64,000 nucleotides of DNA from Rhina ancylostomus (lineage: Eukaryota). This document shows positions 1 through 64,000 of the stretch, piece after piece. The notes beneath the pieces are model-generated. The model did no database searches. It was not told the origin of the DNA and worked only from the letters and a program-made list of their open reading frames with translations. The stretch's first letter is position 1; every line of letters starts with the position of its first letter. Position numbers and translations under genes: made by a program. The DNA is taken from positions 22,106,962-22,170,961 of the forward strand of contig JARFYF010000054.1 of assembly GCA_030265395.1 (NCBI GenBank). The letters are read 5' to 3'.

Positions 1-9
1 CCTCTCAGC

Positions 10-215
10 TAGACATTGGGGACAACTTATATCAGCTAATTAACCTACCAAAGCATACATCTTTGGGATGTGGGAGGAGACTGGAGCATCCAGAGGAAAT
101 GCATGCAGTCACAGAGAGAACATGCAAACTCCACACGGACAGCACCTGAGATCAGGATTGAACCCAGGTCTCGGGTGCTGGAGGACAGCGGCTCTACAAG
201 CTGCATCACTGTGCC
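10..215 (-). mobile_element. HE1-like V-SINE (tRNA-derived)
   Basis: Reverse complement reads ggcacagtgatgcagc...gacctgggttcaatcctga (B box)...tgtgtggagtttgcatgttctc...tgctccagtctcctcccacatcccaaagatg (V-domain). Confidence 0.85.
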
Positions 216-999
216 ACACATAACTCCACTGCCTTAACACCAATGTCCTCAGAATGCATTCCCAATCTTGCCAACACCTATCCAAGCTCTCCAAATGCCA
301 ATCCTAACTAAATCCATGATGAATCCCTCCCACTAATCCCTAAACATTCCCTTCCACTATCATGTCTCTCCCCTGCAAACCCTCTCCCCACCAGCAAGCT
401 GACTCTCCCTACCACAATCAGCTGCTCAGTTAACCTCCTCCACTATTTCCGCCCTTCACAGTAGCAGGAACTTCACAGAGGGATGGGTGATGTGCAAGAT
501 TCCTTACGTTAGGCCAGCTCCATCCTTGGACCCCTCCCTCCCCACCCCTCTGTAAATATCAGTCTGGGGATCTCACACAAAGCTGACTCAGTTTCAAAAC
601 AGCAGAGCTTTAATGCATGATACATGCCTGCCTGGAATTTCAAGTGCCCAACACTGTTTTATTCAGCACTGTGATAAAAATCAACTTTTTCCATAGAGAA
701 ATTCAACAACAACCATTCCTAGGCTGTAGTAAGTCACTGTGCAGATTTGATCATGATGTGAGACACTCTTGCACCTCTGATAAGACTTTTGTATTAGTTC
801 ACATGGACACTCCTGTGCAATGTACTTTTGGGAACATTACGGGGGAAATTGGAAAGATTTGTCCCAGAAGTGACCATCATTGGGTCCTCCAGAGACAGCT
901 TTTTGTAAATTTGTTTTCAGGCTCTGGGCATTGCTGACCAGACCAGCAGTAATGCTCATCCATGAGAAGCTGTTCATCATCCAGGAAATAAATCACCTC

Positions 1000-1180
1000 T
1001 CCTACATTGTTGCTGCTTCTAAATGTGAGAATTCCTTATCTAACTGCACCAGAATAACTTCACCAGGAAAACTGTACAAGTTCTAGTAGGTGGTTTACCA
1101 CCACCTTCTCAAAGGCAATTAGGGATGGGTAATAAATGCTGGATTTGGGAGCAGTGCGCAGATCAGGAAAGTGAATCTAA
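1000..1180 (+). mobile_element. 3' tail of a CR1-clade LINE ('family B' here)
   Basis: ccaccaccttctcaaaggcaattagggatgggtaataaatgctgg; the same tail occurs at 13675-13745 and 57030-57120. Confidence 0.7.
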
Positions 1181-1184
1181 AAAC

Positions 1185-1855
1185 AATGACCGGCAACGTG
1201 CTTCCATGTCAGGATGGTGTGCAACTTGGAGAGAAGGCCGCTGATGGTAGTGCTCCCTTGCACATACTGCCCTTGTCTTTCTTGCTACTTGAGATTGCAG
1301 GCTTGGGAGGTGCTGTCAGAGTAGCCTGGGTGATAACTGCTGTGCATAATATAGATGGTACACACTGCTTCCAAGGTGCATCAGTGCTGGAGGGAATGAC
1401 CATTTAGAACGGTTGATGAAGTGGCAATCTGCTCTGTTCTGGATGATGTCAAGCTTCTTGAACGTTGTTGCAGCTGGACAGATCCAGGCAAGTGGAGAGT
1501 ATTCCATCAGGATCCTGATTTGTACCCTGCAGATGGTGAGGTCAAGCTGTCTTTGTGCCTTGGGATGTCAGGAGGCAAATCACTCACCACAGGATACGCA
1601 GGCTCTTGTAACCATGATACATATGTGGCTATTCTAATGGGCTTCTGGTCTACAGTGACCCCAGTTTATTGATGGTGAAGGATTTGATGTGGTTTTGCCA
1701 TTGAATGTCAAGAATAGATGGTTACACTCTCTTGTTGGAGATGGTTATTTCTTGGGACTTCTGTAGCATGAACATTAGTTGTCATTTATCAGTCCACACT
1801 AGAGCATTGTCTAGGTCTTGCTGCATCTCTGCATGGGCTGCTTCTTTTGCTGAGA
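1185..1855 (-). mobile_element. Decayed family B LINE ORF2 C-terminal region
   Basis: Minus-strand translation MEYSPLAWICPAATTFKKLDIIQNRA; homologous to the + strand copy at 56550-57125. Confidence 0.8.
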
Positions 1856-2329
1856 AACCTGGTTTTCTCAGACCAGCCCAGGCAGTGAAGTCAATACAAA
1901 CTTTCTTTAATCCTTGGGCCCTGACACCAACCTATCATTAACCCATCCACCACCCTGATCACCATTCCTCCAACTACACTCTGCAGTTCCCTGAATCCCA
2001 ACCCTCCAATGACCAGCCATATCACTGGCCCAATAGAACATATGGTCAATGGCCATTCTGAATCCAACCTCCAAATGAAGTACTGACACCATATTTCCAA
2101 TGCTGAGAATGTCCAACACCCAGTTCTCTGGGCTGGAGGCTGAGGTTTCTATCAGGCTAGGGCTCTGGTAGTGATATGCACTCACAGACCAAAATTGTTT
2201 CCTCATTGGTCTGCCCATCTTGTGTACCAGAATTTCCAGGCAGTTATAATTTCTAGGTTACCATGTTAATTCAATTTTGACAATGCTTGCAATGATCAAA
2301 CATGTCAGAAATAACTATTTTGCCTTGAG

Positions 2330-2690
2330 TGGCAGCCCCTCCTTCTCAGACTGAAACTGTTGAGTTCAAGTTTCATTCAAGAGGTCAAAGCACAAATTCT
2401 AATATGACCTTCTGGTATTGCCCCTTGGATATGATACTGAGATTCTACCTGCCTTTGCTCCGATGATACTATTTGAGTGGAGGGTTTTTCAAAGTCCTAG
2501 AGTAAAATCAGTGTTGATTTCTAACTCTAAGACAGGTTAATGGTCATGGTCACCTTGCTGTGCTTGTGTTGGTTCCCATGTTTCTTACACAACAATGGTG
2601 AATACACTTTAAAAATGCCACATTTCACTCAATCACTGTGGTACGTCCAGTGTGGTGAACACTAATATATAGTTGCAAGCCTTTCAATAC
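2330..2690 (+). mobile_element. Very decayed Deu-domain (SacSINE1-like) SINE
   Basis: tRNA-like head (gttgagttcaagt) and tail (tttcttacacaacaatggtgaatacactt...atatatagttgcaagc), shared with several other copies in the window. Confidence 0.5.
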
Positions 2691-4229
2691 TTGCTGCACA
2701 TGCTGTGTGTTCATATCTTGAAGAGCTGTGTGTACAATGTGGTATGGCTTTGGATGCATTGTTACATCAACCATTGCTGTTAGTTAGCTATTAATAAAGG
2801 ATATTTAGTTGGAAGCTCAGCCCTATTCACTTGCCTTACTGATCAGCAATATGGAGAAGGACCCTTGAATGACACAGCACTGGTTAGTGAAAATAATATA
2901 CTCATATACTTCTCATATTTTTTTACATTATAGGAGGAAGCCATTTGTGCATCAAGTCTATGCAACTCTCAGAAAATGCCCATTAGTCCCATTCCCCGAC
3001 ATTTAATGATTTGGGGCAGTTATCACAAAGGAACGGATATCGAACCAGAACGTGCTAGAAACTCTTGGGCAGAGCAGACCACCTCTGCAGAGAGACAAAA
3101 CAGAATTAATGTGTATGGTTGAAAATCTTTCACCGAACGTCAGTTCAGACACATGTCTTTAATAGAGGCAGATTGGGAAAGAAATGCTGCTCTCCACCCG
3201 GGAATGAATTAAGAAAATACACAATGGTGATAAAGCCATCTTAGAAACAAGAAAATAATCAATATTTACTGAAAGCTAACTTTCTTAGTACATCTGTATA
3301 CCTTACCTTATATTGCATGCATGAGCAGACAACTGATGTTACCAGAGGTTCCCCAGTTACTCTGATGTGATTCATAGGTCAGCAGTACAAAACATCTTGA
3401 TAAAGTTGCTCAATACAAAAACACAGGTATGACCTCCCATTTACCCCACAACCTCCGAAAGGATTGCACCATTATCCTACCAGATATTATTAAACCCTGC
3501 GAGACAGAGCTGAAATCCTGTAGGATTCTTCAATCTGGCTCAAAGGATCAGATTTTGATTTGATTCAGAAACATCTGAAGAGAATTCTCATTTCAAAAAA
3601 TAACATTCCTGCAGGTCACGTTGCCAAGAAGTTTGCAGTGGGCTGATGCTAAATTAAGTGAACAGCCCTGGGGCAATTTGAAGCACATTGAAGTTTATTT
3701 GCTTTGTTAAAGTGTGCTTTGGATTTCCAGGAATTGTTATGAATTTGATTCATACTACAGACCCAAGGCTAAGGATCTCCTCCTATTGATATAATTACCT
3801 TGAATTTTACTTCAAGAGTGCATGCACAACTGGTTGTGTGTTTGGCAGCACGAAGGGAAAATAGTGCCCAACACGTAGAAGACAATGTACATGTTTGTGC
3901 ATAATCAAAATATGCTGGAATTTCTCACATAATGAAAGGAGGCCTCTGGCGGGGAGTAGGAAGTGGCGTTTTACTTCTTGCTTAAGGCTGAGGAAACATT
4001 TATAAATTGAAAATTGAGAAACTGCCTATACTGGAAGTCTGAAACCACATTTATAATTTCAATTTTTTGTCTGGACTTTGTGGACTTTTCAAAGAGGGAG
4101 ATATATCCATTGAACTGGCATTGAGGGCAGAATGTGATGAAATGGCCCATTGTTTGAGCTGGGTGACCACATTCACAGGGAGAGGAGAGTTTGATTCATC
4201 ATTTATGTTATTTCTTTGACAATAATAAA

Positions 4230-4605
4230 TTAGAACATAAGAACAGTACAGCACAGGAACAGGCACTTCGGCCCATGATGTTGTGCCGAACTAATTAAGC
4301 TTTATTAAGCTAAATTGTTCCCATTGGCAAAGGAATCTAAATCTGGGGGATGTGGAATGAAGATGATTGACAAAAAAAACAAGGAAAATTTTTTCATGCC
4401 ACAAATGGGTAGATTCTGAAATGCACGAACAGATGTGCGAATTCAATTGTGGCATTCAAAAGAAAGCTGAGTGAGCATCTGAAAAAAAGAATTTGCAGGT
4501 TTACTGCAGAGTGTGGGGGAATGGGACTCTCTGGATTGCTTTTACAAAGAGTTGGTCAGCAGATGATGGGCCAAATGCCCTCTTCCCATTATGTAACAAT
4601 TCTGA
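4230..4605. mobile_element. CR1 3' tail (minus, 4230-4300) adjoining a decayed CR1 3' end (plus, ~4310-4605)
   Basis: agaacataagaacagtacagcacaggaacaggcacttcggccc is the reverse CR1 terminus. The downstream part has the AFKRKL ORF2 end and a gatgggccaaatgccctc tail. Confidence 0.7.
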
Positions 4606-5039
4606 ATCCTTATGTACTAAATGGCCACATCACCCACAATCTATTTGGATTTTGTTTGTCACTCCTCATGTTCTTAGAGGCTGCTGAAACCCAGGGGGCC
4701 TTGCTGTTGGGTCTTGAATGAGTTCCTCGTCTCAGACAATGTTTTCAGTGCAGGCTTTGTCCATTTGTTGTTGCTGTTGTAGGTGAGGAGTAGCAGGACT
4801 AGAAAGGGTTCCATGAAAACATGCGGTGAGTTGAGGAGTCAGAGATAGACCAGTGCAGGTTATTGATGGTTTTGGCAACGTCTTGACAGATATGAAGAGG
4901 GGTGATAGTCAACAGCACTGGGATCCATTGGGATGACTTTATTGTTCTGGAGAGTGCCTGTATAGTTCAGCCTTATAGGAAATGGTAGTGGATTGATAGT
5001 CACCAAATATTGGTCCTACGTATAATGGATTCATCTCTA

Positions 5040-5560
5040 ACCCTAGCATATATTGATATATGGTTCCATAGGAGTTACAGAAGAGATTTACTCAAATAGC
5101 TTTAGGGCTAAGGGACCTCAGCTATGGGGTTAGGCTGCAGAAGCTGGAGTTACTTTTGTTGGTGGATATAAGTTTGAGCAGTGATGTAATGGATGTATTT
5201 AATGGAGGTGTAGAAAATCATGATTAGTTTAGATATGGCAAACAGAAAGAATATGTCCAATGGGCAGATGGTTCAAGAATCTGGGGGCACAAACTCAAAT
5301 TGAGGGGTGAAAGCAGGACATGAGGAGAAACCTTTCAACACATATTGTGTTTATGGTCAGAAACTCACTGCATATGAGGGCGAGTCAATCAGTCAAACAG
5401 GGCTTTCGGAAGAAAAATGGATGAGTTTGAGAGGAAATAATTAGCAGGGCTTTGGAAAAAGTTCAAGGGAATGTTACTGAATAGATTGTTCCACAAGATG
5501 CTGACATGCATATAATGAACTGAGTGGCCTCCTTTTTGTTGTTACAATTCTGTGATTCTT
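5040..5560 (+). mobile_element. Decayed CR1 LINE 3' end
   Basis: gagatttact...gggacctcagctatgggg..aggctgcagaagctggag...ggggcacaaactcaaattgaggggtga...gaactgagtggcctcctttt; typical CR1 ORF2 end and 3' UTR. Confidence 0.65.
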
Positions 5561-7161
5561 GCATTGTATAGTTTAAAGCATTTACTGAATAGTTATCAGA
5601 CAAGGGAGCTCTCGATTCTATGCTGGGAAATCTGCCTAAAGTCTGTCAAGAGATTCATGTCAATTTGAAGCTCAAGAAGTCATGCTTATAACATGCTTGT
5701 ATATTTCTATTGTACAGTCTGACGTGATAAAATGGCTTTGCTCCCTTTACATTTGGTTTAAATAGCACAATGCTAATTGCCTTGGTAACACAACAGGAGA
5801 ACCTCAACAGCATTGGTGAAAGAGAGATTTGGTGCCCAGAAGTAGCCTGCACAATTATTCCCCGTTACTCTTCCAACATAAATGCTGGCATCAGGAAGTC
5901 ACCACCTCTGGACAGAAGGGAGTAGGAACATCAGATTGCATCTGTGTTTCAGGGGCCTCTGAGTCCATCTATTGGCCCCTGACCAATTCAAAGGTAAGAC
6001 ACAAGGTAAAAGCGGTTCTCAATTCCACATGGAAAGGATTTTTTTTTGTTGCCAAAAGTGATGGGAAAATCCATATTACAACAATCATCCTCCTGCCCTG
6101 GTCAAGATAATAGCGTGAACAGCCTTCCTTCTGTGGTTTCTCTGCAGTGTCACATGCAATTTTTATGATTGGTGCATTAGTAGCTTTCAAGAAAAAGTCA
6201 AATCCACTGTGTTTTTCCTTCCTTTCATTGAAGTGTGTTCAGTTTTGTCACAGTATTTACTGATGACTATAAAGGCACACTGGTATTGTCTGTACATATA
6301 TCAAATAGCTCGTAATTTGGAGAACAAGATAGCTTAAATGATGATCCCTGAGCTTTGGTTTGTTCAACATACATCAGATCTGCTATTGGTCTGGAGCATT
6401 TCTCTTCATTTCATTGGACAAGAGCTTTGCAAAATTTTCAGCAGGATGATACGGAAGTACAGTCTGCTTCTGGAAATGGATGTTGTTCTGGAATGGAATT
6501 GGATTGCGACCATTTCTGAGTTAAATCACATCACCCTGGAAATTCAATTGGGTACTTCCATTTCAATTCATATTTATGTACAGCTTATGCATCAGTTGCG
6601 CATGGGATGACATTGTACACCAGAGAATAATCTTGTTGGAGGATTGCAGAAAAATTAGGCAAAGTTGTCTGATGAGCAACCATTGAGTGGCAATCCTGGA
6701 ACAACTGGGACTTCACAATGCAGTGCTGGATTAGGACTTCATCAATACAAGTCCCATACTTTAATCCTTCAGTTCCCACATATCCATGGTACCAACCTAC
6801 TGATCACTCTCCCGAACCCTTAACCTTGATTCTGATCACCTCCCCCCACCCCTTCACTTTTCCTATATGCAATTGATTGCTTCTCTCCCTAATCTTCATC
6901 TTGCCTTCAGCAACCCTTCCCCTCAGTCCAGGCATCAATCTCACCCATGGAAAGTGATGTTTAACCTCTTATGTAGCCACTTAACCGATCATCAACCCAA
7001 CCCCAGGTTACGAAGTCAGCCCTCTCTCCCTCTTGATCTCACAAACCTAATCTCGGTCCTGAGAGCACATTTCTGACCATAAAAATGTGTAACACAAGTT
7101 TAGATTGGCAAGCCCACAATCCAAAGAGTCATTGGCAGCTGTCACTACAAATATAGAACAT

Positions 7162-7483
7162 AGAAGAGAGGCACAAGAGACTGCAGATGCTGTAATCTGG
7201 AGAAGCAAACAATCTGCTGGAAAACCTCAGCGGGTCATAGACCAAAACATAGAACATAGAACAGTACAGCACAGAACCGGCCCATTGGCCCACATTGTTG
7301 TGCCAACATAGCTAATCCCTCCTACCTACAGAATGCCCATATCCCTCCAACAGGGTTGAACAGCATCTGTGTGAGGAAAGAAAATGTTGGCGTTTCGGGT
7401 TGAAATCCTGCATTAGGACTGTTTTCTTTCCTCCCACAGATGCTGCTCGACCTCCTGAGTTCCTTCAGCAGAATGTTTCTTGC
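7162..7483. mobile_element. Penelope-derived fold-back element with a nested CR1 tail (7237-7348, minus)
   Basis: cacaagagactgcagatgctg...ctcagcgggtc / cagcatctgtg...cgtttcgggttga...ggactg followed by the inverted copy ...cacagatgctgctcgacctcctgagttcc. Flanked by the direct repeat tatagaacat (7152-7161, 7484-7493). Confidence 0.75.
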
Positions 7484-9919
7484 TATAGAACATTGTCAAG
7501 TATCTATTAAAACTATAAGGACGCTCTATCACATAGTTTTTCCTTTACTCCATGATTTTTTTGGTCAGTTAATGCTCTTTTATAGATATATTTGCTTTTC
7601 CATTTTTTATCATTAAAGTAATTTCACCACATATGCCAACTCTGGATAGGGAAACCAATAGGCAAATAGGCACTAAAACATTTGATAAGCTTGTTGGAAA
7701 CACACTGCAAAATAATGTGGCCAATGTAATATGCTCTCACCTCACCACTTGCAGGGAACTTGTAGACCATTGCAGGTCACTCTGTCACAACAACATATCA
7801 GATCCATTGTTTTACCACTATGCTTAAAAGAAAATTATTTTGCACTTGATTATATCATCATACAGTTGACCCTTGAAAACATTTGAACACTTCTGTGTTT
7901 TAACATCTCTGGTATCTTGTGAAAACTTGCAAAAGTTCAGAGATAGGTCACCCAGATTAGATGACCAGTGATGTTGTTCAATGATGCACATAGAACTGTG
8001 AGAAAAATAAACCTTTCAAAAGACATGCTGAAAGCTGTGCAGAAATCTATGGGATATATGCAATGAAGTCTTAAGGTCACAAAGTCCACCACTTGTGGGT
8101 AGATGGGTAGTAGATGGCTCAGTGGTGACAGTAACAGTGAAAAGAAGAGATGTGCAATATGAAAGCCAACCATCCCCATCTGCCAAGCTCTAAGTCTTGT
8201 GCTGACTCTTTATGAAAATCATCTTTCACTACGCCAATATTTAGGATGAGATAAATAGAGATTCATTTTTCTGTTTTGACTCCATCTTAATTTGTTCAGT
8301 CTGCAGAGAACTATTTCTGTCTTGGTTAGATTATTTTGGTGTTTAAAAGATAACGCTGTCATGTTCTTATTGTGCCAGTACCATAGTGTTACATCTGGCA
8401 AGGTGCTGATTCAATTGTGTCAGATATTAGTTCTTGCACCAAAATAAATGGTTGAATTTCCTTTAATAAAAAGCACAGATTAATGAGGAGCTATACAGCA
8501 GTGGAGACAGAAGCAGTTATTTTACCAAAATAATATCTTTTTTATTTTGCTGCTCTTCTTCCCTCTCACACTCGCTCCCAGAGCCGGGTAGTTAACCCAC
8601 TGTTAATCCTCTGACTTTGTACCACTTCAGCAGAATGTTCGGTATTGTTTTAAATTACTCACCTTCCCTTCAGGAAATTGGCAGCTGTAACCTGTCATCT
8701 GGTAAATGCAAATGACAGGACTGAATCCAGAAATGGAGCTCCACCCTATAACACATGTTACAAAGGTAGATTTTTGTGCATCTGCATGGCTGTAGAGAGG
8801 GCACCATTTCTTCAAACTGGAATATACATTTCCCAATGGGAACCTTAGACAATTTCCTTCCATTAATGAGCAGAATTTTAATTTGTAAACCAAAACAATC
8901 GCATCTGCAATCTGTAAATGTAGGTTTAAAATGCACCTGAGAACTCTAAACAAGAGCATGCAGACCAATAGTGAGGCAAGAACTATGAGATGGGCTGTTT
9001 GATAACACTTTTACAACCTGTTAAAATGGAAATGTGACACACACCTGTAACCAATTAATATACTTTATAATTCAGCATTATTTCTAATACCCCTGAACAA
9101 CAAATGCTTTATTCAAAATGCATCGAAATGAGATAGCATCAACTATAACAGTTATCATTCATTCAATTAATCGATTTATGGAGCATTAAGTACTTTTGAA
9201 TTGGTCTGTTAGTACAGAGGGGCTGGTCTGTAAAATCTGGACCCTAAAAGTGCTGGTGCCTAAAGGACAGAATGAAGGAGAAATGGCTCCACAGATAGGA
9301 AGACTGCTTCAGAATTTAAATAAAATCAAAGTGGACCTAATGGTAAAATGTCTGAGGATTCTGGCACCAAAACTAGCACCAAATCTATCTCCACTAAAAG
9401 GTTATTACAACCCATGNNNGCAGAGGTGTTTCTCATTTTTGTTGTTCTGTATTTGATAATGTCCAAATTCAAAAGTGTCACAAATAAAACTGTAAGGAAA
9501 TTCAGGAGCAAATTCCTTACTGAAAGGGACTACAGATTAATGGGTGACTGGGGAGATTAGCATGGTTGCATCCAAGAGGAAGCAAGACAAGCATGAGGGA
9601 TAAAGGAATATGTTGACAGCATTGGACGAAGAAGGGTTGCTTGATACTCCTTGGACAAATTGCTTACTTTTACTCTGCAATCTTTTAAGTCATAGAATTT
9701 TGCTCTGGTGGTTCAGATCTCAGTAGGTGCAGAGAGCCATTGAGTTAGTGTTGACCTCTGGTGACCTATGGGCCAGCTCTCTACAAGATGACCTATCATC
9801 AATGCTGCATCTAACCTTCAACAGGCTTCCTGCAGGAGTGGAGCTACAACACAGGACAAATTGGAAGTCTTCAAGCCATGTCACCTCCACTCCAGAACAA
9901 AGTCTCCTTATAACTCAAG

Positions 9920-10720
9920 CCCCTCTGTTCTACAGCACTCCCCAGGACCCTGTCATTCACTGTATAAGTCCTGCCCTGGTTTAAATTCCCAAAATACATC
10001 ACTTTGCACTCTTCTGAGTTAAATTCCATCTGCCATTCCTTTGCCCACTTTCCCGGTTGATCTGTATCCAGTTGTAAACTTAGACAACCTTCTTCACAGA
10101 CGACTATACCACCAATTTTGGTGTAGTCCGCAAACATTAATCACACCACATTAATCATGCAACACACAGGCCTCCAATGTGAAAAACAACCCTCCACCAC
10201 CACCACCACCCACTTGCCTCCTCCCACCAAGACAATTTTGTATCCAGCTCACCTTGGATCCCATGTGTTTTAACCATCTGGACCAGCCTGCCATGCAGGA
10301 CCTTGTCAAATGTAAACAATGTCCACCACCCTGCCCTCATCGATCCTCTTGGTCACCTCTTTAAAAAACTCAATCAAATTCATGAGACATGAATTCCCAC
10401 ACACAAAGCCATGCTAACTCTTCCTAATCACTTGCTTTTCTAAATGCAGCTGAATTCTGTCCCTCAGAATCCCTTCAAGTAACTTTCCCACCCTGCCTTA
10501 TCCCCGCTGCCCTTAAATAAAGGCACAAAACTAGCTATCTTCCAGTTTTCCAGTATCGCATCTGTGGCTAACAAAGATACAAAAATCTTTCCAGAGCCCC
10601 AGAGAACTCTCTCCTTGCTTCTCCTAACATCCTACGTTACTCCTGGTCAGGCCCTGGGGATTTATCCACTTTCATGCATTTCAAGACCTCCAACACCTCC
10701 TCCTTCGTGATGCTGCTTTG
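9920..10720 (-). mobile_element. CR1 LINE reverse-transcriptase remnant with internal deletions
   Basis: Minus frames give FADYTKIGG..EEGCLSLQLDTDQPGKWAKEWQMEFNSEECKVMYFG, FDKVLHGRLVQMVKTHGIQGEL and EEVLEVLKCMKVDKSPGPD, all hallmark CR1 ORF2 motifs. Confidence 0.92.
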
Positions 10721-12439
10721 CTCCAAGGCTCCACTGAACCCCTATTTACAGGGTCAGCTCCAATGGGCAAGTCATGTAGTTTGTATGTCTGATGCCAAGC
10801 TCCTGAAACCTAAAAACTGAACAATTCTACCAAATGTCTTAGATAGAGAAACACCTCCAGCAGCATTAGAGTCACAATGTTTGTTCTATTAACACTTTTT
10901 AGCACCATGTTTCAAACATGTAATTGTATTTTAATTACCTCAATTAGCAGATATGTCAGATTTCCACACTGCATTGAAAGGAGTGCTGACAGACAGGTAG
11001 CTACTGATGTAGCCAGAGGCAACATTTCCCCACCCAAACAGGGTGTACGTCTCCCAATAGTGTCACATTTGAGAAGGTGTTATAATGCATACAGACATTA
11101 AAGAAAATAGCTCCTTGGAAAACTTTATCATTGCCCTTTTGGAGATATTTCCATGCAGCGTCTTGGTAATGAAGGTATGTTAAATTGATCGCACTTCATA
11201 TCATGGCCTCCCTTTAACAAAAACCCTGTCAATAAACAAGGAATGCCAAAAATAAAGCACTTTAGCTGGAGTTTAAATATTTATAGGTCAGTGCTAACAA
11301 ATCACTTCGCACCTGCGTTCTGTCATAAATAATATTTTTATTACTGCCAGCATTCAACATGATTGAAACATCTCTTTCCAGTCTGCAGATCACAAGCTGC
11401 ACATTTTAAGGGAAACCTTTCCTATCCATGGAGTTGAACCTGGTTGGAGATACGTCTGCTTAGAAACTGGACGTAGTAAATGGTGCACAGATTAATGGGA
11501 TAGACAAATCTGACTCGTCGACTCTGATGTTACTGGATATTGCACGGGAAAGAGGTGCCTGGAAAATATGATCTGCAAAGAACATTTTGAAATGATACTG
11601 TAATGCTTAGAATACTAATTACAACTCTCTTTTATGGTCCAACTGGTCCAGTGATATGAGGTCATTTCCATCAATATCTGCATTAAACTTGGTGTGTAAT
11701 TCTGGATTTGGGATTACCAGATTGGGTCCCAATTTCAGTATGTGCTACCAAACTATAATTGCTGTGCTGCACAGCAATTCCACCATGGCAGTGTAACTGC
11801 CTGTTTAAACTACGAAGTGCATACAACATACACGCAAGAGCAAAGAGGCACAAGGTAAGCATAAACAACTACAGCAACTTTACTGGACGATGTTTCTCAT
11901 AACTTGCACCTGCACAGCAAAGGTATTCAATGTCATTTTTGATTTCAACATTGGAGATGCAGTGAGAGAGCTCACATTTTTAAAAGACTGGTTCCAGCAA
12001 TGTAGTTTATCACAGAGAAATCAATTGTGTTGCAGGAACCAACCATATTTTTAACAGCTATTTCTCACAACCAAGAGCGTACATATGTTTTTTTTAACTA
12101 CAGGGTATCCCCTTCCTTTTGCTCAAGATTAGGCAGGGACTACTGTAAATGGCAGTGCTGCTGGCCTGATATATTTAACCATACCTGACCTGAGGTAGTG
12201 AGTTGCCATCTGAGGCACAAAGCATGGAAGTCATACCTTTCCATATTATTGATTGCTTAACGGAACAATTAGCATCTACAAGCTTTGCATCTATGCACAA
12301 GAGGGCACTCAAGCCAACCACATTGTTGTGGGACCAAAGTTACCTAAAGCCATGCTGTATAAGTTGGCAGGTTTCCTTTCTATTGATTGACAAGTTTTAG
12401 ATCAATAATTCAATAGTTTTAGGTCATAATTACTGACAC

Positions 12440-12570
12440 AAGTTACTAATTCCAAATGTATTAAATCACTTTAAAATTCCAGCTGCTAAGGTGGGTTTCA
12501 AGTTCATGAATCCAGATGAATAGGTCAGGCCTCTGTTACTTGCCTTGTCGCTTCACCTCGATGCTACCTT
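12440..12570 (-). mobile_element. Decayed tRNA-derived SINE head (same family as 53380-53610)
   Basis: aattccagctgctaaggtgggtttcaagttcatg...caggcctctg; reverse of a tRNA-head SINE common in elasmobranchs. Confidence 0.45.
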
Positions 12571-12771
12571 TCCCTGTCAGCCAAATGATCACACAGTTTG
12601 CAAAAAGATATTTCTGGAAACCAGTAAACATGCAGTAAGTGTAAATAAGTTGCCCAGAGTGCAAGATTGACAGCGCCTGTCTTTATGCACTGTAACTCAC
12701 CTGCCAAGAACAAACCAACACTTGAATAACCCACAACTACCACTGTAAGTCTTCATCCCTTCCACTATCTG

Positions 12772-13378
12772 TCCATCACAGGCTTGTCCTTCCTTTCAAC
12801 CAGTCCATCTTCAGGAAGGCTTGTAGTATCATCAAGGATGCCTGCCACCCCGGCCATTCCCTTTTCTCTCTTCTACCTTCCGGGAGAAGATACAGGAGCT
12901 TGAAAACCTGGACAACTAGACTCAAGAACAGCTTCTTCCCCACTGCCATCAGATGTCTGAACCAATCACCTTTTTCACATCCCTTTCCCGGTGGTCCTGC
13001 CACGTTCTCGGACTCTTAGTTCTACCTCTGTCAGTTATTCTGTTACTGACACTTTAGCATTTCTTTTTGCATCACTTCAGATTGCACTACTATCTTTGCA
13101 CCATTCTGTTGTCTTGCACTCGCCACTGTATTTTTTGCTGTATTTATTATTACCATNNNNNNNNNNNNNNNNNNNNNNNNNNNNNNNNNNNNNNNNNNNN
13201 NNNNNNNNNNNNNNNNNNNNNNNNNNNNNNNNNNNNNNNNNNNNNNNNNNNNNNNNCGCCACTGTATTTTTTGCTGTATTTATTATTACCATGTACACTG
13301 TTTACACTCTGAGCATGTGAGCAAAGAATTTCATTGCACTCTGGCATATATGACAGTAAAGTGATCAAATCTAATCTA
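12772..13378 (+). mobile_element. Rex1/Babar-type LINE 3' fragment
   Basis: Translates to IIKDACHPGHSLFSLLPSGRRYRSLKTWTTRLKNSFFPTAIRCLN, then an AT-rich 3' UTR ending in a short (aatct)n tail. Contains a 100-N gap with duplicated flanks. Confidence 0.85.
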
Positions 13379-13745
13379 CTCTGTAGCTACAGTGTGTATC
13401 ATTTTCAAACTTCACTACAGTTACTCACCTTGGTACTCCAACATACCTTCCAAACCTACAGCCTCTACCACAAGAAAGACAAGGGCTGCAGTACTTGGGA
13501 ACATCACTGTCTGCAATTCCTCTCTAAGTCACACATTGTCCTGCCATGGAAGTACATTGCCACTCCTTTATCTTTGCTGGGTCGAGATCCAGGAACTCCC
13601 TACCCAACAACATTATGGGAGTGCTTTCTTTAGAAGAACTAGAGTGGTTCAAAAAGATGACTCCAACTATTTTCCCAAGGGCAATTAAGGATCGGCAATA
13701 AATGCTGGCCTTATTGTTGATGTCCAGATCCCATAAATGAAGAGG
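13379..13745 (+). mobile_element. Family B LINE 3' end (its 5' part lies at ~12650-12771)
   Basis: cttccaaacctacagcctctacc..gacaagggctgcag...caagggcaattaaggatcggcaataaatgctggcctt. Confidence 0.8.
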
Positions 13746-14380
13746 AAACAGATTACCAAGAGCAATACTCCTATGGAAAATAAGTGTGATTTCAAAAATA
13801 AAAATGCTATGCAAGATTGGATGCTGTTGCTAAACCTCTGATTTGCAATCATACCAGAGATATTGATTATACTGCCATTTGTGTGGATGTAGAAATGCCA
13901 GAATAACACAGGCATCAGCTCTCAATTTGACTCCCAAACACACCAAAGCCAGAGAATGCAAGAACCTGCTAAGATGAAGCCATTTCACCCAGATGTGTGG
14001 TTAAAAGTTTGCTCCAGGTCAGATGTACAACAAAGCTTCAGATCATTTAAATTAAGTTCAGTAGATCACCAGAAAAGAAAATGGTTTGGACCTGGTATGT
14101 AGGAACAGTATAGAATAGAATAGAATGGTTTCAGTTTCCAATGCAATACAGAATAGCTACTTGGGAAAGAAAGATGGATCCTTAATGAACTCACTTCATA
14201 TTGTGAACATAATTTACATATTTTGTAAACTAATAACTGATTAAATGAGAGTGTGTATATATANNNNNNNNNNNNNNNNNNNNNNNNNNNNNNNNNNNNN
14301 NNNNNNNNNNNNNNNNNNNNNNNNNNNNNNNNNNNNNNNNNNNNNNNNNNNNNNNNNNNNNNNTCTCTTTTTATTTGTGA

Positions 14381-14381
<1 letters not shown>

Positions 14382-14433
<52 letters not shown>
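14382..14433. repeat. (TA)n microsatellite
   Basis: gtgtg followed by an uninterrupted (ta)n run next to a gap. Confidence 0.95.
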
Positions 14434-14438
<5 letters not shown>

Positions 14439-17109
14439 ATATATTGAATAAAGGGGGATGTTTTTTTTCAATCAGACCTCCTCTTAATTAAATGTAACTA
14501 TATTTTCACAGTCAAATCCAATAAATAACTGGGAGCAACTTAAAGGAAGGGATGATTTCCTGCATTCTTTCTTTGTAAATATGCTCTACTTGAGAAGTTT
14601 ATTGTGAAGCAATTCACATCTTTGTGTCATTGAGCATGCTTGTCTGACTCTTCTACATGGACTGCTTGCTGGCGAAACTTCTTTCAGAGAATTTGGCAGG
14701 AATGCGGAGAGTTCCTGATTAACAGATATTTTGTGCTTGAGCAATAATCTGATGCCAATATGTCTAAAATTAGCACACCATGCATTCCCATACTTCACGA
14801 TCGATTATTTAAAATGTGGGCAGAGTTATCCTGATGAAATGACACAGGTAGGCTGGAAAATTAACTGATACTGATGTCATTTGTAATGCAGATTCTTGGA
14901 GCCTTTCGCTGAGCATGAAGTACTCTGATGAGATTCAGTGAAATATGTCAATCTGTAATGTATTTTATTAACTCTCTTCACACAACCTTGTTCTCACAAT
15001 CTTGACTGCCAACACTACAAAGCTTCAAACTGCCAGCCGTAGTTGAGCTCTTGGACAAACTACTGAATGTGACAGCAAAGATTCAAAAGTGGGATTGCAA
15101 GTTGAAGCATAATTGTCAACCAGGATGAAAAATCTAATGATAGGCAAGCCCCTTGTATCTTTACAAAATCTCTTCCAGCCAAAGATTTGAAAAAAATGAA
15201 GCTTTAAAATGTATTTCCCAAACCATTCATTCATTTAATTTTCTGTCTGTTGATATATTATTAAAAATAAAGTTATTTGATGAATTAACATGCTGCAAGG
15301 AATTTGCTTGCATAAGCACTTAGGCAGCAGTGGTGATAAATAAATAGATCAATTAATCAAAAATATGAAACTCAAAGAGACAGAAAGCAAAATCAGAAGT
15401 GGAGCCGTTGTTCATCTGACAAACCCATGTCATATTCCTTGCATTCTATTCAATCCAGGCTTATCTGTCAGTCATGTCTTCTCAGAACTAGAATAGCAGG
15501 GACACACAGCATGGACACAGGCCCTTCAGCCCACCAGGTCCATGCCAGCCATCAACCACCCATTATCACTAATCCTACATTATTCCTGTTTTTTATGGTT
15601 TTACTTTATTCTCTTAAGTCTAATTTCACCCGCTCTGAAGCAAGATATTTAAATCTGTCACTGCAATTTCCTGGCTATTGAATACATTTCACTCCATTCC
15701 ACGACATGCATTAAGGCATCATGGGTATTACAATTGGTGAGGTACTAGCACAGGCCCCTTGTGATAGGTAGTATTTTAGCACAGTTCACATTAAGATCAT
15801 AATATAGGTTGCAATGTTATTTTATTGTGGTGATAAGTTTCCCAGAAGGGAACAGGGGATAAAATAGTCAAGTAACATTCTTGATGATATTTTCCCAAAT
15901 ATGTGATGGATAAGACAGAAAATGCAGTAGGAAGACCCGGCTGACCCTAGCAGAAGCATCAGTGGCCTGTGTGAGAGGAGACTGGCCAAAGGCTTCAAAA
16001 TCTCCACATTCTTACTATGGCAGTAAAGTCACCCAGGGCTTGCTGCTACCTCGTGATTTGTGTACAAAGCTGAATAGGTCTTAGGTGAAAACAAGAGCAT
16101 GTTTAGCTGGGATAACTGCAGTGTTAAAATGGGAACCAAACACCCATTGCTTGGGTTTCAATTAATGAATCTTCACTTGGACAAAATGCCAAGTAATATT
16201 ATTCCTTTCTGCATGAGTGAGCACTTGAGGAGGATATAATGGCATTAGAAAATTCCACGAGGGAAACTACCAAAGCCAAGTATAATGCCTTTTTAACCCA
16301 GCATCCAGATTTAAACATCTTCCAATTACCTTTCTTACCTAGAAATTTGTTATTTTTTTCTTGTAAATGTTCTTCAATTAGTAAATGCTATGTTCCCTTG
16401 TAGGGTGGGAGAGTGTAGATTTAGAATGAACAACCTACCGCATTATGTGTCATGCTGACCTTGGTTTTCCACAGACTGTTTAACATTTATTTTTATAGCT
16501 AGATTACTATGCAGTTAATCAACAGCAAATTACCATGAAGAGAGCCTCCCAAGGAGAATGTTAAGTTCCAATTGGTCTCAGTGAACCAATATTCGTCCAG
16601 TGATCCCTAATGTTGGTCTATTCAGCATCCTAGAAGACTCCCCACCCATCCTTGCCTCAGCCATTTGAGTGCATAGCTGGGCTACTGGTTTGTTTGGAAT
16701 TTAGTCATCTTTGTTTTAGAAAGCTTTATACAACTTTTTATAGTGGTTGACTTCAATGTCCAATTTGTTCACATGACTGGCAAATGCTGGATTATTGTAC
16801 TTAGTATTTTGCCACAGATGCTCATATTTCGATATTTTGAGAGTTGTTTTTGAGAAAGATCTGTTATCTTTGCCCAAGGATTTATCACTTTATTGGTAAA
16901 TGGTTTTGAATTGGTATGTCAGCTTTTATAGTGGTTTTGATCTGATTAAGTGGGAATACTCCTGCCTCTGAGTGTGAGGTTTCTCCCACAGTCATCCCAG
17001 AGTTCTTCATCTCAATTTTGGGTTGACATCCGACTGGATACTTGTGTTCAGTGATGTGGGTATCTGATGCATGCAGTACTTTAATGGAATCCTCTTGGTA
17101 TATCGAAAG

Positions 17110-17270
17110 CTAAAACAACATCTTCCACTTACACAGCACATTCAACATTCAAAGAGTCTCAAAGTGCTTCACAGGAGCATAAGAAAATTGATGCTGAGGC
17201 ATCTTGGAAGACATGTGACAAAACGCTTGGCCAAAAAGGAAGGAAAATTTTAAAGGGTGAAAGAGAGGCA
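17110..17270 (-). mobile_element. L2 LINE 3' end remnant
   Basis: caaagtgcttcacaggagc...gtgacaaaacgcttggccaaaaagg; homologous to 25330-25760 and 58195-58300. Confidence 0.6.
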
Positions 17271-18964
17271 TTGTCACAATGTTGATCTGAGCAAACTCAC
17301 AGAGAACCCAAATGCAGCACACTGATACAAGACTGGAGTCAGGATACNNNNNNNNNNNNNNNNNNNNNNNNNNNNNNNNNNNNNNNNNNNNNNNNNNNNN
17401 NNNNNNNNNNNNNNNNNNNNNNNNNNNNNNNNNNNNNNNNNNNNNNNCATGGAATCCATGTGCTGGACAACAAGGCATTAATGGAGCCAAATTGAGGACC
17501 AGAACTCAGAACCATGACAGGCATAGATGCCAATGGTGGAGAGATTAAATTCCGGAAAGATCAAGTGGAAAGAGTTAGAAGTGTGCAAATATCCCACAAG
17601 ATTAAGGAATAGAGGGCATGGTGACTGACAAAGGGTGACTGCACTATTGGTTTGTACAGTTATAATCATGGAAGGAGCATCCATACTGTGACTTATACAA
17701 CTGCTAATTGGCTTGCAAAACCTTCCACTACTTCACACTGTTCTCCCACTCTATGTTTGAGATTGGGTGATACTGTTTCTTCGCTCCAAAGATGGCTTGA
17801 CAACCTTTGCAAAAGATCCATTTGAAAAATATTCTTTAGTCATGCAAACCAAATACTGAGAGCTACACAAAAATGATGGGCATGGATCTCTCCCCACTGA
17901 AATAGTTAGCCAGCTGCTGAGCAAGTTGGTACATCTGTGGAGCAGGGCAGAATGTGCATTTGATCCGGTCATTTAGCTGCTGTTATAATGCAGGCTGCTG
18001 ACATTGTGTAACAGAACACTAACCATTAGGGTTATATGAATGACACGTCAGGGAATATAATCTGAATAAGACAGGCTTCATCCAAACATGACATCTTTAA
18101 ACACAGAAATATTTAAATAGCAATGGGTTCAACATTAGAAATTGCTTGAGGAATTTTCTTACTTATAACCAATTCAGTATTCTTTCTTCAAATTTTTAAG
18201 TAGTTATATAACACTATCCATTGTAGGGCTGAGCCCCACTAATCAAAGAGGTGAATTGATTGACCGTGGCTGGTAGAGATGATGTAACAGGTTTTAGGAT
18301 CCTGATCCAGAGAGGGGAATTGGTAGAGATCCCCTTCCTTACCATGATCTTGTTGTTGTGGAAAGTATGGTTCCATGTGAATATAGAGCGAAGACATGGT
18401 TGTTCCCTGCCTTTATAGCCTTTATACCTCAAATTGGAGACCAATTTGAAAGTGACACAGTGTACATATTCTCCAGCTCATAAACAGCTCCACTCTGGTC
18501 CAGGTTCCAGTTGGTACAAAAAAGAAGGTAGAAGGCTCAGCATCCTGATGACCTGACCACTGACCCTGGTAAGGAACTCACGTTAACTGCTAGGGATGCA
18601 GTGCAAGGGCATGTCTTTTTATTCCAGATGCAATGCAACATGCTGATCCTTCTGAATCCCCAGGAATCTGTCACATTCTCTATTAGTGTCAGAATTAGGC
18701 CAAGGTTAGTCAGCTTCAAACACACAGCTTCTTGTGGAAATTCCACTGAGTTAATAAACGTCATTGCTGAGTGTGTGAATCTGCTGAGTGTGACTACCAT
18801 GTTGCATATTCCAGTTTCCTCATAAATCGTTCTTTCTTAACTCCAGCATTCATGTTTTGGTTTCCCATCATAGGTGCTCTGGCTTCCGATATCCCAAAGG
18901 AAATTTTACATGCCTTGATAGCAAGATTAAAATTTCCAATGTGCCCCAGCAATGAAGAATATCC

Positions 18965-19372
18965 TGTCAGTCCAGTTTTTTTTCTTTTGAAATTTTTTTC
19001 TAGTTTGTTTCATTTTATTACTTATAATTTTTTTTCAACTTGGGTTTTTATATGATAAATCTTTCTTTCTCGTTTTGATTTTTTTTGTAATATATTCATT
19101 TACTAAGAAACCGTGGGGCTTAGAATATATTTTTTATTCTTTATGACTATATATGTCATGATTGTCCTCCCGATCNNNNNNNNNNNNNNNNNNNNNNNNN
19201 NNNNNNNNNNNNNNNNNNNNNNNNNNNNNNNNNNNNNNNNNNNNNNNNNNNNNNNNNNNNNNNNNNNNNNNNNNNTCCTCCCGATCTCTTCGTATTACGT
19301 GTATAATTACCGATGTTATATGTATTATTCTGTATTAATTTGACAATTAATAAAAAGACTGAAAAAGAAAGA
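18965..19372 (+). mobile_element. 5'-truncated L1/Tx1-type 3' UTR insertion with a 14-bp TSD
   Basis: T-rich body, AATAAA, then a gactgaaaaagaaag tail; perfect direct repeat aatgaagaatatcc at 18951-18964 and 19373-19386. Confidence 0.8.
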
Positions 19373-19689
19373 AATGAAGAATATCCATGGCAGGTGATTT
19401 CAACTACGGTTCTATCTGATGGTTTGGGACCCTCTTTGCTATTGGGAAGATCGAAGAGAACTGAGCTTTACTTGTCAGACAGAATGGTTAAAATGGTAGA
19501 ATAAATGAAACAGTTTTTGGAGTACATAAATTGGCTAACTCTTGGTTCATTCATGTAGAAAGGAAGAATTTAATTCTTTTAATATTGTGTTTCAAACCAT
19601 TTCAATGCTTTAAAAAATATTTTTCAGAGGTCTCCTTGCGAAGGTTCCTAATATACCTGCTGATTTGAAAAGGATAGACAGATAAATAA

Positions 19690-19830
19690 AAGTAAGATCT
19701 TGTACTTTTATGATACTTTTGACGACCGCAGGACAAGTTGAAGAGTTGAATAAACGACGAAATACCTGAAGCACTGTTTTGTTGTAATGTAGGAAATCTG
19801 GCAGCCAAATTTCAGATACAAGGTGGCATA
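19690..19830 (-). mobile_element. Deu-domain SINE 3' remnant
   Basis: Reverse: ttggctgccagatttcctacattacaac...gtcctgcggtcgtcaaaagtatcataaaagtacaag; aligns to the tail seen at 26710-26800 and 37760-37880. Confidence 0.6.
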
Positions 19831-20259
19831 AGTAGCAATTTGATATATGTTCTGATAGCAGGCCCCGTCAAGCAGGAACCAGCTCAAGCTTTGCAGTCTC
19901 CACCACCACACCTCCCCCCACCTTCACAGCAGCTCAGGAGTTGAAACCATCTTTGGTAGCTATATGGTTCCAACCCACAAACTACCAGTATCACTGCTGC
20001 CCCATCTGATTGGAGTACACTAGATATGCCAGCTATGGCTGGTGTAAAACTGAAGGAGCATATATAAAGTGTATCCAGACTCTAGTCTCAAGATGTTAGG
20101 GAGTGTTCCTGGCCTCAGTTGTGAGGCCAGGGTGTACAACAAGGGGTCAGTTGTGCTTAAGTCTGGAACACGTTGACATGCTCACTCTAGATAACAGGTG
20201 ATTCTCCAAGGAGTCATCAGGGTGATCCTGTCAACAGAGTGTTTAAAGTGATGGTTTTG

Positions 20260-20495
20260 AGATAAGTATTGCCCTGGGTACCAAGGAAATTCCATGCCCT
20301 TTCTCTGAATCTGACATCTCATTTGTGTAATTGAGAGGATAGAGGGCCTTGTTTTAAAGTCATAACAAAAAGATAAGACTTGTGACTATCCAGTGGTCCT
20401 GAGCACTGGACTCAGGTACCTGCCTGAATAGGATGTACAAGAGTCTAGCATGAGGTTTGACCCCTTGGACTCAGAAGCAAAAGCGCTGTCACAAT
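20260..20495 (-). mobile_element. Deu-domain SINE 5' remnant
   Basis: gataagtattgcc...gagaggatagagggccttgttttaaagtcat...ggactcagaagcaaaagcgctg. Confidence 0.55.
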
Positions 20496-21559
20496 GCCAC
20501 TAATGACACCTCCCATACCACTGAAATGATGGCCAGGACCTAAAGGCACTTTGAATTACTGTCTATTCAAAAAGAGCTTCCAGTCAAATATATACATGAC
20601 AAAGTCACACATGATATCTGTTTTTGACTGGAGTTGTTTGAGCTCTGCCCCAAATACCTGTCATCAGAAAAAAGACATAGATATTACAACAGTGTGTGGA
20701 GTTTTCTTCCTGGCTAATGTTGGCAATTCCAAATAGAGCTCCCAATGTTCAGCTGTTTACACTGCAGGAAGTCCCAAACCTTCACACATGTATCACCCTG
20801 GGAATCACCTCTTGGATCCTACCCCAGTTTAAAGAGTGCAGGGTCCCTGAATCCATTGATTTCAATGGAGATTATAGAACAAAGGATAAGGAGACAAAGG
20901 ANNNNNNNNNNNNNNNNNNNNNNNNNNNNNNNNNNNNNNNNNNNNNNNNNNNNTTGGTGTCTTAAAATAACTTTTCATTTACTAAAATTAATAATTTCCC
21001 TTGTTGATTATTTATTTCAATTTTCTAATTTTACATGTCTCTGAATATCAGAGACATTTAAAAATTATTACAAGTTACCCACAGCTTTAGCAGCTGTCAA
21101 AGATCGTTGATGGCATTTGGAACTGAGGTTCCTCACAACTCAGACCATGTCACTGCATTCTGGTGTGTGGAGCACCAGTGAGAATGGCCTCTGCACTCAG
21201 ACCAGATTTGTGCAGAGGTGCAGGTACTGGGCAGAAAGAATCTGGTCTGCTTGCTGCAGTCTTTGTTCCCTGTAAGTGGCTCTATGTGTCTCGCTAAAAA
21301 GTATGTGAAGCTGAACCAAACGCTTCACAATCTTGGTGCAGATTTACTGCTGAGGTGATCTTGCGACCACCTACCAGTTCCCACCGCCCCGACTTCCATT
21401 TACCCTACCCCTGCCTCACCTCATCCATTCCCTTGTCATCTTTAGACTTCACTATTTCAACATTCTCCTGTCCCACTGCACAGTTGTTAGTCTACGTAGG
21501 CCTCAGCCCACTTAGCAGTCAGCTCCACATCTCCTGACCAGCACCATTTCCCATTCTTT

Positions 21560-21920
21560 CAGCACCTGTATACTGGATCATGGTTAATTAACATCTCGAT
21601 GATTCTTAAACTGGTTTTGAAATCCCTCCATGGCCATGTCCATCCCTAACTATGTAACCTTCTCCCAGGGCTTTAACTCTCCAAGGGATTCATGCTTCTG
21701 CAATTCTAGCCTCATGACCAAGCCTTCAGCTCTGAGCTCTGGAAAGCCTTTCCCAATGTCTTGTCTTCTCCTTTTCTCTAAAACATTCCTTCATCCATAC
21801 TTTTTTGGCCAAGATTTTGGTCATCAGCTTCTTCTGTAGCTTGGTATCTTTTTTTGAAACTAATATTCTGAGTTTTGTTGGTACATTTTGCTCCATTAAA
21901 GGAGCTATATAAATACATGT
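21560..21920 (+). mobile_element. L2 LINE 3' end remnant
   Basis: aaatccctccatggcc...gtaaccttctcc...gccttcagct...ccaagattttggtcatc...taaaggagctatataaat. Confidence 0.7.
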
Positions 21921-22869
21921 GGTAATTTAAGCCCTTGGGCAGCATGAAATAACTAATGAAGCCAACAGAAAACTAGATTCTCAATAATAATGAAACATTT
22001 GGCACATTTCATTCCATAAGGATTTGCTGTGTGTGCTCACTTCCCTATATGGAATAGCAGTGTGTTAGCCTCTCTGTCTGAACATGCCTGGTATAATTTC
22101 AACTGTGCATGAACTTGCCAATGTTGATATTTAAAAACACTCTCTTGTGAAAATCTGCTAAAGTGTTGCAGTTGATGGTCTCTATTTGTGACCTTGCTGA
22201 GTGTGATTTCCTTAGCGTGTAAGTATTCTCTGTGTTATTGCCCCTCCCTGTAAATGTCATGATCAGGATTACCTCTATGTGGACTCATTGTGTCAGCGTG
22301 AGAACATGCCAATTTTAGTCATTTTTAAAGCACGGTATCTTGTATGAAATCCACTGAGTGGCTGAGTGTGATTGCTTCTGGGTAAAATGTTGCCGTGTGA
22401 TTGCTTGTGTGTGTGAACTTGATGAGCGCGATTGCTTTTCCGTCTGATATTCCTGAGATTGCCTCTTGGTGACATTACTGAATGCCATTACTCCTCCAAT
22501 GTGAACCTGCTGAGTGTGATTGCCTCTCCATCCAACATTGCTGAGAATGACTGCCTGTGTGTGCGAACTTGCTGGTTATATTTGTGTGTAGTCTTGCAGA
22601 GTGTGATTTCCTTTGAGAACTATCTGGGTTTGATTCCCTCTCCACGTGAACTTGTTTTGCCCGATTGTATGTCTGGGTGTGAATCCACTGAGTGTAGTTG
22701 TGGCTTTTTGCAAAGTTGCTGAGTAATGTTACCTTTGCTTGTGAACTTGCAGAAATCAAAACTTGTAGATGTGAGAAATCTGGATCAAAGACAGAAATAA
22801 TGAGATCAGGCAACATCCATTGACAGAACAGGAAAAATGAGGGGAGCAACTTTGACCTATATTATCCAA

Positions 22870-23085
22870 TGCAAAGTCAATGGGATCTTTCTGCTACCAT
22901 CTTTTGAACAACAAATTTGATTTCAATTTCCCGCCCAATATTTATCCATCAGTCAACAATTCTGAAGTAATTCAGACCATTTGGTCACCATCTCATTGTT
23001 CTTTGTGGGGACTTTGCTATGGATATATTGGCTGCCTTGTTTCTTATGTTAAAGCAGGAACTAGACTTCAAAAAATGATTGGTTC
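22870..23085 (+). mobile_element. Deu-domain SINE remnant
   Basis: ccaatatttatccatcagtcaac...ttggtcaccatctcattgttctttgtggggactttgct...attggctgcc. Confidence 0.65.
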
Positions 23086-23150
23086 TATAACCAGGTCAGA
23101 GCCTCCCATAGCAATCAAACACATTGTGTGAACCTTTCCCTGCTTCTGCA

Positions 23151-23756
23151 GACATAAGAGACTGCAGATGCTGGAATCTGGAGCAAAAAAATGAGCTGCT
23201 GGAGGAACTCAGTGGGTTGGGCAGCAAAAGACCACAAAATATAGGAGCAGAATTAAGCCATTCGACCCATCGAGTCTGCTCTGGCACTCGATCACTGACA
23301 ATTGACNNNNNNNNNNNNNNNNNNNNNNNNNNNNNNNNNNNNNNNNNNNNNNNNNNNNNNNNNNNNNNNNNNNNNNNNNNNNNNNNNNNNNNNNNNNNNN
23401 NNNNNNGGGCAGCACAAGACCACAAAATATAGGAGCAGAATTAAGCCATTCGACCCATCGAGTCTGCTCTGGCACTCAATCACTGACAATTGACGTTTCA
23501 GGTTGAGAGCCTTCATGTGGACTGTCCATTTCCCTCCACAGATCCTGCTTGATCTGCTGACTTCCTCCAGCAGCTTGTTTTTTGCTCTTTTCTTACTTCC
23601 CTTTGTCTCCATTGTAATGTAAACTGTCCGGCTAGAGGGTCTCAACCCAAAACATTGACTGCCTATTTCCCTCATAGATGCTGCCTGACCCACTGAGTTC
23701 CTCCAGTGCTTTATGTGTTGCTCCAGATTCCAGCATCTGCAGTCTCTTGTGTCTTC
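23151..23756. mobile_element. Penelope-derived fold-back element (23151-23587, with nested CR1 tail) plus a second single copy (23624-23756)
   Basis: gagactgcagatgctggaatctggagc...gaggaactcag with an inverted partner. The second copy ends ...cagcatctgcagtctcttgtgtc and is flanked by aatgtaaa (23616-23623, 23757-23764). Confidence 0.8.
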
Positions 23757-24919
23757 AATGTAAAACTAGTGTTGTCAGCGGAGCGGCTGACCCAATGCTG
23801 ACACTTCCTCAGCGGAAATATGACCTCCAATGTCTCAGGTGTGGGCCCTTGATCAGAACACAATTATGATGAAGCCCACACTTGATAGGTTAACCAACAT
23901 TCTCTCCACTGTTTACTGCTTAACATGTTGAGTGTCTGCAGAGGTTTCTAAGTCTAATTGTGACTGTATGTGAATTAGCTTGTGCCATAGCCACTGTTGT
24001 TGGATTGCCTTTGCGAACCCGCAGTGTGTTCTACACATAAACTGGCTGAGTAGGATGTCCCTGCTTTGAAATTGCTGACTGTAACTGCCTTTCAATGTCT
24101 CTTTGGAAAGTATGACGCTGTGTTAATTTGCTGAGCTTCAGTACCTTGATTTCTTACCACAGCCTTTCTGTGTAGATGTGCTGAGTGCGATTGGGTCTGT
24201 GAGAGTTTGCTTAATATGACCACATTTGTGCATAAATTTGCTGAGTCATTTGCCTCTATTTGTGAAGCAGTTTCTCATGATTGCAAACTCTGTATATTTT
24301 TCTTTTGTTATATTGGTGTAGGATTGTGTCATCTAGTGAATTTACTGTGCAGTTGTATCTGCTCATGAAATAAACGAATGATGTGCACAAGCTGAGTGAC
24401 ACCTCATGAGGCAGTCTCCTGTGGTCAGTGGTGACTTGCTTTCATTCTGCATCTGTGGCTTCTGAGTTGGCACATGTGCCTGATGTGCAGACTCTGGCAG
24501 AAGCAGGGAAGGAGGTGCTCAAAGGGACAGGTGGTTGGGTTTTCTGGGAGGCTTTGCATTCCTTCCACCATTTCTGCTTGGAGCCTATGTGTGCCCATCA
24601 AAGAGACTTGACCTGCTCAGTGCTTCCCTGGATGCTCTTCCTCCATTTGAGTGGCCATAGGTCAGGGTTCTCATAAATCAATAAGGATGTTATGTTTCTT
24701 GAGGAAGTCTTTGAAAATGTACCTGAAGTGTTTTCTCAGTCTCTCTGGAGAGCACTTCATTGGACAGGGCTCCTCTTGTGATCAACTTGGCAAAAAAGGG
24801 TTCTTATTGTCATCTGCATTGGCTGCTGTTTTAAAAATGCAGTGGGTTAGTAAAAAACATAATTTGTCAAATTTTGGATTTCAATTGTATTTCAGGATTC
24901 TGCTGTCAGGAATCAATAC

Positions 24920-25256
24920 GCACAGCGGCACAGCAAGTATAGATGCTGCTGCATTGTTCCAGTAACCCAAATCCTGACCTCCAGTGCTGTCTGTCTGGAG
25001 CTTGCATGTTCTCTGTGACCACATGGCTTTCTTCTGGGTGCTTTGATTACCTCCCACATGGATGTGCAAGTGGAACATTAATTGGCCGCTTTAACTTACC
25101 CCTAGTGTGCAGGTGAGTGGTAGAATCTGGGTGAGTTGATGGCACCTGGGGAAAATAAAATGGGATTAGTGTGGGATTCTTGTAAAATAGATGCTTGATG
25201 GTTGGTGCAGGTTTGGTGGCTGAAAAGCTTTCTTCCACGCTGCATAACTTCATGAC
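24920..25256 (+). mobile_element. HE1-like V-SINE, near full length
   Basis: gcggcacagc...tgctgtctgtctggagcttgcatgttctc...ctcccac...cccctagtgtgcaggtgagtggtagaatctgg... ending in a CR1-like tail (gctgcataacttcatgac). Confidence 0.85.
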
Positions 25257-25329
25257 AAAAAAAACTTAAAGAAGTACGGAGATCAGATCCAGGAAAAAAT
25301 ATTTGCCAAGATAAGCAACTTGTATTACT

Positions 25330-25760
25330 AAGCAATTTGCATTTGCTAAGATTCTTCACAGGAGATTATCAAATAAAATTCAATCCTGGCCATGTATTGG
25401 GAAAAGTGACCTAACACTTGCTCAGAGATTTGAGGGATACCTTAAGGGAGGGAAGGAAAGGAGGCAAATCAGGTTCCAGAGATAGGATCCAAAGCATCTG
25501 AATACCTAATTAGGAATTGTGGAACCATTAAAATGAGAGTGCACAAAAGGAAGATTTGGAGGAGTATGGAATACATTTTGTGTAATCCCATGTGGATCTC
25601 CAAGAGTTTTGCATTAACAAAGGCTGCAGATATTGGGAAGTATGAGAACAAGAAGAAAGAAGAAATTTAAACTTGCAATGTTTTCAGACAGGACTCCAAT
25701 GTAAGGTTGTGAGCACAGGTGTAATGTATGAATGGAACAGGGAGCACATTAATAATATGG
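25330..25760 (-). mobile_element. L2 LINE 3' remnant
   Basis: cttcacaggagattatcaaataaaatt...gtgacctaacacttgctcagag...ttccagagataggatcc. Confidence 0.6.
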
Positions 25761-26287
25761 TGCAAATAATCAAGTCCATGCTTTATTTTTAGCTTCTTTG
25801 TTTTTTAAATGAAATTGTCACATGTCTGGGAGCTCCTGAGGTGATTGTACTGAGCACCTGCCACTGTAGTCAATTAGCAGTTCAAGTCATTTTCACATGA
25901 TTGATTTTTAAGATATTTGGCATGTATCTCTAATGTATTTTACTGTACATTTAGTGAAATAAGAAAGGCACTTTCTTTACCTTGCTAATCTGGGTAAATA
26001 AAATATTCAAATCTTTGTACAATTCTTTCATTTGTTACCAGGATATTTGCATGGTCTCATAAAATATATACAACGATTGGAACAGAATGGATTCATTAAT
26101 GATCTGCCACTGCGGCACTGATTACACCTTTTGTTCTGTATGTATTACTGGACAGAGAGTGCTGGCCTCCAATCTAGCTCAAACTGAAGTTATCAAAATT
26201 CTGTTGGTTAGAATGATACCAAGGGTGATGAGATTATGTTACCCCATCCAATTCACTGTTGAAATATGGATGCATAGCACAGAATTA

Positions 26288-26580
26288 TTCTGACAAAGAA
26301 TCCCAGACCAGAAATATTAACTGGAGACACAAGTGACTGCAGATGCTGGAATCTTGAGCAAAAAACAATCTACTGGAGGAACTCAGCAGGTCGAACAGCA
26401 TCTGTTGGGGGGAAAGGAATTGTCAATGTTTCGGGAACCTTTCCCCCCCCCACAAGTGTTCTCGACCCACTGAGTTCCTCCTGCAGATTGCTTCTTCCTC
26501 CTGAAGCATTAACTGTTTCTCTTTCCACATATGCTGTCCGGTGAGCCGAGTGTTTCCAGCATTTTTTGTTTTTCTTGCCT
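26288..26580. mobile_element. Penelope-derived fold-back element (26324-26499) nested in an older related terminal repeat
   Basis: Inner element gacacaagtgactgcagatgctgg...gtttcggg with its inverted partner; imperfect 16-bp duplication ccagaaatattaactg (26308-26323) / cctgaagcattaactg (26500-26515). Confidence 0.75.
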
Positions 26581-26884
26581 CATATTGATCACAGGTTAAC
26601 AACTTCTGCTCAGGAGAGGGAATATGATGGATTCTGGGGGAAATCAAAACAATGTCACTTACTGATGCACTCTGCTGGATTAGGTGAACAGCCCTTTTCC
26701 TTGCTGGAGCTGACTGGTGCCTTTTCTACATTACAACAGTGACTACACTTCCAAAGTTCTTCAAGGGCTGAAGGTGCAACATAAATGCAAGTTCTTTCTT
26801 TCTTCACTTCTGACTTTTTGAGGCTGAGGAGTAAGATAGAGCTTAACCCACCATCCACCCAGAATTAACAGTGATAGTTTCATG

Positions 26885-27143
26885 TTACTACCATCAGGGA
26901 GGAGGTACAGGAGCCTGAAGACTCAACACTCAACGTTTCAGGAACAGCTTCTTCTCCCCAGCCATCCGATTTCTGAATGGTCCATGAACCCATGAACACT
27001 TACCTCGTTATTCCCCTTTTGCACTATTTATCTATTTTTGTAACTTATAGTAATTTTTATGTCTGTCTTGCACTGTACTGCTGCCGCAAAACAACAAATT
27101 TCACGACATGTGTCAATGATAATAAACCTGTTTCTGATTCTGA
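26885..27143 (+). mobile_element. Rex1/Babar-type LINE 3' fragment
   Basis: LLPSGRRYRSLKT..QRFRNSFFSPAIRFLNG, a 3' UTR with gcactgtactgctgccgcaaaacaacaaatttcacgac, aataaa and a (ttctga)n tail. Confidence 0.85.
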
Positions 27144-29520
27144 TATTGCTTGTCCAAAGTGGGAACTGCCAACAGTTAATGAGCTGGGTTTTTTTTTGCC
27201 CTGAGAACAATTTAAAATTGTTATAATTTGGCAGGGATGGAGAGTGAGTAAACAGGCTTCAATGGGGTGACTTTTTGCTGGCATTTGAATGCTTACCAGT
27301 GGTTTTGGTAATTTCTAGAGTGGACCCTGTTCAAAAACTCCTATTCTTTTGAAATCATCAATACAAACACAGCAACCCATTCTGGAAATCAACCCAAAAG
27401 CTCTGACTGCACACTAGCTTGATAACCATCTGAAAGAGGACATGGGTTATAGTTTAGGATTCAAATGGAGTCTACCCAAAGATTAATTGATTTGTTACTG
27501 GTTTTGGCTAAACCGATGTGGACATTCTGCAGCTTTCAATTAGCCTCTTACATGCATTTGATCAGTTAGACCAACAGATACTAATATTTACAAAGGAACT
27601 TGAAACAAATTAACTTTGCACATTCTTTAAATTTGCTATTTATTTCTTGTTTACTGAAGCCTTGAACTAAAGGCCAAATTAACCAAATTTAAATTTAATA
27701 TTGTTGAATGAAACTGACCCCATAGTGTGATATGATATTTTGGCTAATTCTGACTGTATCAGTTCAATGTACCTGCTAGTTGATTAGGTGACGGTTTTGC
27801 AGTGTCTGGTGACACTTAACCACATGATTGCTGGATTCTTTTAAAACTACTTACATTATCAAATACCGAGACAGTTGGTCTATTTACACTGTGAACATTC
27901 TTAACTGAAGAACAATGACATTCAGTCGTTTCAAGAGTCGATGGGGAAATAGCAACGTTGTTACTTTTGCCCTGTTTAAATTCGATCAGTATAAAATGAG
28001 GAATCAATACCTTGGATAATTGATGTCCTTTATAGCAAACTATCATAATTTAAAAAAAAACCTCCAAGTTAACAATGGAAACTAAAAATATCAGTAAAGT
28101 TGCAAAATCCAAGCACATCTGACATGAATGAAAATAATCTGCCGCACTTGATCATAACTTAGTTCTGATAAACTGGTAAAACAGGCGAACTAAACATTTA
28201 TTAATTTCAAATGAAAGAAAATCTAGGCTTACTGCACTCCTACTCTCAAAAAAATTCCATAGCAATTATGCAGATTTTAATGCTTACAATGTTGAGTCAT
28301 GCCCAGTGCGGATCAAAACATTTATTAATATAAAATGACCTGACTATATCGATTTTCCCTCTCAACCAGTACATCAATCTGCCCTTCATTAGAATCGCCA
28401 GCAGGTGACTTGGGATTGGTTTGGTTTGACTACAGCGATTCCCCAACATAGGATAATTTTTGTTACCGAACATCGATCAGATCCAAAACTTTTGTCTTGG
28501 AGCCTGCCGCGGATGGATGACCGAGACACAGAGCTTCTCCCACACCCTCGCCGAGTTCCTCTCACTCCATTGACCAGGCTCCCGCTCAGATGGCACAGGT
28601 CCGTTATACCCTGATCCCACCACGTCACTCGGGTAAGGTCCACCTTTTGTTACACTCAGNNNNNNNNNNAAAAGATGACCTTATCTGAATTTTTTTTTAA
28701 ACTTGCAATAAACTTACAAAGAGAGGGATAAATGTACACCGACACCTCCCGGTCGCCCAAACCGTGCACAGTGAACCATCGCTCCAACTTCGACACACTT
28801 GCAGTTTCATCGATCTTTGCAATATTGTTTTAAAATGCAAAGCCTATTAATTAACAATGCACGGTGCGCAGAAATGCGAACCGTTTCACCGCGCTGCTCC
28901 GAAGAGGACACGCACGCCGGTGCAATCTTTGTTGTTCCCGACCACAGATGCCAATTTCCCTGATCTTTCGGCGTCTGCTGGTTTGTTGTCTCACTTCATC
29001 AGAACTTGGAGAAACACGGGCAGAGAAGGGATGCAGAGTGCAACGTAATGAACGATCCGTCATTAAGGACGCCGGGCTGTTTGTAAACACGGGTGTGCAC
29101 CGGAGCTCGGCGACCACGCTCCCCGACACGGGCTCCACGCTAACCGGTTGCATTGCCTCCAAACCTCCCCCCAGATAATCCCCCGTGCAAAACCGACTGG
29201 ACTATTTCCTGGTGAGGAAGTACACATGAGCGGAACTGGCGTAAGTTGTTATCCCTGCGCTGAAAGGGCTGTGGATCTGTGTATTACAGACTGGGGAAAG
29301 CTCCATTCTTTCTAAAGGATTTTTTCCCCCTTCTCTCTATTCTTATCCACCTCCCTCCTTCCCTCGAGTGGGATTCTTTCATCCCCTTCCTTGCATTTGA
29401 TCGGAATTTGGAGAAGAATACACACAAAAAAACCCGTCAGCTCCGAAAGTCTTCAGTCTGATGGCTAGAGCTGGAATCTACTGTGGTGGGATGGACGGTG
29501 CGTGAATTTTATTCCAGACA

Positions 29521-29524
29521 AAGA

Positions 29525-29561
<37 letters not shown>

Positions 29562-29657
29562 GGAGATAGGGGGGAGAGAGAGGGAGGGAGGGAAGGAGAA
29601 AGGGAGAAGGGGGCTCAGGCAGACACAGCCAGAAGGAGGGGGAGAGAGGGGAAGAGG
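29521..29657 (+). repeat. (GA)n / polypurine tract in the promoter
   Basis: agagagagag...gagggagataggggggagagagagggagggagggaaggagaaaggg; almost purely purine on the + strand. Confidence 0.9.
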
Positions 29658-30133
29658 NNNNNNNNNNNNNNNNNNNNNNNNNNNNNNNNNNNNNNNNNNN
29701 NNNNNNNNNNNNNNNNNNNNNNNNNNNNNNNNNNNNNNNNNNNNNNNNNNNNNNNNNNNNNNNNNNNNNNNNNNNNNNNNNNNNNNNNNNNNNNNNNNNN
29801 NNNNNNNNNNNNNNNNNNNNNNNNNNNNNNNNNNNNNNNNNNNNNNNNNNNNNNNNNNNNNNNNNNNNNNNNNNNNNNNNNNNNNNNNNNNNNNNNNNNA
29901 AATTGTGGTCGTGGTTATTGTGGATTCCGGGAGATTACTGCTGCTGAAACTATTGGGGGAATTTTTTTTTAAAAAAAAACAAGTCGTGTCTCATCTGGGG
30001 GAAAAAGTGTTATTATAGAATCAACGTCAGTCTGCACTGTGGAGACCTGGTCAATTTCACTTGAGAATTTGGTCAATTTCACCTGGGGATTTTCTTGTCA
30101 ATTTTACTTGGAATTTTGTCATTTTCTGTCCGG

Positions 30134-30175
30134 ATGGTCGGCTCGCTTGGAATTATTATGGGAATATTGGAATAA
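30134..30175 (+). other. Upstream ORF (MVGSLGIIMGILE*) in the putative 5' UTR
   Basis: ATG at 30134 plus an in-frame ATG at 30158 (attATGg), stop TAA at 30173-30175, about 200 nt before the main ATG. Inclusion in the mRNA is inferred. Confidence 0.5.
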
Positions 30176-30230
30176 TTTCTCCATCCAAGTTATAAACGGA
30201 TTCTTCTCTTGCGGATTTCTGTCCCGGTGA

Positions 30231-30680
<450 letters not shown>

Positions 30681-33600
30681 TAGATTATGCAAATCATTGC
30701 CTCCTTGAGACTGGAGTTTTGGATGTGGCTCAGCTTTAAAAGAGAGCCCATAATGACCCTTCATTATCATGGCAAAATATGTTGTAAATGATTAACACCA
30801 CTTTAGGTTGTTTGATTGAACTGTTCTCTCAGTTATCATGGAAAGCTTAGAGTTTCTGGTTAGGTTGTTCTCTGTTCTCTGGACTGTTTCCTCCTGTCTG
30901 CACCTAATTCACTTTCCACCCCATCTCCAAAGACTGAAATATTTTAATATGTGAAAGCAATGTTGATATTTAGTAGTGGGTGCTAAGAGTGCAGCTTGTT
31001 AATATTCTTGTTCCTCTTTTAACCTACGTGTTATTGTGAAATAGGCCTTTCCATTGTAATTTGCTAAATTAATAATGTTCAGTCACTTTCCTATAGACTA
31101 CAGTTGGCAAAAATGAGTAGTGACTGGGAAGGTTGAAAAGCCACCAACTAATGTATTGGCATTGATTTGGAGGTCAACAGAGCTGGAAAAGGTGCAAAAA
31201 AAATTCTCTCAGTGAGAGGAATGGATTATAATGCCCTTATTTGATTAATAAAAATCACAATGAATAGTGATTTATGAATTGNNNNNNNNNNNNNNNNNNN
31301 NNNNNNNNNNNNNNNNNNNNNNNNNNNNNNNNNNNNNNNNNNNNNNNNNNNNNNNNNNNNNNNNNNNNNNNNNNNNNNNNNGAATTGATGTTACGGAATA
31401 TTGAGAGGGGGAAATAGCATCTGGGAGTCAAGCAAGCTCAGGAGAAGTTACGTTGAAGATGTGATCAGGGTTTTGCATTCATGAAAAAAACTATTAGTGT
31501 TGCCAGAATCCTCAGTAACGGTTGGCACTCTACAGTAAACTGTGGTTGGGTGCCTCCTGTTTCAGTAGGATCAGCACCATTTACTTAGCGTTGGATGCAT
31601 TCCCCTCCATCGGTACCAACTGAGAAACAAAAGTAAATAGCCTCAGTCCAGAAGTGTTTGCTTGCTTAATCCAGCACTAGTGGATGAAATGCCACTTAAA
31701 TTATTGCTTTACTTAAGTCTCCAAAATTACCAGTATTGATTTGTTTATACTCTGTATTTCCTGCAGTTCGTTCATTTAAATGTGTCTTTATATGCTTTCA
31801 GACCAAATTATAGAACTTTTTTTTTATTCCTTTTATTACTAAGGAGGAATGTAATTTTCTTTCTTTCACCATAATGTTAATACATTTGTGCTGGAGGTGG
31901 GACATAGCCCCTTGGAGCATTTCCAGAAGTTTTTATTTATAATCTTGTGCACTACAGTATCACAGACCCTGTGCAGAAATAGGCTGACTTACTGCTTGTG
32001 ATACTGATGGCTCTTTTATGTGTATTGTTTACATGCTGTCCAAATTGCATGTTTCTTTTCTTCAAAATGAAGCATACTTTTTAAACCATCAGATCATGTC
32101 AGTGACATCTATAGGAAGAAATGGTTATTTGCTCCAGAATAACATTTGGCAGAGTTTCATTTTATTTCAAACCTCTTGTATGTGATAAAATTGTATTTAG
32201 AATGTATTTTGAAAACTAAGGTGAAATTTTGGTTGCTATTGTGTCCTTCATATGAGGTGCAACATGCATTTTCTGTGAACTATTTACTTAACAGATGGAA
32301 ACAGTGAGTTAACATTGCTATGCAAAATTACACTGTAATGGATTGTTCCAATTATTGTTCTTATTGCTTGTGTTAATTTAGAGTTTCCTTAAGGAGAGAG
32401 AAGGGACAGTAAGAAATTATAATCATATTTCATTCATCCCATTGCGTAGAAAGTTATCTTAACCATAGTAATGGAATATGCATATGTTGCTTGCCGTTAG
32501 TGTCTTCACTTTGCAAATTCATAGTGAAGTCTTGCGGCCTGTTTATTGTTGATCTGCTTGGATGATGTCTCGATGTTGGTATTTATGAAATATTATACAT
32601 TGTTGTTGCTGCAAAAGCTGTGTTCTCTCTCATTTTATTTATGGGATTTCCTATTTGAAATGTCAGACCTACATTGAAAACCTGGCAAACTCTTTAGAGT
32701 TGCATTGATTAACTTGATCAGCATTGGATCCATAGTAAGGAAAATAAATGATGAGAAAATAATTGATTCATTGATATGATGGTGAGGTCTGTCAGTGTCC
32801 AAGCCACAGTTCTGTATGTGCAACTTGTTTTGCTAATGTAGATCTTGCTTTCCAGGAGCTGGCAATTGCAATTCACTGCAATTACAGAACCAATTAATGA
32901 GTTTCTGTAATGGTGTTAATGGACAATGATCCTTTACTAAAATTACTGACTTTATAAATATCTGTTGGGTATTGCTAGATCTTGCCCCTCTGGAATAATA
33001 AGTGAATAAAACCTTATTTTATCTTTCTGTTGACTCAGCAGCTTAAATATACTTCAGGCATGGGGAAAAATTTCAAACAGTCGTGCTCTGAGAAATTAGT
33101 TTAAAACACAGCTCTTAATGAGTCAGTGTTACTTGGTTAATTACTAAGTCTTTTAACAAGTGTTGCACCATAGATATGATTTCATGCACTCTGCCAGGAT
33201 ATTTAATTGTGTTTTATTTAACTAAGTACGGAAAAACTCTTTTTCTTCACCTAAGTACCTACTTAGTTGGCTCCTTGAGGCTGTAATAAAATGGCACTCT
33301 CCTTCCCTGACAATTTTTGTACCATGTCCATTCTTCTGCAATGCTCCTAATTATTTAACAAAATGTAGCTCCAGAGTTTGCAGTTATCCTCATGAGAATG
33401 AGTCAACTTTTGGTTTAAAATTATTTCAAGCATTGTGTTCCCTCTTCTAAGACCACCATAGCTAAAGAGTTGCCTGTTGTGGCACTTTAAGTTGTTTGTG
33501 CTTGTATTATTAATAATGTGTCATTTAAGAGTTCTGCAATGTTGAAACACTCAGTCAGTTGTCCAGATGGTTTTGTCTAGGCAGTATCCAGGATTCACTT

Positions 33601-35529
33601 GCACTTTATAAAATGGGTAGAAGGGTGAGGCAGTGAAAATTTGTCTTATTCTTGCAGATTGTGGATCCAGACCTATAAAGTTGATTTTTTTTTCAGTTGA
33701 GCACTATCTTTTGATTGTAATGGATCAATAGTTATTTTGTAATGACATGGATAACATTTATGCCAGCCAACATGCGCATGCATATATATATAAAAAAAAG
33801 AAAATCTCAGTGAGGGTTCAGATTTGCTAATAATAAAAGGGAGGGTGATTTTTATAATGAGCTATTATATTGTTTAATAAGATGTTGTTAACAGAACTGC
33901 AATAAACTGCATGGCTTTCACAAACCTCCCACAATAAGATCTGAATAACATGAGTATGTCATAAAAGGACTTTACTACAGTGAGAAAAAGCAATTTATAT
34001 TTAAATTTATTTTTTATTTCTAAGTATATCAGAAATTGCTGTTATTTTTGGTGAGAATTGACTGTTCCCTTTTTAGTGTAATTTATTCAGAGTTAATGGG
34101 GACACAACCTTCCAGTAATCGCACTACAGTGTAGAGATGTTAAATCTTTTCCTTACTTGGGATGCATTTTTTTTCCCAGTATGGTGTTCCACTGTGATTT
34201 AAAAAAAAGCCTCCTTTTACACTTCAGCATTGCATGAAAAATCTAGAATTTACACGCTTGGTTGAAAATGCAACTAAAAATATGAAGATTGTATTTGAGG
34301 CATTGATCAAAAGCAGCCCTGCAGAGAACAGATCCAGTAATTTTGTGTAGCACGTTATGCACAGATTTGCTAGCCAGTCAATAATGTACTGAATGCAGAC
34401 AAGATGTGGGATATAAATTCAATTATTTGAGTTGTGCTTTACCCGTCTATGCAAAACGAAGGAGTTTTTGTCGCTCAGCACTGTGACCCGTGCAATGTTT
34501 GGAGGACCAATTGTAAATTCTCATTGTTTTGCTGTCTGCTGTAATCTGACTTAAAGCATTGTTAACGCAGCATCGAGGGTGTTTAATGTGGAATGGCAGG
34601 AAACACTGAGCACCACACATGTAAAATCTGTATTTTAAAATGTTGTGAATGGGGAAACCCTTCATAGTGCCTCAGTTTAAGATGCAGTATTTTTCTTTTT
34701 TCCAGCTTGTTACTCACTATTGTGAATACATCAGTAATCCATAAGAATGTATACTTTGCTATGTTGTGTAAGAATGCATTAATTGATGTTATAGAAACCA
34801 CTGTTCAGATTAATATCTACAATATTACAGCTTCACTATAGCACTTTGTTGAATCATCTGAAGCCCTTAATGGCTTATTGTGCTCCACTCTATTTCCAAT
34901 TATATTTATCCTGGCTTGATAGTTGCTTGTGGGTAATAACTTTGCTTTCTTTATAATGTTACATTCCTGATCTCACAATCATTTCCTCGTGTTGTGATTA
35001 AAAAGAGATTTGCTGTAGCTTTCAATAAATTTCATCGCCATAATTTTAAATACATTTTGTTCCCATTTTAAATGTGTACATTTTTATTGTAAAAGACACA
35101 ACTGAAACAGGAAGACTATTTCACTTGCAAGACCTCTTAACTCAAATGATTCGCACACTTGGGTGATGAGATCTTCATTTGGGAAATAAATAGACCCTCT
35201 GGATGCCACACATTGTAAAACAAAACAAAGTTTCATCAACATTTTAAAGACAACTGCTTGACAAATGACTAGATGCAATGACATTTCAGAGTTCGACAGG
35301 GTAATGTAATCACCTGGAAATTTGGCACCTTGTTCTTCTTGCCCTTTAAACTCTCTCCACCAAGCAAGGATCTTATTCATTTTGGTGGTGTTTCTCAGCA
35401 GATTTCTCCACCTCTTTGCAATTGATTTAACAAGATAAAGGGTTAGAAAATGCTGCTGGCGCTGATTCCATTTTTTTTGTATGGTGTGTAAACTAACTGC
35501 AGCATTTGAATGTATTTTGATGGGGGACA

Positions 35530-35810
35530 ATGTCAGCTGGCAATGACTTTTGTTGATGCAGGCAGAGAAGGTGCCCTTGAGAAGGTGGTTCGAGTCATCT
35601 ACTTGAACTGCTGCTGTCCTTGTGATGAATGTACTCCCACAGAGCTGTTGGGTCACAGGAATTAAACACAGTGATGGTGAAGAGACAGATGGGGTGTGAT
35701 TGGGAGGGGAACCTGTAGGCATCCCAGTGTACTTGTTGCCTTTTGCTTTTCTAAGTTGTGGAACTTGTGTGTAAGGGAGCTGCAGTTGAAGAAGCCATGG
35801 TGAATTATTG
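35530..35810 (-). mobile_element. Family B LINE 3' remnant
   Basis: tgcccttgagaaggtggt...ttgaactgctgc.gtccttgtgatgaatgtactcccacagagctgttggg; reverse of the family B tail. Confidence 0.7.
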
Positions 35811-38800
35811 TTTAGTTGATTATTGTTTCACACTGTTTGAATAGATTAGATTTCTGCAATATTAATTAATCTCTCTTGAATGGAGGTGTTTCAAAATATC
35901 ATGCTGTAACAACAAGTACTGTTGTTAACTGGCATTTCAGTTATTCTGATTGACATCTAATCTGCAAGAATAACATGCAAACACACCCTGAAATATGAAA
36001 ANNNNTTCAATAATGGTGATTGTAAATCTTGCTTTACTTGTGTACGGCACTTTGAATTGTATAACATTGGTGAAATAGGGTGAAGTTGGCTCATTTTGTA
36101 GGACCACACTCTTTCGCTACATTGATTGTGAGTGTAAATCTCATTCCAGAAGTTGAGCACACGATTCAATGCAGTGTAGTGTTGAACAGTCCACTGGTGT
36201 TTAAACTGAGTTCTTATTTCATTGCATTGAAGCTCTTACATAAGTGGAAATTGTCACTGTCCAATAATACTAGATCCTGAAATAATTCACTCAAGCATAT
36301 TATCAAAATATTAAAGCAGATTGATTAAACTTACTTTTCACCTATGGATACATTTTCCTGTAATGCTGGGTTTGAATCCTTCTGGTTAATGCTGAGGCTT
36401 TCTCCCTATGAAGCACAGTCACAGACATTTTTGTGAACAGATGAGTATTTTGGATCAGGACAAATGTCTTTTACCTCTGTCCCATATAAAATTGTAGATG
36501 GCTATGTGCTAATTCATGGATATTCCAAAAGTTGCCTTATTATCATCACTTGACAAATTTTATTGCTATGGGAATGTCCTGTGGATAACATGCCTAATTA
36601 GTCTGTTGATACCAGTACATTGTAGGAAGAACTGGACATATTTGATTATTTCCCCTCACTATAATATATTAATAACCTGCTCTAATATAGTATTAATAAA
36701 TTCCTTGTGTGATAGTTTTAATTTCTCACCACAAAATATTTCACTATTACTAACATTAGCGCTGCATTTGAGAAATCCTTGTGCTATCCAACTCTACTGG
36801 CATAAAGCTGCCTTTGGGATCAAATTTTCATTTGTTCTACTGAGTATTTCCAATTGCTGCAATGTGTGAATGAGCTTGGTCCCACAGTTAATAAATTCCT
36901 TGTGGAACTACTATTTGCTGTGTAAACTATTCTTGCCTGGAGTCTGCAGAATCTAAAGCAACCCTGTAATTGTGTCCAGTTTTTAAATTTTCTATTCAGA
37001 TCAATGGGATAATTTGCAGAAATGAGATTGGTTTATCCTGTGCAGCAGGAAGATGGGGCAACTTTAACTGTGATCTCACTGAAAGGATTCCCAGGTTGAT
37101 TTTGATCAGTCTTTGAACACAACAGTGTTGCACAAAGAAGGATCACATTGCATCTGACTTGCCTTCTTCCAACCAGAAATCCTGGTCCATCCAGCATAAT
37201 TGTTGCTATTATTGATATGCACTGCAATGTAGATGGGTCACAAAAAATCCTATTGCAAATAACTTCAGTTTATAGCACAGAAAAACTGAAGTAAGGACAG
37301 ACTTCAGGCAGGTATTATTTTAATCTGTACAAGGTGATCTTGAATGAAATGCTGAGTGTATCCTGATGTCTTCCAGCCAAACTGGATTTTTAGAAGCATC
37401 CTTTCAACTTGAGCTTCAATTTGTTTTTACAAGTTACATTGCCTTGAAATATTGTTAATGTTTGAACAGTTTTTAAAAAAAATATCAATTATGAATATGT
37501 CCATTTCACTGCTTGCAACTCAGTAGGTGAACAATGCAGGCAGATGTGTTGATTAGGGATTAGTTTGTAACCTTTAGTAAAGCCAGATGCTGTTCTGTAA
37601 TACTATCAGAATAAGAAGGCAAAATTTGCTGGATTAACACTGTATCTCCATCAGCATCTGAAGGAGAAGTAAGACTTCATTTTTATTGCCATAAATGTAT
37701 ATCGTAGAAGAATTTAGTTTCCAGCCTGCTGAAGAAAAATATTTCCATGAAAAATATGTGCAAAGTTAATTTAATTCCCATCATTACAACAATAACTAAA
37801 ATCGAAAGTATTGGCTGTATAACATGCTTTGGGACATCTTGAGGTTGTGAGAGGGACTACATAAATGGAAGTTTGTTCTTTCAATAATGACCTAATTGAT
37901 TTGCAAAAGAGTCTGTTGATTCAGTTAATATGGTTTAATCACTTTAAAGAGCAAATTTCACTGATTGGAGGCATTTTCCAAAATAATACAATGCCAAAGT
38001 ATTTCTGACCTACGTTTAAGACATGCCTGTGAATTGAATGCTCTTTGATGGAACATTGGGCCTTTTCATGTGTCGTTTTTATAAACTTGTACGTGGAGGA
38101 GGATGCAAAGGTCCGTACAGTATCTACATGAGCACTTGCTGGTTCCAAGAGTTGACTGATCTGATTTTATTTTCTTCTGAAAATGATCAACACCAGCTGT
38201 AGCCTTTAATCAAAATACAGATCATTGCCCACCTACCTGTGTTGTCCAACAGGGAGGGGTAGTAATTCTATTTTGCGGTTAATGCATAAAAAATATTAGG
38301 TTTATCACGCTGCTGAGTGAAATCAAATAAAGCGCTGACGATAGTTAATGTGGCGAGCACTGACAACACAAATAACAGGAGGCAATTTGATGCTTGAATC
38401 AGCTGTATGCATTTAAACAATATGCCTTGATGATGAATTTCATGCACTATAATGGAAGTGTCAAAGTGGTTTTGTGGTGCTTTCCCATACTGTTGGTCTT
38501 GGGCTGTGTTTCCACATTTATGAAAAGTCAACAGTCATTTAATGCCCATGTCTCCAAATAATAAAAGCGCTGAATATTTCTTGTTAGAGATGTATCTACT
38601 TAATAGGATCCACTATCTGTATTTAGACATAGACTTGTACTATTGAATCAAATGCAACAGCTGACTTGTGCACCAGATGCTAGTTTGGGGTCTCTTCACG
38701 GTTAATCGTCAGAAAATGCAGTGACAAAGCCTGGATAATTTCTGCATTTTATCATTAGTGTAAAAATGCATCAAATGGCTACTTGTAGATCTTTTGTTTT

Positions 38801-41054
38801 TAGAGGATGTTGCAGTGCCTCTCTTTTTCATCGGACCCTGGAGATGAGATGCTTCAGTACAAATCCTTCCATGGTTGGCTCCAATATTTTTCTTAACCAG
38901 TTGTGGGAAGTGCCCAACAGGACCAATACAAGACTGTGCAGTATTCCCTTGTTTGGAGCCACCACAGTGACCCAATGCTGGACATGGCTTAGAATTGGCA
39001 CCAGATGGATATGGATTTGGATTTGAACCTGAGTCCACAATCAGATCCTTAGTACCAGGCATTATTGCAGTGTACAGTGTCCCTCTGTGCACTTCCCTTT
39101 TTTTAAAAAAAAGAAATAAACTTAAATCATCTGTTGCATGTCTATTTCTTTGGAGTTTTCCAGTTTAAGTTGTACTCTTGAATTGCTTATCTCACTGCCA
39201 GCAATCTTTATCTTAGCTCCACTAACTGCCAGCATTATGTTCTGCCAAGTGTTTCCACGTGGCTTCACATCACATAACAGAAAGAGATTTCATTTTACAC
39301 GATTGTGACATTAGACCGAAGCTGGAGTGATTCCAGCAGATAGCGAGAGAGAGGGTATTTCATTTTAGCTGTTAAAATTGTTCCAGAGAGCTCTGTGCTG
39401 GTGAGGAGGAAAGGGATTGTTCTCTGTGCTTTAATCATCTCAAAATCTCCTATGTCATTATAAAACACACTGAAACATTGATTGAGACCATTAGTAGATG
39501 GATAGTGATTTTATTGCTGAACAGCTGCAGATCAGCTTGTTCTACAAATGGAGCCATTTACCACACATTAATACATAGTTCTGGCTGGTACAATTGGTGC
39601 AATTGTCAAGTTTTAACAATCTATTTACCAGTGATAAGTAGTAAATTGTGACCTGTAATACTACATATATGCTGATAGGCATGAAGGAATAATAATGCGT
39701 GTATGTATATATGTGCTTATGTATAGTCGAGCACTTCATTTTACCCTGGTCCAACATTTTCTTGCATATCATAAATCAGGCAAGTGATTTGTTGTCACAA
39801 AACAACCAGGGAGGAACCCCATAATTTTCACCATACAATTCAACTTTCCCTGTCAGCTAATCTGCTCACCATTTTAATTTTAATCAGCAGCCTGCTTTAA
39901 ATTGCCAGTGTTTCGAGCCTCTCTCAGCCCACTGCCATGTGAAGGAAGTTTCCAGCTGGTTACTGTAACACCTGCTCACATAATTGGCATGTGCTCCACT
40001 CCACTTTCCAGCACTTTAATGCAAGCTCTGATTTTTAACCAGAGGTGGCGAGCTGAGCACAGGTAGTCTCGTGGCAATGGTCTGCCATTACCAGAGTTCA
40101 CTGTACCAGGTACAGTCCAAAACCATTGCTGAAGCACAAAGGAACTAAAACTACATCGGGCTCTCCTTCCTAAACAGCACACAATGACCCCTACTGGAAC
40201 TGCAAATATGTGCATGCTGAAATGCACAGGATTGTGTTTGCCTCTGAACTTCCCCACTATTAAATAAGCTTTGGCTCACACTTGATATGAGAGCACCATT
40301 ACCTCTTGCAACTGTAAGGCAAGGAGTCCATGCCACCAGCAGAGGAGAAAATTAGAAGGATAATGTTTCAACTCCAGCTCAATGTGAAACTCCCTTTACA
40401 CAGTGCCCACGTGGATCATTTGAGGTGCTCGCAAATTTCTTTTAACATCAGCTGAAGTGAACTGTCCCAGTGGCTCTCTAATAACTTTGGAAGTGATCCA
40501 CCTGGGAAGCAGAGAGCACCTCTGTAACCAGGCATTGTACATCCTGCACTGTTGTGCAGCTGGCTTTAGAGTCTGCCAGACAAATGTTACATTCTGTACA
40601 TACCAGAAGGCTGTATGCATTATTTCCTGTGTAAAATATAATATTTTCTGTTACATTGAGATTGGCACATCCACTCTTTCCATGTTACACCAAGACCCTC
40701 TCTACTACACCCATCACAGTACGTTCAGTTTTATTGGGGTTTACAAATCCACTTTCTGTTCATTTGCATTGTTAACTCTTACTCCAAGAAAAGCTGCAGT
40801 AAATGTGGCTGTGTAATCCCCTGAGTTTATACATATTCATTTTGTTGACAAAAAAGTACAGAGCAATTTTTCCCTTTTAGGTAGAAGTTGCAGAATCCAG
40901 TTTTTTATTTTAAAGGGTCCCAAGGTTCTGTCAGTGAGGCTGACCAGAGTAAACCATGAAGGAACTTGCATGTCACTTTATAAACAAGTGGGAGGCAAGC
41001 GATGGCCAGCAAAGATTGGATCTGGTCATGCCTCCTGTTCTGAATGCTTGTGTT

Positions 41055-41063
41055 CTCTCTCTC

Positions 41064-41094
<31 letters not shown>

Positions 41095-41292
41095 ACTCTN
41101 NNNNNNNNNNNNNNNNNNNNNNNNNNNNNNNNNNNNNNNNNNNNNNNNNNNNNNNNNNNNNNNNNNNNNNNNNNNNNNNNNNNNNNNNNNNNNNNNNNNT
41201 TTCTCTCTCTCTCCCCCTCTCCCTCTCCCTCTCCCTCTTTTCTCTCTCTCTCCCCCTCTCCCTCTCCCTCTTTTCTCTCTCTCTCTCCTCTC
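41055..41292. repeat. (CT)n / (CTCTCC)n polypyrimidine microsatellite around a gap
   Basis: Direct reading of the sequence. Confidence 0.95.
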
Positions 41293-42299
41293 TGTCCCAG
41301 TGGCCATGTTAATAAATTGTACCGAGTCCGGATATACATCCTGTTCCCATCAAATGAAAGCGAGTTTTGCAAATAATTGGCCAGTTGAAGAGAGATCGTT
41401 GAATTATGATAGGGGGAGAAAAGGATTTGATTCACTTCTGTTGCTTTTAAAGAAATGTTATCCTTTATACTATTTCCACTCCATTAATCTCTCTAGGCTT
41501 TGCCAACACTTTGGATTAATTTTACGACCATTCATTAAAGTTTAAAGATGGCTACAGACAATGCAACTTGAATAAAGGAGACACAATGTCTGGTGAATTC
41601 AGCTCAGGAATCGTGGAGCAATATTTCCTTTCCCCTTTCAATAATGGCTGATGTGAAATGATCTGCCTTCATTGGTGTGGCAGGACCAAGACTCGCTGGT
41701 GAATGAGGCGGGCCATTCGTGTTCACAGTACTGGAGAAAACTCACTCACAGTGGAATAAACAAGTGAGGATTCTGTATTATTAGTGGTGGGATGGGGAGA
41801 AATATTTTATAGAGCTGTGGAAATGGTTTTTTTTCCTGCTTGAATAATCTGTCAGTGGAAATGATAAATTGAACAGGCACAAACACATTATATGATGGAT
41901 ACATGTCTAGAACTAGTGATTCACTGAAATATAAACTGTCAAGTGTGGCAGATGAAGAACTCAAGTTTGAATGGTGAATGAGTTATGTAGCAATGATTTG
42001 CTGCTGGTTTACTTTTTTTTTCAGGAGCCATCAGAGCATGCTCTGGTATTGTGTTCGTGCCACGTAATTTTGCAAGCTTTGTGTTTTGCTTCTAAAGGCT
42101 GAGATAATATCATGGCCTTAATCTGTGTGGGCTTTCCTTGACAGGGGGTGGTTTGTGTTCTGCATGCATTGGAGTAGTTTTCCCACAAGGCACTCAAAAA
42201 GCAATTGGTGAAATTGTGTAAGAGTTTAGCAGATATAGTGCAAGCTGAAAGTGATTTTCTGTTTTAGTTGTTTACCCTGTGCGAATTGTGTAGGGTACG

Positions 42300-43330
42300 A
42301 TTCTTCATTAAGCTCCACTCTTCCTGCAAAACAAAGGTGCAGCCTTGAGAAGCTGTGGGGGTCCAAACTATCTCTTTAATAGTATGTGGAATTGTCCTTG
42401 TTTGAGTCCTACTCAGAACTTCTCCCCCCCTTCTCTGGTACATTGATAACAAGAGGTGCTGCTTCCTGCTCTCTTACAGACCTTGTGTTTCATCAACTTT
42501 GCTGCCAATTCCACTGGGATCTCACTTTCAAGTGGCCTGTTTCTGATTCTTGTTCGCTCTCAACTCTACTATATCTATCTCAGAGGAGGTTAGAGACCAG
42601 TATCCACTANNNNNNNNNNNNNNNNNNNNNNNNNNNNNNNNNNNNNNNNNNNNNNNNNNNNNNNNNNNNNNNNNNNNNNNNNNNNNNNNNNNNNNNNNNN
42701 NNNNNNNNNACTAAATCCACAGATTCCTGTGATTACTTTGACAGCACTTCTCCCATCCTGCTTGCTGCAAGGATTTCATTGCATTCTCTGTTTCACAGGC
42801 TCTGTCATCCCCACACTGATGACACCTTCTCAGCAGCACTGGTGGATGCCTTTCTTTGTCTCTAACTGTAATTTCCCCTCCAGCACACTTGAGAGGGCTC
42901 TAAATACATCCACTCCATTTCCTGCACTTTTGCGCTGGCCCTCATACCCCTTGTTCCTCTCTTTCCTCCTCACTAGTCTCCACATTCAATAGATCATCCA
43001 GTGTAGTTTCTGCTACCCTCAATGTAAGGCCAACACCAGGCACATCATCCCCTGCCCATTCAGGGAACACCAGGAACTGTTCCCTCTATCATTCCCTGGT
43101 TCATGCTCCTTCCCCACCCCATCCCCTTTCTTGTGATGCCTTCTCTTGCAACTTCAGGGATTGTAACACCTGTTCTTTCACCTTTTTGATTTCTACCATC
43201 CAGGGACCCAAACACTGCTCCTGGGTGAAGCATTGATTCACTTGTACTCTTCCAGCATAGCTCAGGATGTGGTTTCCTCTACAATGCAAACGCAGATTGG
43301 ATGCTTGCAGATATCTCCTGTCTGCAAGGA
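42300..43330 (+). mobile_element. Decayed Penelope-like element (RT C-terminal region toward the GIY-YIG endonuclease)
   Basis: Frameshifted motifs: FLQNKGAA, LWYIDN..GAASCS (RYIDD-type), FINFAAN, TFKWPVSD, SIH.KSTDSCDYFDSTS.HPACCKDFIAFS, and the Cys-rich linker (C...CNTC...TIQGPK). Confidence 0.85.
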
Positions 43331-45780
43331 AGTCTGTTGGTTGTTTGGATGATAATGTGTGATGCCAGGTTTATTGCTTTTTTTGTTGTTGTTTCCCAAT
43401 GTAGGGGATGATGTGTGGGTTGGTGCCTGGTGTAGATTGGGGTGGTTGGTTTCCATGTGTAGAGAGTGATTTTTGTGGGCTGGTGCTGTGTTGGGAGTGA
43501 TTCATTGGCTGATCCTAGGTATGATTTCTGTGTACATGATGCTGGAAGAAGACAGTGATGTTTGAAGGTTCAGGGTGCAACTGTGCACTTGCTGCATTTT
43601 GTTGGGTGTGGCTTTAATGCTGTGGCTAGAGATTGTATTAACACAAAATATCAATGTGTGCAAGTAATTTTATGTGCTGGCTGTAGGAGTGTTTTGTNNN
43701 NNNNNNNNNNNNNNNNNNNNNNNNNNNNNNNNNNNNNNNNNNNNNNNNNNNNNNNNNNNNNNNNNNNNNNNNNNNNNNNNNNNNNNNNNNNNNNNNNCTG
43801 TAGGAGTGTTTTGTTTTCTATACTGGTGCAAGATATATATGACATGGTTGTGTTCTGTTTCGGGTTGTGGGTTGTTTGTGTGGTACTGGATGAAGGAGGT
43901 GATTTTTTTTTTTGTGTGTTGTTGCCAGGTACAAGGGTTGATTTGTCTTGAAGCCAGGTGTCGTTCCTGCTATTTTTGTGGTGCTGCCAGTGTTGGGATG
44001 ATTTAATGAGTTGGTGCCTGATCCAGGCTGTGATTGTGTCCACTGGGGCAGTGTGTATTTACAACTGTGTGTCAGTGTTGTGTGTGATACTTGTCTGGGG
44101 CTGCATTTAGGGACTGGGTTTTTGTGTGTGATGTTGATTGCGGTGTTCCTCGTGTGGTACTGAGAGTAGGAGGTGATTTTGCGTTTAATGCAAGGCATAT
44201 AGAATAACTTTATCTGATAGTGCAAAGGGGTGTGTGTTTTGGTGAGGGCTGGATTGTACGTGTTAGTGTAGGGTGTAAAGGGTGATGGTGTGTTGATGCC
44301 TGGTAGATTGGAGTGGTTGGGTTCCATGTGTCAAGAGTGATTTTGAGTTGGTGCTGTGTAGGGAGTGATTCATTTGCTGAATGCAGGGGATGATTGTGCC
44401 CTTATTTAGGGTGTAAGGTTGATTTTGTATATGGGAGCTGTGGATAAACTTGTTATGATGCCATATTTAGCATGTGATTTTAGTCATGTTGATGTTGGGT
44501 GTATGGACTGATTTTTGTGTATTATGTGATATAGATTTAAGGGCTGATGCTGGTTCTGGAGATGACTCTTTCAGAGTGGTTTTGTGCATTGGTGCCAAGC
44601 ATAGAGGTTGTTTGGATGTGTTCATAACAGGAGGCAGGACGTAGTGGGATGTATTGGTGCCATGTGTATTGGGTGCTTTTGTGGTAGTGCCTGGGGTGTG
44701 ACTGGCTCTATCGGTGCAGTATAGGGGACATTGTGTGCTTTAGTGCCAGGAGCACTACCTGATTGTGTGTGCAATGCAGATAAAGGAGTAGGCTTTGAGC
44801 TTTGTTTCTGGGGTTGAATGTGTGCATTGGTACCAGATATCTGGATGATTGTGTTTTGGTGAAGCCTCTCAGGTTGTTTGTGTTGGAGGTCTGTAAGGAG
44901 TGATTTATTGTCTCATTCCAATGAGGTTATCTACAGATTTGGATAGTCAAGGCTTGGAATCCCCGTTTAGAGTGGTGGCTGGTGCTTGGTTGGTTAAACA
45001 ATGCTTGATTGCAGGGACAGTGAAAGTCCAGCACTCCTGGTACTTACTGGGGCCAGACTGGCAGATTTTCTCAATTTGTTGAATATTATTCCTATTAATA
45101 TCTCAAAGCACTTTGAATTAACTTTTNNNNNNNNNNNNNNNNNNNNTAGAATAAACTTTCCAGTGATCCTGATTATAGTGGGTGATTTTATTTGTTGAAC
45201 CTGGCAACAACATACACAATCACCTCCTTCACCCAGTACCCCACACAACCACCCAACAACCTGACACAAAACAAACGTCATTTATATCCTGCACCAAAAA
45301 ATAAAATTGCTCCCTAGCACCAACACAAACACATAAAATTATCCATACCCATCGTATTAATACAAAATATCAACCGCTATCCACAGCATCAACACACAAA
45401 ATCTCACCCAGCGCGCACACAGAAGTCACACCTGGCATCAACTAATGAATCACGAATGGCATGACGTTAGGGTGAACTTGTGCAATGCAGGCATAATTTT
45501 GTGTTGACGCTGTGTGTTAGATGTGATTGTGTCTGTGATGTGGGTGTAAGGATGCTTTTTATATGTTGGTGGCAGGTGTTGGTGACTTTTCTGTGTGTAG
45601 GCATGACTTGGTGTTGGTGCTGGGTGTAGGGAGTGATATTATGTGGTGTAAAGTGTGGGAAGTGATTACATCTACTTGTGCTGGATCTGAGGGTGATATG
45701 TGAGTTACTGGGTATAGGGTGTGATTTTTTTTTTGTTCTTGTATGCCATTTGTTGTAGAAGATGATGTTGCATGGATTCA
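43330..45780 (+). repeat. Decayed G/T-rich ~30-bp tandem array with higher-order duplication and an inverted block
   Basis: Recurring tgtgtgttggtgccaggtgtaggggtgatttt-like units; 43420-43510 recurs at ~44295-44380; 45198-45453 is reverse-oriented. Confidence 0.75.
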
Positions 45781-45920
45781 GACAGTTTTGGAAGAAATCA
45801 AGGGATACAGGGTCAGTTAAGGAAAGTGGCACTGAGGTAAAAGGTCAGCCATGATCTTAGTGATGAGCAGAGAAGGTACAAAGGGCTGATTGGCCAAATC
45901 CTATTTCTTCTGTTTTTATA
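45780..45920 (+). mobile_element. CR1 3' tail
   Basis: aatcaagggatacagg...gaggtaaaaggtcagccatgatctta...aagggctgattggcc...cctatttcttctgtt. Confidence 0.7.
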
Positions 45921-48900
45921 TTCTTGGATCACTGTACACTGGTGAGCTATTACCAGCACAGATTCCGAACTCACCAAGGCATTGGTTTACCAAGTTATCT
46001 GGAGTGAAGTGGGGTAGAGTCACAGCTGCCAGTGAAATATGTCCCATTTAATAAACTGGGTGGCTGTATAATTGTCATTGAACTGGAGTGAAGCAGATTG
46101 ACTTGGAGGTATTTGGTTTGGGGGCCTGCAAAGGAGGAGTGGATTTACTTCCATCTTTCACTATCCTGATGTGATGGACTTGCAGAGAATACACTGGAAA
46201 GAGTGGTCAAAAATTATGGTTAGAACACCAGTCCTTCAATAGAATGTGCAGTCTTGCAATGTGTCCCAAAGATTAAGTAATTGGAAGTGGTACGAGGGAG
46301 GGCATTATAAAAGATGGATGTCATTGTGTATGCATACGAATATGACATGAAGNNNNNNNNNNNNNNNNNNNNNNNNNNNNNNNNTGGTTTCCAAAATAAT
46401 CCACCACAAACCATTTGCTTTCATACCTTGTTTTTAGTTTAAACTGATACAAGTCTTTAGTGCCAGCTTGTTCTCATTGCAACTGAAATTGATTTTGGCT
46501 TAAATGCACAAGGTTAATAAATGAAAACCTAAAATTGCAATTTTTTTCCTTCTACACGCCAGCAGTTTTCTGAAGGACTGAATTAAATGAGTGCACAGGG
46601 CTCTGTCCTCCTCCTGCCTAATAGTCTGATGGAGTTAACTATTTAATTTTCTGTCAGATTTCAGCTGTGTTTGAGGAATAGCAGAGGTCCAGTGTTACAC
46701 CAGATGACTCCTCTTCCCACATCAGTCCTTCAGTGAACTGGATGAAGGAAAACATATTCAAAGCTTGAGGATGAGCTTCAAAATAAGATCAAAAATCTTA
46801 TTTTGAAAATAATAAATAACAATTTATTTTTAAATAATTTAAAAAAACCAAAAATAACATTAAAAATATTATAAATCCACTGAGTATGCGTGTTACTTCA
46901 GGTACATTGTTCCAAGGTGAAAAAGATCAGCTAAGGGCTCTAAGTAAAGAAATGAAATTCTTGAACATTACCTGCTTCTCTGCTCTCTTTCTGTGGATTG
47001 ATGTGGTTGGGGTGGGGGAGCATACTTATAATAAGGGACAGCTCATTCCAACTGCCTTTTGGTTATTTATCAATGTAACATGGACACCTGCTTCAGTCCC
47101 CAACCTTTACTGGGTGCACATACTGTGAGAGAGGAGTGGAGATATAAGGTGGGGTAAATGAGAGGATTGTCTGCCTGGTCTGCAGGGGAATCAGATAGGA
47201 TTGCTGCTGCTGTTGATTTTTATCCAGTGGCCATTGTTGGAAATGTATGCCTCAGATGGAACAAAATCAGGTTTGGCAGTGATGTCTCCAATGGCTTGTT
47301 AACATTCCCAAACTCTTCTTTATTGAGTACCCCTTTCCAGATTTGCAAGCTGCTCGTGACCATATTTTACATGCTAACTCCTTAAGTGCCAATTATTGAT
47401 GATCTACTTGGCCAGAGCATCAGCTTGGCCAGCCCCACCCTCCCTCCCATTTCTGGCTCCATCTTCCATCCTCCACCTTCTGAGCCTCCCCACCCCATTG
47501 CTACTCCCCTCCAGTTATAATCCATGCTGGTATAAATCTGCTATTGCACCATTTCTCCAAGATGTCTTGCCTCTCCATGGACATACGAATGAAAAATTGG
47601 GATCTTCTAGTCTAGATTGATGTGTGAGAAATGGGCAGGATGTGCTGCGGGCAGGGAGTGACCAACTTGAGTTAATAGCTTCAAGAGAGGATAGGACAAT
47701 ATCTATCGAAATAATATTTCAGCATAAAACTGAAAAACACCTGATGAATCTCTTCTTTGGCTTTCGGGCATTTGTATCCAGGGCAACCCCAATCATTTAA
47801 CAGACTGAAAATCCAAATTCTTGACCTCAATCCAGACAAAATTTGTCATCAAAATGATAACAGCAGCCCCCCTTCACCCCTGAGACGTTTCCTGAGAGCA
47901 AACCTATTGTGCAGCTGAACAGATTGAGCAGTTTTGGGTGTAGGGGACTTGGGGAGGTAACTACTATTTGCTGAAATCATGATCTCTTAGGCAGCTGTTT
48001 CTTGATCTGACAGGCTGAGAGTTTCTGTGCATAAAGCTGTTGCTGTGCTCTGCTGGCCACCATCCCCAAGCCCCTGCCAAATTAGGGTTACAGGCACACA
48101 GATTTCCTGCAGTTATGCTAGTTCAGACTCATTCACCAAATTACAACTAGGTTTGGACTTGGCAGGAAGCAATCATTTCTGTGGTGCATTACTGGAGTTT
48201 TCTTTCCTCTTCTCGGGAATCACTGTATTTCTCAGTCCTTTTGACTTGTATTTGCACCATTAGTAAAAGGCACTTTAAGCTACTGTAACTTGGTTTACAA
48301 ATGTGGATGAAAGGTGATTTGATGGGTTAAAATTTTTATATTCCTTTATGAAAATTACACTGATTTTCAGTGCTTTCCTCTTAGCTCAATTGTTTGCATT
48401 GATTTACGGTCCTTTTTATGGTTTGGTGTGTTCTTACACAAAGGCAGGGAAGTCTGGTCTACCTTGAGACTGGGAGCTGAGCCTATTTCTGTCATGAGTC
48501 AACACAGTAAATTCAAAATTAGTAAGAGTAATTTAAATTGAGGAGAAGCTGTAGCCATTAATGACTGTAGTATCTTCTCGGTATTTGCCAAAAGCTTCAG
48601 TATAATGTAGAAAAGAGGGTTTCTCGAGCTTTATCTGAACCCACAAATGTTTAGTTTAACTGACTTTGTAGCTGTAAAACAAAATGTAGATTATCCTTGA
48701 ACTTCTGGTTCATCTCTTCCCCAAGTTCAGTATGGAATTTAGGCTTCCTTGGCAAAAGCATGAAATTTTTTGTTTCTCCTGTCCTCCATAACCACCCCAC
48801 CCAAATGTCCTCACCTGTTTCTGCTGGGTGATATACCTCTCCATGGATGTCATGGTCAGTATCAACTATTAAACTAAAATTAATGAAGCAGGTTATCTAG

Positions 48901-49489
48901 CCATTTGTTGTCGTAAGTTATGAGCCTTGCCTGCATGGTGCTGTGTTTTCCTCCTTTACAACTGTAAGTATTTTGGGGCGTGATTGGGACATCCAGTTGT
49001 CATGGAAAGTGGTATTTAAAAGCATGTTCTTTTAGAAATTAGTTAACACATCTCATTTGATCATGTGGAGAGCTGGAGAAAAGTGATTCTTCTTGGAGAG
49101 TGAGAGGTTTTGGGTTGCTGGGATCAAGATGCATTCTTTAATCAGAGAAACCAGGACTTCATTGGTGCCAGACAGGCAGTTTAAGTGAGAGTGGAACTCG
49201 TAGTGATGAAAACTAATTTAATGCACGTACAAAGTCAATCTATGGTGATGCAGGTAGGAAGCGATAAGTACTTAACCAGTTTGCCAAGAATGATTGTGCT
49301 TATATTTTGCAGGTAAAATAATGGCATCAAAGTAAGTGCTCAATGTGGGGAAGAGAACATTTCCTCTGGGATCCAGGGGAGCATTTCTCTTCCCAGCCCC
49401 TCAAGCAATGCAGAATATGGATCCGAATCTTATGACCTTGCATATGTCTACAATGAAATAGATTTGACCATTTGCTCTTTGTAATTTAA

Positions 49490-49695
49490 TGCAAAGTCTG
49501 CACTTCTCACAGTGCTGCCTACCTTGACAAATTGGATGTGTGGCTTTCTATCCTATCATCCAAGTCATTTATAAATGTATTGAATAGTTGCAGCTTCAAC
49601 ACAGATCCTTGTTGGAACCCATTCGTCACATCTTGCCATTTTAAGTACACCACCATTTTCCTTACTGTCTGCTTCCTGTCACTCAGCCAATTTCT
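49490..49695 (-). mobile_element. CR1 RT fragment
   Basis: NWLSDRKQTV...WQDVTNGFQQGSVLKLQLFNTFINDLD (the PQGSVLGP.LF...INDLD motif). Confidence 0.88.
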
Positions 49696-51787
49696 TTGCG
49701 AGGGTTGTATAAATGGATACAACAGTATAATAACAATATGTCCTTGGTTGACTGTGCTTTGTTGTATATTGTACTCTGTTTCCACTCAAGTAATTGAATT
49801 TCTCAGTTTGCAAAGATTTCTGCATCTATTATTAATTTTGAAAATCTATTGATACCTAATCTTCACATCACTGTTTTCACCATTTAAGTACACAATGAAA
49901 GAAGTGCTTTCCATAACTGGAACCTTATACTGATATAACATAGATATGGATTTCAAGAATTCTAAATAAAACTGTTGCAGCAATCACTGCAAAACGGCAG
50001 TGACAATGACATTAGGTTTTCATATTCCTAAAATTTGTTTGTAAATTTATATCCTCTAAGGAATAGCATTATGTGGATTTTTAAAATGGATTAATTCAAA
50101 CAATTCTTAAAATACATGAGCAGTGATTTTTTTTCAGTGTGAAGCTGACGTTCAGCTGCTCACAAATTACTTCAGGAAAAAGAACCCAACAATGTTTTTT
50201 TTTCATTACATTTGAACTTTGTAAGAAATTCTAGGCAAGTGTTTTAAACTCTCCAGTACTTTGAAAAGATAAACTAAGGCATGGACCAGAATTTCCTGGA
50301 ATTTTGAATCAAAACATTTGGTATCGCTGACGTAAATTTAATGATTCATGTAAAATATTGGGAAAATTTGGACCACAGTAAATTCACTGAAAAACCAAAC
50401 ACTAGGAAACTGAGTTAAGATGTCTTCAATAATAATGAAGAATCTGCTCAAATCACCTCAGTGTTTTTATTACTGCCCACATGCTTCTGAAGCTTTTAAT
50501 AATTGATGCTTGCTGTTTAAGACTCCTGAATATTTGCACTACACGTCCTAAGTGGAATCTCATTTTAAGGAGGGAGACTAGACCTTTGGTATGAGAGGAT
50601 GCTTGTCTTCTATGCTGTTGTACCTTTACCATGTTTGATAGTGTACATATAAACTCTATTTGGTTTTGTCTGGCCAGTGTCTTAGTTAAGGTTAACATCT
50701 TTTATCACATTTTCCAATCATTTAGCTGAGTGTTACCAGGCTAATCCTTTAAGCCACCATGTGTAGTCAATGGCAGTGTACATTTTATAAGATGTGCAGA
50801 AATGCCCATAAATTTATCCTCTGTGTTTATAGACTGTAAAGACTTGCTGGCTCCGCATGTGCTTCGCGTTGTCTCTTTATTTGTGGCAACGATCAACAAT
50901 GCAATCTCTGTAGCCTTGTCACCTTTCTCTTTAGGGGATTCTGCAGCTTCCTTTTTTTCCCTTTTGTGTGCACCGAGTTTCTGAAATAGCTGGCGAGCTG
51001 TGAGAAGGGCTGCACTCTCCAAAGGTCATCCAAGGTCATGTTCAGCATCTGGGGTTGACACTGATGAGGCTAGCTGGGGGTGGGGAGGAAACAGCCCGTC
51101 CAATCTTTTGTCGTTCCAACATGCTCATTATAATTCCCTACGCACACACGTTTGCATTTCCTGATGTATAAAATCTATTTATTTTTAAAACAAAGCGTGT
51201 TTTCTCCTCCTGAGGTTATGTGAGAGAATTGCACTGCTGGCAAAATTTATCTCTACACTTGAAAGCTGAGTGCCAGAGCAGGTCAGACACATGGTCGCTC
51301 AGACTGCTATTTGTTGTCAAGGTAGATCCAGGCTGTGGGTGAGGGTGTAGGTTTCAGTAGATTTTTATCTGTAGGGANNNNNNNNNNAGGGAGGGACCTT
51401 GCAGCTGCTATTTTTCCTTGCAGGATTGGATTGTTCTGGACCCAGCCTACTTCCTATTCTTAGCACCTTTTGGCAATTGGCTGGATTTGACCCTCCACAT
51501 CCATGTGGCAGGACGGACACTGCACTGAGTGGCAAAAGGACCTTGCCTGTCACATGCTGAAGTCCTGTCCCCTGAACATCCTGATTAGTCAGGGACACGT
51601 TTTTTTTGTTTAAAAAAAACCCCATTAAACTAATGCACAAAATAGTTAATGGTTAATGTTTAAGGTGTTTTTAGTTTATAAACATTAAAGCAAAGTAACA
51701 TTGTAAAATAACTTGAACAACTCTTTACCAGAGAGTCATTGACCCCATTTCAAATGCCTTGGTGTGCTGCTTGTACACTAGCTGGCT

Positions 51788-52240
51788 ATAGAGTCATAGA
51801 GGAATACGGCACTGAAATGGGCCCTTCAGCCCACCAGGGTTGTGCTGACCATCAGCCACTTATTTACAGCAGGCACGGTAGTGTAGCGGTTCGCGTAACA
51901 CTTTACAGTGCCAGTGACCTGGATTCAATTCTGGCCACTGTCTGTAAGGAGTTTGTACGTTCTTCCCTGTGTCTGTGTTGGTTTCCTCTGGGCGCTCCGG
52001 TTTCCTCCCACATTCCGAAAACCTACAGGTTAGGAAGTTGTGGGCATGCTATGTTGGCGCCAGAAGCGTGGTGACACTTGTGGGCTACCCCCAGAACACT
52101 ACGCAAAAGATGCATTTCACTGTGTATTTAAATGTACATGTGACTAAAAGATATTTTGTCTTACTGTTTCTACATTCATTCCCATTCACCCAACATTCAA
52201 TCAACTCTCTCCAGGTTCTATCACTCACCTACACACTAGT
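51788..52240 (-). mobile_element. HE1-like V-SINE 3' half, split by a younger SINE
   Basis: tagagtcatagag..tacggcactgaaatgggcccttcagcccacc...atttaca | insertion | ...cattcaatcaactc..ttctatcactcacctacacactag; collinear with the reverse of 25100-25256. Confidence 0.75.
51869..52162 (+). mobile_element. Relatively young V-SINE with a different 3' tail
   Basis: A-box-like tagtgtagcgg, B-box-like ggattcaattc, V-domain gcgctccggtttcctcccacattcc, tail gcatttcactgtgt...gtacatgtgacta. Many CpGs retained. Confidence 0.88.
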
Positions 52241-53379
52241 CCTGGCATAAAGCTGAGAGTCGGACACCAACGTACTGAGGTCAAGGGGGGGAGGGGTGGA
52301 GTGGGGGGTGCATCTGGCACCCCCACCCCCCTTGGTTTCAGTACGTCGGTGCTGCGCTGCTACCTGCGATGCTGGGACCAACAGTGAGTGTGGGATCAGA
52401 AGCACAGGTGATTGACCACCAGCTCGTCCTGGACCCACACGAACTGCTGGCTGTTATTCATCTTGATAACCAAGTGTTTATTCTTCTTCACTTCTTGCGA
52501 ACTTTATCCAATAGCTCCTTGCTCATCCTTTTATTTTAAAAAGAGGTATTTTTAAAAGCAGAATATCATTGTCAGTGTTACAGCAGAGTATCAATGTATC
52601 CAGCCCCACTACAAGACAGTAGCATGTAATTGTCATTAAAGATTAATGCTTAAGGCTGGCTACAACTCATGCTTAAACATTTGACGTGGTTCTTTCCATT
52701 AAATGGAATGTACATAGGAGTCCAATGAAAAATGAACCAGTTTCATTGACTGAGCAGAATCTTCTGAAATTCGTTGCTGCTGGTAATTTAATCTGTGAGC
52801 TGCGGGCCTTGTAACCATTACGTGTTCCCCATTGCAGCCCACACATTCTCTCAACTGCCTATTTGCCCTTAATAGATAGACTTTTTTTTGTGTGCTGTGC
52901 TGTTGCTGTCATTTAGAGCAGCGTTTTCTGGTGCGATTTGTGGTCCCATTAGTTTCATCTGCTGGTCTTGGACAGTGGCATCCAGTTCACAATCCTGCTT
53001 CAGGAACCCTTAACCTGCCAATATCATTTTGCTCAGTATACGGTATGTTAACTTATTGTGCTACTCACTGTCCAAAGATCTGTGAAATGTGGCAGCCTGC
53101 TGTGTAATACTTTCTCTGGAAACTTGCAGAATTGCACAATTTAAATACCAGAACATGATGTATAGCCCCAAAGGACGTCTTAATTTATAGCCGCTTTTCT
53201 ACTTAGCCTTTTCTCTGATCTCAGGAAAATAAGCTCTTGGCTAGTACTCCCCTATGTGTATGCTGCCACCTTGCTCTTATAAACCTAACTGGTTCAGGAA
53301 GCAGAACTGGGAACATCTTTGTTCATTCTAGGCCATTGCTGGCAGTCATCACCATTGGTATTAAAACTGGAGACTTTGG

Positions 53380-53610
53380 GCCACTTTTGAGACCATTTAA
53401 GGAGTGAAATACATTGATTCATGTCTGGATTTGTACTTAGTTCAGAGTGGGTGGGGGTGAGGACACCAGCTTTCTTTTCACTTGGAGAGGAACAGAGAAA
53501 TGGGCTTTTATGACAAGTGGAGACATGTTTACCTTTACTGACACAGGTGCTATGATTCCAGATTTTATAATTGTGGGGGAATTTGAACTCCCAATCTCTG
53601 GGTATGAAGG
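53380..53610 (-). mobile_element. Decayed tRNA-derived SINE
   Basis: atgggcttttatgacaa...ttactgacac...attccagatttt...gggaatttgaactc (reverse B box). Confidence 0.5.
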
Positions 53611-54564
53611 ACAAGTGTATGCATTTGGTAGGCCAAGGAATTTGACGTTCTGCAACACAGACTGAATCCATGCATTCTGGTAGAGAGAGAGAGAGATGTT
53701 GAATTTGTTGCCACCTCACAAAATGTGAGAGAGAGTGGATCTGAGGTATTGCCAGAACAGGGAACTGGGAACAAGGCAGATCCAGACTGAACAGTCAATT
53801 CTGGAGACTTATGGTTGTAACATTGCAACATTTGAACAATAGCCTGAAACAAATGGCAAGTCTGTTACAATGCATAACTGAAACATTCAAAGGGTTAAAT
53901 TTAAATATAATTGAACTGTTGTACTGCAAACATGGAAAAAAGCTGGCAAAAGGAAATGATTACAAGTACAAAGAATTGGTAATGTAATGGTAGCGACTTT
54001 GTCAAATCTTCCTGTCTCTAAACCAAGCCAGAGAGCGTTACCTTGACAACCAGGCTCCTTTAAGATTGCAGGGGACTCTTTATTTATAATGAGCACCACA
54101 GGTACACTTGAATTCACATCAGTCAGGAAGATTAACATCAGATTACTCTGTGGCAAATGTATGCATGTTTAAGTGAAATGTTTGTATTGTTCTAATGCTT
54201 GAGTACAACTGAATCGCGTGATCATTGAAGATCCCTTAAGTGTGGTAAATGCACTCTTATTCCCAGATCATCTGTGCTTGTGTATTGTAAGAAGATGCTG
54301 ACGTTAACAGATTATAACTACTTGGCTCCACGTTGATGAAACATTTCCTACATTTAGCTCTTTAAGCTCTTGGACACTGCACTGTGCAATAGTTTAATCT
54401 GACAGCTTTGCTTTTAAATCGTGATGTTTCTGATCTACCAATTGGACATTTAGTTCTGATTTTTATTTTCTTTTGCATTTGGTTGCCTGAACTCTCACCA
54501 GGGTCTGGATCCATGGTAGTGGCATCTTGTTTGTGACCATAATTCTTTGTGAAAATTGACCATT

Positions 54565-54920
54565 ACATAGAATGTAGATCATANNNNNNNNNNNNNNNNN
54601 NNNNNNNNNNNNNNNNNNNNNNNNNNNNNNNNNNNNNNNNNNNNNNNNNNNNNNNNNNNNNNNNNNNNNNNNNNNNNNNNNNNATGTAGATCATAGAAGC
54701 AGGCCATTTGGCTCAGCTGGTCTTTGTCAGTGTTAATGCCCTACATTAGCCTCCCTCCCCACCATTCTTCACTCCACTCCAATGATGCCTTGGCTGTTCC
54801 TTTCTCCTTCATGCTTTTATCTTCCTAAATGCATCAATGTTCCTTGTAACAAAGACTTCTGATGTTAGCGAGTTCCACATTGTAACCTGAGAAGCTTCAC
54901 CTGTGTTCCCTAATGGTTTT
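54565..54920 (-). mobile_element. Decayed CR1 3' end
   Basis: agaagcaggccatttggctcagc...cttcctaaatgcatcaatg...gcgagttccacattgtaacc (reverse of WNSL...IDAFRK). Confidence 0.65.
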
Positions 54921-55679
54921 TTCTTGTATTTGGTCTCCCCACCTTTTATGGAAACTATCAATTTGTGGTAACAGTCTGTCCAAAACTCCTGAAGCAGTCC
55001 TGCCCTCGACAGGCACGTGCTCCGTAATGAGCTGAAGTGAGAAACTTCGATGATTTTCCCTTTTTCTGGAACCAAGGGCCATTAGTGCCAGTTACAGAGG
55101 CCCTTTCACGGCTGCAGTTGAACTGATTCACTGGGGGATTAATCCTTGCCTATCCTGAGCTCAAAAGTTCATTTGATGATGTTACTATTGAGCCTTTGTA
55201 GAATTGCAGCAGGTGACTGTATTTTCAGTTGTATTTGTGTATGTCATAAACATTTTAATCCCTTTCTGGGCTCTGATAGTTTGAAAGATGAAGCAGTATT
55301 TACATTATTCCCTCAAGACTAATGGATTACTTTTTGCTGCACCCACTGTCATTAGGGAGAGGAACCTGTTAACCAACTTTCACAAGGCCATACAAACAGT
55401 AAATGGATGAATGAACAGTTAGGTGGAAGAAATGTAGGGCAGGATGTGTGGTGATTAAGCTTTGATATAATGCCCCTTCTGAAAATTGGCACTTCTGACA
55501 ATACAGCACTCGCAATCCTTTTGTTTCACAAGGAGTGCTGCCATGTCAACATAAACAGTTTGAAGAGTTGCCCACTGCTGCAGTTACTGTCAATCAGGAA
55601 GGGAGTTCCATAAGGCAATGTGAAATATTTTTGCTGCTGGTTTTTAGCCTAGTATTTTCAACAGAGAATCTTTAGGGTC

Positions 55680-55992
55680 AGTGCGCACGGTCTTTTTCCC
55701 AGGGTTGGGGAATCAGGAACTAGAGGGTATAGGTTTAAGGTGAGAGGGGAGGGATTTAATAGGAACCTGGGGGACAACTTTCTCACCCAGAGGGTGGTCA
55801 GTATATGGAATGAGCTGCCAGAGGAAGTGGCTGAGGCAGGTATATTAATAACATTTAAAAGGTACTTGGACAGGTACATGATTAGAAAGGTGTCAAGGAA
55901 TATGGGCAAATGGGACTAGCCTACATGGGAATCTAAGCTAATGGCGTGGACTGGTTGGGCTGAAGGACCCTTTCCCCTGCTGTATGACTCCA
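55680..55992 (+). mobile_element. CR1 LINE 3' end (ORF2 C-terminus plus tail)
   Basis: HGLFPRVGESGTRGYRFKVRGEGFNRNLGDNFLTQRVVSIWNELPEEVAEAGILITFKRYLDRYM, then gggctgaaggaccc...gctgtatgactc. Confidence 0.92.
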
Positions 55993-56549
55993 CAAGAAAT
56001 CCTGACCCCTCAATGTAGATATATCATGAGCTAATTGTAGATAGATGTGTAAATTCTGCACATTGCACACTTCCTGTATTTTCCTGTTTCTATTGTTAAT
56101 TATTGCCAGAAACAGTCCAAGTTTTTCATTTCACTGTATTTTTCCATAAAAGATGAACCCCTTCCATGTTTTACTGTAGAGTATGTATTCCTACGTGTTT
56201 TTTTGGTTGTTTGAGGAGGCTGGTGTCTGACTCTCTAGCTAAACATCTCTTAGCAACTGACCTGCTGAATGCTTGTTGCATTTTATATTTTGTTTCAGAT
56301 TTCCTGTTTTTACTTCAGTTAGTCACTAACGTTCATTTTTACACAGGGACTAATTAAACGATATTTCCATTTCTTGTGCATTTTAGATCCATCACACTTT
56401 GAATCTTTAACATGCTTGTTGATCACCAATGACCATAATGTTGGCACTTTTGTTGCTTTTTCTAAATGTGCACAATGGTCTCTGTCTTCAGTTCTTGTAA
56501 TTCAACCACACTGACTCTTGGCTGTCTTTCATGTCGGCACTTGTTGCCG

Positions 56550-57125
56550 GGCCAAAGCCTTGCCATCGTCCACGATCCACAAGTCAGCAGTGTGATGGAA
56601 TGCTTTCCACGTGCTGGATAAGGGCAGCTCCAATAACTCTGGAGAAACTCGAACCAGTCCGAGCAAAGGTGTCCACTAGATTGGCACCCTAACCATCACG
56701 CTAAGTGTGTATACCCTATACCACAGCTGCACAGTGGCTAGTGTGTAGTATCTACAAAATCCATTATTGTCCCTTGCCCAGACTATTCCAACAGCATCTC
56801 CCGAACCTGTGACCTCTGTTACCAAGAAGGACAAGGGCAGCAGATTGCATGGAATGCCACCTACTGTTAGTTCTTCAAGTCGTACACCATTTTCACTTAG
56901 AAATATATTGAAAGCCCTTCATCATTGCTGAATCTAAACACCTGAACCTTGCTCCCCAACAGGACAGTAGGAATACCTTCACCACAGGGACTGCCACATT
57001 TCAAGAAGATGGTTCACCACCACCACCACCACCACCTCAAGGGAATTTTTTGAGATGGACAATTAATGCTGGNNNNNNNNNNGCTGGCCTTGTCAATGAC
57101 ACCCAGATCTCAGAAATAAATAAAA
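56550..57125 (+). mobile_element. Family B LINE 3' region
   Basis: caagtcagcagtgtgatggaatgctttccac...cagcatctcccgaacc...gaaggacaagggcagcag...caccacctcaaggg...gctggccttgtcaatgacacccagatc. Confidence 0.82.
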
Positions 57126-58194
57126 TCCTATTTGATGGTTTTCCACACCAGAACAAGGAGTTCCTCCATGATGCCTGATTAATGATGGACACATGAGGAA
57201 CATATTGATTGGGTTGGATGAAGAATGATTGGAGGAAGGTTGTGTGGAGCACAAGCATCCAGACAGACCTGTTGGGCGAAATGGCTCCTTCGTGTGCTGT
57301 AAATACCATGTTGTGTACTGATAGCTGGGAATCTGTACAAGATAAAGGCAGCTTAGGATGGTTGGCTGACAGGGAATGATTGATAAATCATCCTTTTGAG
57401 ACAGTTTATTTGACTGGCCAATGAATGGGAATTCATCAATGCATTGGCAATGATTAATCTGAAATAGAATAACATTAAAATTAAGCCTGTAACTGAAAAG
57501 CCCCATTTCAAATCTTTGGAACTCGGGAGATAGTGTCAGGTTTGGGGTACAATTGTTTCTTGATGGCTGATGCAACCACAGTTATGTCATGACTCATGTC
57601 AGGCGAGAAATAGTCTAATTAGGCAACCCTGTCTTTCAAGTAGACAGCAAACCTGCAAGAGTATTTCATTCAAGACAGGGGTCACCAAGTACTGACTTAA
57701 CTGCAGCAAGCTGCTTTTTATGTGTCCTTTTACTGGATAATGCCACACTTCAGTCAGCAAGTAACAAATAATTGTTTGAATATGGAAGGTAAATGACAAA
57801 ACACATCAGTCTGAAGGCAATTAACCAACTCTGGTCATTAGGTTATGCTGACCTACAGGCATTGTATTTCAAAAACATCACTTACCAACCCTCCTCAATA
57901 CACCTGTGCAATTCTGTCTGAACTGAATGAAGATTAAATGTAAATATCTGTTTCATCTGTGCAAGGAACAACCTACTTCTCCAGAGAACACTTTCTGCTT
58001 GAGAGCAGGTTTGATCTGTGGGCAAAGCATTTTCCATTTATTAGTATGATTCTGTTAAGCTGAAAGGGCAGCAACCCTGGAGACTCGGCTGAAGAAAGAC
58101 AAACTAGTAAGCGAACAAGTACCAGTAAATTGGTGAAATATAATAAACTGGAAGGCAGAATATGTGAGGTGAATGTTCAAAAGGGAGTGAAATG

Positions 58195-59185
58195 ACAAAG
58201 TGCATTTATATAAACATGTTTTAATGTGGTATAGCATCCCAAGCTGGTTTTCAGGAGTACTAATAAACAAAATTTGACTTTGAGCCAGTTAAGGAGATCT
58301 TGGGCTGGATCACGCTGGCCCAGTCTCTCTGCCCAGCAGAATCCCCATGTTCTGGTCTGTGCCTGTGCACACCTTGTCCTGATGTGGAAGGCCAATCTCA
58401 CCGGTTCTCTGCACCCTGAAGTTAAGACAGTGCAAGGGTCTTGGGCAATGCAGTGTGGAGGCCCCACCTCTGAGCTTCTGATAGCCTTCAACAGCTGGGA
58501 CTTTGCCGGCTGTGAAAGTTGTCTGATTCCAATTATTTTATAACCATTAATTATAACCAATTATAGTTCTATGTATTAAACTATTCATATTAAAATAAAT
58601 AAAAAGTTAGAACTATCAATAAGGTTATTAATAGTTTTAAAACAGGAAAAGAGAAAACAAACCACATGAAACAAAAAAATTAAACTTGAGCAAAGTAATC
58701 TTCTAATAAATAACTTGCCTACCTTTTTCCTCCTAACTCTTTGCCCTACAATCCTGGTTCAAATTATTGAGGTTTCAGATCGTGAGCCAGGTTTGAGATG
58801 ACACAGGATCTGAGGTGATTTGCCCAGTTTAATGCAGGGGAATCCAAGCATTGAGGTCTGAATGGATAGAATCAGCCTTCCAAATCTGTCACTTACTTTC
58901 ATGGTTCACAGTACAAGTGTGGAAGCCCAGGACTGACTTCAGTTTCAGTAGCTGACTGCCATTGTTTCCACTTGAAACTGCTGGCAAAATTTAGCAGGAA
59001 TCAGCTCAATGAGACCTGGCAAAAAGACTGCAAGATTTAAAGAGTGTTTTCAAGAGCTTAGGACCCAGGAGCTGAAGGCATTGGTGGCAATGAAACACTC
59101 AATGTAGAGATGTGAAAGAATTTGGTTGTTGAGAGCTGGAGGAGATCATAGGACAGGGAGTGGTGTGGGTGTGGAGGGCTTCCAA
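58195..59185 (-). mobile_element. L2 3' remnant (58195-58300 and ~59020-59185) separated by an unclassified ~700-bp segment
   Basis: tgcatttatataaac...aaacaaaatttgactttgagcc..aaggagat, resuming at caagagcttaggacccaggagctgaaggca...gagctggaggagat. Confidence 0.55.
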
Positions 59186-59339
59186 CACAGTCAGGGAGTC
59201 AGATTTTGTTTATTATTACTCCTATGAAGCAACTTGGTATACTTTACCACATTAAAAAGTTTTATACAAATGCACATTGTCACTTTGCTCCATTTTCAAT
59301 ATTCGTCTCATATATTTCTCTTTAAAGCCACAAAGTGCA

Positions 59340-59632
59340 AATGTTTGTGTTACACATTCTGTTGCACTTCTTCTGGATCATAGAGACTTGAGGAACAAAG
59401 TTTGTAAGAAGTGCAGAGACGGTTAGGAGAAGCAGAGATCTGTGAGGGTTGGTGGTTGAATGGTGTAATGGATGGAGGAGTAGAAGAATTTGTTTGGTGT
59501 GAAGGAGTTGTGGCTTGGAATTCACCACTTGAATGGATGGTGAAAACAGAATCAGTCAGTGCTTTCAAAAGGAGCTAGCGTATACTCTCTGGATTGAATG
59601 GCCTCCTTCTGTGCAGTAACTGTTGTATAATT
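59340..59632 (+). mobile_element. Decayed CR1 3' end
   Basis: ttggaattcaccacttgaatggatggtgaaaacagaatcagtcagtgctttcaaaaggagct...gaatggcctccttctgtgc. Confidence 0.65.
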
Positions 59633-60685
59633 CCATGAAAGTAGGTATATAGTGCTCAATTTGTAATATTATGTTAAGGGTGTTATTATTGTGTTTTGGA
59701 AGCAAAACAGGAGCTGTTAATTAGATGAAGGTTCTCGCTGCAACTCAATGTTGGGCAAAGCTAATCTTTGGTAAAAGAGCAGCAGAGAATTATTAATAGC
59801 AGATTTGAGGTAGTGTATTTTTCTGTGATGAATTTAATATCTATTGATAGCATTTCCATTGTTTCAAATTTATATGTAGGCATAAATGGCTCAGCAAGAA
59901 GATAATGTTGCTGCCAAAAAGATTTTGAAGGTATTTTGCAAGATATGCTTGGAGGTAATGAACCAAGGGCAAAAATAGATTTTTGTTGAGTAGATAGTTG
60001 GCAAAAGAAAGCCATTGATGTATGGCATAACATCACATAAATAAATTCCCTATTGCTCATAGGTTATCCAAGCTTTATCAGGGTTTGTTGGCTATTAATG
60101 TGGCCTGTTTTGTTTAAATAGGTTGGTTTGACATTAGTAAATAAATCGTAAATGGCATGTGTTCAGGAGATAGGTTAAACATCTTGCTTTCCTTCTCTGT
60201 TGATAAGATTGTCTGAACCTGTAACAATGTTTGGATGTGACAGTTGCACACTGAATAGAAAGCTTTTACAGAATGCTGGTGGTGCTCACAGGAGGAGATC
60301 TTGTTTACAAAGAAATGAATGTCATATTGCTTCAGATAAGTACAGGAATGTGGTTTTGGGGAGGAGCTGTGGATTTATGCAGATTTGGGGTGCTTTGGGA
60401 ATAGTTCAGTAGGCTGGGCAAAGTGTAGCAGTGAGGTGATTGAAAGAATTGTAATTGTAATTGAAAAGCCAAATAGCAAGGAAAGTGGCTGGAGATCTTC
60501 CAAACAGACTGTAATTTCTTTAGTGCTTTGGTGATTTACAGGGAAAAACAAACTTTCTCTGACTTTAGTCAGAGAGATCCTGGAGTTTGTTGTGAGGCAG
60601 TATCATAACTCCATTTGAGGAAGATGGAAAACTAGGCAAGTTTTCCTCTCATGGTTTGGACGCTCTCACAATTCCTCAGACAGTC

Positions 60686-61020
60686 AGCACAATGGTCCGC
60701 CAGATAGCACCACTGCCTCACAGGTCCTGAGCTTGGGTGCTTACTGTGTGGGGGTTTATACATCCTCTCAGTGACTGTGTGGATTTCCCCCGGGTGACTT
60801 GGTTATCTCCCACATGCCAAAGATGTGTGAGTCAGTTGGCTAATTGTCCACTGTCAGTGGTGCCGATGTAAATCAGTGGCAGGAAAGCTTTTGGTGGGGG
60901 AGGGACATGTTGATGGAGATGCAAGAGGAGGGATGGGGTTGGTGTAGATGGGCATTTGATGTCTGGTGTGGATGTGGTGGACTGAAGCACCTGTTATGGT
61001 GCTGTTTGAATGTTTGACTA
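60686..61020 (+). mobile_element. Decayed HE1-like V-SINE
   Basis: gcaccactgcctcacag...gtgactgtgtggatttcccccgggtg...ctcccacatgccaaagatgtg...gtggactgaagcacctg. Confidence 0.75.
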
Positions 61021-61077
61021 TCACAAAAAGGCAAAATGTTGTCAATGCTGGAAAAATGAAACAAAATATGAGATTAA

Positions 61078-61237
61078 ATGGATAGGGACATTTAAGAGAC
61101 TCTTGGATAGACACATGAATGATAAAGAAATGGGGGGGCTATGTGGGAGGGAAGGTTTAGATAGATCTTAGAGCAGGATAAAATGTCAGCACAACATTGT
61201 GGGCTGAAGGGCCTGTACTGTGCTGTAATGTTCTATG
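61078..61237 (+). mobile_element. Young CR1 3' end (near-identical copy at 63356-63515)
   Basis: gatagggacatttaagagact...gggctgaagggcctgtactgtgctgtaatgttctatg. Confidence 0.88.
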
Positions 61238-61749
61238 AATTTAATTTCCTTTTCATAGTGAGAGTTGAAGTAATACCTAGTCCAGAGGAGAGCCCAAGAA
61301 CTTTGTGACGGATCTGTGGAATGCAGAGGGTGTAGAGAGCTCTGGAATCTTTCCAGGACCAGTGAGATTCTGGAAATCTGAGAACCCTGGATGTCCAGTT
61401 TAACGATAGTCTTTTTGTACTCATCAGTTTCATGAACTGGAGGGGAGTGTATCATCTGTTCAAGCAGACATCTCTGGAGAGAGAAGCAAAGATAATGCTT
61501 CAGGTCAATGACTTTTCACCTAAAAGAGGATGTAGAAGGCCTTGTGATTAAAAATATGAAGAGCTCTCAATTTGTTTTACCCATTCATAGTTGATTTCCT
61601 TATTTATAAGACTACTATTTTGCATTAATATTATAAAACAATTGGTTAACACTACAAGCAAGACCAGTTGTCTCCTTACTGATAAAAGTTGGTTGAGGGG
61701 TGCTATTGTCATATTGCTTACATGTGCACAGATACCCAAACTATATCCT

Positions 61750-62030
61750 GGGTAGCAGGGTGCCACAAGTACCTGGGTTCCATCCTGACCCCAGTGCTGT
61801 GTTGTGGAGATTGCTTGTCCTTCCTATGACCGCATCCCTGAGTGCTTTAGCTTCCTCCCACAACAGAACTGGTGGGTTAATTGGCTGCTGCGACTTAACA
61901 CTAGCGCAGGAGGGTGGATTTGTTGGGCATGTGAGATAGGACACGGGGAAAGAAGTGGGATTGATAGGTTGTTCTGTGAGCTGGCATAAGCTCAATGGGC
62001 TGATTAGCCTCTTTCTTTATTGTAAGGAAA
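61750..62030 (+). mobile_element. Decayed V-SINE
   Basis: cctgggttccatcctgacc...gtggagattgc...cttcctcccaca...ttaattggctgc...aatgggctgattagcctc. Confidence 0.65.
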
Positions 62031-62644
62031 TATACAGTCATATGTGAAATGCATTATTTATTCTGTTGGTACATTGAATAGGAAAACACAAATGAGAATA
62101 TTGTATAATTTTGTAGTCAGTGCAATAAAGAAGGACAAGCTGGTCTTTAGTTTTCTTCTTTAAATGATTAGGTTGAAGATAATAAGCAGCAGACATAATA
62201 TTATTCCCAGATGCTAGCTACACGCATTGGTACGAGGCCTTGCATCATTTTCACTGGTGTCTTCATGTCAGTAGCAGGAGAACAGGCGCCCAGTCATTCT
62301 TCACTTCAGTCACAATGACGTTCATAAAATGGTGATAATTTTCACTGAGAAATGGTGGTTGAATGGGAATGTTATCTCTGCTTTCAGTTGCAAGCAATCA
62401 TTGTGTACCAATCACCGTCTAATGGCCCCGACACTTGAATTTCATGACCTGTATTTTCTATTAAGCAGATCAGTAAAGAGCCTCTGCATTATTATGTAAT
62501 AAATTGAGGAGCAACCAAGTCCATACGTCTCTGTCTTTACCTTGGAAGGATGGAGTTGGAGACAGAATTACCATACTCTTTCATGGATAATATGGTACCA
62601 GTCTTGCTGATAAGAGTCACTGCTGAAAGCAGAGCAATTGTTTC

Positions 62645-62900
62645 AGAAGGTCCCAAAGCTGTTTACTGCGAATGAAATACTTGTTGAAGTGAAGTTTATG
62701 TGGCAATATCAGAATAACGGCAAGCTATTTGCATGAGTGATTTCCCACAAATAGCAATGGAATACTAACCAGACAGACAGTTCTTATTTGTACCAATTGA
62801 AAGATAGTTATTGACCCCCGAGGTCAGGCATAACTGCCTTGGTTATCTTTAAATTAGTGCAATAAGATCTTTTATATCCATCAAGGAGAGTAGGTGAGGC
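62645..62900 (-). mobile_element. Deu-domain SINE remnant
   Basis: gtcccaaagctgtttac...aatgaaatacttgttgaagtg...cccacaaatagcaatg...gatcttttatatccatc. Confidence 0.65.
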
Positions 62901-62902
62901 TG

Positions 62903-64000
62903 AGATAAAACACTGCAGATTCTGGAAATCTGAAATAAAAACAGAAAATGCTGGAGCACTCAGCAAGTCAGGTGAATTTTGTGGAAAGAGGAACAGAGTT
63001 AACGTTTTAGGTCAAAGGCCCCATGTCCAAGCTGGATAAGAGAAAACAAGTTAGTTTTAAGCTGCAGAGGGGTGTGGGAGGGATGGAGAGGACAAAGGGG
63101 TGGTGTGGACTCAGGGTTGCCCTGAGGATAAGTTGTGGATGAAATCATATTGTTGACAGGAAAGTTAGAGAGAGTGGCATGTAGCGACTAGCTACACTGA
63201 ATAAAGACACGGGACACTTGTTTGGAGTCCAAGAGTCGAATGAACGACTGGGGTGNNNNNNNNNNNNNNNNNNNNNNNNNNNNNNNNNNNNNNNNNNNNN
63301 NNNNNNNNNNNNNNNNNNNNNNNNNNNNNNNNNNNNNNNNNNNNNNNNNNNNNNNAACGGATAGGGACATTTAAGAGACTTTTGGATAGACACATGAATG
63401 ATACAGAAATGGGGGGCTATGTGGGAGGGAAGGGTTAGATGGATCTTAGAGCAGGATAAAATGTTGGCACAACATCATGGGCTGAAGGGCCTGTACTGTG
63501 CTGTAATGTTCTATGAACACCCAGGGAAACTGAGGAGGAAAGGAAGGAACGAAAAGTAAGGTCTTAGGTGAGGAGGAAGAGAGAAGCCTTTGAATGATGC
63601 AAATCCTACATCAATCCCTTTTCGTTAATTCTCCTCGTATTCTTATTATCTTCCCCTGGATTCTATACTCACTGCGCACTAGGGGCAATTTACTGTTATC
63701 AATCAACCTACCAACCAGCACACCAGCATGTGGGAGCAAACTGGAGCACCTGGAGGAAACAGGGAGAATGTGCAAACTCCAGTGTCTCTGGCGCTGTGAG
63801 ACAGTGGCTCTACCAGCTGTGCCACTGTGCTACTGAATTCATTCAACTCATTTTTTAAATCCAGAGGGATGTTCAATGCCCAGTCAGAAGATGAGTTGCT
63901 GTTCTTCTGGCTTGCATTGAGTTTCTTAGGAAGGAGGTTGAGAACAGAGGTCAGAGTAGGAGTGGGATAGAGAATTAAAATGACCAGAGGGATTGGTAGT
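62903..64000 (-). mobile_element. Decayed Penelope-like element end, interrupted by a CR1 tail (63356-63515, +) and an HE1-like SINE (63601-63831, -)
   Basis: Terminal repeat ctgcagattctggaaatctgaaataaaaacagaaaatgctgg...gagttaacgttt; tgcccagtcagaagatgagttgctgttcttc...cagaggtcagag resembles the reverse GIY-YIG end; the SINE shows gcactaggggcaatttac...gggagaatgtgcaaactcc...gctgtgccactgtgc. Confidence 0.65.

Follow-up and report, generated by a model that had tools for sequence, protein, structure and literature searches.

Minimal type I hammerhead ribozymes, which lack helix III, are a known feature of metazoan Penelope-like elements and have been reported in the Xena, Poseidon and Neptune elements of fishes (Cervera and de la Pena 2014, PMC4209133). 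As described there, they carry a palindrome at positions 15.1-16.1, an extra base between positions 9 and 10.1 and a G10.1-C11.1 pair, and their activity is low. They reside in the terminal repeat of the element and occur mostly as dispersed single motifs left by truncated elements, besides opposite-strand pairs. The EN+ Penelope-like elements Neptune and Nematis are described as combining a reverse transcriptase (RT), a CX2-5CxxC linker and GIY-YIG with heavy 5' truncation, an inverted 5'-truncated partner, a hammerhead in the repeat and an optional tail of 30-40 nt (Craig et al. 2021, PMC8557442). For the Poseidon element PAc of Anolis carolinensis, two preferred 3' ends bounding a tail have been described, with the hammerhead about 100-130 nt upstream of these ends and no pile-up at the cleavage site (Frangieh et al. 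2024, PMC11167929). According to the same source, reverse transcription of PAc begins at two internal positions of the RNA that delimit the tail, its hammerhead cleaves only with protein, and mutants with a dead hammerhead still insert. The low-copy element Pen2a of Adineta vaga has an inverted repeat at its 5' end, solo repeats, a 31-nt tail, target-site duplications of 8-9 bp and, within the repeat, a TATA box followed by an initiator-like motif (Arkhipova et al. 2013, PMC3846280). Non-LTR retrozymes, which are also Penelope-derived and carry type I hammerheads, consist of tandem units, each with a hammerhead, and are present in the single cartilaginous fish sampled in that work (bioRxiv 10.64898/2026.07.22.740005).

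Here we followed up an earlier note on a 64,000-nt stretch of the genome of Rhina ancylostomus (contig JARFYF010000054.1, positions 22,106,962 to 22,170,961; hereafter the window), in which four 38-nt blocks had been proposed to derive from such a ribozyme. All four blocks, at 7384-7421, 23487-23524, 23624-23661 and 26286-26323, are present with exactly the letters quoted in the note. The common orientation it gave them applies only after reverse-complementing; as laid down, two blocks lie on each strand. In ungapped alignment, the first three blocks matched an intact copy elsewhere in the genome (L027:1489-1526) at 29, 31 and 29 of 38 positions, respectively. Markov-1 resampling of the window (50 times) gave 0.04 matches at 24 or more positions and none at 26 or more, and these three blocks are far beyond chance. 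Block 26286-26323 agreed with the same copy at 18 of 38 positions, which is within chance level; on a model of the oldest subfamily it scored 10.2 bits, the best of 500 null stretches reaching 4.3. It is more decayed than the three blocks that align without gaps. The observation that no copy keeps an intact core held up, as 3 (7384), 2 (23487) and 5 (23624) catalytic positions are changed, and the window copies are likely inert. Pfam searches of six longer frames of the window gave nothing over the cut-off, and a host gene was not identified.

To avoid circularity, we based a blind model solely on the 105 nt that follow the motif and ran it on a blind sample of 100 unselected 10-kb regions (867,313 non-N bases). 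This tail-only model gave 150 matches, whereas the reversed control gave 0. Of the matches, 137 had a usable upstream stretch, and these stretches aligned into a helix I arm, CUGAUGA, an extra A, helix II, GAAA, C, GUY and a helix I arm. As had been proposed, the consensus of the family has the form of a minimal type I hammerhead, with CUGANGA, GAAA, NUH and stem I pairing all present in the plurality consensus of the blind sample. Helix I comprises 5 bp and helix II 4-5 bp (as against 7-8 bp in the schistosome families of PMC4209133), with G10.1-C11.1, an extra A after position 9, an ACGU palindrome at 15.1-16.1 and no helix III loop; apart from the length of helix II, this is the layout of the minimal hammerheads described above. 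The reading of att/aac variants as CpG decay was borne out by C/T-G/A splits at four CpG sites in the blind sample. Undoing this decay yields the sequence of L027:1489-1526, of which 45 exact 38-nt copies occur genome-wide (control, 0). A model of motif plus tail found 208 segments in the same blind sample. Extrapolated very roughly, and for large scaffolds only, this amounts to about 3-5 x 10^5 segments in the 2.2-Gb genome, far above the 4,000-9,000 motifs given for coelacanth and Xenopus (PMC4209133), with counting methods that differ. Among 120 blind copies spanning the core, the core boxes are preserved in 11, of which 7 also retain most of both stems.

Covariance models, which the note had suggested as a check, returned no Rfam hammerhead family at E<=10 for either the window or an intact copy. 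As Rfam misses even the intact copy, its blank result in the window is uninformative about decay; the Rfam hammerhead models likely expect helix III. In ViennaRNA, the monomer was predicted to adopt a non-hammerhead fold (-12.4, compared to -10.2 for the hammerhead) and the dimer a non-hammerhead duplex (-34.9), the complete double hammerhead lying outside the scoring. Predicted folding does not favour the active form in monomer or dimer, which is in keeping with the low activity of minimal hammerheads. Small Penelope hammerheads reportedly cleave as dimers, as Lunse et al. are said to have described in 2017.

Hierarchical clustering of the tails gave one cluster; subfamilies were defined by seeded tail-only profiles, which assigned 112 of 120 copies to five groups. 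Position 4 is A in 15 of 33 copies of subfamily A, while in subfamily D position 9 is C in 16 of 21 copies and helix I has only three pairs. In subfamily E, the first pair of helix I is U-A instead of C-G, a compensatory change (20/14/2/50) that was inherited from one event. The U4A and A9C subfamilies depart from the canonical core boxes. A hand count of the first 100 listed of 714 CpG-intact copies comprised 39 canonical, 22 U4A, 24 A9C, 5 double and 10 other cores. Two window copies sit in lineages whose core was already altered, namely 23487 (U4A) and 7384 (A9C). The joint reconstruction of a ribozyme from the four blocks thus mixed subfamilies and is a chimera (7384 belongs to D, 23487 to U4A), although it landed near the family consensus by chance. 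U4A or A9C variants may be covered in Lunse et al. 2017. Large lineages of these two kinds, as seen here, were not found in the accessible parts of PMC4209133. Most changes to the hammerhead core are described as sharply lowering activity, with U4C tolerated in a viroid (PMC3088659).

The exact copies are preceded by a pyrimidine-rich stretch of 265-520 nt and, before that, by the end of a GIY-YIG frame; one such frame, about 500 nt upstream of an exact copy, scored 27 bits, over the Pfam cut-off. Three loci (L203, L210 and L211) have remnants of RT and GIY-YIG, the UTR and the hammerhead in colinear order on the same strand, and a C-x4-C-xx-C linker is present in L203 and L223. The RT fragment of L203 reached 15.1 bits, below the Pfam cut-off of 29.6 bits, and was identified through a tblastn match (E 1e-12) with another of the genome's Penelope ORFs. 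The order of the element is RT, zinc-finger linker, GIY-YIG, pyrimidine-rich UTR, hammerhead and a tail of about 95 nt. With RT and GIY-YIG upstream of the same motif, the suggested origin from a Penelope-like terminal repeat stands. By this layout, the family is of the Neptune/Nematis type; like these elements, it shows 5' truncation, an inverted partner, an optional tail and short target-site duplications (8 and 10 bp in the window). None of the fetched loci contained a full-length copy with its upstream repeat, and the longest copies end in inversions or other insertions within the RT. Most of the long open frames that the GIY-YIG search turned up were runs of N. The one complete ORF, in locus L086, belongs to another Penelope family and has no match to this repeat. 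At 406-3809 (minus strand), this locus holds another, apparently intact Penelope-like element with a 774-aa RT and GIY-YIG frame, which is overlapped by a 362-aa frame with a weak GDSL/SGNH-like match. At 31 ORF ends (e.g. L224, L230), the stop codon lies inside a conserved, splice-donor-like G-T-A-A that heads the pyrimidine-rich UTR.

A head-to-head partner within 700 nt was found for 89 of the 208 segments and a same-strand neighbour for 14, while 105 had neither; the distance of 700 nt is loose and lets in some chance neighbours, and the 14 same-strand neighbours are about what density alone gives. The view of these copies as retrozyme-like non-coding elements could not be maintained: head-to-head partners far outnumber same-strand neighbours, and longer copies continue into the coding element, running into GIY-YIG and RT, whereas retrozymes have no coding sequence. 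The few same-strand neighbours among the 208 blind segments give no sign of the tandem runs of two or more complete hammerheads that mark a retrozyme, although rare arrays may exist elsewhere in the genome; in contrast to the tandem units of non-LTR retrozymes, the present family occurs solo or head-to-head. Solo repeats and an inverted repeat at the 5' end are shared with Pen2a, and dispersed single motifs and opposite-strand pairs with the minimal hammerheads of other metazoan elements. The 3' ends of 90 copies cluster at 131-133 (29/90) and at 96-100 (18/90). These clusters, about 35 nt apart, are the optional tail of Penelope insertions, and both they and their distance from the hammerhead resemble PAc. 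Of 26 full-tail copies, 24 have a tail that reads open from an ATG, compared to 3 and 6 in the other frames. This ATG lies 16 nt 3' of the hammerhead and, as the subfamilies differ in frame near the tail end, is only a candidate ORF start. PAc differs in belonging to the Penelope/Poseidon clade and in an ORF that starts at stem II.

Within the window, the block at 7384-7421 is part of fold-back unit 1 (7162-7483), a pair of arms within a 10-bp target-site duplication (7152-7161, plus strand, its letters recurring at 7484-7493, plus strand). The left arm comprises a distal tail (7165-7237, minus strand) and, separated from it by a nested retroposon end (~7238-7353), the hammerhead with the start of the tail (7354-7421, minus strand; subfamily D). 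In this hammerhead A9C is inherited, while G5A and U16.1C are private. The right arm (7417-7483, plus strand) begins at the helix I 3' arm and lacks the last ~35 nt of the tail; five junction bases are common to both arms. The nested piece matches 61183-61237 and 63461-63515. Unit 2 (23146-23587), a second fold-back pair, consists of a distal tail (23146-23226, minus strand), a nested element with an assembly gap (23227-23484), the decayed hammerhead (23487-23524, minus strand), which has U4A as in the large U4A lineage and a private G5C, and a right arm (23520-23587, plus strand) joined via five common bases of helix I. A search for a target-site duplication of unit 2 found none. The same 88 nt (98% identical) at 23219-23306 and 23407-23494 flank a 100-N gap within unit 2, likely an assembly duplication of the nested short element.

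Separate from unit 2, a solo copy occupies 23624-23756 (plus strand), with the decayed hammerhead at 23624-23661 and a full tail of ~95 nt at 23662-23756 that is open from an ATG at 23678. Its 8-bp target-site duplication (23616-23623, plus strand, with the letters recurring at 23757-23764, plus strand) abuts the first helix I base. The fourth block, 26286-26323 (plus strand), is the hammerhead of an old subfamily-E copy that is broken at its 3' end and has no tail of its own directly after it. Into this copy the younger fold-back unit 3 (26324-26499, both strands) is inserted, and the remainder, a duplicated core end plus tail, follows at 26500-26572 (plus strand; 34.3 bits). The left arm of unit 3 (26324-26443, minus strand) includes a partial core at ~26419-26443, its right arm spans 26446-26499 (plus strand), and a 13/16 direct repeat (26308-26323 and 26500-26515) flanks the unit. 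That partial core was absent from the earlier note, as were two additional old copies on the minus strand: an E-like one at 61452-61520 and one of subfamily E at 62914-63033 with a full-length decayed hammerhead and tail. A weak extra match to the family model at 23870-23956 (E 2.7e-4) is possibly a very old copy.

The window also contains repeats of other kinds. Another dispersed family, the 3' end of a short retroposon with a short tandem tail, occurs at 7255-7309 (nested in unit 1), 4231-4287, 61183-61237 and 63461-63515, and a further dispersed family, which we take to be SINE-like, at 62-159, 24970-25060, 51959-52019 and 60761-60816. Several diverged 26-nt units spaced ~87 nt apart at 22187-22639 form a decayed local tandem. 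The region 43335-45734 is G/T-rich, with multiple internal direct repeats and the inverted pairs 43877-43915/45207-45245 and 43497-43533/45417-45453. About 160 nt are repeated 2.28 kb apart, at 61077-61239 and 63356-63517, with 94-95% identity.

The UTR is missing from the 20 nt immediately ahead of helix I in 45 of 86 young copies, compared to stop fractions of 0-0.30 in the later 20-nt bins; in the blind sample, 35 of 96 copies keep the pyrimidine-rich upstream sequence and 49 do not. Just 4 of 208 segments start at model positions 34-38, directly after the cleavage site. About half of the copies end at the front edge of the ribozyme and not at the cleavage site, where PAc likewise shows no pile-up. 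A matching boundary appears in contigs from four other organisms, where the A of this helix I arm ranked with the best-supported loose ends in all four runs (judged on the best 24 of 612). A TATA-like box lies ~27 nt ahead of the front edge, which itself sits on an initiator-like motif, an arrangement also described in the repeat of Pen2a; in the accessible parts of PMC3846280, no link between start site and hammerhead is drawn. Of 61 copies that bear the UTR, 21 have TATA at -36..-22, compared to 0-3 in five other intervals, and the initiator pattern is found on the helix I arm in 49 of 61, counts that derive from about five related lineages and not from 61 independent events. Judged from these sequence features, the transcription start is probably the A in the 5' arm of helix I or a base close to it. 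Counting against a clean start site, the starts spread across arm positions 1-6 rather than falling on one base. A cap-derived extra G before the start was not significant (14 of 30 copies, compared to 9.2). The sequence upstream of helix I also resembles a splice acceptor.

Our findings suggest that the blocks are very likely decayed, 5'-truncated ends of a high-copy Penelope-like retrotransposon, which likely arose by copying of uncleaved RNA toward a probable start at helix I. RT would be primed in the tail and would copy uncleaved RNA back toward the likely start at the front edge of the ribozyme. On an assumed two-repeat transcript, priming in the downstream repeat would give UTR-bearing, randomly truncated copies, and priming in the upstream repeat would give run-off cDNA stubs of ~100-135 nt. 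Head-to-head pairs may result from priming from both nicked strands or from template switching between short stretches in common. Cleavage by the ancestral motif would be weak, occurring in a dimer or with the help of a protein. By analogy to the in vitro work on anole Penelope, cleavage is likely not needed for copying. More tentatively, and with slightly less than an even chance of being right, the whole pattern could mean that the ribozyme sits at the transcript start, that the stubs are run-off cDNAs of uncleaved RNA and that the U4A and A9C lineages amplified with altered cores. The stubs would then number tens of thousands, with U4A and A9C making up roughly half of the 100 CpG-intact copies that head the list.

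The solo units of ~135 nt might also be an independent non-autonomous short element, transcribed by itself through host read-through or a neighbouring promoter and remobilised in trans like a SINE or a monomeric retrozyme. Such an element is improbable, even though 33 of 90 young copies lack the UTR and lie outside tight head-to-head pairs, some of these stubs (~7 of 33) having target-site duplications, which may abut helix I as at 23616-23623 in the window, and rotifer terminal repeats alone are described as able to mobilise in trans (PMC3846280). A stub has no upstream TATA-like box. Moreover, the diagnostic tails of each subfamily are common to stubs and to UTR- or ORF-bearing copies, no tandem arrays are evident in the blind sample (a same-strand neighbour lies within 700 nt in 14 of 208 segments), and the stub flanks are all different. 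That one or more of the window copies are retained by the host as functional ribozymes has next to no probability. Catalytic non-CpG positions are kept at 0.90 in the blind sample, compared to 0.86 in the tail, but such an excess can arise from aligning on the core. Every window copy carries 2-5 core changes, the same-strand copies lie 2.6 kb and 16 kb apart, and the 7 of 120 blind copies that keep core and stems do so on a lenient test.

The pile-up of 5' ends could be explained differently if the pyrimidine tract and CAG immediately ahead of the helix I arm were a splice acceptor, either ending an intron or binding splicing factors that block RT. This reading is unlikely, despite a G-T-A-A motif that overlaps the ORF stop 265-520 nt upstream, a Penelope intron of D. 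virilis described as ending at helix I (PMC4209133), and base frequencies at arm positions 1-3 of the stubs that also fit exon ends. A strict branch-point pattern was found in 0 of 61 copies, compared to 37 of 61 for a loose pattern. None of 31 ORF ends runs straight into the hammerhead, nor did we see a spliced copy; GT..AG was likewise not found among the best 15 of 111 joints in contigs of three runs presumed to be RNA. In addition, target-site duplications abut position 1 in the solo copy of the window and in L300, leaving no room for an exon. Copying of uncleaved RNA toward a start at helix I remains the preferred reading.

The motif is real and was correctly recognised, and the element is an ordinary one of a kind already described. 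In the literature searched, we found no description of this family in cartilaginous fish, although supplements may list it, and none of a start site on helix I. As hammerhead-bearing Penelope ends have already been described in fish genomes and the window copies are likely dead, the locus itself is of limited importance. The in vivo role of the Penelope hammerhead is still open (PMC7761336), and hundreds of thousands of copies with differing cores and a fixed 5' boundary offer substrates for questions of both cleavage and start site. Should the U4A and A9C lineages indeed have been amplified with altered cores from transcripts starting at the ribozyme, this would amount to evidence on the scale of a genome that Penelope elements can do without cleavage when transposing in vivo, or else U4A and A9C would be tolerated variants.
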